Shown here: positions 1-64,000 of the stretch, in pieces
Layout: the number at the start of each line of letters is the position of its first letter
Numbering within the stretch: the first letter of the stretch is position 1
Assembly (NCBI GenBank): GCA_049323295.1
Contig: JBMOON010000040.1
Location: forward strand, 252,251-316,250
Length of the DNA: 64,000 nucleotides
Direction: 5' to 3'
Source: Pseudomonadota bacterium
GTDB taxonomy: Bacteria > Pseudomonadota > Gammaproteobacteria > Pseudomonadales > JADFDG01
The notes under the pieces: model-generated
The model's database searches: none
The model's input: the letters and a program-made list of their open reading frames with translations, nothing else
What the model was told of the DNA's origin: nothing
Position numbers and translations under genes: made by a program

Positions 1-297
1 CAGAAGGCCGGCGGTGGCGCCCGCAAGCCGCGCGACGGCCAGCGTGCCGGCGGCGGTGCGCGCGGCGGCCAGCAGCCGCGCGGCCGGCGTCCGAAGCAGG
101 TCGGCCTGTATCTGCCGGAAACGCCGGTACAGCGTGCGGACTGGCGCAACGAGCGGCTGAGCGATACGCCGAAAAAACCGAAAATCATCAAGAAAGGCGA
201 GGCTCGTTCCGAGAAGCGGGACGACGGTGGCAACAACACCTGGACGTTCACCGGCAAGACGCTGCGCCTCAAGCGCAAGAACGAGGGCGACGAATAA
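1..297 (+). CDS. 3' end of a CDS truncated by the window edge; basic G/R/K-rich tail, possibly the C-terminus of a DEAD-box RNA helicase
   Basis: Frame 1 is open from base 1 to TAA at 295-297 (QKAGGGARKPRDGQRAGGG...KTLRLKRKNEGDE*), has host-like codon usage and is followed by a terminator. The product guess rests only on the low-complexity basic tail. Confidence 0.5.
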   Translation, partial: QKAGGGARKPRDGQRAGGGARGGQQPRGRRPKQVGLYLPETPVQRADWRNERLSDTPKKPKIIKKGEARSEKRDDGGNNTWTFTGKTLRLKRKNEGDE

Positions 298-313
298 CCG
301 CCGGATCGTTCAC

Positions 314-343
314 GAAAAAGGCCGTCGCATGACGGCCTTTTTC
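314..343. terminator. Bidirectional rho-independent terminator
   Basis: GAAAAAGGCCGTC-GCAT-GACGGCCTTTTTC between convergent genes. Confidence 0.8.
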
Positions 344-713
344 ATTTCCGGCCCTTGCGTGCCGGCGCGCCCTTCTTCGCCGCAGGTTTCCTGGCCTGTG
401 CGCGCAATGCCGCATCGAAGGCGCGACGGGCCCACTGTGCGGCCAGTTCGCGATCGTCGAAGATGTCGTCCGGTGCACGGTAGTAGGACATTCGCACCGT
501 GCGATCGTCGGTGACGTATTCGAACGATGGCAGTCCGGCCTGCTCGAAATGATGCACGCTGTCGGCATCGGCCTTCAGGTAAAGCACGTCGTCGGCCACC
601 AGGCCGAACATCAGTCCCTGGTGGTATACGCCGTGGCCGCCGAACATCCGGCGCAGTGCGATGGTGCCGAATTCCGCGAACACTTCCGGCAGGTAGTCGA
701 CGAAGCCGCTCAT
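342..713 (-). CDS. TfoX/Sxy N-terminal domain family protein
   Basis: RRMFGGHGVY...MFGLVADDVLYLKAD...MSYYRAP, typical TfoX_N signature. Confidence 0.85.
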   Translation of the reverse strand: MSGFVDYLPEVFAEFGTIALRRMFGGHGVYHQGLMFGLVADDVLYLKADADSVHHFEQAGLPSFEYVTDDRTVRMSYYRAPDDIFDDRELAAQWARRAFDAALRAQARKPAAKKGAPARKGRK

Positions 714-727
714 GGCAGGTTCCGGTA

Positions 728-1417
728 TCAGTACTCGTCCATCCAGGCCATGGTGGTGGGGGACGGATTTTTTCGCTGCTCGGCAAGGCGCAACTCGACA
801 TTCCGGATCCCGGAGAAGCCTTCGGCCTTGATCCGTCGGTCGAGTTGCGCGCAGGGCATCGGCTCGAGCGTCATGATGCGGCGTTCGATGCCGGCGGCTT
901 CCTGGAGAACGATCAGGGTGGCGTCATTCGCTCTTTCCCATATTTCGTCCATCCACTGCCCATAGCGTTGCTGCAGGGCGACGGGCGCCCTGCCTTCGTC
1001 GAGCCACAGCGGCACGTGGTAATTCATCCTGACGACGGAATTGGCCCATAGCACCTTGCAGGTTCCGCCGCGGTCCAGATCCTGCCACTTCCAGAGAATG
1101 TTCCAGCCAAAAGTCCAGCTGCATTCCTTGCGGATGCAGTCCTGCTGCGGCACGGCCTTGAGGATGGCCTGACGCATTTCCTTGCCGCTGCCTGCTTCGA
1201 ACCGATAAAAGAACTCCTTGGGGATATGCAGCAGCGGGTGGTCGCTCAACGGCATGCCGCGTGGCGGTTCCACCGACTCGATGGCTTCGTATTGTTCCTG
1301 GCTGATCGGCCAGTGATGCGGAACCTGGAAGTCGCGCGGGGTTCCCTGGGTTACCAGGAAGACGATGACCGCGAGGGCCGCTATGACAACGACGATCGTT
1401 TGCCCTTGAGTCTCCAT
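728..1417 (-). CDS. Membrane-anchored hypothetical protein, DUF922-like pattern but no HExxH
   Basis: N-terminal TM helix, AGGAG RBS, and W-x-W...C...YHVPLW...AP..L...C spacing reminiscent of DUF922 (by eye). Confidence 0.5.
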   Translation of the reverse strand: METQGQTIVVVIAALAVIVFLVTQGTPRDFQVPHHWPISQEQYEAIESVEPPRGMPLSDHPLLHIPKEFFYRFEAGSGKEMRQAILKAVPQQDCIRKECSWTFGWNILWKWQDLDRGGTCKVLWANSVVRMNYHVPLWLDEGRAPVALQQRYGQWMDEIWERANDATLIVLQEAAGIERRIMTLEPMPCAQLDRRIKAEGFSGIRNVELRLAEQRKNPSPTTMAWMDEY

Positions 1418-1431
1418 GTCTGTCTCCTGTC

Positions 1432-1501
1432 CGGCTTCAACGGCTTCAACGGCTTCAACGGCTTCAACGGCTTCAGCGGCTTCAACGGCTTCAACGGCTT
1501 C
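1432..1501. repeat. 9-bp tandem repeat (CGGCTTCAA), 7 full units plus a partial unit
   Basis: Direct reading; one unit is the variant CGGCTTCAG; the array overlaps the murI stop codon. Confidence 0.95.
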
Positions 1502-2300
1502 CGGCCGCCGGCAACGGCAGCACGTCGATCGGTTTTCCCCACAGCCGTGGCATCACGAAGCGTGCGTCGTCCAGCGGGCCGCTGGTGTAGAACGTGTCGG
1601 TGCCCTGCCGGCTGGCCGTCGTCGAAAGACGGTTGCCGTCGAGCCGGCGGACCAGTTCGCGGGCGACGGCGGCCGACGGGTCGATCACCGCCACGCCGGG
1701 ACCGGCCACTTCGCGGATCAGCGGTTCGAGGAACGGGTAGTGCGTGCAGCCGAGCACCAGCGTGTCGACATGCTTTTCCAGCAGCGGCGCGATGTAGCGC
1801 ACGAGCAGCGCGCGGGTCTCCGCGCTGTCGAGATCACCGCGCTCCACCTGTTCCACCAGGCCGGGACAGGGCTGCAGGTGCACCTGCAGGTGGGCGGCAT
1901 GCTGAGCCACCAGCCGCGCAACGTTGCCGCTGGCCAGCGTGGCCCGGGTGGCAAGCACGCCGATCACGCCGGTGCGGGTACCGGCCGCCGCCGGCTTGAT
2001 CGCCGGCTCGATGGCGACGATCGGCACCGGGCTCCAGCTGCGCAATTTTTCCACCGCAACGACGGTGGCGGTGTTGCAGGCGATGGTGATTGCCTTGACG
2101 TTCGCTTCGAGCAGGAAGCGCACTACCGCGCTGGCGCGGCCTTCGATGAATTCGCTGGGCTGGTCGCCATAGGGGGCGTGGCCGGAGTCGGCGACGTACA
2201 GCAGGTTTTCCTGCGGCAGGGCGCGGCGGATTTCCCGCAGCACCGACAGGCCGCCTACACCGGAATCGAAAACGCCGATCGGGCGATCGGCGTCATTCAT
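1491..2300 (-). CDS. murI: Glutamate racemase
   Basis: PIGVFDSGVGGLSV, catalytic IACNTA and LGCTHYP motifs; start reassigned to ATG 2300. Confidence 0.95.
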   Translation of the reverse strand: MNDADRPIGVFDSGVGGLSVLREIRRALPQENLLYVADSGHAPYGDQPSEFIEGRASAVVRFLLEANVKAITIACNTATVVAVEKLRSWSPVPIVAIEPAIKPAAAGTRTGVIGVLATRATLASGNVARLVAQHAAHLQVHLQPCPGLVEQVERGDLDSAETRALLVRYIAPLLEKHVDTLVLGCTHYPFLEPLIREVAGPGVAVIDPSAAVARELVRRLDGNRLSTTASRQGTDTFYTSGPLDDARFVMPRLWGKPIDVLPLPAAGSR

Positions 2301-2826
2301 ACCGGCGACCGCGGAATTCGATCCAGCCGCCGGGATGCCGGCCGGCCGGATCGTGGTGAGTCCAGTGCAGCACGCCGCCGCGCTGCTCCCATTCATACTC
2401 GCCGCGCACGGTGACGGTGTCGCCGGCCGCGATGCCCGGTACCCGCGGTGCGAGATCGATGTTGTGCGCCACCAGCAGCGTGCGACCGGACGGCAGGTCG
2501 AGCACGAAGCGCTGGTGACGCGACCCGTCATTGTCATCGGCCAGCACGCGTTTCACGGCGGCGGTGACGGTGACCATGCGGTTGCTGCTGCGGTTTTCGT
2601 AGAGCGTGTCGACATCGTCGACCGTCGCCGTGCCGGAGCTTCCCTGTTGCGTCTGCGGCGCCGTTTCCGGCTGCACTCGCGGCGCATGGTCGACCGGTGC
2701 GAAGTAGGTGTTCCAGACGTACAGCGCGCCGGCGATCACCAGCGCGGCGACCACCTGCGCCACCCGGTTGGCGAGCCGGCGGCGGATGTTTTCCGGTTTG
2801 GCGGAGGGGCGACGACGCCAGCGCAT
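2293..2826 (-). CDS. DUF3465 domain-containing membrane-anchored protein
   Basis: DDNDGSRHQRF...VAHNIDLAPR...GEYEW...HWTHHDP...GGWI; start overlaps upstream stop (TGATG). Confidence 0.8.
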   Translation of the reverse strand: MRWRRRPSAKPENIRRRLANRVAQVVAALVIAGALYVWNTYFAPVDHAPRVQPETAPQTQQGSSGTATVDDVDTLYENRSSNRMVTVTAAVKRVLADDNDGSRHQRFVLDLPSGRTLLVAHNIDLAPRVPGIAAGDTVTVRGEYEWEQRGGVLHWTHHDPAGRHPGGWIEFRGRRYE

Positions 2827-3218
2827 CAGGCCTTGCAGTCCGTGCAATGGCGGCGCAGCAGCAGGACAGCGACGACGGCCGTCGCGGTTTCCAGCGCCAG
2901 CAGGCCGAGGATGACGTCCGGTGCGCTGCCACCGGCAAGGATGCCGGTCACGCGGCCGGCCGCGGTGCCGCCGATGTCCAGCGCAACCAGCAGCAGGGCC
3001 GCTGCCTGCCAGCGTTCACGGAAGGCGCCGAGGAGCACGAAGGCACCGAGACCGAGCATCTGGCCGCCGTAGAAACCCTGCACCTCGATGATCGCGGCAG
3101 GCGTCGCGAGCGCCAGTTCGCTCAGCGCGGCCAGCTGCACCGGCCAGAACAGGTAGGCGACGCCGAGGACGACCAGGAACAGGCCGGCGGCGATCAGGAA
3201 CAGGCGGGCAAACGTCAT
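2826..3218 (-). CDS. Small 4-TM membrane protein (DUF4345-like)
   Basis: Four hydrophobic segments, E..GFYGG..LGLG and GR motif. Confidence 0.65.
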   Translation of the reverse strand: MTFARLFLIAAGLFLVVLGVAYLFWPVQLAALSELALATPAAIIEVQGFYGGQMLGLGAFVLLGAFRERWQAAALLLVALDIGGTAAGRVTGILAGGSAPDVILGLLALETATAVVAVLLLRRHCTDCKA

Positions 3219-3266
3219 GCGCGTTCTCCGTGGACCCGGCGAAGGGCGCAGGGAGTATATCGGTAG

Positions 3267-4340
3267 TCAGGACGCCGCTTCACGGTCGAGCAGGGCGCGC
3301 TTGCGCTCGACACCCCAGCGGTAACCGGAAATACCGCCGTCGCTGCGCACCACGCGGTGGCAGGGGATGGCGACCGCCAGCAGGTTGGCGGCGCAGGCCC
3401 CGGCTACCGCGCGCACCGATTTCGGCGCGCCGATGCGGTTGGCGATCTCGGTATAGCTGGCGGTCTGGCCGGCCGGGATGTCCCGCAGCGCCTGCCAGAC
3501 GCGTTGCTGGAAGGCGGTGCCGCGGATGTCGAGCGGGAGGTCGAGGCCCCGACGCGGTGTTTCCACGAAGCCGACGACGGTCGCCACCCGTTGCGCGAAG
3601 GCGTCGTCGTCGCCGACCAGCACGGCGGCGGGGAAACGGTCCTGCAGTGCGCGCACCAGTGCTTCCGGATCGTCGCCGAGCTGGATCGCGCAGATGCCGC
3701 GTGCACTCTCGGCGACGAGGATCGCGCCCAGTGAACACTGGCCGACGGCGAAACGGATTTCCGCGTTGGCGCCACCGGCGCGGAATTCTCCGGGCGTCAT
3801 GCCGAGCAGCCGGTCCGCCTCGGCGTAGAAGTGGCCGTTGGAGTTGTAGCCGGCGTCGTAGATGGCATCGGTCACCGTTTCGGCGATGGCCAGCCCGGCA
3901 CGCACCCGCTGGCCACGGTGCGCAGCAGCGTAGGCGCGTGGCGTCACGCCGGTCACGTTCTTGAACACGCGATGCAGATGATAGGCGCTGATGCCGGCGC
4001 GCTCGGCCAGCTCGTCGAGCGTCGGTGCCTGGGGAGCCTCTTCGATGTACCGGCAGAGATCGGCGATCAGCGCGGTTTGCTGCTCGGTACGCGAGGGCTC
4101 GTCCGGGCGGCAGCGGGTACAGGGGCGGAAGCCGGCCTGGCGGGCGGCGAACGGGGTGGCGAAGAATTCGACGTTTTCCGGTCGGGCGTGGCGCGAGGCG
4201 CAGCTCGGCCGGCAATACACGCCGGTCGTGCGCACGGCGTACACGAAGGTGTCGTCGGCATCGGGGTCGCGGGCCAGTACGCTGGCCCAGCGCGGATCGG
4301 CGAGTGTGGTGGCCGCGCGCTTCGCGGTGGTCGTCGTCAT
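3267..4340 (-). CDS. ada: Bifunctional transcriptional regulator/O6-methylguanine-DNA methyltransferase Ada
   Basis: N-terminal Zn site GVYCRPSC...FRPCTRC, AraC-type HTH, C-terminal PCHR active site. Confidence 0.95.
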   Translation of the reverse strand: MTTTTAKRAATTLADPRWASVLARDPDADDTFVYAVRTTGVYCRPSCASRHARPENVEFFATPFAARQAGFRPCTRCRPDEPSRTEQQTALIADLCRYIEEAPQAPTLDELAERAGISAYHLHRVFKNVTGVTPRAYAAAHRGQRVRAGLAIAETVTDAIYDAGYNSNGHFYAEADRLLGMTPGEFRAGGANAEIRFAVGQCSLGAILVAESARGICAIQLGDDPEALVRALQDRFPAAVLVGDDDAFAQRVATVVGFVETPRRGLDLPLDIRGTAFQQRVWQALRDIPAGQTASYTEIANRIGAPKSVRAVAGACAANLLAVAIPCHRVVRSDGGISGYRWGVERKRALLDREAAS

Positions 4341-4407
4341 GATGCTGCCCTTTGACGTTCTGCCTGACCCATCCTGGGTGCTGCCGGGAGTCGCCGCACT
4401 CCGGTCC

Positions 4408-4420
4408 TTGCTTTCAAATC
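4408..4420 (-). promoter_or_regulatory. Putative Ada box upstream of ada
   Basis: Minus strand GAT-TTGAAA-GCAA resembles the AAT-N6-GCAA A/B boxes (one mismatch), ~70 nt upstream of the ada start. Confidence 0.4.
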
Positions 4421-4475
4421 CGGAACCGCAGTGTACGGGCAGCCGTGCGGTCCCGGTAAGGGCGCGGCCGGGCCG

Positions 4476-4934
4476 TCAGGGCGATTTTTCGAGCCGCTTG
4501 CGCAGATTTTCCAACGCGATCACAGAATTTCGCGCCATGCGCGGCCGCAGCAGGGGCATCAGCAGCCGGCTGGCGCCGGATGCAGCGTAGGTAAGTGTTC
4601 GCTCGAAGCGCGTGCCGCCATTTTCCGCAACGAAGTCGTAACGGATACGCAACCAGCCGTCGCGCATTTCGCCGTGTACTTCCCAGCATACGCCGGGCTC
4701 GGCAGTCAGTACGCGGTAGCGGGTGGCACGCAGCAGGGTAAGCGGCAGCGGGGACAGGGGCTGGACGGCGATCGTTTCGTCGAAGCGGTCGTCGACCTGG
4801 AGGATTTCGCGGTCCGCGGTCGCCGACCGTGAATTCGGGTGCCACTCGTGCCACAGCCAGGGCCTGGTCACGTAGGCATAGACCTGGGCCGGCGTGCGGG
4901 CGATGAAGATCCGGTTGTGCAGTACGGTCGGCAT
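4476..4934 (-). CDS. SRPBCC (polyketide cyclase/START-like) family protein
   Basis: MPTVLHNRIFIARTPAQVYAYVTRPWLWHEWHP...ALENLRKRLE; GGAG-type RBS; C-terminal part of the 549-aa ORF call. Confidence 0.8.
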   Translation of the reverse strand: MPTVLHNRIFIARTPAQVYAYVTRPWLWHEWHPNSRSATADREILQVDDRFDETIAVQPLSPLPLTLLRATRYRVLTAEPGVCWEVHGEMRDGWLRIRYDFVAENGGTRFERTLTYAASGASRLLMPLLRPRMARNSVIALENLRKRLEKSP

Positions 4935-4936
4935 GC

Positions 4937-5599
4937 TCAGTTCCTGCGGGTGAGATGGGCGGCGAGTTTCTGCAGCATTTCGCCGGTGATTTCGTGTTCG
5001 GCGCCGGGAATCAGATCGGCGGTGGCGCCGGCGTTCAGCCGGTGCAGGCGGGCGGCGGCATTCAGCATGTGGCTGCAGGCGATCACGCCGTCGCTGTCGC
5101 CGTGCAGCAGGTGGATGCGCGCATTCGGCCGTTGTTCCGGCAGGGTGGCAAAACGGCTGGACAGGGCGACGACCCGCCCGGCCGCCGGCGCCGGCAGTTG
5201 CGTGGTTGCCAGCGCCATGATGCCGCCCTGCGAAAAACCGACCAGCGTGGTGCGCGCGGCATCGACGCCGGTCTGCTCCTGCCAGTGGCGGATGGCGGCG
5301 AGGAAATCCGGCAGTGCCGCGGCGACGCGTTCCACCCGGTTTTCCTCGGTGATGCCGCGCACCGAGAACCATTGCCGGCCGGCGCTGATGTCCGAAGGCT
5401 CGTGGCCGTCGACGCTGATCACCGCCGCACGCGGGAACAGGTTGCCGAGAAAATGCCCGAGCGGAACCATGTCGTCGGCATCGGCGCCGACCCCGTGGAA
5501 CAGCAGGAACAGCTCTTCCGGCGTACCGGCGGGCTTCTGCAGGAGGATCGCGTTCGCTTCCATGGGGCGTTTTCCCTTCGGCAACAGCGCCGGCCTCAT
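4937..5599 (-). CDS. Phospholipase/carboxylesterase (YpfH-like alpha/beta hydrolase)
   Basis: LLFHGVGA oxyanion region, GFSQG nucleophile elbow, HGDSD..I, H.I triad; start 5599 (ATGA overlap) or 5563. Confidence 0.85.
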   Translation of the reverse strand: MRPALLPKGKRPMEANAILLQKPAGTPEELFLLFHGVGADADDMVPLGHFLGNLFPRAAVISVDGHEPSDISAGRQWFSVRGITEENRVERVAAALPDFLAAIRHWQEQTGVDAARTTLVGFSQGGIMALATTQLPAPAAGRVVALSSRFATLPEQRPNARIHLLHGDSDGVIACSHMLNAAARLHRLNAGATADLIPGAEHEITGEMLQKLAAHLTRRN

Positions 5600-6495
5600 G
5601 CCGGCCAGGACGGTGTGCGGAAACTCTCCGCGAGAAAATCGACCATCGCCCGCACCCGCGGCTGCAGGTACTTGCGCGTAGGATAGATCGCGTAGATGCC
5701 CAGTTCGAGCGTACGGTACTGCGGCAGCAATTCCACCAGCGTGCCGCGTCGCAGGTCATCGCCGACCAGGAATGTCGGTTGCAGGATGACGCCGTGGCCG
5801 GCCAGTGCCGCTGCGCGACAGGTGTCGCCGTTGTTGCTGTGCATGAACGGCCGCGTGCGCACCGACACCGCGCCGTCCGGACCTTCGAAGTGCCATTCGT
5901 CGCGGGTCGACCAGTAGCTGTAGCCCACCGTCGCGTGCTGCGCGAGTTCGTGCGGGTGCCGCGGTTCTCCGTGCGCACGCAGATAGGCCGGCGCGGCGCA
6001 CAGCACCATGCGGGTGCCGGCCAGGCGCCGGCTGACCAGTTGCGAATCCGGTAACCGCGCGATGCGCACTGCCAGATCGTAGCCTTCGTGCACCAGATCG
6101 ACGACGCGGTCGCCGAGCGATACATCGAGCGCGATCTGCGGGTGCGCGGCGATAAAGCGCGGCCACAGCGGCGCCAGATGCTGCACGCCGAAGGTCAGCG
6201 GCGCGTTGATGCGCAGCAGGCCGCTCACCGCTTCGCTGCCGGCGGTCAGTTCCGCCTCGGCCTGTTCGACGCCGGCCAGCAGTTCGCGGCAGCGCTCGAG
6301 GAAGCGCTGGCCTTCCGCGGTCAGCGACAGCCGGCGCGTGGTGCGCTGCAGCAGCCGTACCCCGAGCCGGGCTTCCAGTTCGGCGACGTTGCGCGAGATG
6401 GCGGCCCGGGAGATGCGCAGGGCCGCGGCACCCTTCACGAAGCTGCCGGCCTCGACCACTGCCGCGAAGGCACGCATTTCCTCGAACCGGTCCAT
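5596..6495 (-). CDS. LysR family transcriptional regulator (CrgA-like)
   Basis: MDRFEEMRAF...GSF..AA.L..SRAAISR..LE..LGVRLLQRTTRRLSLT HTH; divergent from the dioxygenase gene. Confidence 0.95.
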   Translation of the reverse strand: MDRFEEMRAFAAVVEAGSFVKGAAALRISRAAISRNVAELEARLGVRLLQRTTRRLSLTAEGQRFLERCRELLAGVEQAEAELTAGSEAVSGLLRINAPLTFGVQHLAPLWPRFIAAHPQIALDVSLGDRVVDLVHEGYDLAVRIARLPDSQLVSRRLAGTRMVLCAAPAYLRAHGEPRHPHELAQHATVGYSYWSTRDEWHFEGPDGAVSVRTRPFMHSNNGDTCRAAALAGHGVILQPTFLVGDDLRRGTLVELLPQYRTLELGIYAIYPTRKYLQPRVRAMVDFLAESFRTPSWPA

Positions 6496-6505
6496 CAGGC
6501 CTCTG

Positions 6506-6528
6506 ATTGTTCCTTTTGCTGGAACAAT
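6506..6528. promoter_or_regulatory. LysR-type operator (T-N11-A palindrome)
   Basis: ATTGTTCC-N7-GGAACAAT perfect inverted repeat in the AT-rich divergent intergenic region. Confidence 0.7.
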
Positions 6529-6630
6529 AAATCCAATTGGATGGAGTTTATTCCCCAATATCGGACCCGCATAGTTGGCTCAGGTCGGCGTGACCCCCCC
6601 CGGTGCCCCGGCCTCCAGGAGATCCGTGTC

Positions 6631-7410
6631 ATGACCCGCCAGCCCGTCCTGTTCATCTCCCACGGTGCCCCCACGTTCGCGCTTGAGCCGGGCCGGGCGG
6701 GCGCCCTGCTGCGTGCCGCCGGCGAACGCCTGCCGGCGCCGACGGCGATCGTCGTCGTATCGCCGCACTGGGTGACGCGCGACTTTGCGGTGACGGCGGC
6801 GGTTCGCCCGGAAACCATCCATGACTTCGGGGGCTTTCCGGCGCCGCTGTATGCGCTGCGCTATCCGGCGCCGGGCGCGCCGGCGCTGGCGGCGCGCGTT
6901 GCCGGCCTGCTGCAGGCGGCCGGCGTGCCGGCGCGGCTCGACGAACAACGCGGGCTCGACCACGGCGCCTGGGTGCCGCTGATGCACCTGTACCCGCAGG
7001 CGCAGGTCCCGGTGATCCAGGTTTCGATGCCGCAATCGCTGGATGCGCGCGCCGCCTGGCGGCTTGGTGAAGTGCTGGCGCCGCTGCGCGAGGAAGGCGT
7101 GCTGATCGTCGGTTCCGGCAGTCTCACCCACAACCTCTACGAGTTTTTCGCCACCGGCGGCAGCGACGATGTGGTGCCCTATGCACGGGAATTCGTCGAC
7201 TGGGCGCGCGCCGCGGTGCAGCGCCACGACCGTGCCGCGCTCGTTGACTACCTGCGCGCGGCGCCGAACGCCGGTCGCGCGCACCCGACGCCGGAGCATT
7301 ACCTGCCGTTGCTGGTTGCCGCCGGTGCTGCCGGCGATGCGATGGTGGAAGTGCTCGACGGCGGTATGGAGCACGGCATGCTGTCGATGGAGTCTTATCT
7401 GTTTGGCTGA
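6631..7410 (+). CDS. DODA-type class III extradiol ring-cleavage dioxygenase (LigB/YgiD family)
   Basis: PVLFISHGAP, VSPHW, TIHDFGGFP, GLDHGAWVPL, GSGSLTHNL, AHPTPEHYLPL; AGGAG RBS. Confidence 0.92.
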   Translation: MTRQPVLFISHGAPTFALEPGRAGALLRAAGERLPAPTAIVVVSPHWVTRDFAVTAAVRPETIHDFGGFPAPLYALRYPAPGAPALAARVAGLLQAAGVPARLDEQRGLDHGAWVPLMHLYPQAQVPVIQVSMPQSLDARAAWRLGEVLAPLREEGVLIVGSGSLTHNLYEFFATGGSDDVVPYAREFVDWARAAVQRHDRAALVDYLRAAPNAGRAHPTPEHYLPLLVAAGAAGDAMVEVLDGGMEHGMLSMESYLFG

Positions 7411-7429
7411 ACCCGGGATGCGCTGCCGT

Positions 7430-8056
7430 TCAGACCGGGGGAACGCCCGGGCCGTCGGGCGGGTATTTGCGGAATGTCGCCGTCGCTTCCATGCGTGCGG
7501 AGAGACGGGCGAGTTGCGGGTGCTGCGCGGCCGGCACCGTTGCTGCCAGCATCGATTGCGCGAATTGCCAGGCGACGGCAGAGGTGATGGTGGCGTGGCG
7601 CGATTCCACGGCAAAGGCGGACGGTCGCCGCGCCACTTCCGTTTCCAGCGCCGCAAAGGCCGCCGCAATCTGGCCGGCGACGCGCTGCAGCCAGGGTTCG
7701 TACTGCGCTTCCTTCGGACGCAGGTTGCGTTCGTACACCAGCTGCACACTCTTGTCGCAGGCGGCGAGCGCCAGTGCCACGGCGCGGACATCGTGCTGGC
7801 GCCCGGCCGGATCCTGCGGCCACAGAGAGCGGCCTGCCACCGATTCGACGAACTGCAGGATGAGCGACGAGTCCATCAGCACCTCGCCGTCGTCGCAGAC
7901 GAGAGTCGGCGCCTTCACCACCGGATTGATGGCGCGGAATTGCTCGAAGGTACTGAACACTGAAACCGCTTCGTGGGTGAACGGCACGCCGAGCTCGTCG
8001 AGGGCGATGGCGGTGCGTCGCACGTACGGGGAATCGAGCATGCCGATCAGTCGCAT
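7430..8056 (-). CDS. Glutathione S-transferase family protein
   Basis: MRLIGMLDSPYVRR...INPVVKAPTL..DDGEVLMDSSLI GST N-terminal domain. Confidence 0.9.
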   Translation of the reverse strand: MRLIGMLDSPYVRRTAIALDELGVPFTHEAVSVFSTFEQFRAINPVVKAPTLVCDDGEVLMDSSLILQFVESVAGRSLWPQDPAGRQHDVRAVALALAACDKSVQLVYERNLRPKEAQYEPWLQRVAGQIAAAFAALETEVARRPSAFAVESRHATITSAVAWQFAQSMLAATVPAAQHPQLARLSARMEATATFRKYPPDGPGVPPV

Positions 8057-8069
8057 GGCGGTTCACTGC

Positions 8070-8465
8070 TCATCGGGATTCATGATGGCGCGGCAGGTTG
8101 TCGGCGAGCACTTCCCACTCCGCCTTCGAGCCGGTGTAGATGTGGTACGCGTTGGCGCAGCGGAATGGCGTTTCAACGGTGCCGATGCGCAGGCGCCTGA
8201 TGCCCGGCAGATCGTCGCGGGCGCTGTAGATCGGGCTGCCGCAGTTGCTGCAGAAAACACGGGCCTTGTGCGGCACGGCGCGGAATTCCTTCAGCAGTCC
8301 GGCGCCCTGCACGATGCGGAAGCGGGTGGCGTCGACGGGGCTGACCGCGACGTACGCCGAACCCTGGGCCTTGCGGCACATGGAGCAATGGCACATGGAG
8401 ATCTCTTCGATCGTACCGTCGTATTCGTAACGCACGCCGTTGCAAAGGCAGCCGCCGGTGATCAT
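8070..8465 (-). CDS. GFA/CENP-V family protein
   Basis: GGCLCNGVRY, CHCSMCRK, FCSNCGS zinc motifs; start at ATG 8465. Confidence 0.9.
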   Translation of the reverse strand: MITGGCLCNGVRYEYDGTIEEISMCHCSMCRKAQGSAYVAVSPVDATRFRIVQGAGLLKEFRAVPHKARVFCSNCGSPIYSARDDLPGIRRLRIGTVETPFRCANAYHIYTGSKAEWEVLADNLPRHHESR

Positions 8466-8500
8466 GGGTGCTCCGGTGCGGGGTTGTTGATGGGTCGATG

Positions 8501-8728
8501 CTACAGGCGGGCGCAGAATCCCGGGCGTTTGTCCGGAGGCGCACCGGCATCGCATTTCCTGCAGTCGAGCGGGAAACCCAGCATCCGGGCCCGGCCTTCC
8601 TCCGTGAGTACCCAGGGCCGCTCCGACCACGGCGGATTGTGGCGCACATGCTGGAAGTGGCCGCAGGAGAGTTCGGCAACCCAGTGGTTTTCGGCGTCGA
8701 GGTGGAAGGCGCTTATGGGGTTGAGCAT
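8501..8728 (-). CDS. DUF3565 domain-containing protein
   Basis: FHLDAENHWVAELSCGHFQHVRHNPPW..RPWV...CRKCD. Confidence 0.85.
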   Translation of the reverse strand: MLNPISAFHLDAENHWVAELSCGHFQHVRHNPPWSERPWVLTEEGRARMLGFPLDCRKCDAGAPPDKRPGFCARL

Positions 8729-8904
8729 GGAATGGTGCGGGATGATGACCCGCGAGGGGCGCCGTGCCGGAAATGAACCGTCACGCGCACGGCGCCCCGG
8801 GACTCATCTGATTTTCGTCTTGTATGACTTGCGGACATGGGCATTGATGAATGAATTCAGTCCCTGGCCGGCAGCAGGACCGTTTTACCGCACTCCCGCC
8901 AGGG

Positions 8905-8955
8905 CAAACAAACAAAAAGGGCTGCCCTTGCGGGGCAGCCCTTTTTGTTTGTTTG
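8905..8955 (-). terminator. Terminator of ssrA (23-bp perfect inverted repeat)
   Basis: CAAACAAACAAAAAGGGCTGCCC-TTGCG-GGGCAGCCCTTTTTGTTTGTTTG abutting the tmRNA CCA end. Confidence 0.85.
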
Positions 8956-9308
8956 GTGGAGGCGGCGGGAATCGAACCCGCGTCCGTCAGCACTACGTCT
9001 TTGGCTCTACATGCTTAGCGTCGCCGATTGAGTTAACTCCTGGGCGACCCGGCGGGCGGGGTGCCTGGAGCGATTCCGCTGAATTTCGGCTGCCGGTCGC
9101 GGACGCCCCGTCAGCCTATTCCGTATCAGATGACCGAGTTTTCAGGAGTTACGGACGACTCCCTGGCTCGGCTGACCGCATTAAGCGGCCAGGGCGTAAG
9201 TTTCGTCGTTGGCGACTAACTTGATCTGGCTGGGTATTTACGAGCCTTCGCCAGCGGCTCGGCATGCACCGCAGGTTTCGTTACCGGCGTCGAAGCCAGG
9301 TCGCCCCC
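8954..9308 (-). ncRNA. ssrA: tmRNA; tag peptide ANDETYALAA* (9181-9213)
   Basis: 5' GGGGGCGACCTGGCTTCGAC, 3' T-arm GCGGGTTCGATTCCCGC and acceptor CGCCTCCACCA, resume codon GCC through TAA; near smpB. Confidence 0.97.
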
Positions 9309-9542
9309 TTGGTCCGGCCATTCTGGGGCCTGGGGTCTGGCCACTCAATGAGGGATTTTTCGCGCCTATGTAGGACATGAGGCGACGAACGTCACAATTT
9401 CGGCAAATACTCGTCGGATTGTCCGACGAAATATGTTGTCAGTGAACAAATGTGCACTTAATATCGCCGCGTGTGCCGGATTCTGCAAGCCCCGCTCGCC
9501 GGATCGGCCCACACCTTGGAGTCATCGAAGGAGGTAATGAAG

Positions 9543-9836
9543 ATGAACGCCAACAACGAACGCGGTCTCACGGAACGCATCAATGCCGCCGGGCTCCATG
9601 TGGCCCGCCGCTTTCCGCTGACGGTCCGCACGATCGACCTGCTGCTGGTCAGCATCCTGTACGTCCTGGGCCTGGTGGCCGTGGACCAGCTGACGGGTGC
9701 GTCCTACCTGCCGGTAATGGTCTTCGCGATGTTCGCGATGCCGGTGGTGCTGAGCGTGGGTCTGCGGCTGTACCGGGGTATTGCCCGGCGGCTCGGCCTC
9801 TTCCACGAAGCAGGCCCTTTGGCCCAAGCCGGTTGA
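9543..9836 (+). CDS. Small 2-TM hypothetical membrane protein
   Basis: Strong RBS AAGGAGGT, two hydrophobic helices, followed by a terminator; start 9543 or 9537. Confidence 0.7.
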   Translation: MNANNERGLTERINAAGLHVARRFPLTVRTIDLLLVSILYVLGLVAVDQLTGASYLPVMVFAMFAMPVVLSVGLRLYRGIARRLGLFHEAGPLAQAG

Positions 9837-9861
9837 ACCGGCGCTGATGGCCGATAACGGC

Positions 9862-9890
9862 AAAAGGCCCGCATAACGCGGGCCTTTTTT
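9862..9890. terminator. Bidirectional terminator
   Basis: AAAAGGCCCGC-ATAAC-GCGGGCCTTTTTT between convergent genes. Confidence 0.8.
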
Positions 9891-9893
9891 CTT

Positions 9894-10370
9894 TCAGCGG
9901 TTACGGTTGCGCAGCAGGCGCTGGCGCTCGCGGTCCCAGTCGCGCGTTTTCTCGGATTCGCGCTTGTCGTGCAGTTTCTTGCCCTTGGCGAGCGCGATGT
10001 CGCATTTCGCGCGGCCATGCTTCCAGTAGATCTTCAGCGGAATGCAGGTCTCGCCCTCGCGGGTGACGGCTCCGAGGATTTCGCGGATTTCCCGTGCGTT
10101 GAGCAGCAGTTTGCGGGTGCGCAGCCGATCGGGCTTGATGTGGGTCGACGCAGTCTGCAGCGGCTCGACCTGGCAGCCGAACAGGTACACCTCGCCATCC
10201 TTGACCATGACGTAGGCGTCGCTGAGGTTGCACTTGCCGGCGCGCATGGACTTCACTTCCCAGCCCTCGAGCACCATGCCGGCCTCGAAGTGCTCGCCCA
10301 GGGTGTATTCGTGGCGGGCCTTGCGGTTGACGGCAATGGTCGCCGGCGCGTCTTTCTTCTCTTTGCTCAT
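9894..10370 (-). CDS. smpB: SsrA-binding protein
   Basis: IAVNRKARHEY...EAGMVLEGWEVKSMR...RTRKLLL...KGKKLHDKR. Confidence 0.97.
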   Translation of the reverse strand: MSKEKKDAPATIAVNRKARHEYTLGEHFEAGMVLEGWEVKSMRAGKCNLSDAYVMVKDGEVYLFGCQVEPLQTASTHIKPDRLRTRKLLLNAREIREILGAVTREGETCIPLKIYWKHGRAKCDIALAKGKKLHDKRESEKTRDWDRERQRLLRNRNR

Positions 10371-10464
10371 GGCGGGCTCGGGCTCATGGGGCGCGGATTA
10401 TACGGCCTCGCTTACAATCCCGCCGCCGCGCGCCGGGCGCGGTGAACCTCCAGCAGGAGACGTC

Positions 10465-11853
10465 ATGTCCCAGGACAGCGCGCCGAACACCCCCGCAGGC
10501 CAGTCGATCCACGGGCTGTGGGCCACGCGGGCGATCTTCATCCTTGCGGCCGCCGGTTCTGCCATCGGGCTGGGCAGCATCTGGAAGTTTCCCTATGTCA
10601 CCGGCATGCACGGCGGGGGCGCCTTCGTGCTGGTGTATCTGGCCTGCGTGCTGCTGGTCGGCGTGCCGCTGATGATGGCGGAGATCCTGATGGGTCGCCG
10701 CGGGCGTGCGTCACCGGTGCATGCGGTGCAGAAGCTGGCGCACGAATCGGGCCTCGGCAAGCGCTGGGTGGCGCTCGGCTGGCTCGGCACGTTCGCCGCG
10801 TTCCTCATCCTGTCCTTCTACACGATGATTGCCGGCTGGGGTCTGCACTACACCGTGCTGTCGGCGCAGGGCACGTTCACCGGCATTGCCGCCGATGCAT
10901 CGACGGCGGTGTTCGACAGTCTCAAGGCGAATCCGCTCGCCATGCTGCTGTGGCACACGCTGTTCATGGCAATGACGATCGTAGTGGTGGCGCGCGGCGT
11001 GCAGGCGGGTCTGGAACGCGCGGTGCGCTGGCTGATGCCGATCCTGTTCGCACTGCTGTTCGTGCTGCTGGGCTACGCGTTCACTACCGGCCAGTTCCTG
11101 CGTGGCATGGAATTCCTGTTCGCGGCCGATTTCTCGCGCGTGGACGGCGAGATGTTCCTGGTGGCGCTGGGGCAGGTGTTCTTCACGCTGTCGCTCGGCA
11201 TGGCGTCGATGATGGCCTATGGCGCCTACATGCCGCACGGACAGTCGATCGCGCGGTCGACGGTGATGATCGTTGCACTCGACACGCTGTTCTCGCTGAT
11301 TGCCGGCCTGGCCATTTTCCCGATCGTATTCGCCTGGAATCTGGAGCCGGCGCAGGGGCCGGGCCTGATGTTCGTCACGCTGCCGCTGGCGTTCGGCAAC
11401 CTGCCGTGGGGCGCTCTGTTCGGCACGCTGTTCTTCGCGCTGGTGGTGGTGGCGGCGTGGGTGAGCGCCATCGCGCTGGCCGAGCCGTTCGTGGCCTGGG
11501 CGGTGGAGAAGGGCATGCGGCGCGCGAAGGCGGCGACGCTGGTCGGCGTGGCGGCCTGGGCACTGGGTATCCTGTCGGTGTTGTCGTTCAACGTGTTGTC
11601 CGGCGAGGATTTCCGTATTGCCGGCCGTTCGTTCTATGAGGCGATCGACTTCCTGGCGACCAACATCCTGCTGCCGCTCGGCGGCATTCTGATTGCAGTG
11701 TTCGTCGGCTGGGCGATGAAGGAAACCAAGGTGATGAAGGAGCTGGCGATGCAGAATCAGGCGCTTTACATCGCCTGGCGCATTGCCATCCGCATCGTGG
11801 TGCCGCTGGCGATCGTGCTGATCATGGCGGACTTTTTCGGCGCGCCGGGTTGA
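10465..11853 (+). CDS. Sodium-dependent transporter (NSS/SNF family)
   Basis: FILAAAGSAIGLGSIWKFPY..G.HGGGAF, GQVFFTLSLG; AGGAG RBS before ATG 10465. Confidence 0.93.
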   Translation: MSQDSAPNTPAGQSIHGLWATRAIFILAAAGSAIGLGSIWKFPYVTGMHGGGAFVLVYLACVLLVGVPLMMAEILMGRRGRASPVHAVQKLAHESGLGKRWVALGWLGTFAAFLILSFYTMIAGWGLHYTVLSAQGTFTGIAADASTAVFDSLKANPLAMLLWHTLFMAMTIVVVARGVQAGLERAVRWLMPILFALLFVLLGYAFTTGQFLRGMEFLFAADFSRVDGEMFLVALGQVFFTLSLGMASMMAYGAYMPHGQSIARSTVMIVALDTLFSLIAGLAIFPIVFAWNLEPAQGPGLMFVTLPLAFGNLPWGALFGTLFFALVVVAAWVSAIALAEPFVAWAVEKGMRRAKAATLVGVAAWALGILSVLSFNVLSGEDFRIAGRSFYEAIDFLATNILLPLGGILIAVFVGWAMKETKVMKELAMQNQALYIAWRIAIRIVVPLAIVLIMADFFGAPG

Positions 11854-11857
11854 GCGG

Positions 11858-12154
11858 GTGACGATCATCCGCGTCGAGGTCGTGTTCGCGCTGCCGGAGC
11901 GGCAGGTGATTGTCGCGCTCGAATTGCCGGCCGGCGCCACCCTGTACGAGGCGGTGTTGCGTTCAGGGCTCGCCGCGCAGTTTCCGGGGCAGATCGATCC
12001 GGAAACGACACCGGCGGGCGTGTTCGGCAAACTGGAAAAGCAGCCCCGGCAGCGAGTGCTGGCCGACGGCGACCGGGTGGAGATCTACCGGCCGCTGACC
12101 ATCGATCCGAAGGACGCACGCCGGGCACGGGCGCGGCGCCGGTCCGGCGGCTGA
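11858..12154 (+). CDS. rnfH: RnfH family ubiquitin-like protein (RatB)
   Basis: VEVVFALPERQ...GVFGK...DGDRVEIYRPLTIDPK..RR.RA. Confidence 0.9.
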   Translation: MTIIRVEVVFALPERQVIVALELPAGATLYEAVLRSGLAAQFPGQIDPETTPAGVFGKLEKQPRQRVLADGDRVEIYRPLTIDPKDARRARARRRSGG

Positions 12155-12157
12155 TCG

Positions 12158-12559
12158 TCAGTAGGCGGGAGAGACCGGTTCGGGCGTGACGGGTGTCTTG
12201 CGGATACTGGTGTCGAGCCGCTGGCGGGCTGCCGCCGGCAGTGGCTGGCCTTCCCAGCGCGCGAGCTTCCCGTCGCTGAACCACAGCACGATGCGGTTCT
12301 CGACCAGTTCGCCGCTGCCGCGGCGCAGTCGGTAGAGGTAGACCCAGCGATCGGGTTCGAACGGGTCGCTCAGCTGCGGCGAGCCCATGACGAAGCGGAC
12401 CTGCGATTCGGTCATGCCGGCGCGCAGCTTGCCCATCATGGCGTCGTCGACGATGTTCCCCTGCTCGATATCGATGCGGTACACGCCCGGAAAGCGCAGG
12501 CCGCTGCAGCCGGCGAGCAGCAGGGTGGCGGCGAGGGCGATGACCAGGCGTTTTTGCAT
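12158..12559 (-). CDS. bamE: Outer membrane protein assembly factor BamE (lipoprotein)
   Basis: Lipobox LAGC, VYRIDIEQGN...GMTESQVRFVMGSP...DRWVY; divergent from fur. Confidence 0.93.
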   Translation of the reverse strand: MQKRLVIALAATLLLAGCSGLRFPGVYRIDIEQGNIVDDAMMGKLRAGMTESQVRFVMGSPQLSDPFEPDRWVYLYRLRRGSGELVENRIVLWFSDGKLARWEGQPLPAAARQRLDTSIRKTPVTPEPVSPAY

Positions 12560-12640
12560 CGGAAGCGGCACTTGGACTAACGTGGGCGGCACATGTTAGC
12601 GGATAGGGCCGGCGGGCGCGAACCGGCCGGAGGAAGGGTC

Positions 12641-13072
12641 ATGCAACAGGACAAGGAACTCCGCAAGGCGGGCCTCAAGGTCACGCTGCCGCGGGTAAAG
12701 ATCCTCGAGCTGCTCGAGGAGGCGCACCAGGGCAACCGGCACCTCAGTGCGGAGGATGTGTTCCGTCATCTGCGCGATGCCGGCGAGGACATCGGGCTGG
12801 CGACGGTCTACCGCGTGCTGACCCAGTTCCAGGATGCCGGGCTGGTCATCAAGCATAACTTCGACAACGACCAGGCGGTGTTCGAGCTGGAATCCGGCCA
12901 GCACCACGACCACATGGTCTGCCTGCGCTGCAACAGGGTCATCGAGTTCAGCGACGAGACGATCGAGCAACGCCAGCGTGCCATCGCCGAAAAATACGGT
13001 TTCCGGCTGACCCACCATAGCCTGACCATGCACGGCATCTGTGCCGACTGCCTGAAAAAATCGCCGGCCTGA
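12641..13072 (+). CDS. fur: Ferric uptake regulator
   Basis: LRKAGLKVTLPRVKIL, HLSAEDV, IGLATVYRVLTQF, HHDHMVC. Confidence 0.97.
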   Translation: MQQDKELRKAGLKVTLPRVKILELLEEAHQGNRHLSAEDVFRHLRDAGEDIGLATVYRVLTQFQDAGLVIKHNFDNDQAVFELESGQHHDHMVCLRCNRVIEFSDETIEQRQRAIAEKYGFRLTHHSLTMHGICADCLKKSPA

Positions 13073-13089
13073 GGCCGGCGATTTTCTTT
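13057..13089. terminator. Bidirectional terminator overlapping the fur stop
   Basis: AAAATCGCCGGCCT-G-AGGCCGGCGATTTT followed by CTTT. Confidence 0.7.
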
Positions 13090-13101
13090 CCGGAACCGCC
13101 G

Positions 13102-14022
13102 TTACGGCTGTTCACGATCGGCATCCGAGGCGGCCTCGGCCTTCAGCGGGATGAAACGCTTCGTGCTTTCCACCTGGCCTGCGTAGTCGTCGAGCTTCTC
13201 GCCCATCGCGTCGGCGAGCATGTCGAGGCGGACGGACGGCGACGGGTGCGTCTTGAACATCAGCGCCACCGCCGAATCCTGGGCGTTGATGTCGCCCAGC
13301 GTCTGCAGCACGCTCACCAGTCCGTAGGGGTTGTAGCCGGCACGGGCGGCGATCACCACGCCTTGGCGGTCGGCGGCGAACTCGTCCTGCTTGTCGAGGC
13401 CGCGGGTGAAGATCTCGGTGCCGGCGGAAAACGCCTTGGCAATGTTTTTCGCGTCGCCGTTGCCCTTGTCCTCGGCTACGGCGTTCACCAGTTCCATCTT
13501 CCACTCGTTGCCGAGCGATTTCTGGATCTGCTTGAGTTGGTGGCGCTCCAGTACGTGGGCGATTTCGTGGGCCAGCACGCCGGCCAGTTCGCCCTCGTTG
13601 CGGAAGCGGGAATACATGCCGCGGGTGATCAGGATGGTGCCGCCCGGCGTCGAGAACGCGTTGACGTCGTCGCTGGCGATGACGCCGAAACGCCACGGCA
13701 GGTCGGGACGCTCGGTCTGCATTGCCAGCCAGCGACCGACACGGTTGACGTATTTCTGCAGGGCCGCGTTGTCGACCAGGGGAGCCGTGCCGAGCACGCG
13801 CGCGGCAACGCCGTCGCCGATGCGGATTTCCTCTTCCTGGTTGATCTCGCGGTTGGCCTTCATCGCCTTGGAGCCGATGGAGACGGCCTTGCCGACCTTC
13901 TTCAGGTCTTCGAGATTGCTGAAGTCGAAAGCGACGGCCGGGGCGGCAGACAACAGCAGGCCGGCGGTGATGGCGGCCGGCAGCACTGCGGTGCGGACGA
14001 ATTTCGCGATGACGTTGTTCAT
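13102..14022 (-). CDS. Secreted M48 family zinc metallopeptidase
   Basis: Sec signal peptide, VNAFSTPGG, LAHEIAH (HExxH), EFAAD, THP motif. Confidence 0.9.
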   Translation of the reverse strand: MNNVIAKFVRTAVLPAAITAGLLLSAAPAVAFDFSNLEDLKKVGKAVSIGSKAMKANREINQEEEIRIGDGVAARVLGTAPLVDNAALQKYVNRVGRWLAMQTERPDLPWRFGVIASDDVNAFSTPGGTILITRGMYSRFRNEGELAGVLAHEIAHVLERHQLKQIQKSLGNEWKMELVNAVAEDKGNGDAKNIAKAFSAGTEIFTRGLDKQDEFAADRQGVVIAARAGYNPYGLVSVLQTLGDINAQDSAVALMFKTHPSPSVRLDMLADAMGEKLDDYAGQVESTKRFIPLKAEAASDADREQP

Positions 14023-14025
14023 GGC

Positions 14026-14559
14026 TCAGTCCTCACGCTTCTTTTTCTTTTTGCCGTCCGGGGGCAACAGGTAGTCGACGGCCTTCGGTTTCAGACCGGC
14101 CAGGCGCGCGCTCTCGTTGGCGTCCCGGTCGGCCGTCTGGAAGCCGGCGAGTTTCTCGACCTCGGCCGGTGCCGGCTCGGCATCGGTCAGGTCTTCCTCG
14201 CTGAGCCCCTTCACGCCGGTGGATACGCTGTGGCCGCTGGAACCGGTCTTGAAGACGCTGGCCAGCGCGCCGACGCCGCTGTCGCCCTTCTGGCCGGAAG
14301 AGGTGCGCAGATTGAACAGGCGCACGTAGCCGCTCTTGCCGTCGGCGGTGCTCACCTGCGCCCAGGCGCCGCTGCGGGTCAGCACGCTGACCGCGGCCTT
14401 CGCCTTCAGTGCGGTCACCACCGCGGCGTCGTTGAGTGGCTTCGCGCGCAATTCCGTATCGCGGGCGATGGTGGCGTTCTCGGCGGCGAGCGCGCTGCCG
14501 GCCGGCAGGCTAAGCGCCGCCAGCAGCAGGGCTGCCAGCCGTTTTCCGTTTCGGTTCAT
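14026..14559 (-). CDS. Secreted bacterial SH3 domain protein
   Basis: Signal peptide ending ALA, LRAKP...V...L...V.V..RSGAWAQV...GYV SH3b pattern, followed by a TGVKGLSEEDL motif. Confidence 0.8.
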   Translation of the reverse strand: MNRNGKRLAALLLAALSLPAGSALAAENATIARDTELRAKPLNDAAVVTALKAKAAVSVLTRSGAWAQVSTADGKSGYVRLFNLRTSSGQKGDSGVGALASVFKTGSSGHSVSTGVKGLSEEDLTDAEPAPAEVEKLAGFQTADRDANESARLAGLKPKAVDYLLPPDGKKKKKRED

Positions 14560-16351
14560 AGAGTCGCACTCCCTGTTCGCGTCCTTTCACGTGGACGATG
14601 CCGTGGTCGATGAAGTCGAACGCGTCGCCGCAGGCCTGCACGGTGAACTCGGATACCAGGATCCGGGCCTTGCCCTTGGTGGCGCCCTCGATGCGTGAAG
14701 CGAGGTTAACGCTGTCGCCGATGGCCGTGTAGTCGAGGCGATCGTGCGAGCCGATGAAGCCGACGACCGCCGGGCCGGTGTGCACGCCGATGCCGACGTC
14801 GAAGTCCGGCGGCGCATCGAAGTCCTTCCGGAATCGGTCCAGCACGTCGACCATCTGCAGGGCGGCTTCGACCGCGTGCACTGCGTGCTGCGGGTCGCTG
14901 GCCGGCGCGCCCCAGAAGGCCATGATCGCGTCGCCGATGAACTTGTCCAGCGTGCCCTGGGTCTGGAAGATCACCTGCACCTGCCGGCTGAAATACTCGT
15001 TGAGCAACTCGACGATCTGCTCCGGCGTCGAGCGCTCGCTCATCGTGGTGAAACCGCGGATGTCGGAGAACAGCAGGGTGATTTCGCGGGCCTGGGTCGC
15101 CTGTGCGCTGGCGATGGTGCCGCCGCTGATCAGCTGGTCCACTACCCGGCGGTCGAGGAAGCGTCCGAAGATGGTCACCGCCTGCTCGCGCTGGCGACGC
15201 TCTTCCCACCAGGAGATCAGCGCGAGCGCGAGGAACAGCAGCCACGCGGCCGCCACCGGCGAAATGGCGTGCACGATGAGCCGCGCCTTCGCCAGCAGCA
15301 CGAATTCGAGCGCTGCCAGCAGCAGCGTCAGCGCGGCCAGCCCGACGCCGATGCGCAGCGGCGAAATGCGCCGCTGGAAAGCGAGCACCAGCGGCAACAG
15401 CAACAGCGGGTACAGCAGCAGGCCCCAGTGGCTGTCGGTCAGCCAGTCGCCGTGCGCCAGATTGCCGATGGCCGTGGCGAGCAGCGCGACGCCGGGAAAG
15501 GTGCTGCGGATCGGCGTCGGCCGCAGATCGCCCAGGCCCGGCGCCGAGGCGCCGATGATCACGATCCTGCCGCGCAGGCTGTCGGCCAGCGTCGGTGCGC
15601 TGCCGGTGAGATCGTTGTAGACGTCGGAATAGCTGTGGCGCTGCGGCAGTTGGTCGCGATACCAGTGCAGCACGACGTGGTCGCCGTCCGGCATCGCCCA
15701 GCCGAGATCGTCGGCCAGCCGTTTCGGCATCGACGGGATGCGCCAGCCGGCGACTTCGCGGTACAGCCAGTAGCGGCGACCGATGCCGTCTCCGTCGGCG
15801 TTGAAGTTCACCAGTCCGCCGCGCCAGCTGTCCGGCGGTACGATCAGCGGCACCAGCAGCGGCGCGTGTGCATGCGGATTGGCGTTCGCGGTCGCTTCCA
15901 GCCGCATCGCCGGCGGATAACGGCTGAAGGCGGCGCCGCTGCCGTCGGCCAGCAGCATGGTCGGCAGGTAGACATCGGGCGCGGCGGCGACGACGGCGGA
16001 AAAATATTCGTCGCTCTCCGGGCGGAAGGTGTCTGCCTCGTTGAGCAGCAGGTCGAACACGATGGCCTTCGGCTGCGCCTGTCGCAGTGCCTCGATCAGT
16101 TCGCCGTGCACCGCGCGCGGCCACGGCCAGCTGCCGGCGGCGGCATTCATGTCCTCGAGGCTTTTCTGGTCGATGTCGATGACGACGATGTCGGCCGGCA
16201 GCTGGCGGGCCTGCGCGTGCAGGGCAAGCATGCCGTCGAGCGCGATGCGGTCGACGCGGGTGAAGCCGCCGCCGGCGCCGACGGCGATCAGCAGCAGCGC
16301 GATGAGGCCAAGCAGCAGGATCTGGCGCGTATCCGTGCGCGGCGAGTTCAT
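14510..16351 (-). CDS. CHASE2-domain membrane adenylate cyclase (class III)
   Basis: IVVIDIDQKSL..WPWPR..H CHASE2, three TM helices, LFSDIRGFT, DKFIGDAIMAFWGAP, YTAIGDSVNLASRIE (Lys/Thr ATP-specifying residues). Confidence 0.92.
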   Translation of the reverse strand: MNSPRTDTRQILLLGLIALLLIAVGAGGGFTRVDRIALDGMLALHAQARQLPADIVVIDIDQKSLEDMNAAAGSWPWPRAVHGELIEALRQAQPKAIVFDLLLNEADTFRPESDEYFSAVVAAAPDVYLPTMLLADGSGAAFSRYPPAMRLEATANANPHAHAPLLVPLIVPPDSWRGGLVNFNADGDGIGRRYWLYREVAGWRIPSMPKRLADDLGWAMPDGDHVVLHWYRDQLPQRHSYSDVYNDLTGSAPTLADSLRGRIVIIGASAPGLGDLRPTPIRSTFPGVALLATAIGNLAHGDWLTDSHWGLLLYPLLLLPLVLAFQRRISPLRIGVGLAALTLLLAALEFVLLAKARLIVHAISPVAAAWLLFLALALISWWEERRQREQAVTIFGRFLDRRVVDQLISGGTIASAQATQAREITLLFSDIRGFTTMSERSTPEQIVELLNEYFSRQVQVIFQTQGTLDKFIGDAIMAFWGAPASDPQHAVHAVEAALQMVDVLDRFRKDFDAPPDFDVGIGVHTGPAVVGFIGSHDRLDYTAIGDSVNLASRIEGATKGKARILVSEFTVQACGDAFDFIDHGIVHVKGREQGVRLYEPKRKTAGSPAAGGA

Positions 16352-16352
16352 G

Positions 16353-18020
16353 CTAGTGCGCCGCCAGCATGGCTTCGGCGTGTTTAAGCGCTTCCGGCGT
16401 GATGGTGAGGCCGCCGGCCATGCGGGCGATTTCCTGTACCCGCTCCTTCTTCTGCAGGGCGACCACGGCGCTGGCGGTCGACTTGCCGTCGGAACGCTTT
16501 TCCACCCGCAGGTGCTGGTGGCCGCAGGCGGCGACCTGCGCCAGGTGGGTGACGCACAGCACCTGGCCGCGATCGCCGAGGCGACGCAGCAGTTTGCCGA
16601 CGACTTCCGCCGTGGCGCCGCCGATGCCGACGTCCACTTCGTCGAAGATCAGTGTCGGGATCGTGCTCTTCTCCGCACAGATCACCTGGATGGCGAGGCT
16701 GATGCGCGACAGTTCGCCGCCGGAGGCGACCTTCGCCAGCGGCTTCGGCGGCTGGCCGGCATTGAGGCTGACCACGAATTCGATGCCGTCGACGCCGGCG
16801 GCATTCGCCTCGCTGTCGCCGAGTGCGGTGAACGCGACCTGGAAACGGCCGCCGGGCATGCCCAGCAGCGCCAGTTGTTCGCCGACATCCTTCTCCAGCT
16901 TCCTTGCCGCCTTGCGGCGCGCGTCACCCAGCTTGCGGGCGAGGTCGAGGAAGGCCGTGCGCCGGCTATCGACGTCCCGCTCGAGCGCGGCGCGGTGCGT
17001 GTCGTGGTTTTCCAGCGCGTCGAGATCGGCCTTCAGCTTCTCGTGCAGCGCGGGCAGTTCGTTGGCCGTGCAGCGGTGCTTGCGCGCCAGCTGGAAGCAG
17101 CTCGACAGGCGGGAGTCGATTTCCTGCAGCCGTTCCGGATCGGCTTCCAGCCGGTCGTTGTAGCGGCGCAGCGCGTCGGCAGCCTCCTCGACATGGATGA
17201 TCGCCGAGGCGAGCAGTTCGGAGGCCTTGGCCAGTTCGCCGTCTTCCATGCCTTCGAGCGCGTAACGGGCGCGCTCCAGACGGTCGCGCGCCGCGCCGTC
17301 CTCGTGTTCGTACACCAGCGCGAACGCCTGCTCGGTGGCGGCGCGCAGGCTGTCGATGTTGGCCAGCCGCTTGTGCTCGGCTTCCAGCGCTTCCGGCTCG
17401 CCGGCCTTGAGTGCCAGCCGGTCGAGTTCCTCGACCTGGAATTTCAGCAGGTCGCGGCGGGCATCGCGATCGCTGACGGCCTGTTCCAGCGCGGTGAGCG
17501 CGTCGCGGCGCTCACGGTATTCGCGGAAGGCGGCGGCCACGGCCTTTGCCTGCGGGCCGAGGCCGGCGTATTCGTCCAGCGACTGCCGGTGCGTGTCGCG
17601 GCGCAGCAGCGACTGGTGTTCGTGCTGGCCGTGGATGTCGATCAGCAGTTCGCCCAGCGCCTTCAGGTCGCCGAGGGTGGACGGCTTGCCGTTGATGAAG
17701 GCCCGCGAGCGGCCGTCGCTGCCGACGGTACGCCGGAGGATGCAGTCGGCGGCATCGCCGGAATCCAGCTCCCGTTCGGCCAGCCATTCGCGGGCGGCAG
17801 CCAGGCGGCTGACGTCGAAGGTGGCGACGATGTCGGCCCGCTCGGCGCCCGGCCGCACGGCGCCGGCATCGGCCCGGTCGCCCAGGGCGAGGGCGAGGGC
17901 GTCGATCATGATCGACTTGCCGGCGCCGGTTTCACCGGTGACCACGGTGAGGCCGCCGGCGAATTCCAGTTCCAGGGCATCGACGATGGCGTAGTGGCTG
18001 ATCGAGAGCGCAGAGAGCAT
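16353..18020 (-). CDS. recN: DNA repair protein RecN
   Basis: TGETGAGKS Walker A, IHGQHEHQ, ASGGELSR signature, IFDEVDVGIGG, CVTHLAQVA. Confidence 0.97.
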   Translation of the reverse strand: MLSALSISHYAIVDALELEFAGGLTVVTGETGAGKSIMIDALALALGDRADAGAVRPGAERADIVATFDVSRLAAAREWLAERELDSGDAADCILRRTVGSDGRSRAFINGKPSTLGDLKALGELLIDIHGQHEHQSLLRRDTHRQSLDEYAGLGPQAKAVAAAFREYRERRDALTALEQAVSDRDARRDLLKFQVEELDRLALKAGEPEALEAEHKRLANIDSLRAATEQAFALVYEHEDGAARDRLERARYALEGMEDGELAKASELLASAIIHVEEAADALRRYNDRLEADPERLQEIDSRLSSCFQLARKHRCTANELPALHEKLKADLDALENHDTHRAALERDVDSRRTAFLDLARKLGDARRKAARKLEKDVGEQLALLGMPGGRFQVAFTALGDSEANAAGVDGIEFVVSLNAGQPPKPLAKVASGGELSRISLAIQVICAEKSTIPTLIFDEVDVGIGGATAEVVGKLLRRLGDRGQVLCVTHLAQVAACGHQHLRVEKRSDGKSTASAVVALQKKERVQEIARMAGGLTITPEALKHAEAMLAAH

Positions 18021-18169
18021 CGGGGCGGGCGGCGGGCTGCTGCGATGAGGGAAGTCCCGGATGATAAGCCGCGTTTCAGCGCGTTGATAAGCCGTAGACT
18101 GCTCTTTAACCTTGGTCCCGGGTCCCCCGCGACCGCCCGCGCAGACCGCCGCCCGACTGCTCTGAAACC

Positions 18170-19219
18170 ATGTCCGCCCCGACCCTCAACGAACGCGCGC
18201 AACGCCTGCTGAAAACGCTCGTGGAGTGCTACATCCGCGAGGGCCAGCCCGTGGGCTCGAAGACGCTGCTCGAGAAGGCGGCGCTGCCGGTATCGCCGGC
18301 CACCGTGCGCAACATCATGGCGGAGCTGGAAGAACGCGGTTTCGTTGCCAGTCCGCACACCTCGGCCGGCCGCGTGCCCACCGAGCAGGGCTACCGCATG
18401 TTCGTCGACAGCCTCGTCACCTTCTCGCCGGTCGAGCAGCGGCAGCTGGCACAGATCACCGGCGAACTCTCGGCCGACAAGACGGCGCCGGAGCTGGTGG
18501 AGGCGGCCAGCCGGCTGCTCTCCGACTTTTCCCGCATGACCGGCCTGGTGGCGGTGCCGAAGCGGCGGGTGGGCGTGCTGCGGCAGGTGGAATTCCTGCC
18601 GCTGGCCGGCAATCGCGTGCTGGCGATCCTGGTGCTCAACCAGCGCGAGGTGCAGAACCAGATCATCCACACCGACCGCGAATACGCCGAAACCGAGTTG
18701 CGGCAGGCGGCGAATTTCATCAACCAGCATTTCGCCGGGCTGGACATCGACGGCATGCGCCAGCGCATCCTCGACCTGATGCGCGCCGACAAGGAGCGCA
18801 TGGATGCCCTGATGCAGGAAGCGCTGGACATCGCCGGCCGCGCGCTCGATACGCCGCAGGCGCCGGCCGACCTGAAGCTCGCCGGCGAATCGAACCTGAT
18901 TGCCGGCCTGGCCGGCGAAGCCGGCATCGGCCGTATCCGCGACCTGTTCGACGCCTTCCAGCGCAAGCGCGACATCCTCGACCTGATGGATCGCTGCAGC
19001 GCGACCGGCGGCGTGAAGATCTTCATCGGCAGCGAATCCGGCTACGAAGCGTTCGCCGACTGCTCGATCATCACCGCGCCCTACGGCAAGGGCGGCGATG
19101 CCCTCGGCGTGCTGGCCGTCGTCGGCCCCACCCGCATGGCCTACGAACGCGTCGTACCGCTGGTCGACGTGACCGCGCGCCTGCTCAGCGCGGCGCTGAA
19201 TCCGCCGGCGAATCCGTAG
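18170..19219 (+). CDS. hrcA: Heat-inducible transcription repressor HrcA
   Basis: LVECYIREGQPVGSK, SPATVRNIMAELE..G...PHTSAGRVPT..GYRMFVD, VGPTRMAY. Confidence 0.95.
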   Translation: MSAPTLNERAQRLLKTLVECYIREGQPVGSKTLLEKAALPVSPATVRNIMAELEERGFVASPHTSAGRVPTEQGYRMFVDSLVTFSPVEQRQLAQITGELSADKTAPELVEAASRLLSDFSRMTGLVAVPKRRVGVLRQVEFLPLAGNRVLAILVLNQREVQNQIIHTDREYAETELRQAANFINQHFAGLDIDGMRQRILDLMRADKERMDALMQEALDIAGRALDTPQAPADLKLAGESNLIAGLAGEAGIGRIRDLFDAFQRKRDILDLMDRCSATGGVKIFIGSESGYEAFADCSIITAPYGKGGDALGVLAVVGPTRMAYERVVPLVDVTARLLSAALNPPANP

Positions 19220-19253
19220 TACGGATTACTGCGCGTACCGGTGCATCTGCGCC

Positions 19254-20090
19254 TTACTCGCCAAGAAATTCTTTCTTGATCGCCGCCACCTGGTCGCGGT
19301 TGTCGTGCTGCCAGGGGTGGAAGTCGCGTTTGTAGTACGCGAGATAGGCGGGGATCAGCTGCCGGAAAATGCCGGGTTTGCCCCAGAAGTAGTTCAGGCC
19401 GCCGAGCCACATCTTCACGTCGGTCATGTGGCCGGATTTCACCATCAGCTGCATGAAGTGCAGCGAGCTGAAGAACAGGAATTCGACGGTATTGAGCGCC
19501 ATCTGCGAGCGGCGGATCCACTCGTCGTCGACGGTGGCGCGGAACACGTCGAAGGCCACCGCCTTGTGTTCGGTTTCCTCCACCGCATGCCAGGCCCAGA
19601 TCTTCGCCACCCGCGGGTCCATCTTGTCGATGAACTCCGCGCGGTTGGCCAGCAGCTGGTCGGCGAGGATGGCGGTGAAGTGTTCCAGCGCGCAGGTCAT
19701 GGCCAGCTGCCGCTCGGGCGACAGGCGCTTGCGGATGAACTTCATGCCGCCGCGCACCATGTTGTCGATCTTGTGCATCGGATAGCCCTTGCGGGCCATC
19801 AGCTCGTTGAGCACCTTGTGCTCTTTCGAGTGGTGCGCTTCCTGGCCGATGAAGCCGCGGATCGCCTGTTTCAGTTCCGGATCGCTGACCTGGTCCTGGA
19901 AGTGCCGCACCGAATCGACGAAGAAGCGTTCGCCTTCCGGGAAGGTGCCGGAGAGGGCGGTCAGCAGCAGCGTCCGGTACGGGTCGCCGGCGTACCAGAA
20001 CTCCGGAATGTCGTCCGGAAACTCGAAATCCATGCGGCGGACCTTGATGCCGGCGTTCGCGGTGCCGGCGGCGTTGAGGGCAGCGGTCAT
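19254..20090 (-). CDS. Predicted metal-dependent hydrolase (Metal_hydrol family)
   Basis: FPEGERFFVDSVR, FIGQEAHHSKEH, TCALEHFTA, WHAVEETEHKAVAFDVF, FHPWQHD. Confidence 0.88.
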   Translation of the reverse strand: MTAALNAAGTANAGIKVRRMDFEFPDDIPEFWYAGDPYRTLLLTALSGTFPEGERFFVDSVRHFQDQVSDPELKQAIRGFIGQEAHHSKEHKVLNELMARKGYPMHKIDNMVRGGMKFIRKRLSPERQLAMTCALEHFTAILADQLLANRAEFIDKMDPRVAKIWAWHAVEETEHKAVAFDVFRATVDDEWIRRSQMALNTVEFLFFSSLHFMQLMVKSGHMTDVKMWLGGLNYFWGKPGIFRQLIPAYLAYYKRDFHPWQHDNRDQVAAIKKEFLGE

Positions 20091-20279
20091 CGGGGTCTCC
20101 CGGAGGCAGGGCGGCGTGGCGCCGGACCGGGCGAGTATTGCCCGTGTCGTCGGGCCACACTCTAGCCCGGAACGTCAGTCTCATTGTCCTGTGGCGACAG
20201 GACGTGCCGCCCGCCCCTCGCCAGCGTGTCGCCGTTTCGGCATCATCGCGCCCCTTGCGGCGGCCGGGTCTGCCGGCGG

Positions 20280-20305
20280 CTTGAAACCGGCCGGCGGATC
20301 CCCAC
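20280..20305 (+). promoter_or_regulatory. sigma32 (RpoH) promoter of grpE
   Basis: CTTGAA-N14-CCCCAC, close to the CTTGAA-N13-17-CCCCAT consensus. Confidence 0.75.
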
Positions 20306-20357
20306 TTCGGCTGCCAGCCCACCCCCGACCCACGTCGACCAGTCCACGGGAACCGCC

Positions 20358-20906
20358 ATGACCGACGATGTCCAGTCGCCGACCCCGGAAGAGGCTCCGG
20401 CCGCTGCCGATCCGGCTGCCGCCCTCGCCGCTGCCGTCACCGAGATCACCGAGCTGAACGAGCAGTTGGCCTTCGCCCGCAAGGAAGCCTCGGAAGCGAC
20501 CCTCCGCGCCCAGGCCGAGCTGCAGAACGTCCGCAAGCGCCTGGAGCGCGATGCCGAGAACAGCCGCAAGTTCGCGCTGGAGAAGTTTGCCGCCGGCCTG
20601 TTGCCGGTGGTCGATTCGCTGGAACGCGGCCTGGCCGCGGTGACCGGCGAAGACGAGGCCGCGAAGGCGGCCCGGGAAGGCATGGCGCTGACCCTGAAGC
20701 TGTTCAAGGACACGCTGCGCAAGTTCGAGGTCGAGGAGATCGACCCGAAGGGGCAGGCGTTCAACCCGCAGTTCCACGAGGCCGTGGCGCACGTCCCGAA
20801 CGGCGACGTCGCCCCGAACACCGTCATCGACGTGATGCAGAAAGGCTTCCAGCTCGCCGGCCGCCTGCTGCGCCCGGCCATGGTGGTCGTCTCCCGCGCC
20901 CCGTGA
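20358..20906 (+). CDS. grpE: Nucleotide exchange factor GrpE
   Basis: [48 protein letters not shown]. Confidence 0.96.
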   Translation: MTDDVQSPTPEEAPAAADPAAALAAAVTEITELNEQLAFARKEASEATLRAQAELQNVRKRLERDAENSRKFALEKFAAGLLPVVDSLERGLAAVTGEDEAAKAAREGMALTLKLFKDTLRKFEVEEIDPKGQAFNPQFHEAVAHVPNGDVAPNTVIDVMQKGFQLAGRLLRPAMVVVSRAP

Positions 20907-20915
20907 CGGGCCGGC

Positions 20916-20942
20916 CTTGAATCACCCGGGGCCTGCCCCCAT
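20916..20942 (+). promoter_or_regulatory. sigma32 (RpoH) promoter of dnaK
   Basis: CTTGAA-N15-CCCCAT, consensus match. Confidence 0.8.
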
Positions 20943-21018
20943 CCGGCAGACGTAACCGGACAATGGCCCGCGCCGCCAGCCGCCGGGCCGGCAACACAGA
21001 ACAGAAGGAGCAACAACC

Positions 21019-22947
21019 ATGGGCAAGATCATCGGCATCGACCTCGGCACCACCAACAGCTGCGTGGCGATCCTCGAAGGCGACAAGGTCAAGGTCATCG
21101 AGAATGCGGAAGGTGCGCGCACCACGCCGTCGATCGTCGCCTACACCGAAGACGAGGTGCTGGTCGGGCAGGCCGCCAAGCGCCAGGCCGTCACCAACCC
21201 GCAGCAGACACTGTTCGCGGTGAAGCGCCTGATCGGCCGCAAGTTCACCGACGATGTCGTGCAGAAAGACATCAAGATGGTGCCCTACAGGATCGTCACC
21301 GCCGACAACGGCGATGCCTGGGTGGAAGCGCGCGGCAAGAAAATGGCGCCGCCGCAGATCTCGGCCGAAGTGCTGAAGAAAATGAAGAAGACCGCCGAGG
21401 ATTATCTCGGCGAAGCGGTGACGGAAGCCGTCATCACCGTGCCCGCGTACTTCAACGATTCGCAGCGCCAGGCGACCAAGGACGCCGGCCGGATCGCGGG
21501 TCTGGAAGTCAAGCGCATCATCAACGAGCCGACTGCGGCCGCGCTGGCCTTCGGTCTCGACAAGAAAGAGGGTGACCGCAAGATCGCCGTGTACGACCTC
21601 GGCGGCGGCACTTTCGATATCTCCATCATCGAAATCGCCGATGTCGACGGCGAGCATCAGTTCGAGGTGCTGTCGACCAACGGCGACACCTTCCTCGGCG
21701 GTGAAGACTTCGACCTGCGCGTCATCGATTACCTGGTGGAAGAATTCAAGAAGGACACCGGCATCGACCTGCGCAAGGATCCGCTGGCCCTGCAGCGCCT
21801 GAAAGAGGCCGCGGAGAAGGCGAAGATCGAGCTGTCCAGTTCGCAGCAGACCGAGATCAACCTGCCGTACGTGACGGCGGATGCGTCCGGTCCGAAGCAC
21901 CTGAACATCAAGCTGACCCGCGCCAAGCTGGAGTCGCTGGTGGAAGACCTCGTCGCGCGCACCATCGAGCCGTGCCGCATCGCGATGAAGGATGCCGGCC
22001 TGTCCGCATCCGACATCGGCGACGTGATCCTGGTCGGCGGCCAGACGCGCATGCCGCTGGTGCAGCAAAAGGTGAAGGAATTCTTCGGCAAGGATCCGCG
22101 CAAGGACGTGAACCCGGACGAAGCGGTCGCCGTCGGCGCCGCCATCCAGGGCTCCGTGCTGTCCGGCGATCGCAAGGACATCCTGCTGCTCGACGTCACG
22201 CCGCTGTCGCTGGGCATTGAAGTCGCCGGCGGCGAGATGAACGTGCTGATCGAGAAGAACACCACGATCCCGACCCGCAAGGCGCAGGTCTACTCGACCT
22301 ACAGCGACAACCAGACGGCAGTGACCGTGCAGGTGTACCAGGGCGAGCGCAAGCAGGCGGCGGCCAACAAGCTGCTCGGCCGTTTCGACCTGACCGACAT
22401 TCCGCCGGCGCCGCGCGGCATGCCGCAGATCGAGGTCACGTTCGACATCGACGCCAACGGCATCATGAACGTGCACGCGAAGGACAAGGCCACCGGCAAG
22501 GCGCAGAGCATCGTGATCAAGGCCAACTCCGGTCTCTCCGACGAGGAGATCCAGAAGATGGTCAAGGACGCCGAGGCCAACGCCGAGGCCGACAAGAAGT
22601 TCGTCGATCTGGTGCATGCCCGCAACCAGGCCGACCAGCTCGCGCATGCCACGAAAAAGGCGATCGCCGATCTGGGCGACAAGGTGTCGGCCGAGGAGAA
22701 AACCGCCATCGAGGCGGCGATCGCCAAGGTCGAGGAAGCCGTACAGGGCAATGACCAGGAGGCCATCGACGCTGCCGCGAAAGCGCTGGGCGATGCGTCC
22801 ATGCCGCTGATGCAGCGCGTATACGCCGAACAGGCGGCAGCGCAGCAGCAGGCCGGCGGTGCGGAAGCCGGCGCGGCCGAAGGCGGGGCGAAGGAAGGCG
22901 TGGTCGACGCCGAGTTCGAGGAAGTGAAGGGCGACGACAAGAAGTAA
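21019..22947 (+). CDS. dnaK: Chaperone DnaK
   Basis: [44 protein letters not shown] tail. Confidence 0.99.
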
Positions 22948-22962
22948 TTCCTGTCGCTGTTT

Positions 22963-22998
22963 CACGAAAGCGCGGACCGGTTCCGCGCTTTCGTGTTT
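22963..22998 (+). terminator. Hairpin after dnaK (weak terminator or stabiliser)
   Basis: CACGAAAGCGCGGA-CCGGT-TCCGCGCTTTCGTG-TTT; short U tract. Confidence 0.65.
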
Positions 22999-23028
22999 GC
23001 GGCGCAGCGACAACGGCAGGGCCAGGGA

Positions 23029-23604
23029 ATGAAAACAGCACGACTCGAAGCGTTCAGCGACGGCGTACTTGCCATCGTCATCACCATCATGGTGCTGGAG
23101 ATGAAGGTGCCGCACGACCCGACCCTGGCGGGCCTTTCCCATTTGCTGCCGGTGTTCCTGAGCTATGTGCTCAGTTTCGTGCTGATCGCCATTTACTGGA
23201 TCAACCACCACCACATGATGCATCTGGCGCACCACGTGACGCCGCGCATTCTTTGGCTGAACATCCACTTGTTGTTCTGGTTGTCGCTGGTGCCGTTCGT
23301 TACCGGCTACATGGGCGAGAACCATGCGGCCGCGCTGCCGGTTGCCCTGTACGGCGTGGTGTGCAGCGCCTGTGCAGTGGCGTATTACCTGCTGCGGCAG
23401 GAAATCAACTGCGAATTCCCGGATCGCGCCGAAGTGGCGGCGCTCGATGCATCGCAGGCCCGCAAGGGCCGGCTGGCGCTCTACTGCTATCTGGCGTCCA
23501 TCCCGTTCGCATTCGTATCCGTCTACCTGTCCTTTCTCTGTTTCGTAGCGCCGGCCGCGATGTACTTCGTGCCTGACCGCCGCAACGAGCAGCACGGAGC
23601 CTGA
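23029..23604 (+). CDS. TMEM175 family potassium channel
   Basis: [20 protein letters not shown] (RxxxFSD), YVLSF...YWINHHH, LVPFVT. Confidence 0.88.
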
Positions 23605-23609
23605 GCGTC

Positions 23610-24734
23610 ATGTCGAAACGCGATCTGTATGAAGTGCTCGGCGTGGCGAAGGATGCGTCGGCCGACGACATCAAGAAGGCCTACCGCAAGCTGGCGATGA
23701 AGCACCATCCGGACCGCAATCCGGAGGACAAGTCGGCCGAGGAAAAATTCAAGGAAGTACAGGCGGCCTACGAGATCCTCTCCGACGATCAGAAACGCGC
23801 GGCCTACGATCGCTACGGTCATGCGGCGTTCGAGGCCGGTGGCGGCGGCGCGGGCGGTTTCGGTGCCGGCGCGGCAGGCGCCAACTTCAGCGACATTTTC
23901 GGCGACGTGTTCGGCGACATATTCGGTGGCGGCCGTCAGCGTGGCGGTCCGCAGCGCGGCGCGGACCTGCGCTACACGCTGGAGATCGATCTCGAGGAAG
24001 CCGTGCGCGGCACCAAGGTACAGATCAAGGTGCCGAAACTGGAAACCTGCGGCACCTGTGCCGGTTCCGGTGCGAAAAAAGGCACCGCGCCCGTTACCTG
24101 CACCACCTGCAAGGGGCATGGCCAGGTGCGTGTGCAGCAGGGTTTCTTCACCCTGCAGCAGACCTGCCCGGCCTGTCGCGGCAGCGGCAAGCAGATCAAG
24201 GATCCCTGCCCGGACTGCCGTGGCCAGGGTCGCGTCCAGAAGCAGAAGACGCTGCAGGTGAACATTCCCGCCGGCGTCGACAACGGTGACCGGATCCGGT
24301 TGGCCGGCGAGGGCGAGGCGGGTCCGCAGGGCGGTCCGGCCGGCGACCTCTATGTGCAGGTGTCGGTCCGGGCACACGAGTTCTTCCAGCGCGAAGGCAA
24401 CGACCTCTACTGCGAAGTCCCGATCTCGTTCGTCGAGGCGGCACTCGGCGGCGAGCTGGAGGTTCCGACCATGGACGGACGGGTGAAGCTGAAGATTCCG
24501 GCCGAGACCCAGACCGGCAAGCTGTTCCGGGTGCGCGGCAAGGGTGTGCCGAACGTGCGCGGCAGCGGCCAGGGCGACCTGATCTGCCGGGTGGTGCTGG
24601 AGACGCCGGTCAATCTCAGCGGCAAGCAGAAAGAGCTGCTGCGCGCCTTCCAGGATTCGCTGAAGGGCGCCGACAACTCGCCGCGCAGCCAGAGCTGGTT
24701 CGACAGCGTGAAGAAGTTCTTCAACGAGCTCTGA
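23610..24734 (+). CDS. dnaJ: Chaperone DnaJ
   Basis: J-domain HPD, G/F region, four CxxCxGxG repeats. Confidence 0.98.
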
Positions 24735-24843
24735 TACCGCCCGTTTTTCGTAGGCCTCCGCCATTGGGCGGGGGCGCGTTGCCCGGCTGCGGCAGCGTCC
24801 CGTATCCTGCCTGCGCTCTGCCAGGGACGTGGGTAAAACAACA

Positions 24844-26920
<2,077 letters not shown>

Positions 26921-26939
26921 GCGGCCGGTTTTTCCGGCT

Positions 26940-27344
26940 TCAGCTACCCAGATGCTTCGGCAGTACCAGGCGAAGCTCTTTGGCGCATTTGAGGAGAAAT
27001 TTTTCTTCCTTTCCGTTAGCTTCAATGCCCCGGAAGAATTCTTCGTTCCTGGCGTGTTCGTCACCGCTAATGCTGGGCATGTGCGAGACATTGAGGTCGG
27101 CAAGCCGTGGGGTCTTTTTCCTGTCGTCTATATCCGAGAGAATGCCGTTTTCGCGGGTGAAAATGAATATGAAGAATTCGTTGTCTCCTGGCTCATAGGA
27201 AACCCAGACAGAATTGCTCTTGCCGGTAAAGCTGGCGCGATAGTGGCGCCCGCTGATTGCGGGCGGGTCCATGGAAAACCCTAATGATTCCAGCGAAGGC
27301 TTGAATGCGCTGTGAACTATCCGCAAGAAGTCTTGTCCGTTCAT
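26940..27344 (-). CDS. Probable cognate immunity protein of the Rhs toxin
   Basis: Small, lower-GC ORF starting 9 nt after the Rhs-CT stop on the same strand; no recognisable domain. Confidence 0.7.
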   Translation of the reverse strand: MNGQDFLRIVHSAFKPSLESLGFSMDPPAISGRHYRASFTGKSNSVWVSYEPGDNEFFIFIFTRENGILSDIDDRKKTPRLADLNVSHMPSISGDEHARNEEFFRGIEANGKEEKFLLKCAKELRLVLPKHLGS

Positions 27345-27353
27345 GTCGTGTGC

Positions 27354-28265
27354 CTATTGCTTTTCTAGCTTGCTCCATTCGGGATGAAGCTTCCGGTAGT
27401 TCTTGATCATCTGCTGTTCCATGTCGTAGAAAATACTGGGTTTTCCCCGATTGGGGTCCCGCCCTATATCAAGAATGGGGCGGCCACTCCGTATTTGCTC
27501 AAGAATCCATTTTCGATTGTGCTGCATCATGGCGCTGGTGACTTGGTCTGCGCTCTTCCCTGACGCCCTGAAGTCGGGCATGTCGTTTAGGATTTTAGCA
27601 TTCGGGATCTTTGAGGCCGCTGCTTCAACACGGCCCATCGTCTCGCCGATGATGACTGGTCCTTTATCTGCCGCACTGGCCGCGCCGTTCACGACGCGGC
27701 CAGTTTTTAGGGCGGGTCCGGCGCCAGGTATTGGTATTGCTGCGCCGACAACATCCAAGCCCAAAGCGACAGCGGGCGGCCCAAGAGGGTCTCCGTTTGA
27801 GGCGGCAATCCCCATCTGAACTAAATCGACCAATATCAGAACGCTGCCTTCGGCAGCCGACTCTCCATTTGGGTCCACATACCTATATGGGCTGTTGTTG
27901 GCATAGACGTACCGCCCAAAAGTATGCGGATCGCTGTCCTTGAATTGCTGCGGATCAAGTCCGGTAAACCTCGCCGTCTCCGGGTCGTACATCCGGGCGC
28001 CCATATAGACGAGCCCGGTGTCGGGGTCTTCCGGCTTGCCGGTGTAGGCCGGACTGGCCGGGTTCTCTGGCGACTTGGTTTGGCGTTCGCCGTATGGCGC
28101 GTAGGTTTCACGCCACAGGACATTGCCCTGCTCGTCCATTGCTGCGGCCGGCGAGCCCAGCGCGTCGGGGGCGAAGTAGGTGACCCGTTCGGCGGCGTTT
28201 GCACCCAATGCTCCGAGAGCCAAGGTTGCGGCGGCCAACAGTACAAGGAGTCTAGTCTGGCGCAT
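27354..28265 (-). CDS. Short RHS repeat-associated core protein with Sec signal peptide and C-terminal putative toxin
   Basis: GGAGG RBS; MRQTRLLVLLAAATLALGALGANA signal; YF.PDALGSP, YAPYGE, YTGK..D..TGLVYMGARMYDP..ARF...DP, Y.YANNSPYRYVDPNG core; variable C-terminus. Confidence 0.88.
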   Translation of the reverse strand: MRQTRLLVLLAAATLALGALGANAAERVTYFAPDALGSPAAAMDEQGNVLWRETYAPYGERQTKSPENPASPAYTGKPEDPDTGLVYMGARMYDPETARFTGLDPQQFKDSDPHTFGRYVYANNSPYRYVDPNGESAAEGSVLILVDLVQMGIAASNGDPLGPPAVALGLDVVGAAIPIPGAGPALKTGRVVNGAASAADKGPVIIGETMGRVEAAASKIPNAKILNDMPDFRASGKSADQVTSAMMQHNRKWILEQIRSGRPILDIGRDPNRGKPSIFYDMEQQMIKNYRKLHPEWSKLEKQ

Positions 28266-28575
28266 GGCATCCTCCGTGATGCAAGCGGCGCGCAGTATCG
28301 GCATTCGGCCCGGCCCCCTGAAATAGGGATAAAGGCTCAAGGCGTGTGCGAGATATGCCCTATCCGCCGAACCCGGCACGACCCGCCCCCGGCTCGGCCG
28401 GGAGGTGTGTGGATTGCCCCGAGCGGTGAGCGAGGGGCAGGAGCACATCTTCCGCAGCACTCTGGCTGCGCCCCGTCGACCACCCGGTTTCCGGGGTGGC
28501 GGCAGACCCTCCGACCCCCTACAATCCCGGCCCCGAGGTCAGGTGCGACCCGGCACCCTGACCAAGCAATTCCAG

Positions 28576-28611
28576 AAAGCGAGATGAAGCCGGGCTTCAT
28601 CTCGCTTTTTT
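28576..28611 (+). promoter_or_regulatory. Terminator-like attenuator hairpin in the carA leader
   Basis: AAAGCGAGATGAAGC-CGG-GCTTCATCTCGCTTT-TTT, downstream of a TACAAT -10 (28520-28525) and ~110 nt upstream of carA. Confidence 0.65.
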
Positions 28612-28719
28612 GCAACCAGAATCAGCCAGTTAACTTCATCAACCATCCTTGCGGCCTTAGGTCGCGGGGAGGCTTCGCACAGCCTGATGAAGCACTGACC
28701 AACGATGTGGAGGTAGACC

Positions 28720-29850
28720 TTGGCCACGCCCGCCCTTCTCGCCCTTGAAGACGGCAGCCTGTTCCGCGGGGTCGCCATCGGAGCCACCGGTCAGTCGACC
28801 GGCGAGGTGGTGTTCAACACCGCCATGACCGGCTACCAGGAAATCCTCACCGACCCGTCCTACGCGCAGCAGATCGTCACCCTGACCTATCCCCACATCG
28901 GCAACACCGGCGTGAATCCGGAGGACGAGGAATCCGGCCGGATCTGGTGTACCGGTCTGGTCATCCGCGATGCGTCGATGGTCGTGTCCAGTTTCCGCGC
29001 GAAGCAGGACCTTTCCTCCTACCTGCGCGAGCGCAACGTGGTCGGCATCGCCGACATCGATACCCGCCGCCTCACCCGCATCCTGCGCGAGAAGGGCGCG
29101 CAGAACGGCTGCATCGTTGCCGGCGAACAGATCGACGAAAAAGCCGCCGTCGCCGCCGCGAAAAAGTTTCCGGGCCTGAAGGGCATGGATCTGGCGAAGG
29201 TCGTCTCCGCGACGAAGCCGTATGACTGGAAGGAAGGCACCTGGAAGCTCGGCAAGGGCCATCAGGGCGCGCCGGCGGCGCAGCCGTTCCGTGTCGTCGC
29301 CTACGATTTCGGCGTGAAGACCAACATCCTGCGCATGCTGGTCGACCGTGGCTGCAACCTGACCGTGGTGCCGGCGCAGACTTCCGCCGCCGACGTGCTG
29401 GCGCTGAAACCGGACGGCATTTTCCTGTCGAACGGCCCCGGCGATCCGGCGCCCTGCGATTACGCGATTGCCGCCATCCGGGAATTCCTGAAAACGGACA
29501 TTCCGGTATTCGGCATCTGTCTGGGCCACCAGCTGCTCGCGCTCGCTTCCGGCGCGCAGACGGTGAAGATGGGTCACGGCCACCACGGCGCCAACCATCC
29601 GGTGCAGGACATCGATACCGGCCGCGTGATGATCACCTCGCAGAACCACGGTTTCGCGGTGGACGAGAAATCGCTGCCGGCCAACCTGCGCGTCACGCAC
29701 CGTTCGCTGTTCGACGGCAGCAACCAGGGCATCCACCGCACCGACAAACCGGCGTTCAGTTTCCAGGGCCACCCGGAAGCAAGCCCGGGTCCGCACGAGG
29801 CGGACGTGTTGTTCGACCATTTCATCGATCTGATGCAGGCCCGTCGTTGA
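28720..29850 (+). CDS. carA: Carbamoyl-phosphate synthase small subunit
   Basis: [40 protein letters not shown]; TTG start after GGAGG. Confidence 0.98.
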
Positions 29851-29897
29851 TCCGTACGCCCGCAGTCGCGCACGCCACGAATTCCAGGTAGACCGCC

Positions 29898-33124
<3,227 letters not shown>

Positions 33125-33128
<4 letters not shown>

Positions 33129-33607
33129 GCGCAACCCGATACCCGATGACCGTTGCCGGCGAGAAGGCCCTGCGTGACGAGCTGCACCGTCTGAAGACGA
33201 TCGACCGCCCGCGCATTTCGGCGGCGATCGCCGAGGCGCGGGCGCATGGCGACCTGCGCGAGAATGCCGAGTATCACGCGGCACGCGAACAGCAGGGGCT
33301 GGCCGAGGCGCGGGTGCGAGACATCGAGCACAAGCTGGCCAATTCGGTGGTGATCGACGTCACCAGGATGGCGCCGACCGGCAAGGTGATCTTCGGCACC
33401 ACGGTGGAGATCGTGAATGTCGACAGCGACCAGCGCGTGACCTACACGATCGTTGGCGAGGACGAGGCCGACATCAAGGCGAACAAGATTTCCAACACGT
33501 CGCCGATCGCCAAGGCCCTGCTGGGCAAGGAAGAGGGTGACACGGTGAAGGTGCAGACGCCGGGCGGTGTCGTCGAGTACGAAATCGAGGCCGTGCATCA
33601 TCGCTGA
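33125..33607 (+). CDS. greA: Transcription elongation factor GreA
   Basis: [30 protein letters not shown]. Confidence 0.97.
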
Positions 33608-33658
33608 TCAGCATTTCGGTCGAAGCGCTTTGCTTTGGCAGGAATAAATTCGTACCAG

Positions 33659-33687
33659 ACCCCTCCCTGCGGAGGGGTTTTTGTTTT
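33659..33687 (+). terminator. Terminator of carAB-greA
   Basis: ACCCCTCC-CTGC-GGAGGGGT-TTTTGTTTT. Confidence 0.8.
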
Positions 33688-33792
33688 CCTGTCCCGATAG
33701 GTCCGCCGCCTGTCCTGCGCTGTCGTTGTTGCCTGTGCGCAAGCGCCGGAGTATCGCCGCGCGCACACAACAACAAGACCATGGAGGCCCGC

Positions 33793-34758
33793 ATGCGCAC
33801 CCTTCTGTTTGCTTTTCTTCTGGCGCCGGTACTGGCGTTCGCCACCTGCCCGGACTACACCAGCCCTTCGGCGCCGCCGAGCTTCACCAATCCGGCGAAA
33901 AAGAGCTTCCGCAGCTTCGGCAACACGATCCTCGCCGGACTCTACAGGCCGTGGCACATGGTGCACGACGAGGTCGTGAAAAGCGGCACGGCGGCCACCA
34001 TCACCGGCAAGTTCGACTACGACGCCGTGCTGCACAAGGATCTCGAGAACGAGTACGTCCATGTGTACATCTACGGTACCGGCATGAGCGCCTGGCAATA
34101 CGTCGGCCGCTATACCACCAACAGCGACGGCAAGATCACGGCGAATCTCGGTAACCGGGCCGCCGGCGACTACGTGGTGCGCATGGTGGTTGAAGGCGAC
34201 CTGTCGCGCGTCGACGGTTACCTGACGGTTGTCGAGACCGGTCGCCAGGCCGTGCTGTTCGACATCGACGGCACGCTGACGATCAACGACTTCGAGGCCT
34301 ATGCCGATTACGTCGGCGTGAAGACCGCGCAGCACTACTACTACGCGCCGGAAACGGTGAACGCCTACCGTGCCAAGGGTTACCAGGTGATCTACCTCAC
34401 CGCGCGTCCGTACTGGGTGACCAAGGATGCGCGCGACTGGTTCGCGCTGAAGGGCCTGAAGCCGTGGCACTATCGCTCGAATCCGTACGGCGACGGCCCG
34501 GTCCCGCCCGATACGCAGGCGCACAAGACCAACTACATCAACTATCTGCGCAACACCGTCGGCCTGGACATTGTCCGCGCCTACGGCAACGCGGACACCG
34601 ACATCGCCGCCTACGCCGATGCCGGCATTCCGAAGGCGGAGACCTGGATCATCGGCTCGCTGGCCGGCACCTCCGGCACCCAGGCCGTCGGCAGCGATTA
34701 CGCGTACCACTACAGCACGGTGGTGGCGAATACGCCGCGCTCGCTGTCCTGTCCCTGA
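33793..34758 (+). CDS. Secreted LNS2/PITP-type (Nir/RdgB C-terminal-like) HAD phosphatase
   Basis: Signal peptide MRTLLFAFLLAPVLAFA; HAD motifs VLFDIDGTLT, YLTARP, K, AYGNADTD; GGAGG RBS (alternative start 33781). Confidence 0.8.
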   Translation: MRTLLFAFLLAPVLAFATCPDYTSPSAPPSFTNPAKKSFRSFGNTILAGLYRPWHMVHDEVVKSGTAATITGKFDYDAVLHKDLENEYVHVYIYGTGMSAWQYVGRYTTNSDGKITANLGNRAAGDYVVRMVVEGDLSRVDGYLTVVETGRQAVLFDIDGTLTINDFEAYADYVGVKTAQHYYYAPETVNAYRAKGYQVIYLTARPYWVTKDARDWFALKGLKPWHYRSNPYGDGPVPPDTQAHKTNYINYLRNTVGLDIVRAYGNADTDIAAYADAGIPKAETWIIGSLAGTSGTQAVGSDYAYHYSTVVANTPRSLSCP

Positions 34759-34771
34759 AGAGGGTTCCGCA

Positions 34772-34808
34772 AAACGAAAAGGCCGGCATGTCGCCGGCCT
34801 TTTCGTTT
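34772..34808. terminator. Bidirectional terminator
   Basis: AAACGAAAAGGCCGGC-ATGTC-GCCGGCCTTTTCGTTT. Confidence 0.85.
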
Positions 34809-34829
34809 GCTGCGGCTGTCGTCCGCGAC

Positions 34830-35147
34830 TCAGTCCGCCGAACCGAAGCGCACCAGATTGGAGAGTTTCCGGTTCTGCTGTTTCGCCGCCCGGTAGATCA
34901 GTGCGACGTTGCCGATGGTGGCGACGACTTCGCAGCCGCACAGGGCCGGCAGCTCGCCGATCACCGAACGCCGGGTGTCACGGTCTTCGGCAGCGACCTT
35001 CACCTTGATCAGCTCGTGGTCCTCCAGCGCGCGCTCCAGCTCGGCCAGCAGGGCTTCCGACAGGCCGTTGCCGCCCACGAGGATCACCGGCTTCAGGTGG
35101 TGGCCGATGCCACGGAAGTGCTTTTTCTCGGCGGCGGACAACGCCAT
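34830..35147 (-). CDS. yhbY: Ribosome assembly RNA-binding protein YhbY (CRM domain)
   Basis: GHHLKPVILVG..GL, ALEDHELIKVK, IG..ALIYR; divergent from rlmE. Confidence 0.93.
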   Translation of the reverse strand: MALSAAEKKHFRGIGHHLKPVILVGGNGLSEALLAELERALEDHELIKVKVAAEDRDTRRSVIGELPALCGCEVVATIGNVALIYRAAKQQNRKLSNLVRFGSAD

Positions 35148-35260
35148 GGGACGGCTCCGGAGGACGGCGAAAGGGCGGCCATTCTAGTCAGGACGCCCCC
35201 GCCCGGCACCTGCCGCCCGCCTGATAAACTGCGTGCCCGGCAGTTCCCGCAGGTCATCCC

Positions 35261-35878
35261 GTGTCCCGTTCCAAGAGCAGCTCCCGCTGGCTGCACGAAC
35301 ATTTCAACGATCCCTGGGTCAAAAAGGCACAGGCCGAGGGCTACCGCTCGCGGGCAGTATTCAAGTTGCTGGAAATCCAGCAGAAAGACCGCCTGCTGAA
35401 GCCCGGGATGACGGTCCTCGACCTCGGGGCGGCCCCGGGCGGCTGGACCCAGGCGGCCGTCGATCTGGTCGGTGCCCGCGGGCTGGTGATCGCCTCCGAC
35501 ATCCTGCCGATGGATCCGGTTGCCGGGGCCCGCTTTGTCCAGGGCGATTTCCGCGAGCAGGCGGTATTCGACGCCATCCTCGCGGCGCTGGACGGCCGGG
35601 AGGTCGACCTTGTGATCTCGGACATGGCCCCCAATATGTCCGGAGAACGCTCGGTGGATCAGCCCCGGGCGATGTACCTGGCGGAGCTGGCGCTGGAAAT
35701 GGCCTGCCGGGTCCTGCGGCCGGGCGGCGATTTCCTCACCAAGGTGTTCCAGGGGGAGGGGGTCGATGCCTACCGCCTGGAGATCCGCCGTCATTTCCGG
35801 CAATTGCAGGTACGCAAGCCCGAAGCATCCCGTTCCCGATCCAGCGAGCTGTACCTGCTGGCGCGCGACCGGACCTGA
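35261..35878 (+). CDS. rlmE: 23S rRNA U2552 2'-O-methyltransferase
   Basis: [41 protein letters not shown]; GTG start. Confidence 0.97.
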
Positions 35879-35953
35879 ATTGGTGTAACGTTTTCAGCCC
35901 GGTCGCCTTGCGGCGATCGCCCGAATTTTCCCGCGCTTCGCGAGGCCCCTTCC

Positions 35954-37894
<1,941 letters not shown>

Positions 37895-37937
37895 TCCCTC
37901 GGGCTCCGCACGGAGCCCGATTCTTTTCCGGAACCCC

Positions 37938-38786
37938 ATGACCCGTCTCCTGCACTGCGGCAACCGCACGCTCGATCTCACGGCGCCGCGCGTGATGGGC
38001 ATCCTCAATGTGACGCCGGATTCGTTCTCCGACGGTGGCCGGTTCGTGGCACCGGAAACGGCGCTGCAGCAGGCAGCGCGGATGGTGGACGAAGGCGCGG
38101 CCATCATCGATGTCGGCGGTGAATCGACACGTCCGGGCGCGGCCCCGGTATCGCCGCAGGAAGAGCTCGATCGCGTGTTGCCGGTTGTGGAACGCATCGT
38201 CCGTGAACTGGATGTCTGCGTATCGGTGGACACCAGTACGCCGGACGTGATGCGTGCGGTGGCGCGTGCCGGTGCACACCTGCTGAACGATGTGCGTGCG
38301 CTGCAGCGCCCCGGTGCGCTGGCGGCCGCCGGCGAGAGCGGCCTGCCGGTTTGTCTTATGCACATGCAGGGCGAGCCGGAGAGCATGCAGCGGGCTCCGC
38401 AGTACGACGATGTGGTGCACGACGTGGCCGCCTTTCTGGCCGGCCGCGTCGAGGCCTGCCGGGCGGCGGGCATTCCCGGTGAGCGACTGCTGATCGATCC
38501 GGGCTTCGGTTTCGGCAAGACGCTGGCGCATAATCGCGCCTTGCTGGCGCGCCTGGGCGAGCTGCAGTCGATCGGATTGCCGTTGCTGGCCGGGCTTTCG
38601 CGCAAATCGATGATCGGCGCCCTGCTGGCCGATGCCGGCGGTGCGCCGCGGCCGGTGGATGGCCGGTTGTACGGATCGGTGGCTGCTGCCCTGCTGGCCG
38701 TCGATCGTGGCGCGGCGATCCTGCGGGTGCACGATGTCGCGCCGACGGTCGATGTCTTGCGGATCTGGTCCGCGCTGCGCGCCTGA
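37938..38786 (+). CDS. folP: Dihydropteroate synthase
   Basis: [43 protein letters not shown]. Confidence 0.97.
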
Positions 38787-38815
38787 ACCACCGAACACGA
38801 ACAACCGGAACGACC

Positions 38816-40147
38816 ATGACGAAAAAATATTTCGGTACCGACGGCATCCGCGGACGGGTGGGCGAAGCGCCGATCACGCCGGATTTCATGCTCAGGCTGG
38901 GCTGGGCCGCCGGTCGTGTTTTCCAGCAGCATGGAAAGTCGAAAATACTGATCGGCAAGGACACGCGGATTTCCGGTTACATGTTCGAGGCGGCGCTGGA
39001 GGCCGGTCTGGTTGCCGCCGGCGCCGATGTGCGGCTGCTCGGCCCGATGCCGACGCCGGCGATCGCCTATCTCACCCGTACGTTCCACGCGCAGGCCGGC
39101 ATCGTCATTTCGGCCTCGCACAATCCCTTCGACGACAACGGCGTCAAGTTCTTCTCCGGTTCCGGCAGGAAACTTGACGATGCCGTCGAGCATGCCATCG
39201 AGCGGATGCTCGATGAGCCGATGGTCACCGTGCCGTCGGCGGAACTGGGCAAGGCGGTGCGCATCGACGGCGCGCGTGGCCGTTACATCGAATTCTGCAA
39301 GTCGACGGTATCGGCGCTGAGCCTGGCCGGCCTGCACGTGGTGGTCGATGCGGCCAATGGCGCCTGCTACAACACCGTCCCGGACGTTTTCGACGAGCTG
39401 GGTGCGAAAGTCACGAAACTCGGTACCGAGCCCGACGGTTTCAACATCAACCGCGATTGCGGTTCGACCAAGCCGAAGAAGCTCCAGGAAAAGGTGCGCG
39501 AGCTGGGTGCCGACTTCGGCGTTGCCCTGGACGGCGACGGTGATCGCCTGATCATGGTGGATGCGGCCGGCGAAGTAGTGGACGGCGACGAGCTGCTGTA
39601 CATCATCGCCTGCGACCGCCACCGGACCGGCGCGCTCGGCGGCGGTGTGGTCGGTACCCTGATGAGCAATTTCGGGCTGGAGCTGGCGTTGCAGGGGCTG
39701 GGCATCCCGTTCGCGCGTGCGAAGGTCGGCGACCGCTACGTGATGGCCGAACTCGAAGCCCGCGGCTGGCTGCTGGGCGGCGAGTCGAGCGGCCACATCG
39801 TGTGTCTGGACCGCACCACTACCGGCGACGGCACGGTGTCGGCGCTGCAGGTGGTGTCGGCGCTGGCGCGCAGCGGTCGGACACTGGCGGAGGCGCGGCG
39901 CGGGATGAGCAAGCTGCCGCAGGTCATGATCAACGTGCCGCTGACGGCAAGGCGCGATGTTGCCGGCCTGCCGGCGGTGAAGGCGGCGGTGGCCGGTGCC
40001 GAATCGGCCCTGGCCGGCCGGGGCCGGGTCCTGTTGCGCCCCTCCGGCACCGAACCGCTGATCCGGGTCATGGTCGAGGGCGAGGATGCCTCCCTTGTCG
40101 AGCGGCTGGCCCGCGAACTGGCCGACCAGGTGGCTGTCCACGCCTGA
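38816..40147 (+). CDS. glmM: Phosphoglucosamine mutase
   Basis: [29 protein letters not shown]. Confidence 0.98.
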
Positions 40148-40237
40148 GTCCGGGGTTGGTCACAGGCCAACGGCCGTTGGCTTCCAGGGGGTGACCGGCT
40201 ACCATTGCGCTCCTTTTTTTGCCGGCCGAGGTGTGGG

Positions 40238-40987
40238 GTGCAGCAAGGCGCGCGCCGCCCGCTGGTGGCCGGCAACTGGAAAATGCACGGCAGCCTGGCC
40301 GAGGCCCGGGCGCGGGCCCGGGCAGTGGTCGTCGGCCGTCATGTCTGCGAAGTGGCAATCGCGCCGCCGTTCGTGCACCTGGCGGCGGTAGCGGCCGAGC
40401 TGGCCGGCAGCCCGGTGCTGCTGGCGGCGCAGGATGCGAGTGCCCACGATGCCGGCGCACACACCGGTGAAGTGTCGGCACCGATGCTGCTTGATGCCGG
40501 GTGTCGCCTGGTGCTGGTCGGTCACTCCGAGCGCCGTCACGGTCTTGGTGAAACCGACGGTCTGGTGGCGGCAAAGTTCGTGGCGGTGCAGCGTGCGGGT
40601 CTGGTCCCGGTTTTGTGTGTCGGCGAAACGCTCGCCGAACGCGAAGCCGGGCGTACGAGTGAGGTGGTGTTGCGCCAGCTGGATGCGGTACTCGCGCAGG
40701 CGGGCGGTTTCGGAGCGGCGGTGCTGGCCTACGAGCCGGTCTGGGCGATCGGTACCGGCCGCAACGCCACGGCGGAGCAGGCGCAGGAAGTGCACGCCCT
40801 GCTGCGCGCGCAGCTGGCGCGCCGGGATGCGGCAGCTGCGCAGGCAACGCGCATCCTGTACGGCGGCAGTGTGAAGGCGGCCAATGCCGGCACGATGTTC
40901 GCGATGCCGGATGTCGACGGCGCACTGGTGGGTGGCGCATCGCTGGATGCGCGAGAGTTTCTGGAGATCTGCGCGCAGGCGCAGTGA
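40238..40987 (+). CDS. tpiA: Triosephosphate isomerase
   Basis: [35 protein letters not shown]; GTG start inferred. Confidence 0.95.
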
Positions 40988-41015
40988 CGGGTCAAACGGG
41001 TTCAGAGATAAAAAA

Positions 41016-41387
41016 ATGGAAGTCGCATTGCTCGTGGTGCACGTTCTGGTTTCGCTGGCGCTGGTCGGGCTGGTCCTGATCCAGCAGGGCAAGGGCGCCG
41101 ATGCCGGCGCTTCGTTCGGCGGCGGCGCGTCGCAGACGGTGTTCGGTTCGGCCGGCTCGGCCACTTTCCTGACCCGCACCACCAAGTGGCTGGCGGTGGT
41201 GTTTTTCACTACCAGCCTTGCGCTGGCGTGGCTTGCGAGGGAGAGGGCGGAAGAGCAGAATACCGCGCTTCTTCCGGTAGCCCCGGCGGCTGCACCGTCG
41301 GACATTCCGGTCGACGTTGCGCCGGCAGCACCCTCGTCCTCCGACGTACCGGCCGCCCCGATGGCGCCTGCCGGCGGCGGTCAGTAA
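41016..41387 (+). CDS. secG: Preprotein translocase subunit SecG
   Basis: [34 protein letters not shown]. Confidence 0.96.
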
Positions 41388-41397
41388 GAGTTCCCCT

Positions 41398-41482
41398 GCC
41401 CAGGTGGTGAAATTGGTAGACACGCTACTTTGAGGGGGTAGTGGAGAAATCCGTGTCGGTTCAAATCCGACCCTGGGCACCA
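41398..41482 (+). tRNA. tRNA-Leu (GAG)
   Basis: GCCCAGG/CCTGGGC acceptor, anticodon loop TT-GAG-GG, variable arm, GGTTCAAATCC, CCA; conserved position after secG. Confidence 0.95.
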
Positions 41483-41570
41483 AATTTCCGTAGTGTCCGC
41501 CCGGCTGCCAGAGCCGGGCAGCCGTTTGCAAAATCCTTGTAACGGCAGGCACTTAAGAAATCTTTTTGCG

Positions 41571-41599
41571 TTGACAGACGGGGGCGCTGCCCCTATAGT
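41571..41599 (+). promoter_or_regulatory. sigma70 promoter of the tRNA-fMet-rimP-nusA-infB operon
   Basis: TTGACA-N17-TATAGT followed by a GC-rich discriminator CGGCGCCC. Confidence 0.85.
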
Positions 41600-41615
41600 C
41601 GGCGCCCGGTTTTGA

Positions 41616-41692
<77 letters not shown>

Positions 41693-41727
41693 CTAACGGG
41701 TCTTGGCAAAGACCCGCTGCAGTAGTG

Positions 41728-41830
41728 CAGGAAAAGCCCCTCTCGAGGGGCTTTTTGCTAGATGGTCTCGCATGGCGGTCCATCTTCAGGCTTCGTTCGC
41801 GAAATGGGCCTTTGCAGGCCCATTTTTTGT
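41728..41830 (+). promoter_or_regulatory. Two terminator-like hairpins in the rimP leader
   Basis: AAAAGCCCCTC-TC-GAGGGGCTTTT and AAATGGGCCT-TTGC-AGGCCCATTTTTT upstream of rimP/nusA. Confidence 0.65.
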
Positions 41831-41873
41831 TTGTGCGACAGGAAAACAGGCGCCGGCGACGGCGGGAGCGGCG

Positions 41874-42344
41874 GTGACCAACGCGCGAGAACTCAAGACC
41901 CTGCTGGAGCCGGCCGCCGTGGCGCTCGGTTTCGAGTTGTGGGGCGTCGAGTACCTGGTGCGCGGAAGACACCGGCTGCTGCGGGTGTATATCGATGGCC
42001 CGAACGGCGTGACGGTCGACGACTGTGCGGCGGTGAGCCATCAGGTGAGCGGCATCCTCGACGTGGAAGACCCGATCCCGGGTGAGTACACGCTGGAAGT
42101 CAGTTCGCCGGGACTCGACCGGATGTTGTTCGAGCCGGCGCAGTACGCGCGTTATGCCGGCAGTCTGCTGGTGGTGCGTACCCAGGCGGCGATCGGCGGC
42201 CGGCGGCGTTTTCGCGGCCGCCTCGGGGCGGTAACGGAAAACGGTTTCACGCTGGTGCTGGACGACGGCAGCGAACAGGCAATCGCCTTCGCGGACGTCG
42301 ACAAAACGCAGGTGGAGCCGGAGATTTTCAACAACAAGCGGTGA
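41874..42344 (+). CDS. rimP: Ribosome maturation factor RimP
   Basis: [35 protein letters not shown]; GTG start after GGAG. Confidence 0.95.
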
Positions 42345-42381
42345 GGCCGGGAAGGCTGACCGCAAGAGCTGGGTCACGACG

Positions 42382-43875
42382 ATGGGCAAAGAGATTCTCC
42401 TCGTAGCGGAAACCGTCTCCAACGAAAAGGGCGTCGATCGCGATGTCATTTTCGAGGCGATCGAAGCGGCACTGGCCGCAGCCACGAAGAAACGCTTCCG
42501 CGAGGAAGACGTCGAGATCCGCGTGGCGATCGATCGCCGGACCGGCGAATACAAGTCCTATCGTGTCTGGCGCGTGGTGCCGGACGAGGAGTTGTTCGAG
42601 TTCGGCCATCAGCTGACCCTCGACGAGGCCCATGAAAAGGATGCGTCGCTGAAGATCGGCGACATCTGGGAAGAGGAGGTCGAATCGGTCGAGTTCGGCC
42701 GCATTGCTGCCCAGACCGCCAAGCAGGTCATCGTGCAGAAGGTGCGTGAGGCCGAGCGGGCGCAGATTGTCGAGCAATTCCGTCACCGGGTCGGCCAGCT
42801 CGTGGTCGCGACCGTCAAGAAAGTGACCCGTGACAACGTGATCCTTGATCTCGGCGGCAATGCCGAGGCCCTGATGCCGCGCAGCGAGATGCTGCCGCGC
42901 GAAGTGTTCCGTACCAACGATCGCGTGCGCGCCGTCCTGTACACGATCAACACCGAGAACCGTGGTCCGCAGCTGATGGTGTCGCGCACCCGTCCGGAAA
43001 TGCTGATCGAGCTGTTCAAGATCGAAGTGCCGGAGATCGGCGAAGAACTGATCGAGATCAAGGGCGCTGCGCGCGATCCGGGCGTGCGTGCCAAGATTGC
43101 CGTGAAGTCCAACGACCAGCGCATCGACCCGCAGGGCGCCTGCATCGGCATGCGCGGTTCGCGCGTCCAGGCCGTTTCCGGTGAGCTGGGCGGCGAGCGG
43201 GTCGACATCGTGCTGTGGGACGATAACCCTGCCCAGTACGTGATCAATGCCATGAGTCCGGCGGAAGTGTCGTCGATCATCGTCGACGAGGATCGCCACT
43301 CGATGGACATCGCCGTCGACGAAGAGCAGCTGGCACAGGCCATCGGCCGCGGCGGCCAGAACGTCCGTCTGGCCAGCGAAATGACCGGCTGGGAACTCAA
43401 CGTCATGACCATCGACGAGGCGAACGCCAAGCAGGCGACCGAGTCGGAGTCGGTGGTGCAGACCTTCATGAAGGACCTGGATGTCGACGAGGAAGTCGCC
43501 CAGGTGCTGGCAGAAGAGGGCTTCACCACCCTCGAAGAAATCGCCTATGTCCCGCTCGACGAAATGCTGGCTATCGAAGGCTTCGACGAAGACATCGTCA
43601 ACGAGCTGCGCCAGCGCGCGAAGGATGCCCTGTTGACCCGCGCGCTGGCATCGGAAGAGAAACTGGAGAGTTCGGACCCGGCCGAGGATCTGCTCGGCAT
43701 GCCGGGCATGGACCGGGCGCTGGCGTTCGCGCTGGCCGCCAAAGGCGTACGGACGATGGAAGACCTTGCCGAACAGGCAGTCGACGACATCGTGGAGATC
43801 GACGGCATGGACGAGCAACGTGCTGCGGCGCTGATCATGGAAGCGCGCAAGCCGTGGTTTGCCGAGCAGGGCTGA
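42382..43875 (+). CDS. nusA: Transcription termination factor NusA
   Basis: KEILLV...[43 protein letters not shown]. Confidence 0.98.
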
Positions 43876-43931
43876 GCGCATCGACAGTTGTCGCTGCGTG
43901 ACGGAATGACGAACGGAGACTGAGTACCCCT

Positions 43932-46625
43932 ATGGCTGAGGTTACGGTCAAGCAATTGGCGGACAAGCTGAACGTCGCGGCGGATACGCTGCTGACGCAG
44001 ATGCGCGATGCCGGTCTCTCGCATGCCTCGGCGGATGCCGCGGTATCGGACGTCGAGAAGGAGCAGCTGCTGGCGCACCTGAAGCGGGCGCATGGCAAGG
44101 ACGAGGGCAGCGAAGCCAAGCGCATCACCCTCAAGCGCAAGGAAACCACCACCATCAAGACCGCCAGTGCGGCAACCGGTCGTACCAAGACGGTTGAAGT
44201 GCAGGTGAAGAAAACCCGTACCTACGTCAAGCGCAGTGAACTCGAGGCCAAGGCCGCCGAGGAAGAGGCGCAGCGTCTGGCCGAGGAAGAAGCGCAGCGT
44301 GCCGCCGAAGAAGCGGCACGTGTTGCCGAAGAGAAAGCGCGGCGCGATTCCGAGGAGAAGAGTCGCCGCGAAGAAGCCGAGGCCCGCCGCAAGTCAAATG
44401 TCGTGAATCTGGACGACGTCGAGGCGGCACATCGCCACAAGGTCGTGAAGGTTCCGCACCACACCACCGAGGCTGCCCGTCAGGCGGCCGAGAAGGCGGC
44501 CAAGCTGGAAGCCGAAGAGCGCCGGAAGCGTGACGAGGCCGAGGCCCGCAAGCGCCAGAACGCCGGTGCGCTGAAGGAAGTCGAGGCCAAGGCGGCCAAG
44601 GAAACCGTCGAGCGTGCCAAGCGCCTGGCCGAGGAGCTGGCCGGTCGTGGCGGCGAGCCGCGCGAGGAGGCCGGCGAGCCGGTCGTCGATGCCGGCATCG
44701 TGGCGCGCGCCTTCGAGCAAAGCATCGAGGAAGAGGCGCACAGCCTCAAGAAGGACAGCAAGAGCAAACTGGTTGCCAAGCGTCGCAAGCAGACGCAGAA
44801 AATGGCTTTCGAAGGCACGCTCAAGAGCAGTTTCATGAAGAGTCATGCGTTCGAAAAGCCGACCGCCAAGATGGTTTACGAGGTCGAGCTGGGCGAGGCC
44901 ATCACTGTCGGCGACCTCGCACAGAAGCTGTCGATGAAGGGCGGCGAGCTGATCAAGGCCCTGATGAAGATGGGCGAGATGGTCACCATCAACCACGTGC
45001 TCGACCAGGACACTGCGGTGCTGCTGGTCGAGGAACTGGGCCACAAGGCAAAAACGGTCAGTGCCAACGCCGTCGAGGAGTCGCTGGCCGAGTCCGTCAC
45101 CCGCGAGGGCGCGCCGGCGCACCGGGCGCCGGTGGTCACCATCATGGGCCACGTCGACCACGGCAAGACTTCGCTGCTCGACTACATCCGTCGCGCCAAG
45201 GTTGCGGCCGGTGAAGCCGGCGGCATCACGCAACACATCGGCGCCTATCACGTCGACACCGGACACGGCCACATCACGTTCCTCGATACCCCGGGCCATG
45301 CGGCGTTCACCGCGATGCGTGCCCGCGGAGCGTCGGCGACCGACATCGTCATCATCGTGGTGGCGGCCGATGATGGCGTCATGCCGCAGACCATTGAGGC
45401 GATCAATCACGCCAAGGCGGCCGGCGTACCGATCATCGTCGCAGTCAACAAGATGGACAAACCGTCCGCCGATCCCGACCGCGTGCGCAGCGAGCTGTCG
45501 CAGCACGGCGTGATTTCCGAGGAGTGGGGCGGTGATACGCAATTCGTTCCGGTATCCGCCCATACCGGTCTCGGCGTCGACAAGCTGCTTGATGCGATCC
45601 TGATCCAGGCTGAAGTCCTGGAACTGAAGGCAGTGCCGACCGGCGCGGCAGAAGGCGTGGTCATCGAATCGCGTCTCGACAAGGGTCGTGGTCCGGTTGC
45701 CTCGTTGCTGGTGCAGCACGGCGAACTGCGTGCGGGCGATCTCGTGCTGGCCGGCCAGCACTACGGTCGTGTCCGGGCGATGTCCGACGAGAACGGCCAG
45801 GCGCTGAAGGCGGCCGGCCCCTCGATCCCGGTGGAAATCCTCGGTCTGGCCGGTGTGCCGGATGCCGGCGACAAGTTCATGGTGGTGGCGGACGAGCGCA
45901 AGGCGCGCGAAGTGGCGCAGCACCGTATCGAGAAGGATCGCCAGTCGCGCATGGCGCGCCAGCAGGCCTCCAAGCTCGAGAACGTGTTCGCCAACATGGG
46001 CGCTGCCGAGAAGCCGACCGTCAACATCGTGCTCAAGACCGATGTCCGCGGTTCGCTCGAGGCGCTCACCGGAGCGCTCAACGATTTGTCGACCGAAGAG
46101 GTCAAGGTCACCATCGTGTCCAGTGGCGTCGGTGCGATCACCGAATCCGACGTCAACCTGGCGATCACCTCGCGGGCCGTCATTCTCGCCTTCAACGTGC
46201 GTGCCGACAGCACGGCGAAGAAGCTGTGCGAGCGCGAAGGCATCGATCTGCGCTATTACAGCGTGATCTACGAGATGATCGACGACGTCAAGGCGGCCAT
46301 GGGCGGCCTGCTGGCGCCGGAGAAGCGCGAGACCATCCTCGGCATCGCCGAAGTGCGCGAAGTGTTCCGTTCGTCCAAGTTCGGCGACGTCGCCGGCTGT
46401 ATGGTGGTCGAGGGCTCCGTGTACCGGAACCGTCCTATCCGTGTACTGCGGCAGGAAGTCGTCGTGTTCCAGGGCGAACTCGAATCGCTGCGCCGCTTCA
46501 AGGACGATGTCGGCGAGGTGCGTGCCGGCATGGAATGCGGTATCGCCGTCCGCGGTTACAACGACGTCAAGGCCGGCGACAAGATCGAGGTCTACGAAGT
46601 CAAGGAAGTGGCGCGCTCGCTGTAA
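43932..46625 (+). CDS. infB: Translation initiation factor IF-2
   Basis: [22 protein letters not shown]. Confidence 0.99.
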
Positions 46626-46655
46626 GGCGCGCCCACTCCTGCTTCGCCGAAGCGC

Positions 46656-47072
46656 ATGACACACGACTTTCTCGAACGTCCCGGCTCCAGCCGCCCGCAG
46701 CGCGTCGGCGACCAGATCCAGAAGGAACTGGCGCGCCTGCTGCAGTTCGAGGTCAAGGATCCACGGCTTGGCATGGTGACCATCACCGGTGTCGAAGTCG
46801 CAAAGGATTTCGCGCACGCTGATGTCTGGTACAGCGTGCTCAAGGGCGATCAGGCCAAATCACAGAAGGCGCTGGAGAGTGCGAGCGGCTTCCTGCGCAC
46901 GCAGATCGGCCGCGCCATCAAGTTGCGGGTCACCCCGCAATTGCGTTTCCGCTTCGACGAGGCGCCGTCGCGGGGTGTCGAAATGTCGGCGCTGATCGAC
47001 AAGGCCCGCAATGAAGATCGCTCGCGCGCAGAGCGTGCCGGCGATCAGCCGCCGGGTGATGAGCGGGACTGA
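46656..47072 (+). CDS. rbfA: Ribosome-binding factor A
   Basis: RPQRVGDQIQKEL, KDPRLG.VTIT.VEV, ASGFLR, PQLRF. Confidence 0.96.
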   Translation: MTHDFLERPGSSRPQRVGDQIQKELARLLQFEVKDPRLGMVTITGVEVAKDFAHADVWYSVLKGDQAKSQKALESASGFLRTQIGRAIKLRVTPQLRFRFDEAPSRGVEMSALIDKARNEDRSRAERAGDQPPGDERD

Positions 47073-48018
47073 GCGTCCGCGCCGGCCGCGCCGTGCGGTG
47101 AGCGGCGTGTTGTTGCTCGACAAGCCTGCCGGCATGACCTCCAATGCCGCGTTGCAACGCGTGAAGTGGCTGTTCCGGGCCGACAAGGCCGGGCACACCG
47201 GCGCGCTCGATCCGCTGGCGACCGGCGTGCTTCCCCTGTGCTTCGGCGAGGCCACGAAGTTTTCGCAGTATCTGCTCGATGCCGACAAGGTCTATCGCGC
47301 GGAAGCCCGGCTGGGAGTGACCACCGACAGCGGCGATGCCGACGGCCAGGTCCTCGCCGAACATCCCGTGCCGGCGCTGGACCGCGCTGCCATGGAGGCC
47401 GTGCTGGCCCGCTTCCACGGCCAGATCGACCAGGTGCCGAGCATGTTCTCGGCCCTGAAGCGCGACGGCCGGCCGCTGTACGAACTCGCCCGTGCCGGGA
47501 TCAGTGTCGAGCGCGAGGCGCGGCGGGTGCGTATCGACCGCCTGGAGCTGGAGTCGCTGACGCCGACTGCCTTCAGCCTCGTGGCCGGGGTCAGCAAGGG
47601 CACCTACATCCGCAGCCTGGTCGAGGACATCGGTCAGGCCCTCGCTTGCGGCGCCCATGTCACGGCGCTGCGCCGGCTGGCGGCCGGTGGTTTCGGGCTG
47701 GACCGGACGGTCACCCTGGCGCAGGTGGAGGCAGTGGCCATCGCTTCCGGCGAGGCCGGGCTGGACGCCCTGTTGCTGCCGCCGGAAATCCTGCTGGCCG
47801 GATGGCCGGAAGTCACATTGTCACGGGAAAACGCGTACCATACGCGCCGCGGTCAGCCGGCCCCCGGTGCCGGTGACCTGCCGCCCGGAACCCGGGTGGC
47901 CCTGTTCGAGGCGACGGGTACGACCCGGCTGTTCCTCGGCGTGGGCGAAATCGCCGACGACGGGCGCGTGGCGCCGCGGCGTCTCGTGAACACGGCCTCT
48001 GGCCAATCCGGAAACTGA
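47059..48018 (+). CDS. truB: tRNA pseudouridine(55) synthase
   Basis: LLDKPAG, GHTGALDPLATGVL, SKGTYIRSL. Confidence 0.97.
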   Translation: MSGTERPRRPRRAVSGVLLLDKPAGMTSNAALQRVKWLFRADKAGHTGALDPLATGVLPLCFGEATKFSQYLLDADKVYRAEARLGVTTDSGDADGQVLAEHPVPALDRAAMEAVLARFHGQIDQVPSMFSALKRDGRPLYELARAGISVEREARRVRIDRLELESLTPTAFSLVAGVSKGTYIRSLVEDIGQALACGAHVTALRRLAAGGFGLDRTVTLAQVEAVAIASGEAGLDALLLPPEILLAGWPEVTLSRENAYHTRRGQPAPGAGDLPPGTRVALFEATGTTRLFLGVGEIADDGRVAPRRLVNTASGQSGN

Positions 48019-48105
48019 AAGCGTCCATTTACGGACAACGCCGGCTGCTGCAGTGATGCGCGGCAGTACGGTTCATGAAAACGTGCATCGACGGAGAGAA
48101 ACACC

Positions 48106-48375
48106 ATGGCACTTACTGCCGAAGCGAAAGCGAAAGTCGTCAAGGAATACGCCCGCAAGGAAGGCGATACCGGTTCGCCGGAAGTCCAGGTCGCGCTGCT
48201 GTCCGCGCAGATCGACCAGCTGCAGGGTCACTTCAAGGACCACTCGAAAGACCACCACTCGCGTCGCGGCCTGATCCGCATGGTCAACCAGCGCCGCAAG
48301 CTGCTCGACTACCTGGCGCGTGTCGACGAGAAATCCTACCAGCAACTCATCCAGAAGCTCGGCCTGCGCCGTTGA
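48106..48375 (+). CDS. rpsO: 30S ribosomal protein S15
   Basis: [32 protein letters not shown]. Confidence 0.98.
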
Positions 48376-48395
48376 GGACAAGCCGGAACTGAAAC

Positions 48396-48446
48396 GGGGC
48401 GCGAAGACTGCCGCGAAAGCGTGCAAGTCCCGCGCCCTTTTTCTTT
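48396..48446 (+). terminator. rpsO-pnp intergenic stem-loop/terminator
   Basis: GGGCGCG...CGCGCCC stem followed by TTTTTCTTT. Confidence 0.55.
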
Positions 48447-48505
48447 CCGCGCCGTTCTCCGTCGCCGCCGGCACGATTCCCCCAAGAGAGAAAAGAGAGC
48501 AAGCA

Positions 48506-50596
48506 ATGTTCAACAAAGTCCGCAAGGAGTTTCAGTACGGCTCGCAGAAAGTCGTACTCGAAACCGGTTACATCGCACGCCAGGCTACCGGCGCGGTGAT
48601 GACGACCATCGGCGACACCACGGTGCTGGTCACCGTCGTTGCCAGGAAAGAAGCGAAGCCGGGTCAGGATTTCTTCCCGCTGACCGTCGATTACCAGGAG
48701 CGTACCTACGCAGCCGGCCGCATCCCCGGCGGCTTCTTCAAGCGTGAGGGTCGCCCGACCGAGAAGGAAACGCTGACCAGCCGCCTGATCGATCGCCCGA
48801 TCCGCCCGCTGTTCCCGGAAGGTTTCAAGAACGAAGTCCAGGTCATCGCCACGGTGATGTCCGCCGACAAGGATCAGGATCCGGACATCGCCGCCATGAT
48901 CGGCGCGTCTGCCGCGCTGGCCCTGTCCGGCGTGCCGTTCCTCGGTCCGATCGGTGCGGCCCGCGTCGGTTACCGCAACGGTGAATACATCCTCAACCCG
49001 TCCTACGCCCAGCTGAAGGAGTCCGACCTCGATCTCGTCGTTGCCGGCACCCATGAAGCCGTGCTGATGGTCGAGTCGGAAGCGAAGGAGCTGAGCGAAG
49101 ACGAAATGCTCGGCGCCGTGCTGTTCGGCCATGCCGAAATGCAGGTGGCGATCAAGGCCATCAACGAGCTGGTCGCGCAGGCCGGCAAGGCCAAGTGGGA
49201 CTGGAAAGCGCCGGAAGCCAACACCGCGCTGATCTCGCAGGTCGAATCGGCCTACGCCGGTCCGGTGTCCGAGGCCTACCAGATCACCGACAAGCAGAAG
49301 CGTTACGAGCGTCTGGGCGAGCTGCGCCAGCAGGCCGTTGCGCAGTTCTCCGGTGAGGCCGAAGGCCAGCCGAAGGCGGAAGACATCAAGGAAATCTTCG
49401 GCAACCTCGAGTACACGATGGTCCGCCGCAACATCCTGGACACCAAGCCGCGCATCGACGGTCGCGACAACAAGACCGTCCGCCGCATCCACATCGATGT
49501 CGGTGCGCTGCCGAAGACGCACGGTTCGGCCGTGTTCACCCGCGGCGAGACGCAGGCCATCGTGGTCGCCACGCTGGGTTCCATGCGCGACGCGCAGTTG
49601 ATCGAGGGTCTGGAAGGCTCGCGCAACGACCGCTTCATGCTGCACTACAACTTCCCGCCGTTCTCGGTGGGCGAGACCGGCCGCGTCGGTTCGCCGAAGC
49701 GTCGCGAGATCGGCCATGGCCGTCTGGCGCGCCGCGGCGTGCAGGCCATGTTGCCGCAGGAAGACAACTTCCCGTACGCGATCCGCGTCGTTTCCGAGAT
49801 CACCGAATCGAACGGTTCCTCGTCGATGGCGTCGATCTGCGGCTCTTCGCTGGCGCTGATGGATGCCGGCGTACCGCTGAAGGCTCCGGTGGCCGGCATC
49901 GCCATGGGTCTGGTCAAGGAAGGTTCGCGCTTTGCCGTGCTGTCCGACATCCTCGGCGACGAAGACCACCTCGGCGACATGGACTTCAAGGTGGCCGGTA
50001 CCACCAAGGGCGTCACCGCCCTGCAGATGGATATCAAGATCACCGGCATCACCGAAGAGATCATGGAAGTCGCGCTCAACCAGGCGCGCGACGGCCGCAT
50101 CCATATCCTCAACGAGATGAACAAGGTGCTGGCCCAGCCGCGTGCGCAGCTGTCGCAGCATGCACCGACGTTCGTCACCATCAAGATCAACCCGGACAAG
50201 ATCCGCGACGTCATCGGCAAGGGCGGCGCCACCATCCGCGCCATCTGCGACGAGACCAAGGCGACGATCGACATCAACGACGACGGTACCGTCCGCATTT
50301 ACGGCGAGACCAAGGAATCGGCCGATGCCGCGATCAAGCGCGTCGAGCAGGTTACTGCGGAAGCCGAAATCGGCGCGATCTACGAGGGCAAGGTGGCGAA
50401 GATCGTCGACTTCGGCGCCTTCATCACCATCCTGCCGGGCGTCGACGGCCTGCTGCACATTTCGCAGATTTCCGACGAGCGCGTGAATGCGGTCACGGAT
50501 TTCCTGACGGAAGGCCAGGCGGTCAAGGTCAAGGTGCTGGACGTGGACAACCGCGGCCGCATCAAGCTGAGCATGAAGGAAGCGAAGAGCGCGTAA
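48506..50596 (+). CDS. pnp: Polyribonucleotide nucleotidyltransferase
   Basis: [38 protein letters not shown] and S1 domains. Confidence 0.99.
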
Positions 50597-50616
50597 GCGA
50601 CGTTCGTTTCCTGTGC

Positions 50617-50648
50617 ATGAAAAAGGGGCCGCGAGGCCCCTTTTTCAT
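50617..50648. terminator. Bidirectional terminator
   Basis: ATGAAAAAGGGGCC-GCGA-GGCCCCTTTTTCAT. Confidence 0.9.
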
Positions 50649-50663
50649 TCGGGTCGGCGCTGC

Positions 50664-51368
50664 TCAGCGCTGCAGCTGGATCGTGCCGTTGACGTTGACC
50701 ACGATGTCGGTGCTGCCGCCGGCGACTTCCTGCGGCGCCACGGCATCGGCCGCGTACATTTCCTTCGCACGCATGCTGTAGACCGGCATCGGCGGCTGGA
50801 CGCTGCCGGTGCCGATGTTCAGGTTCACCGGACGCCAGCCGGCGGCCCCCAGCGATTTGGCGACGATGTCGGCGCGCGTGCGGAAGGCCTTCAGCGCGCT
50901 GTCGATCAGCCGGTTGTTGGTGTTGTCCGCGGTGTCCGGCGACAGCACGAAATTCATGCCGGCCAGCTGCATGCTGCCCTGCATTTTCGCAATGGCCCGC
51001 GAGGCGGCATCGAAGTCCTTGCTCTCGACCCGCAGTTCGGCTCGCGTACGCCAGCCGGTGAGCTTGTTCTTCGCATCGTAGACCGGCCAGGTCGACTGCT
51101 GTCCGCTTTCGATCTTCACGCCCGGGAAATCGTGCACCAGCCGGACGCCGGCATTGATGATCCTGTTGATCTCGGCAGCCAGTTTCGTGGCGTCGTTCAT
51201 CGTCATTTCGACGAACAGGTTGGCCACCAGCAGGTCGTTCGGCACTTCATTGCGTGCCTCGGCCTGCAGGCTGACCAGATCGTAGTCGAGTCCGCGCTCG
51301 TCGGCGCGTGCGCTGCCGATGCCGGTCGCGAGAGCCAGGACGAGCAGGCAGGTTATGGGTGCTTTCAT
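50664..51368 (-). CDS. Periplasmic SIMPL (DUF541) domain protein
   Basis: Signal peptide, VSLQAEA..EV.ND, PVY...WR.RAELRVES.DF, AL.AF..RA, AG.....V.V.GTIQL. Confidence 0.82.
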   Translation of the reverse strand: MKAPITCLLVLALATGIGSARADERGLDYDLVSLQAEARNEVPNDLLVANLFVEMTMNDATKLAAEINRIINAGVRLVHDFPGVKIESGQQSTWPVYDAKNKLTGWRTRAELRVESKDFDAASRAIAKMQGSMQLAGMNFVLSPDTADNTNNRLIDSALKAFRTRADIVAKSLGAAGWRPVNLNIGTGSVQPPMPVYSMRAKEMYAADAVAPQEVAGGSTDIVVNVNGTIQLQR

Positions 51369-51394
51369 GGGGAGCTTCCTCGGTATGTGATGCG

Positions 51395-53332
51395 TTATTT
51401 GTTCAGCCGGTTGTCGATAAGTTCCTGCACCACCGACGGATCGGCGAGTGTCGAGGTGTCGCCCAGGTTTTCCAGCTCGTTGGCCGCGATCTTGCGCAGG
51501 ATGCGACGCATGATCTTCCCGGAGCGGGTTTTCGGCAGGCCCGGAGCGAACTGGATCATGTCGGGGCGGGCGATGGCGCCGATTTCCTTCGCCACGAAGG
51601 CGGCCAGCTCCTTGCGCAGCTCTTCGCTGACCGGTTCTCCCTTCATGAGCGTCACATAGCAGTAGATGCCCTGGCCCTTGATGTTGTGCGGGTAGCCGAC
51701 CACCGCTGCTTCGGCGACTTTCGGATGGAGTACCAGCGCGCTTTCAACTTCCGCCGTGCCGAGCCGGTGGCCGGAAACGTTCAGTACGTCGTCGACGCGG
51801 CCGGTGATCCACCAGTAGCCGTCCGCGTCGCGGCGGGCCCCGTCGCCGGTGAAGTACTTGCCCTTGTAGGCCGAGAAATAGGTATCGACGCAGCGCTGGT
51901 GGTCGCCGAATACGGTGCGGATCTGCGACGGCCAGCTGGTCGTGATCACCAGGTTGCCGCTGGCGGCGCCGTCCAGCGTTTTGCCGTCGGCATCGACCAG
52001 TTCCGGCTTCACGCCGAAGAACGGCAGCGTTGCCGAGCCGGGCTTGAGCGTGAAGGCACCCGGCAGCGGCGAGATCATGATGGCGCCGGTTTCCGTCTGC
52101 CACCAGGTGTCGACGATGGGGCAGCGCCCGTCGCCAACCACGCGGTGGTACCACTCCCAGGCTTCCGGATTGATGGGCTCGCCGACTGAACCGAGCAGGC
52201 GCAGGGAGCTGCGCTTCGCTTTTCTGACCGGAGCATCACCCAGTGCCATCAGGGCCCGCAGCGCCGTCGGTGCGGTATAGAAAATGTTGACCTGGTGTTT
52301 GTCGATCACGTGCCAGAAGCGCGAGGCATCCGGGTAGGTCGGAATGCCCTCGAACATCAGCGTGATCGCGCCGTTGGCCAGGGGTCCGTAGACGATGTAG
52401 GAGTGCCCGGTGACCCAGCCGACGTCGGCCGTGCACCAGTAAATGTCGCCATCGTGGTAATCGAAGACGTACTTGTGGGTCATTGCCGCCTGCAACAGGT
52501 AGCCGGCAGTGGTATGCAGCACGCCTTTCGGTTTTCCGGTGGACCCCGATGTGTAAAGGATGAACAGCGGGTCTTCCGCTGCCATGCGCTCCGGTTCGCA
52601 GGCCGGCGCGGCGTTGGCCGTTTCTTCGTGGTACCAGCGGTCGCGTTCCGGGAACCAGGCAATGTTGCCTCCGGTGCGCTTCAGCACGATCACGGTATGC
52701 ACATCCGGACACTGGTCGAGTGCCTGGTCGGTGTTGGCCTTGAGCGGGATTTTCTTCCCGCCGCGTACGCCTTCGTCGGCGGTGATGACGACGCGGCAGT
52801 CCGAATCCAGGATACGGTCCTTGAGCGATTCCGGCGAAAAGCCGCCAAACACCACCGAATGGACGGCACCGATGCGCGTGCAGGCCAGCATGGCGACTGC
52901 CGCTTCCGGCACCATCGGCATGTAGATGCAGACGCGGTCGCCCTTTTTCACGCCGCGCGTTTTCAATGCGTTGGCAAGCCGGCAGACCTGCTCGTGCAGC
53001 TGACGGTAGGTGATCTTCGAGTCGTCGCCCGGTTCGTCGCCCTCGCGGATGATGGCGACCTGATCGCCGCGATGGTCGAGGTGGCGATCGAGGCAGTTCC
53101 AGCTGACGTTGAGTTCGGCACCCTCGAACCAGCGCACGTCGACCTCGTTGAAGTCGGCGCTGACCACCTTGTTCCAGGGTTTGAAGAAGGTGATGAAGTC
53201 GTTGGCGCGGTCGCCCCAGAACTTTTCCGGGTGCGCGATCGATTCGCGGTACCAGGCGTCGTACTTCTCGCGGCTGATCAGGGCCCGGCGGGCGAAGTCG
53301 GCAGGGACGGGGTAGAGGTGGTTTTCGCTCAT
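51395..53332 (-). CDS. acs: Acetyl-CoA synthetase
   Basis: [34 protein letters not shown]. Confidence 0.98.
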
Positions 53333-53432
53333 CGTGGGCGCCTCGCTGTGTGCAGGCGTCTACTTTCCCCGAAGGCTCCTGCAGCGACAAGGCGCCGGAT
53401 GTAACTGCCGTTCACTTTGTGCCGTGCGGCAC

Positions 53433-53464
53433 AAACAAAAACGCCCGCACGGGGCGGGCGTTTT
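53433..53464 (-). terminator. Terminator after panD
   Basis: AAAACGCCCGC-ACGGG-GCGGGCGTTTT with a minus-strand U tract. Confidence 0.75.
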
Positions 53465-53479
53465 CAGGCCGGTGCCGGA

Positions 53480-53860
53480 TCAGGCAACCTGGACCGGAAT
53501 CGCATTGGTGGTGTGGGAGACGGCATTGCCCTCGCCCAGATACACCATGCGCGGCTTGAAGTTGATCATCTCGGCTGCCGTGTACTGCGCGTAGGCGCAG
53601 ATGATCACGATGTCGCCTTCCTTCGCCTTGTGGGCGGCGGCGCCGTTGACCGAGATCATGCGCGAGCCGTGCTCGGCACGGATGGCGTAGGTGGTGAACC
53701 GTTCGCCGTTGGTCACGTTGTAGATCTGGATCTGTTCGTATTCGTGGATGCCGGCCAGGTCCAGCAGATCGCCATCAATGGCACAGGAGCCCTCGTAATC
53801 CAGTTCCGAGTGCGTGACGCGGGCGCGGTGCAATTTGGCTTTCAGCATGATGGACTGCAT
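53480..53860 (-). CDS. panD: Aspartate 1-decarboxylase
   Basis: [16 protein letters not shown] (G|S cleavage), [13 protein letters not shown]. Confidence 0.97.
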
Positions 53861-53993
53861 GGTTTCCTCCACCTCGAGGCCGGGTTGCCCTCGACTTGCC
53901 GGTCGATCAGGCCGCCGGATACTAGCCCGGACGGTCCGGATCGGGCGGCCACTTTGCCAGACAAGATCATGGGCAGCAACGGCCCCCGGGTCA

Positions 53994-54848
53994 TCAGGAT
54001 TTTCCGAGGAAAAACGAGACGTTATCGATCAGCCGGGTGTTACCAAGTTTTGCGGCGGCGGCGATCACCAGGTAATCGTCCAGGGGCCTGGCCGGGGTCA
54101 GGTCGTGGCCGTTGCGGATTTCGATGTAATCGATCACTAACCCGGCAGCCTCGATATTCCGGGCCGCTTCGGCGGCGACAGCCGGGTAGTCCCGGCGGCC
54201 GGCCAGCACGGCCTCCCGGGCGGCAACCAGACTGCGGTAGATGACGGCTGCCGTCTCCTTCTGTGCCGCTGTCAGGTAGCCGTTGCGGGAACTCATGGCC
54301 AGCCCCGACGGCTCGCGGACGGTGGGGACCCCGATGATCCGGACCGGGAAGCAAAGGTCGGCCGCCATCCGGCGGATGATGGCCAGTTGCTGGAAGTCCT
54401 TCTCGCCGAACAGGGCAATGTCGGCCGGGACGATGTGGAACAGCTTGCTGACCACCGTCGACACGCCGTCGAAGTGCCCGGGGCGCGATTTGCCGCACAG
54501 CGCCTCGCCCAGCCCCGGGACATGCACCACGGTCTGGGTTTTCCCGTTCGGGTACATCTCGTCGACCGACGGCGCGAACAGGGCATCGCAGCCGGCCGCG
54601 GCGAGCTTGTCGCTGTCTTCCCTGAGCGTGCGCGGATACTTGTCGAAATCCTCGTTCGGCCCGAACTGGGTCGGATTCACGAACACGCTGGCCACGACGC
54701 GCTGCGCGACCTTGCGGCCTTCACGCACCAGCGTGATGTGGCCTGCGTGCAGGTTGCCCATGGTGGGGACAAAGGCAACGGTATCGCCGGCCTTTTGCCA
54801 GGCGCGTACCTGTGCGCGGACCTCGGAGATCGTGTTCAGCGTTTGCAT
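53994..54848 (-). CDS. panC: Pantoate--beta-alanine ligase
   Basis: [39 protein letters not shown]. Confidence 0.98.
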
Positions 54849-54891
54849 CGGCAGCAATCCGGCAGGAAGCGGAAACGGGACGGCGGCGCGT

Positions 54892-55728
54892 TCAGAAACA
54901 GTGTTCGTCGGCCGGGAAGGAGCCGTTCTTTACCGCATCGGCATAGGCGCGTACGGCGCCCTCGATGCCGTCATTGCGGCCGGCCAGGAAATTCTTCACG
55001 AAGCGCGCCGGCTTGCCGGGCGACACGCCGAGGATATCGTGCAGTACCAGAACCTGTCCGTCGCATTCCGGCGCGGCACCGATGCCGATCACCGGCACTT
55101 TCACCGCCGCCATGATGCGTTTGGCCAGCGGCCGCGGAATGCATTCGAACAGCAGCACGTCGGCGCCGGCCGCGACCAGGGCCTTGGCGTCGGCGATGAT
55201 GTTCTCCGCCTGCGCGTCGTCACGTCCCTGCACCTTGTAGCCGCCGTAGGCGTTCACCGACTGCGGCGTCAGGCCCAGGTGTGCACACACCGGAATGCCG
55301 CAGCGCTTGAGCGCCGCGACGGTCGGCACCAGCCAGCCGCCACCCTCGATCTTCACCATGTGTGCGCCGGCCGCCATCAGCCGGCCGCTCCAGTCCAGCG
55401 CACGCTCGACGGTGGCGGTTCCCATGAACGGCAGGTCGGCCATGATCAGCGAGTGCGGCCGGCCGCGCTTGACGCAGGCGGTGTGGTAACACATGTCGTC
55501 GATGGACACCGGCAGCGTGCTGTCGTGTCCCTGCAGCACCATGCCCAGCGAATCGCCGACCAGCAGCACGTCGATGCCGCAGCGCGAGAGCAGCGCCGCG
55601 AAGCTGGCGTCGTAGGCGGTCAGTACGGAAAACTTTTCGCCACCCGCCTTCAGTTTCGCGAGCGTGGCGACGGTAACCGGTTTGCGCGTGCCGTCGGCCG
55701 GCGCGGCGGGCGAGGAGTGACTGGACAT
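54892..55728 (-). CDS. panB: 3-methyl-2-oxobutanoate hydroxymethyltransferase
   Basis: [35 protein letters not shown]. Confidence 0.98.
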
Positions 55729-55774
55729 GGTTCCTCCGCGGATATCGTCCGGTGGGCCCGGGGTCCCGAGTGTA

Positions 55775-56269
55775 TCAGGTGAGCCGGCCGGCGGCGGTGA
55801 GCGCCGCCGCCGGACACTGTCGCAGCAGTTCCGTCACCGTACTGCCGTCCGGCAACCGCAGATCCGGTGCGATGTCGGCCAGCGGCTGCAGGACAAAACG
55901 TCGCTGGCGCAGTCCGGGATGCGGCACGGTCAGTTGCGGCAGCGCGATGGTTTCGTCGCCGTACAGCAGGATGTCGATATCGATCGTGCGGGCGCCCCAG
56001 CGTTCGGTGCGCACGCGCCCCTGTGCCGTCTCGATGGCTTGTACGGCGGCGAGCAAGGCCGTCGGGGCCAGTGCGGTCTCGACGGCGACCACGGCATTGC
56101 AGTAGTCCGGTTGCGGCGTCTGGTCCGGCAGCAGCAGGGCCGGATTGCGGTAGACCGGCGAGCGCGCTGTTACCCGGGTGGACGGCAGGCGTTCGAGGGC
56201 CGCCACGGCCCGCTGCAGTTGCGCGAGCGGTTCGTCGCGGTTGCTGCCGAGGGCGAGGAAGGCGCGCAT
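55775..56269 (-). CDS. folK: 2-amino-4-hydroxy-6-hydroxymethyldihydropteridine diphosphokinase
   Basis: [32 protein letters not shown]...RRFVL.PL. Confidence 0.95.
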
Positions 56270-56279
56270 CGCCGTGCGG

Positions 56280-57782
56280 TCAGCGCCGCCGCCGGCGACG
56301 ACGACGGCCGTTGCCTTCGCCTGGCGTACGTCGCGCTTCGGCCTCGCGTGCCATGACGTGACGGGTATCGTCGTCGGCCTGCTGGTATTCGTGCCACCAG
56401 TCGCCGAGCTTTTCCGCGAACGCATCGGCCGGCTCGCCGGCCAGCGGGCCGGCCGCCTCGCGCAACAGCAGGAAATCGTAGGCGGCGCGGAAGCGCGGAT
56501 TGGCCAGCATCGCCTCGGCGCGCCGGCCGCCGCGCCGGGGCAGCCGCAACTGCATCTCCCAGATTTCGCGCGCCGGTGTCGAGAAGCGGCGCGGGATCGC
56601 CAGGATGCGACATTGTTCGTCCAGCACCTGCTGGCCGGCTTGCGCCATGGCCGGAATGTCCGCCACGCCTTCCGTCAGCAACCGGTTGTAGCGCCGACAG
56701 ACTTCCGGCCACAGCAGGGCGGCAAACAGGAAGGCCGGGGTCACCGATTTTCCGTCGGCGATACGACGATCGGAATTGTCCAGTGCCGCCAGCAGGAACC
56801 GGCGCGCATTGGCGTTGCGGCGTGCGGTATCGGCGACATCCGGGAACAGGATTTCATCGAGCCCGAAGCGCTCCAGCCACTCCCAGCTGGCGCGACCGTA
56901 ACCGGCGAGCAGCAGCTTGAGCGACTCGTCGAACAGCCGTGCCGGCGGAATGTGCTGCAGCAACGGTTTCAGGGTGGCGATCGGCGCCGCGGTGGCGTCG
57001 TCGACCGTGAAGTGCAGCTTGGCGGCAAACCGGGCGGCCCGCAGCATGCGCACGGGATCTTCGCGATAGCGTGTTTCCGGATCGCCGATCAGGCGCAGCT
57101 TTTTCTTTTCCAGGTCGCGCATGCCGCCGACATAGTCGTGGATCGAGAAATCGACGACGTTGTAGTAGAGCGCATTGACGGTGAAGTCGCGCCGGATGGC
57201 GTCCTGTTCGACGTTGCCCCAGACATTGTCGCGCAGGATCATGCCGGTCGAGCCGTGCACGGCGCCTGGCGTGTCACGGGCGCTGCGTTCGTTGCGGATG
57301 CGGTCGCGGCGCTCGCGCCGGCCGACCGGGCGTTCGTCGTCGGCAGGCGTTTCGTCGGGCGCCTGCCCGTCATGCATGTCGTCGTGGTCGTCGTCGCCCG
57401 GATCCTCGGTTTCATGGCCGGCGCGGAACGTGGCGACTTCCACCACGTCGCGTCCGAACAGGACATGCGCCAGACGGAAGCGACGGCCGACGATCCGGCA
57501 GTTGTTGAAGACCTTTCGCACCTGCTCCGGCGTGGCATCGGTGGCGACGTCGAAATCCTTGGGATGGCCGCCCAGCAGCAGGTCGCGGACGCCGCCGCCG
57601 ACCAGATAGGCCTCGTAACCGGCATCCTTGAGCCGGTAGAGCACCTTCAGCGCATGCGGACTGATGTCCTTGCGGGAGACGTGGTGGGCGTCGCGCGGAA
57701 TGACGCGCAACTCGGGTTTCGGCGCCGCCGCGGCCTTCGGACGGAAGACGCGACGCATGAAGCCGACCAGGCGTTTTGGCAT
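56280..57782 (-). CDS. pcnB: Poly(A) polymerase I
   Basis: LVGGGVRD...PKDFDVAT, IVGRRFRLAHV, RRDFTVNAL, EDPVRMLR, FRAAYDFL, R-rich tail. Confidence 0.97.
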   Translation of the reverse strand: MPKRLVGFMRRVFRPKAAAAPKPELRVIPRDAHHVSRKDISPHALKVLYRLKDAGYEAYLVGGGVRDLLLGGHPKDFDVATDATPEQVRKVFNNCRIVGRRFRLAHVLFGRDVVEVATFRAGHETEDPGDDDHDDMHDGQAPDETPADDERPVGRRERRDRIRNERSARDTPGAVHGSTGMILRDNVWGNVEQDAIRRDFTVNALYYNVVDFSIHDYVGGMRDLEKKKLRLIGDPETRYREDPVRMLRAARFAAKLHFTVDDATAAPIATLKPLLQHIPPARLFDESLKLLLAGYGRASWEWLERFGLDEILFPDVADTARRNANARRFLLAALDNSDRRIADGKSVTPAFLFAALLWPEVCRRYNRLLTEGVADIPAMAQAGQQVLDEQCRILAIPRRFSTPAREIWEMQLRLPRRGGRRAEAMLANPRFRAAYDFLLLREAAGPLAGEPADAFAEKLGDWWHEYQQADDDTRHVMAREAEARRTPGEGNGRRRRRRRR

Positions 57783-57870
57783 GTACTGGACTGTCGAGGG
57801 GAGGGGCGAACGGGCGGCAAGTCTACCAGCGCCCCCGGTCCGGCGGTCATCGGGCGTTTCCGCAGGCCGG

Positions 57871-58113
57871 AAACAGAAACGGCGGACCGGTTGCCCGGTC
57901 CGCCGTTCTGGTCTTCTTGTTTTTATGTAGCCGGGAACAGGGTTCCCTGGTCAGGGTGGGGCGGCTGTTGTTGTTGTCTGCCGCCCTCGGGATAAAAAGA
58001 ACCGAGGGATCGCTCCGTCGGTTCGTGCACTGCATTGGCTTCTGGTTGTTGTTGTTCTTCTGCGTGTTGTTGTTTTTGGTGCAGAAGCCAGAGCTGTTGT
58101 TGTTATTGTTGCC
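57871..58113 (-). ncRNA. crcZ: CrcZ-like Hfq/Crc-sequestering sRNA (~240 nt)
   Basis: Lies between cbrB and pcnB; sigma54 promoter; five CA-rich (AANAANAA-type) tracts; ends in a GC hairpin at 57878-57907. Confidence 0.8.
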
Positions 58114-58123
58114 CCCGAGATAA

Positions 58124-58139
58124 AGCAGAATGCGTGCCA
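58124..58139 (-). promoter_or_regulatory. sigma54 (-24/-12) promoter of the CrcZ-like RNA
   Basis: Minus strand TGGCACG-CATT-CTGCT. Confidence 0.85.
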
Positions 58140-58223
58140 ACTCCGGGAGTCTTCTGAGATTCCTTGTAAAACAATGGGTTATGGCAGCCGGCCTGCCCGG
58201 GGTCGTGGAAAGTACGTACCGTG

Positions 58224-58273
58224 TGTTACGGGAATGCCGCTGGCAGGTTACCGGCCCGTTTCCATTGGTAACA
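58224..58273. promoter_or_regulatory. Putative CbrB enhancer subsites
   Basis: TGTTAC (58224-29), GGTTAC (58246-51) and GTAACA (58268-73) upstream of the sigma54 promoter; IHF-like AAACAATGGGTTA at 58168-58180 in between. Confidence 0.6.
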
Positions 58274-58294
58274 CTGTGCCGCCGACGGCAGGGG

Positions 58295-59647
58295 TCAGCC
58301 CTTGCGGCGGGGTATGCCCAGCCGCTGCCGTCGCTCCCACAGGCTCTTGCGGCTGATCCCCAGCTTCTGGGCCAGCTCGGTTTCGCTCATGGCGTCCTGG
58401 TGTTCCAGCACGAAGCGGGCGAAATAGTCCTCGAGCGACAGGTCGATCGGCGGATCGCCATGCTCGCTCGCCCCGGTCGCCGGCCGGTCCTCGATGGCCG
58501 GTTCGATGCCCAGATGCTCCGGCAGGATGCCGCCGTCGTCGCACAGGATGGCGGCGCGCTCGATGGCATTTTCGAGTTCGCGTACGTTGCCGGGCCAGCC
58601 GTAGCTGCGGATGGCGCGCAGCGCTTCCGGCGCGTATGACAGCGGTCCGCGGTTCAGCTTGCTGCAGGCCCGCTCCAGCAGTTTGCCGGCCAGTTCGGTC
58701 ACGTCGTCGCCGCGCTCGCGCAGTGGCGGCAGTTTGAGTTCGAAGACGTTCAGCCGGTAGAAAAGGTCTTCGCGGAAACGTCCGGTCGATACCAGCGCCT
58801 TCAGGTCGCGGTGCGTTGCCGCACAGACCCGGACGTCGACCTTGCGCGATTCGGTCGAGCCGACGCGGCGGACTTCCTTCTCCTGCAGCAGACGCAGCAG
58901 CCGCGCCTGCGCTTCGAGCGGCAATTCTCCGATCTCGTCGAGGAACAGCGTGCCGCCGTCGGCCGCTTCGACCAGACCCTTGCGCATGGCATTGGCGCCG
59001 GTGAATGCGCCTTTCTCGTGGCCGAACAGCTCGCTCTCGATCAGTGTGTCCGGAATCGCCGCGCAGTTGACGGAAATCAGCGGGCCGGATTTTCGCGGGC
59101 TTTGTTCGTGGAGGGCGCGGGCGACAAGTTCCTTGCCGGTGCCGGACTCGCCGAGGATGAGTACCGTGGTATCGGTCGGCGACACGCGGCCGATGCGCTT
59201 GAACAGCTCCTGCATCGGCGGGCAACTGCCGATCATGCCGGTGGTGGGATAGTTGCGCTGCAGGTCGTGCTTCAGGGCCTGTGCCTGGCGCTCCAGTGCG
59301 CTTTCCTTGAGGATGCGTTTCACCGCCAGCAACATTTCGTCGTGATCGAACGGCTTGGCGATGTAGTCGACAGCACCGAGCTTCATCGCTTCCACCGCGC
59401 TCTTCAGGCTCGCGTAGCTGGTCATGATCAATACCGGAACGGGTGCGGCCAGCTTGATCATGGTGGTGCCGGGCTCGCCCGGCAGCCGCAGGTCGCTGAT
59501 CACCAGATCGAAATCGCCGGTATCGAAGCGCTCCTGTGCTTCCTGCACCGAGCCGGCCTCGGCCACGCTGTAGCCGTTGCGTTCCAGCAGCTTGCGCAGC
59601 GACGAACGGATGACGTTCTCGTCCTCGACGATCAGGATGTGGCTCAT
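58295..59647 (-). CDS. cbrB: sigma54-dependent response regulator CbrB
   Basis: [10 protein letters not shown] receiver domain, [63 protein letters not shown] tail typical of CbrB. Confidence 0.92.
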
Positions 59648-62613
59648 GCGGTTTGCTCCTGTTTCGCGGGCGGCGTGCTGTCCTGCCAGCGGGGCAGGGT
59701 GACGACGATGCGCGTGCCGCGCTGGGTATCGGGATGCGCCGGGCTTTCGATGGCGATGTGGCCCTGGTGGTCTTCGATGATGCTGTAGACCAGCGACAGA
59801 CCGAGGCCGGTGCCTTTGCCGGGATCCTTGGTGGTGACGAACGGCTCGAACACCTTGCCGAGCAGCTCGGCCGGAATGCCGGTACCGTTGTCTTCCACGC
59901 AGACGGTTGCCGTGCGTTCGGTGCCCGGCAGGGTGTAGATGCGTACCGGTTCGCCCGGCTCGGATGCGTCGCGCGCATTGCCGAGCAGGTTGATGAACAC
60001 CTGCAGCAGACGCTGTGCATCGCCGGTCACGCGCAGATCGGGATCGCACTCGTTGCGGGCGATCAGTTCGCGCCCGTCGCGCCCCAGCCGCAGCAGCGCG
60101 ATCGCCTCGTCGACGGTTTGCCGCAGGTCGACGGCTTCGTCGGGTGCGGCGCGCTGTTTGCCGCTGTGGCTGAAGCTGACCAGCGATTGCACGATGCGGT
60201 CGATCCGCCGTGTCTGGTCGAGGATCTGTTTCGTGTAGTCGCGCACTGATGCGTTGTCGCTTTCGGTGGCGAGGTCCTGCGCCAGGCAGGCGATGCCGGT
60301 CACCGGGTTGCCGATTTCATGCGCCACCCCGGCGGCCAGTCGGCCGATCGAGGCCAGCCGTTCATTGTGCGCCAGCCGGCCTTCCAGCGTTTTCAGGTCG
60401 GTCAGGTCTTCCAGGACCAGCACCTGGGCGCCCAGCTGCGACTGGCCGTTCGGCAGGTTGATCGCCGCCTTGTGCAGGCTGAGCCAGCGGATCTCGCCGT
60501 CGATGGTCACCGGTTTCTGGTGCACGTGCTGGGCATTGCTGGCGGCAAAATCGGCCAGCAGCTTGCGCCAGGGTTCCGGCAGGTTGTGCAGGTGCGAGCC
60601 GATGATTTCCACCGCCCGGATACCGGTGAGGGTTTCCATCACGGCATTCCAGCCGAGAATTTCCCGGTCGGTGCCCAGCGAGCAGACGCCCAGCGGCAGG
60701 TCGTGCAGGGTCTGCCGGTGAAAGCGTCGCAGGCTGTCCAGTTCAGCGGCCAGGCCGGACAGCCGGAACTGGTAGTCCTCCAGCCGGCTTTCGATGAAGT
60801 GGATGTCTTCCGCGCCCCCGCCTTCGGCGAGCGGCTTGTAGGGCAGGACATCGTCGACGATTTCGTGCGCCACCGACGGCCCGAGCAGCCCGGACAGGTT
60901 GGTTTCGATCTGGTCGCGCAGCCGGCGCAGCATGTACGGGCGCGTTTCGCCGGCTTCCAGCCCGAGGTCGCGCAACGCGAATTCCACCTCGCGACGGGCT
61001 GTCGCGTTGCCGAGCGGCTGGGTCAGTGCGCGCACGAAATCCTCCACGCTCACCGCACCGAGTTTCCAGCGATAGGGGCGTCGCAGGTTGTCGACGGCGC
61101 AGGTCTCGGCGGCGCGTTGTTCGGCGTCCGAGCGCGACGTCAGGATCGACGTCACGCCGCCGACCAGGCCGTTGAGGATGATGGCGGTGAAGGCGGCGGT
61201 GTGCCAGTTGGTGGCGTTGGGCTCGAAATCGATGCCGAGCACCGGCAGCGAGAATCCGGCCAGCGGCGTGATCGTCGGCAGCAGCAGGGCCAGGAACCAG
61301 ACGGTGAATCCGGTCACCAGGCCGGCGATGAAGCCGGTGCGGTTGGCGGCCGGCCAGAACAGTACCCCGATGAGTCCCGGCACGAACTGCAGCGTGGCGA
61401 CGAAGGCCAGCATGCCGAGTTCGGTCAGCGTGTTGCGGTTGTCGAGGAAGTAATAGAAAAGGTACGAGCCGAGGATGATGGCGGCGATCAGGACGCGCTT
61501 GGTCCACAGCAGCCAGCGGTAGAGATCGTGGCTTTGCCCGGGCTTGTAGAGCGGCAACGCGAGATGGTTGAGGCACATGCCGGCCAGCGCCAGCGTGCTG
61601 ACGATGATCACGCCGCTGGCCGCCGACAGGCCGCCGATGTAGACGATGGCCGCCATCAGCGGCGAGTCGAGCGCGAGCGGCACGCCCAGCGCGAAATATT
61701 CCGGATCGGTGCCCGGCATCGTTTTCAGCGCGGCCCACAGGATGAAGGGCACCACCAGACTCAGCACCAGCAACAACAGCGGCAGCCCCCAGCTTGCGGT
61801 CAGCAGCGCGCGCGGGTTCAGATTCTCGGTGAATGCCATGTGGTACATGTGCGGCATCACCACTGCCGACACGAAGAAGGCGAGGATCAGGCTGTGCCAG
61901 GTGCCGTCGGCCAGCGGCGCGTACAGCATGGTCAGCGTTTCCGGGTGCGCGCGCAGCCATTCGTGCAGGTCGGCCGGGCCGTCGAACACCGCGAAGACGG
62001 AAAACAGGGCGATCGCCAGCAGCGCCAGCAGTTTCACCAGCGATTCGGCGGCGATGGCCACCACCAGCCCCTCGTGCTTCTCGCGCGGCGTGATGTGGCG
62101 GGCGCCGAACAGGATGGCGAAGGCGATGATGATCAGGCAGAACCAGAAGGCCAGCGAGTTGCGACTCGCTTCGTTGGTCAGGATATGGATGGAATCGGCG
62201 ACCGCCTGGATCTGCAGCGCCAGCAGTGGCAGCACGCCGAGCAGCATGAAGACGGTGACCAGTCCGCCGGCCATCGCACTGCGGTAGCGGTAGGCGAACA
62301 GGTCGGCGAGCGAGCCGAGCTGGTAGGTCTGCGACAGTCGCAGGATCGGCGCCAGCAGGATCGGTGCCAGCAGGAACACGCCGGAGATGCCGACGTAGAA
62401 CGCGAGGAAGTTGTAGCCGTGGTGGAAGGCGAAGCCGACCGCACCGTATACCGCCCAGGCGCTGGCATAGACGCCGAGCGAGAACACGTAGACCACCGGA
62501 TGCCGCACCAGTGCCGTGGGCAGCCAGCCGCGATCGGTCGCCCAGGCGATCAGGAACAGCAGCAGCAGGTAGCCGATGCCGATGAGGCTGAGGGTGGTCA
62601 GGTCAAGCGTCAT
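59644..62613 (-). CDS. cbrA: SLC5-transporter-fused sensor histidine kinase CbrA
   Basis: Multi-TM SLC5-like domain ([23 protein letters not shown]), PAS-like region, [11 protein letters not shown]-box, HATPase G-boxes. Confidence 0.92.
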
Positions 62614-62779
62614 CGAGGTCGCGACTCTTCCCGATCCAGTAGCTGAAGAAAATCAGGAACAGCCAGATCAGGTAGGGGCGATACCAGGCCGTGCCGCCGT
62701 CGCTCCACCACTCGATGAGCGCCGGCGACAGCAGATAGCCGCCGAGGATGAAGAGCAACAGGAGTCGGTCGGTGTACAT
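62603..62779 (-). CDS. cbrX: CbrX small membrane peptide (58 aa), absent from the ORF track
   Basis: [58 protein letters not shown]; overlaps the cbrA start by 11 nt; SP...WW...AWYRPY motif as in Pseudomonas CbrX. Confidence 0.85.
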   Translation of the reverse strand: MYTDRLLLLFILGGYLLSPALIEWWSDGGTAWYRPYLIWLFLIFFSYWIGKSRDLDDA

Positions 62780-62866
62780 GCGCGCTGTCCGTTCCGCTGG
62801 CGAACCCGGCTGACGGGTGCACGGGCAGGATACGCAAGCGGCAGGGCCCGAGGCGAGGGGTGCAGG

Positions 62867-63769
62867 TCAGCGGCGGGCGGCGGTCAGCTGTGCGAGCGGA
62901 ACGGATGCCTGGCGGGGGATGCGCGCCGGCCGCCAGCCGGCAATGGCGGCTGCCAGCAGCTCTTCGGGCGTTGCTGCGTCCGGCGGAACGTCCTGCCCCA
63001 GGGCGGCGAGTGCGAGCCGGAGATTGGGCAACCGGTTGCCGGCGTTTACCGGGGTTGCGCGGTCCTGCTTGCTCAGCTTGTTGCCGTCGGCATCGACGAG
63101 CACGGGGATGTGCGCGTAGCGCGGCGCCGGCAGGCCAAGGCACTCCAGCAGCCACAATTGCCGCGGTGTCGAATCCAGGAGGTCGGAACCGCGGACCACG
63201 TCGGTGATGCCCTGTGCGTGATCGTCGACCACTACCGCCAGCTGGTAGGCGAACAGGCCGTCGCGGCGACGAACCACGAACGGGCCTTCCTGGCGGGCCA
63301 GGTTGCAGGCCTGCAGGCCGCGGATACGGTCGACGAAGGTGATGTCGCGATCGGGCACGTTGAGCCGCCAGGCGAAGTCGTCACCCTCGACCGCGACCTG
63401 TTCGCTGGCGGCACGGCCGGGATGCCGGCCGCCGAAGGCATCGAGTTGCGCCCGCGACAGCGGGCAGCGGAAGGCGTGGCCGCCGGCGGCCAGTTGCTCC
63501 AGGGCGGCGGCGTAGAGCTCGCCGCGCGTGCTCTGGAACACGACGTCGCCGTCCCAGGCCAGGCCGTGCTGCTCCAGGCTGCGCAGGATGTCGGCGGCGG
63601 CGCCGGGCTGCTCGCGCGGCGGATCCAGATCCTCGATGCGCACCAGCCACCGGCCACCGGCGGCACGGGCGTCGAGGAACGACGCCAGCGCGCAGGTGAG
63701 GGAGCCGATGTGCAGGGGCCCCGTCGGCGACGGGGCGAAGCGCCCGGTATAGCTGCCGGTTGCAGGCAA
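62867..63769 (-). CDS. gluQ: tRNA glutamyl-Q(34) synthetase
   Basis: GRFAPSPTGPLHIGSL, RIEDLDPPRE, AYQLAVVVDD, RGSDLL, KLSKQ; directly downstream of dksA; TTG start. Confidence 0.93.
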   Translation of the reverse strand: MPATGSYTGRFAPSPTGPLHIGSLTCALASFLDARAAGGRWLVRIEDLDPPREQPGAAADILRSLEQHGLAWDGDVVFQSTRGELYAAALEQLAAGGHAFRCPLSRAQLDAFGGRHPGRAASEQVAVEGDDFAWRLNVPDRDITFVDRIRGLQACNLARQEGPFVVRRRDGLFAYQLAVVVDDHAQGITDVVRGSDLLDSTPRQLWLLECLGLPAPRYAHIPVLVDADGNKLSKQDRATPVNAGNRLPNLRLALAALGQDVPPDAATPEELLAAAIAGWRPARIPRQASVPLAQLTAARR

Positions 63770-63773
63770 GGAA

Positions 63774-64000
63774 TTATGACGCGCTGCCGACCTGTTTTTC
63801 CTTGATCTCGGCCAGCGTCTTGCAGTCGATGCAGAGTTCGGCAGTGGGGCGCGCTTCGAGGCGGCGGATGCCGATCTCGATGCCGCAGGCCTGGCAATAA
63901 CCGTACTCGCCTTCCTCGATGATGTTGAGCGTCTTGTCGATCTTCTTGATCAGCTTGCGCTCGCGGTCACGCGTACGAAGTTCGAGTGCGAATTCTTCTT
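63774..64000 (-). CDS. dksA: RNA polymerase-binding protein DksA (3' part; truncated by the window edge)
   Basis: [20 protein letters not shown]...[27 protein letters not shown]. Confidence 0.96.

Follow-up and report, generated by a model that had tools for sequence, protein, structure and literature searches.

The window (the whole stretch of 64,000 nucleotides analysed here) carries an inserted islet of about 1.57 kb and GC 0.50-0.58 (26921..28485) between dapB (26120-26920) and carA (28720-29850), as recognised from its GC profile and by comparison within the genus. GC content is 0.50-0.58 over 26850-28050 against 0.64-0.74 in the flanks, and in six genomes of the same genus (G001, G002, G003, G004, G006 and G007) the two flanking genes are 50-270 bp apart and the cassette is absent. 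Both islet genes are on the reverse strand, antisense to dapB and carA (both forward), as an earlier note on this DNA had it. The cartridge ORF (P0001; 27354..28265, reverse strand) has an ATG start and encodes 303 amino acids; the good ribosome-binding site claimed for it is borne out by a Shine-Dalgarno-like GGAGGA (28270..28275, reverse strand; read from the sequence) 4 nt upstream of the ATG. Public gene calls start the same protein further upstream (P0003, 316 aa). Scans of 26800-28800 returned no sigma-70 consensus site and four terminator-like sites, a number within chance expectation; no RNA dataset was listed with the cassette, and most of it was present in one metagenome run only, from which the DNA itself may derive.

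P0001 begins with a putative signal peptide (residues 1-24, MRQTRLLVLLAAATLALGALGANA, followed by AE; 28194..28265, reverse strand), recognised by eye and by a hydrophobicity heuristic; by eye it has n, h and c regions (MRQTR, LLVLLAAATLALGALG and ANA) with an AxA site before AE. The N-domain that follows (residues 25-134; 27864..28193, reverse strand) comprises the last YD strands and the Rhs-associated core, or plug. TIGR03696 (Rhs_assc_core) matches residues 55-134 (E 1.2e-18, 67.3 bits, cut-off 32.5), and PDB sequence matches of the N-domain fall on the C-terminal core of Rhs, Tc and teneurin structures. Residues 29-59 resemble the last YD-type strands weakly (PF03527 21.4 bits, PF25023 20.7 bits, both below cut-off), so some 30 residues of terminal YD strand lie between signal peptide and core; the rest of the YD-repeat shell is absent from the chain. 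The two elements named in the earlier note, a signal peptide (as read by eye) and an Rhs core, are borne out.

The arginine and both aspartates of the autoproteolysis motif, with DPNG, are present as reported: the motif reads P126-YRYV-D131-P-N-G134-E135, and all 17 of the aligned family members keep R91, R118, D104 and D131 (D104 being equated with the first catalytic aspartate by motif alone). The consensus given in excerpts of a published account is PxxxxDPxG[W/L/F] with two catalytic aspartates (PMC8765631). In this family the residue following DPxG is E, R, K or H (E in P0001) and not W, L or F, so autoproteolysis may differ or be absent.

Next comes a hydrophobic Gly/Ala/Val-rich pre-toxin linker (residues 135-194; 27684..27863, reverse strand), whose pattern is kept across family members bearing different toxins. 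It aligns to hydrophobic post-core segments of the mosquito proteins SGS1/SGS4, and its counterpart in a paralogue on contig 13 (C13) is matched by the first 80 positions of Pfam Ntox10. As the earlier note described, a C-terminal domain of about 100 residues follows (residues 195-303, 109 aa; 27357..27683, reverse strand). This candidate toxin is modelled as one confident domain (pLDDT 91) with an alpha/beta fold, and is 58-72% identical to the C-terminal domains of 12 proteins from other lineages that have various Rhs N-termini. Its E208, part of a GETM motif, is invariant. Pfam and NCBIfam profile searches gave no family, and Foldseek against the PDB gave no match at E<0.1. A wide VIA-align search returned Z of 5-6.7, where the noise level is about 7-8, to 1t1j, TIR/SEFIR domains, 9ro8 and deoxyribosyltransferases; Atlas leads were unnamed clusters at 0.89 and one ADP-ribosyl cyclase cluster at 0.85. 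As a weak lead, these TIR, nucleoside deoxyribosyltransferase and ADP-ribosyl cyclase-type likenesses suggest a domain that perhaps acts on NAD or nucleotides.

The small lower-GC ORF seen after the toxin gene is the candidate immunity gene P0002 (26940..27344, reverse strand), which starts 9 nt past the toxin stop, within the stretch of GC 0.50-0.58, and encodes 134 amino acids without a signal peptide. P0002 has 180 homologues at 54-65% identity and no Pfam or NCBIfam match. One homologue (QE250_16790) carries the locus tag adjoining that of a homologue of the toxin domain (QE250_16785), and two more are on contigs equal in size to those of homologues bearing this domain. When P0002 and the toxin domain were compared by tblastn with all fetched family loci, the window itself was the sole match, so the linkage of the two genes rests on the locus tags and the equal-sized contigs. 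A small ORF stands 3' of the cartridge in the window and in the other loci inspected. From this conserved linkage we infer that P0002 would neutralise the toxin in the cytoplasm.

A shell gene and further cartridges in the genome

The earlier note had called the cassette stand-alone. This is true of the window, which has no YD shell or large rhs gene and in which the note saw neither PAAR nor VgrG; RHS repeat matches are absent even from the whole of its contig (C40), all 19 in the genome (G000) falling on C47, C50 and C46. It is not true of the genome, where the note's proposed searches found a signal-peptide YD-repeat protein lacking core and toxin, and two paralogous cartridges (on C13 and C47). 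The shell protein (P0123, C47) is encoded by an intact ORF of 2138 codons and has a putative signal peptide, DUF6531, RHS repeats, TSP3 repeats and about 480 aa of unassigned fold, but no Rhs_assc_core; a full-length orthologue, 50% identical, is present in another genome of the genus (G005).

One cartridge paralogue directly follows the P0123 stop. This C47 copy is broken: its ORF stops at codon 126 and the toxin lies in a different frame, and to it the description of a truncated rhs remnant does apply. The window and C13 cartridges are intact, each with a downstream gene. Among the three copies the signal peptides have diverged yet stay signal-like, and the mature N-domains are 72-80% identical; the only DNA homology of the window cassette within the genome is to the N-domain stretch of the other two (77-78% over 244-326 nt). 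Searches of this 99.4%-complete genome found two secretins, no TssC/VipB (the T6SS sheath) and no match to SpvB (PF03534).

The cartridge family in other genomes

A genome scan returned 68 loci, mostly from Gamma- and Betaproteobacteria, with 81 short copies among them. A signal-peptide-like segment, here meaning a hydrophobic 12-mer (Kyte-Doolittle mean >1.8) that immediately precedes the conserved start, is found in 76 of the 81. Because this architecture is conserved across the family, we reject for the window copy the alternative that the earlier note had named against its own proposal, a truncated remnant of a full-length rhs. Cartridges also occur in tandem arrays of 2-5, every one with a signal peptide of its own, and the same N-domain carries five or more toxin families (TNT, Ntox10, HNH, NucA/NucB and Peptidase_M15_4 among them).

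Fifty-eight of the 68 loci begin with the short form, and 44 of these have enough flank for the presence of a shell to be judged. A core-less signal-peptide YD-shell gene is upstream on the same strand in 34 of the 44: within 3 kb and P0123-like in 28, and at 3.5-9 kb in six, whose shell genes carry long C-terminal extensions. The remaining ten have no shell within 10 kb; in searches of five genomes with such loci, G033 gave only a 152-aa shell remnant and G035 none. Of 18 loci inspected, 15 have the cartridge start no more than 40 nt from the shell stop or have the two ORFs overlapping (by 4 nt in six). TIGR03696 matches none of 15 shell proteins, YD_repeat_2x 13 of them. Shell and cartridge are arranged likewise in G005 and in a genome from another family of the order (G022). 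Cultured, non-pathogenic carriers include Acidovorax radicis N35 (L061), whose shell is a shorter orthologue of P0123, Pseudomonas brenneri DSM 15294 and Marinobacter oulmenensis DSM 22359. Upstream of the shell, where a dedicated exporter was looked for, no gene is conserved; apart from a secretin at one locus (L045), the genes there are unrelated. As judged from these sequences, the putative two-piece design of shell and cartridge is common in bacteria.

The division appears seamless. Shells end in '...EYIYLGGKRIAQ...' and cartridges begin, past the signal peptide, with 'TVTYFHNDxLGSP'; residues 931-1199 of P0123 and 29-138 of P0001 align to neighbouring segments of the single-chain relatives L074 and L076, so the ends of shell and cartridge abut within about 2-4 residues. 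Folded alone, the cartridge N-domain reaches a pLDDT of 30-42 (80-90 for the toxin domain). A complex model of the cartridge with shell residues 350-1222, a check of the AlphaFold-multimer type that the earlier note had proposed, passed its controls: ipSAE was 0.86 in three of three runs, against 0.00 for the best control. In the calibration of the method, 116 of 157 solved complexes attain this value, as do 2 of 215 mismatched pairs; these counts apply only roughly here because our own alignments were used. The runs agreed in at least 95% of contacts (196-199 contacts, partner pLDDT 86), and the tightest contacts, between shell 1210-1214 and cartridge 27-31, continue a strand across the junction. 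The pass may reflect what the predictor has learned from solved Rhs, Tc and teneurin cages, which are single chains; what it shows is likeness rather than binding.

A proposed two-protein Rhs toxin and its alternatives

We hypothesize that the cassette supplies one half, and an exchangeable one, of an Rhs toxin made up of two Sec-exported proteins, a reading to which we assign a probability of roughly 0.65. The earlier note had offered a split Rhs or a cage-free delivery route; P0123, the paralogues, the tight operons elsewhere, the seamless split and the complex model together favour the former. The 303-aa protein would be exported by Sec, as its signal peptide suggests. In the periplasm, cartridge residues 25-35 would extend the last strand of a separately exported YD shell (P0123 here), and the Rhs core (55-134) would spiral in as a plug closing it, as the complex model and homology to Rhs, Tc and teneurin structures suggest. 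By homology, and with an atypical residue after the glycine, D104 and D131 would be expected to cut after DPNG, freeing linker and toxin inside the cage. The loaded cage would then leave the cell by some T6SS-independent route; target binding would fall to the TSP3 repeats and the ~480-aa region of the shell, and membrane crossing would be aided by the hydrophobic linker. The toxin's site of action would be the cytoplasm and its substrate perhaps NAD or nucleotides, and the cytoplasmic 134-aa protein would counter it there. The window copy, remote as it is from the shell gene, could work only in trans. More tentatively, and with rather less confidence, the core-less exported shell may be a reusable container, loaded in the periplasm after export by plug-and-toxin cartridges from arrays and scattered loci. 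A full-text search of literature outside subscription journals returned no description of a split Rhs with Sec signals. Several points weigh against the split reading: no promoter consensus was seen, the complex model may pass through likeness to solved cages, the residue after DPxG departs from the published consensus, the toxin follows the plug and yet would have to enter a separate, already exported shell, no gene upstream of the shell is conserved, the cartridge beside P0123 is broken, and ten of the 44 loci have no shell within 10 kb.

The cassette may instead be a silent orphan module, little or not expressed in place and serving mainly as a recombination donor for the shell-adjacent cartridge. 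Its distance from any rhs gene and the missing promoter consensus are consistent with this, and the N-domain DNA shared with the C13 and C47 copies would be a plausible recombination handle. We nevertheless consider such a module unlikely, given an unbroken ORF whose ATG is preceded by a strong Shine-Dalgarno sequence, a complete putative signal peptide, the retention of such peptides in nearly all short copies and throughout the tandem arrays, and their divergence within one genome while staying signal-like. To our knowledge, classical orphan rhs-CT modules lie behind a full-length rhs gene and have no start or export signals of their own, and these signals are what the cartridge has, on a contig without an rhs gene. 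In line with a silent module, the short Rhs proteins are currently viewed, in the excerpts of one preprint, as diversification stock that is not expressed (bioRxiv 10.1101/2024.02.26.582050). Donor and split toxin are not mutually exclusive, and a cartridge could be both.

Another possibility is a cage-free toxin whose N-domain serves only for trafficking or handling, as the N-domain of Neisseria MafB is thought to do, with Sec export followed by release through, for example, T2SS, vesicles or lysis. The shell-less loci, G033 and G035 included, would fit such a route, as would the two secretins, and the hydrophobic linker could by itself serve membrane entry. This alternative is weakened, and to us unlikely, because the N-domain is a terminal beta-spiral piece, modelled alone as disordered or with low confidence and on the shell as ordered, because it is linked to a core-less shell in tight and often overlapping operons, and because invariant catalytic-type aspartates make sense only inside a cage. 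The broken shell-adjacent cartridge means that the system could be decaying, and the low-GC insertion, absent from this site in the six genomes of the genus compared, could be so recent that its genes are still open; a remnant no longer functional here is nonetheless improbable, given an intact shell ORF with a full-length orthologue and two intact cartridges with their downstream genes.

Relation to known Rhs systems

Rhs cages are a major scaffold for toxin delivery, found in T6SS effectors, Tc insecticidal toxins, WapA and teneurins. The split Rhs proposed here resembles, in its predicted assembly, the BC component of Tc toxins (TcB with TcC, as in TcdB2-TccC3 and YenB-YenC2), where two polypeptides form a YD-repeat cocoon, the second carries the core and aspartyl autoprotease with a variable toxin that ends up inside, and several alternative toxin-bearing subunits can serve one partner; residues 29-139 of P0001 match the TccC3/YenC2 core in a PDB sequence search. 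TcC, however, supplies hundreds of shell residues whereas the cartridge supplies about 110 (the last strands and the plug), and TcB has an SpvB-type domain, which was not found in G000. Both halves here have putative Sec signal peptides; we know of none on Tc subunits. The candidate immunity gene is a further difference, and points to bacterial targets.

Single-chain Sec-exported Rhs/WapA toxins share the signal peptide, YD shell, core, variable C-terminus and immunity gene, and fused single-chain relatives of the cartridge family exist (L072, L074 and L076); 'T2SS/Sec-dependent' RHS polymorphic toxins are named in the excerpted text of Zhang et al. 2012 (PMC3482391). In the cartridge family the break in the chain falls immediately ahead of the last strands and core, each piece has a putative signal peptide, and cartridges are found in arrays and at loci remote from the shell. 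T6SS Rhs effectors (RhsA, Tse5) likewise have a core with PxxxxDPxG, a polymorphic C-terminus, an adjacent immunity gene and extra modules elsewhere; the cartridges differ in having no PAAR/VgrG context noted around them, in occurring in a genome (G000) where no TssC was found, and in the charged residue, rather than W/L/F, after DPxG. Orphan T6SS modules are regarded as unexpressed in the preprint excerpts (bioRxiv 10.1101/2024.02.26.582050). Such orphans are not known to have start or export signals, whereas the cartridges have ribosome-binding site, ATG and putative signal peptide. MafB shares, according to the excerpts of PMC3482391, a signal peptide, a short conserved N-domain, a variable C-terminus, an immunity gene and tandem cassettes, but its N-domain is DUF1020/MafB-N, not an Rhs core, and it has no known partner cage. 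The best PDB matches to P0001 37-157, including the hydrophobic segment after DPDGE, are teneurins and the mosquito SGS1/SGS4, which are single-chain eukaryotic proteins; teneurin cores are described as not cleaved in the excerpts of PMC8765631.

If the more tentative reading of a reusable container is true, a separate plug protein of 110 residues could close an Rhs cage and capture its toxin, an encapsulation in trans and after translocation; Gram-negative bacteria would possess a modular, T6SS-independent system of toxin delivery, and the 'short Rhs proteins' dismissed as unexpressed recombination spares would include a large class of active toxins. A split Rhs with separately exported parts would amount to a widespread Rhs route of Gram-negative bacteria that does not depend on T6SS, and the ~300-aa 'RHS repeat-associated core domain' proteins now read as fragments or silent spares would need reannotation. 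The loading of a toxin into an Rhs cage would become directly testable by mixing the two parts, and proteins could be encapsulated with a modular system of cage and cartridge.

The cassette between dapB and carA

The gene for P0001, the 303-aa cartridge protein (window 27354-28265, minus strand), carries GGAGGA 4 nt ahead of its ATG, as read from the sequence, and residues 1-24 of the product resemble, by eye, a Sec signal peptide (a Leu/Ala core between MRQTR and ANA, with AE next). Profile searches matched residues 55-134 to the Rhs-associated core (TIGR03696; 67.3 bits versus a cut-off of 32.5) and, below the cut-off, residues 29-59 to terminal YD-type strands. The motif PYRYVDPNG-E, whose last residue is 135, leads into a hydrophobic, Gly/Ala-rich stretch (residues 135-194) and a C-terminal domain (residues 195-303) predicted to be a single alpha/beta domain (pLDDT 91). 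The gene for the 134-aa candidate immunity protein P0002 (window 26940-27344) starts 9 nt past the P0001 stop codon; family searches with P0002 gave no match, and a signal peptide is absent. The pair has a GC content of 0.50-0.58, versus 0.64-0.74 in the flanks, and dapB and carA lie on either side. The cassette of the earlier note (a 303-aa ORF with ribosome-binding site, signal peptide, Rhs core, linker and C-terminal domain, then a small lower-GC ORF) is thus borne out by the ORF reading, the TIGR03696 match, the GC profile and the neighbours. The dapB-carA spacing is 50-270 bp, and empty, in six same-genus genomes (G001, G002, G003, G004, G006 and G007), from which we infer that the cassette is an insertion of ~1.57 kb (window ~26921-28485).

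Three other features of this region were noted. Upstream of carA lies a perfect-type hairpin of 33 nt (window 28576-28608), 86-97% conserved in relatives and matching both strands; the dapB-carA spacer may have its terminator or attenuator here. Immediately upstream of the cassette, a 61-nt stretch (window 28389-28449) has a second copy on contig 51 of the same genome (C51:8871-8929, 84%), and overlapping segments (window ~28372-28454) have matches also on contig 50 and on three contigs of the related genome G003; a small repeat element may thus border the insertion. In the dnaJ-dapB interval lies a 391-aa ORF (window 24829-26004, plus strand) with a twin-arginine-like N-terminus and no match in an NCBIfam search.

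Shell and cartridge genes

The window's genome (G000; 2.96 Mb, 99.4% complete) contains eight Rhs-core matches, of which three, in the window and on contigs 13 and 47, are short forms. The earlier note had raised the possibility of a separately encoded shell and of paralogous cartridges, and both exist here. The contig 13 cartridge (L005:1345-2739, plus strand, a span including the downstream ORF) is intact, with 301 aa, a putative signal peptide and an Ntox10-type end, and is followed by a 159-aa ORF; it is distant from any shell gene, and its N-domain is 79% identical to that of the window copy. On contig 47 (L008:1209-1884 and L009:5147-11563, both minus strand, for cartridge and shell gene together) the cartridge is broken: it begins where the shell gene P0123, directly upstream, has its stop codon, ends after codon 125, and lacks the DPxG motif and linker; part of a TreTu_C-like toxin (E 3.4e-5, below the cut-off) is present in another frame, and a 112-aa ORF follows. 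The N-domains of the three cartridges are 72-80% identical, and their signal peptides differ. P0123 (2138 aa) is a YD-repeat protein with a putative signal peptide, DUF6531, RHS repeats that reach about residue 1216, bacterial TSP3 repeats and ~480 further residues, in which a profile search found no Rhs-associated core. Because the cartridge beside it is broken, the window copy's partner would have to be P0123, in trans. Neither a T6SS sheath gene (TssC/VipB) nor an SpvB-type TcB domain was found in G000; two secretins were. Contigs 50 and 46 (L002-L004, L007) also carry two Rhs ORFs of ~2550 aa, one of them followed by core-bearing frames of 828 and 197 aa.

A protein search yielded 121 relatives, many of ~300 aa with a common N-terminal 135 residues and differing C-termini; C-terminal domains in 17 aligned members include TNT (2), Ntox10 (3), HNH, NucA/NucB and Peptidase_M15_4. 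A genome scan, in which each species was represented by a single genome, pointed to over 600 candidate places. The 68 loci kept belong to Gamma- and Betaproteobacteria, among them Pseudomonas, Acidovorax, Massilia, Marinobacter, Hahella and Microbulbifer as well as many metagenome-assembled genomes. These loci hold 105 core copies (tblastn with P0001 residues 25-136); a hydrophobic 12-mer directly precedes the conserved 'TYYHxD' start in 76 of the 81 short copies (upstream frame of at most 150 aa, contig-end copies excluded). Tandem arrays of 2-5 cartridge genes, each with its own putative signal peptide, also occur; in those of L046, L023, L036, L021 and L061, noted as holding 3-5 genes, the ends differ, and the N-terminal regions, signal peptide included, are nearly identical within an array.

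The first copy was long or fused at 10 of the 68 loci. Where it was short, a same-strand P0123-like shell lay within 3 kb upstream at 28 loci and at 3.5-9 kb at 6 (the shell gene having a long C-terminal extension, e.g. L060); at 14 the sequence available upstream was shorter than 4 kb, and 10 had no shell within 10 kb. The cartridge ORF starts at most 40 nt from the shell stop, or overlaps it, in 15 of 18 inspected loci (a 4-nt overlap in six). TIGR03696 matched 0/15 shell proteins and YD_repeat_2x 13/15; nine of ten scanned shells matched Pfam RHS_repeat, and in some the C-terminus consists of TSP3, Ig-like or DUF11 domains. Among 30 relatives of G000 the short form occurs in G003 and G022, and G005 has a fragment of it where a contig ends; a P0123-like shell is directly upstream in G005 and G022, and none was found in G003 (74% complete). 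When five 'orphan' loci were traced to their genomes, three had a shell elsewhere (one a contig-end fragment), one had only a 152-aa remnant, and in one none was found.

Ig-like or FN3-like domains stand between signal peptide and Rhs core in the plug proteins of L018:8222-10876, L020:9596-10882, L067 and L070; those of L018 and L020 keep their own signal peptides. Similar extras are C-terminal on the shell in L012 and P0123, and such decoration can occur on either side of the cut. The shell at L066:5205-9917 ends ...GGSLGWLLILAMSSLVTRR..., resembling by eye a GlyGly-CTERM sorting signal; several other shells end ...LLLN or ...LLLTD.

The cut and the predicted complex

The last strand of the shell proteins reads '...EYIYLGGKRIAQ...', and the cartridges, after the signal peptide, open with 'TVTYFHNDxLGSP'; in an ordinary Rhs chain the one element directly follows the other. 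The alignments of P0123 931-1199 and of P0001 29-138 to the single-chain relatives L074 and L076 occupy neighbouring segments, which places the shell end (~1216) and cartridge residue 25 only 2-4 residues apart; in these alignments the cut is exact.

Modelled alone (17-row alignment), P0001 reached pLDDT 30-42 in core and linker and 80-90 in the toxin domain. In a complex of P0123 residues 350-1222 (a size-limited cut) with cartridge residues 25-140, using our own alignments, the docking that the earlier note had suggested as possible was predicted with an ipSAE of 0.86 in 3/3 runs, versus 0.00 for the best control. In calibration 116/157 solved complexes and 2/215 mismatched pairs reached the mark, a rate that is only rough here because own alignments were used. 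Cartridge pLDDT was 86, with 196-199 contacts and contact agreement of at least 95% between runs; the lowest-error contacts join shell 1210-1214 to cartridge 27-31, as a sheet continuing across the cut, and others run along the shell's final turns. Since solved structures exist for single-chain Rhs, Tc and teneurin cages, the pass may reflect likeness to them; the model supports P0001-P0123 binding, short of demonstrating it.

Toxin ends and place among known systems

Twelve proteins whose Rhs N-termini vary end in a domain 58-72% identical to the P0001 C-terminal domain (where a source is named, the labels are Pseudoxanthomonas, Acidobacteria and Kiritimatiellae); invariant residues include the E of GETM, an N and two D. 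Matches from fold searches were weak, at Z 5-6.7 under the noise level of the tool, with TIR/SEFIR domains, nucleoside 2-deoxyribosyltransferases, the related 1t1j and a CD38-like T6SS toxin at the top; Foldseek gave nothing at E<0.1, and a language-model search gave an ADP-ribosyl cyclase cluster at 0.85. An activity directed at NAD or nucleotides is a tentative, rather doubtful lead. P0002 has 180 relatives (54-65% identity): the locus tag of one, QE250_16790, neighbours that of the toxin-domain homologue QE250_16785, and two others lie on contigs equally long as those of the toxin homologues P0004 and P0005. Both P0001 195-303 and P0002 are unusually well conserved among records whose taxon labels differ widely, suggesting that the pair spread horizontally not long ago.

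Sequence and comparison together establish that two genes, each with a putative export signal, jointly make up one Rhs chain, with exchangeable toxin ends and a linked small, apparently cytoplasmic protein. The cartridge would dock on the shell, as modelled; by homology, its core would form the plug, two aspartates would cleave the chain and the toxin would be enclosed in the cage. In the cartridge family DPxG is followed by a charged residue, not by W/L/F, so cleavage may differ.

Single-chain Sec-type RHS toxins are already catalogued (PMC3482391), and short Rhs proteins have been noted before and regarded as spares for recombination that are probably not expressed (bioRxiv 10.1101/2024.02.26.582050). 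Full-text literature searches turned up no description of an Rhs that is split and carries signal peptides. Among known designs the Tc toxin BC pair comes closest: there, too, one cocoon is built from two chains, the second of which brings core and variable toxin. Here, in contrast, the cartridge adds only the last ~110 residues, both parts carry putative Sec signals, and the cartridge has a candidate immunity gene, which points to bacterial targets.
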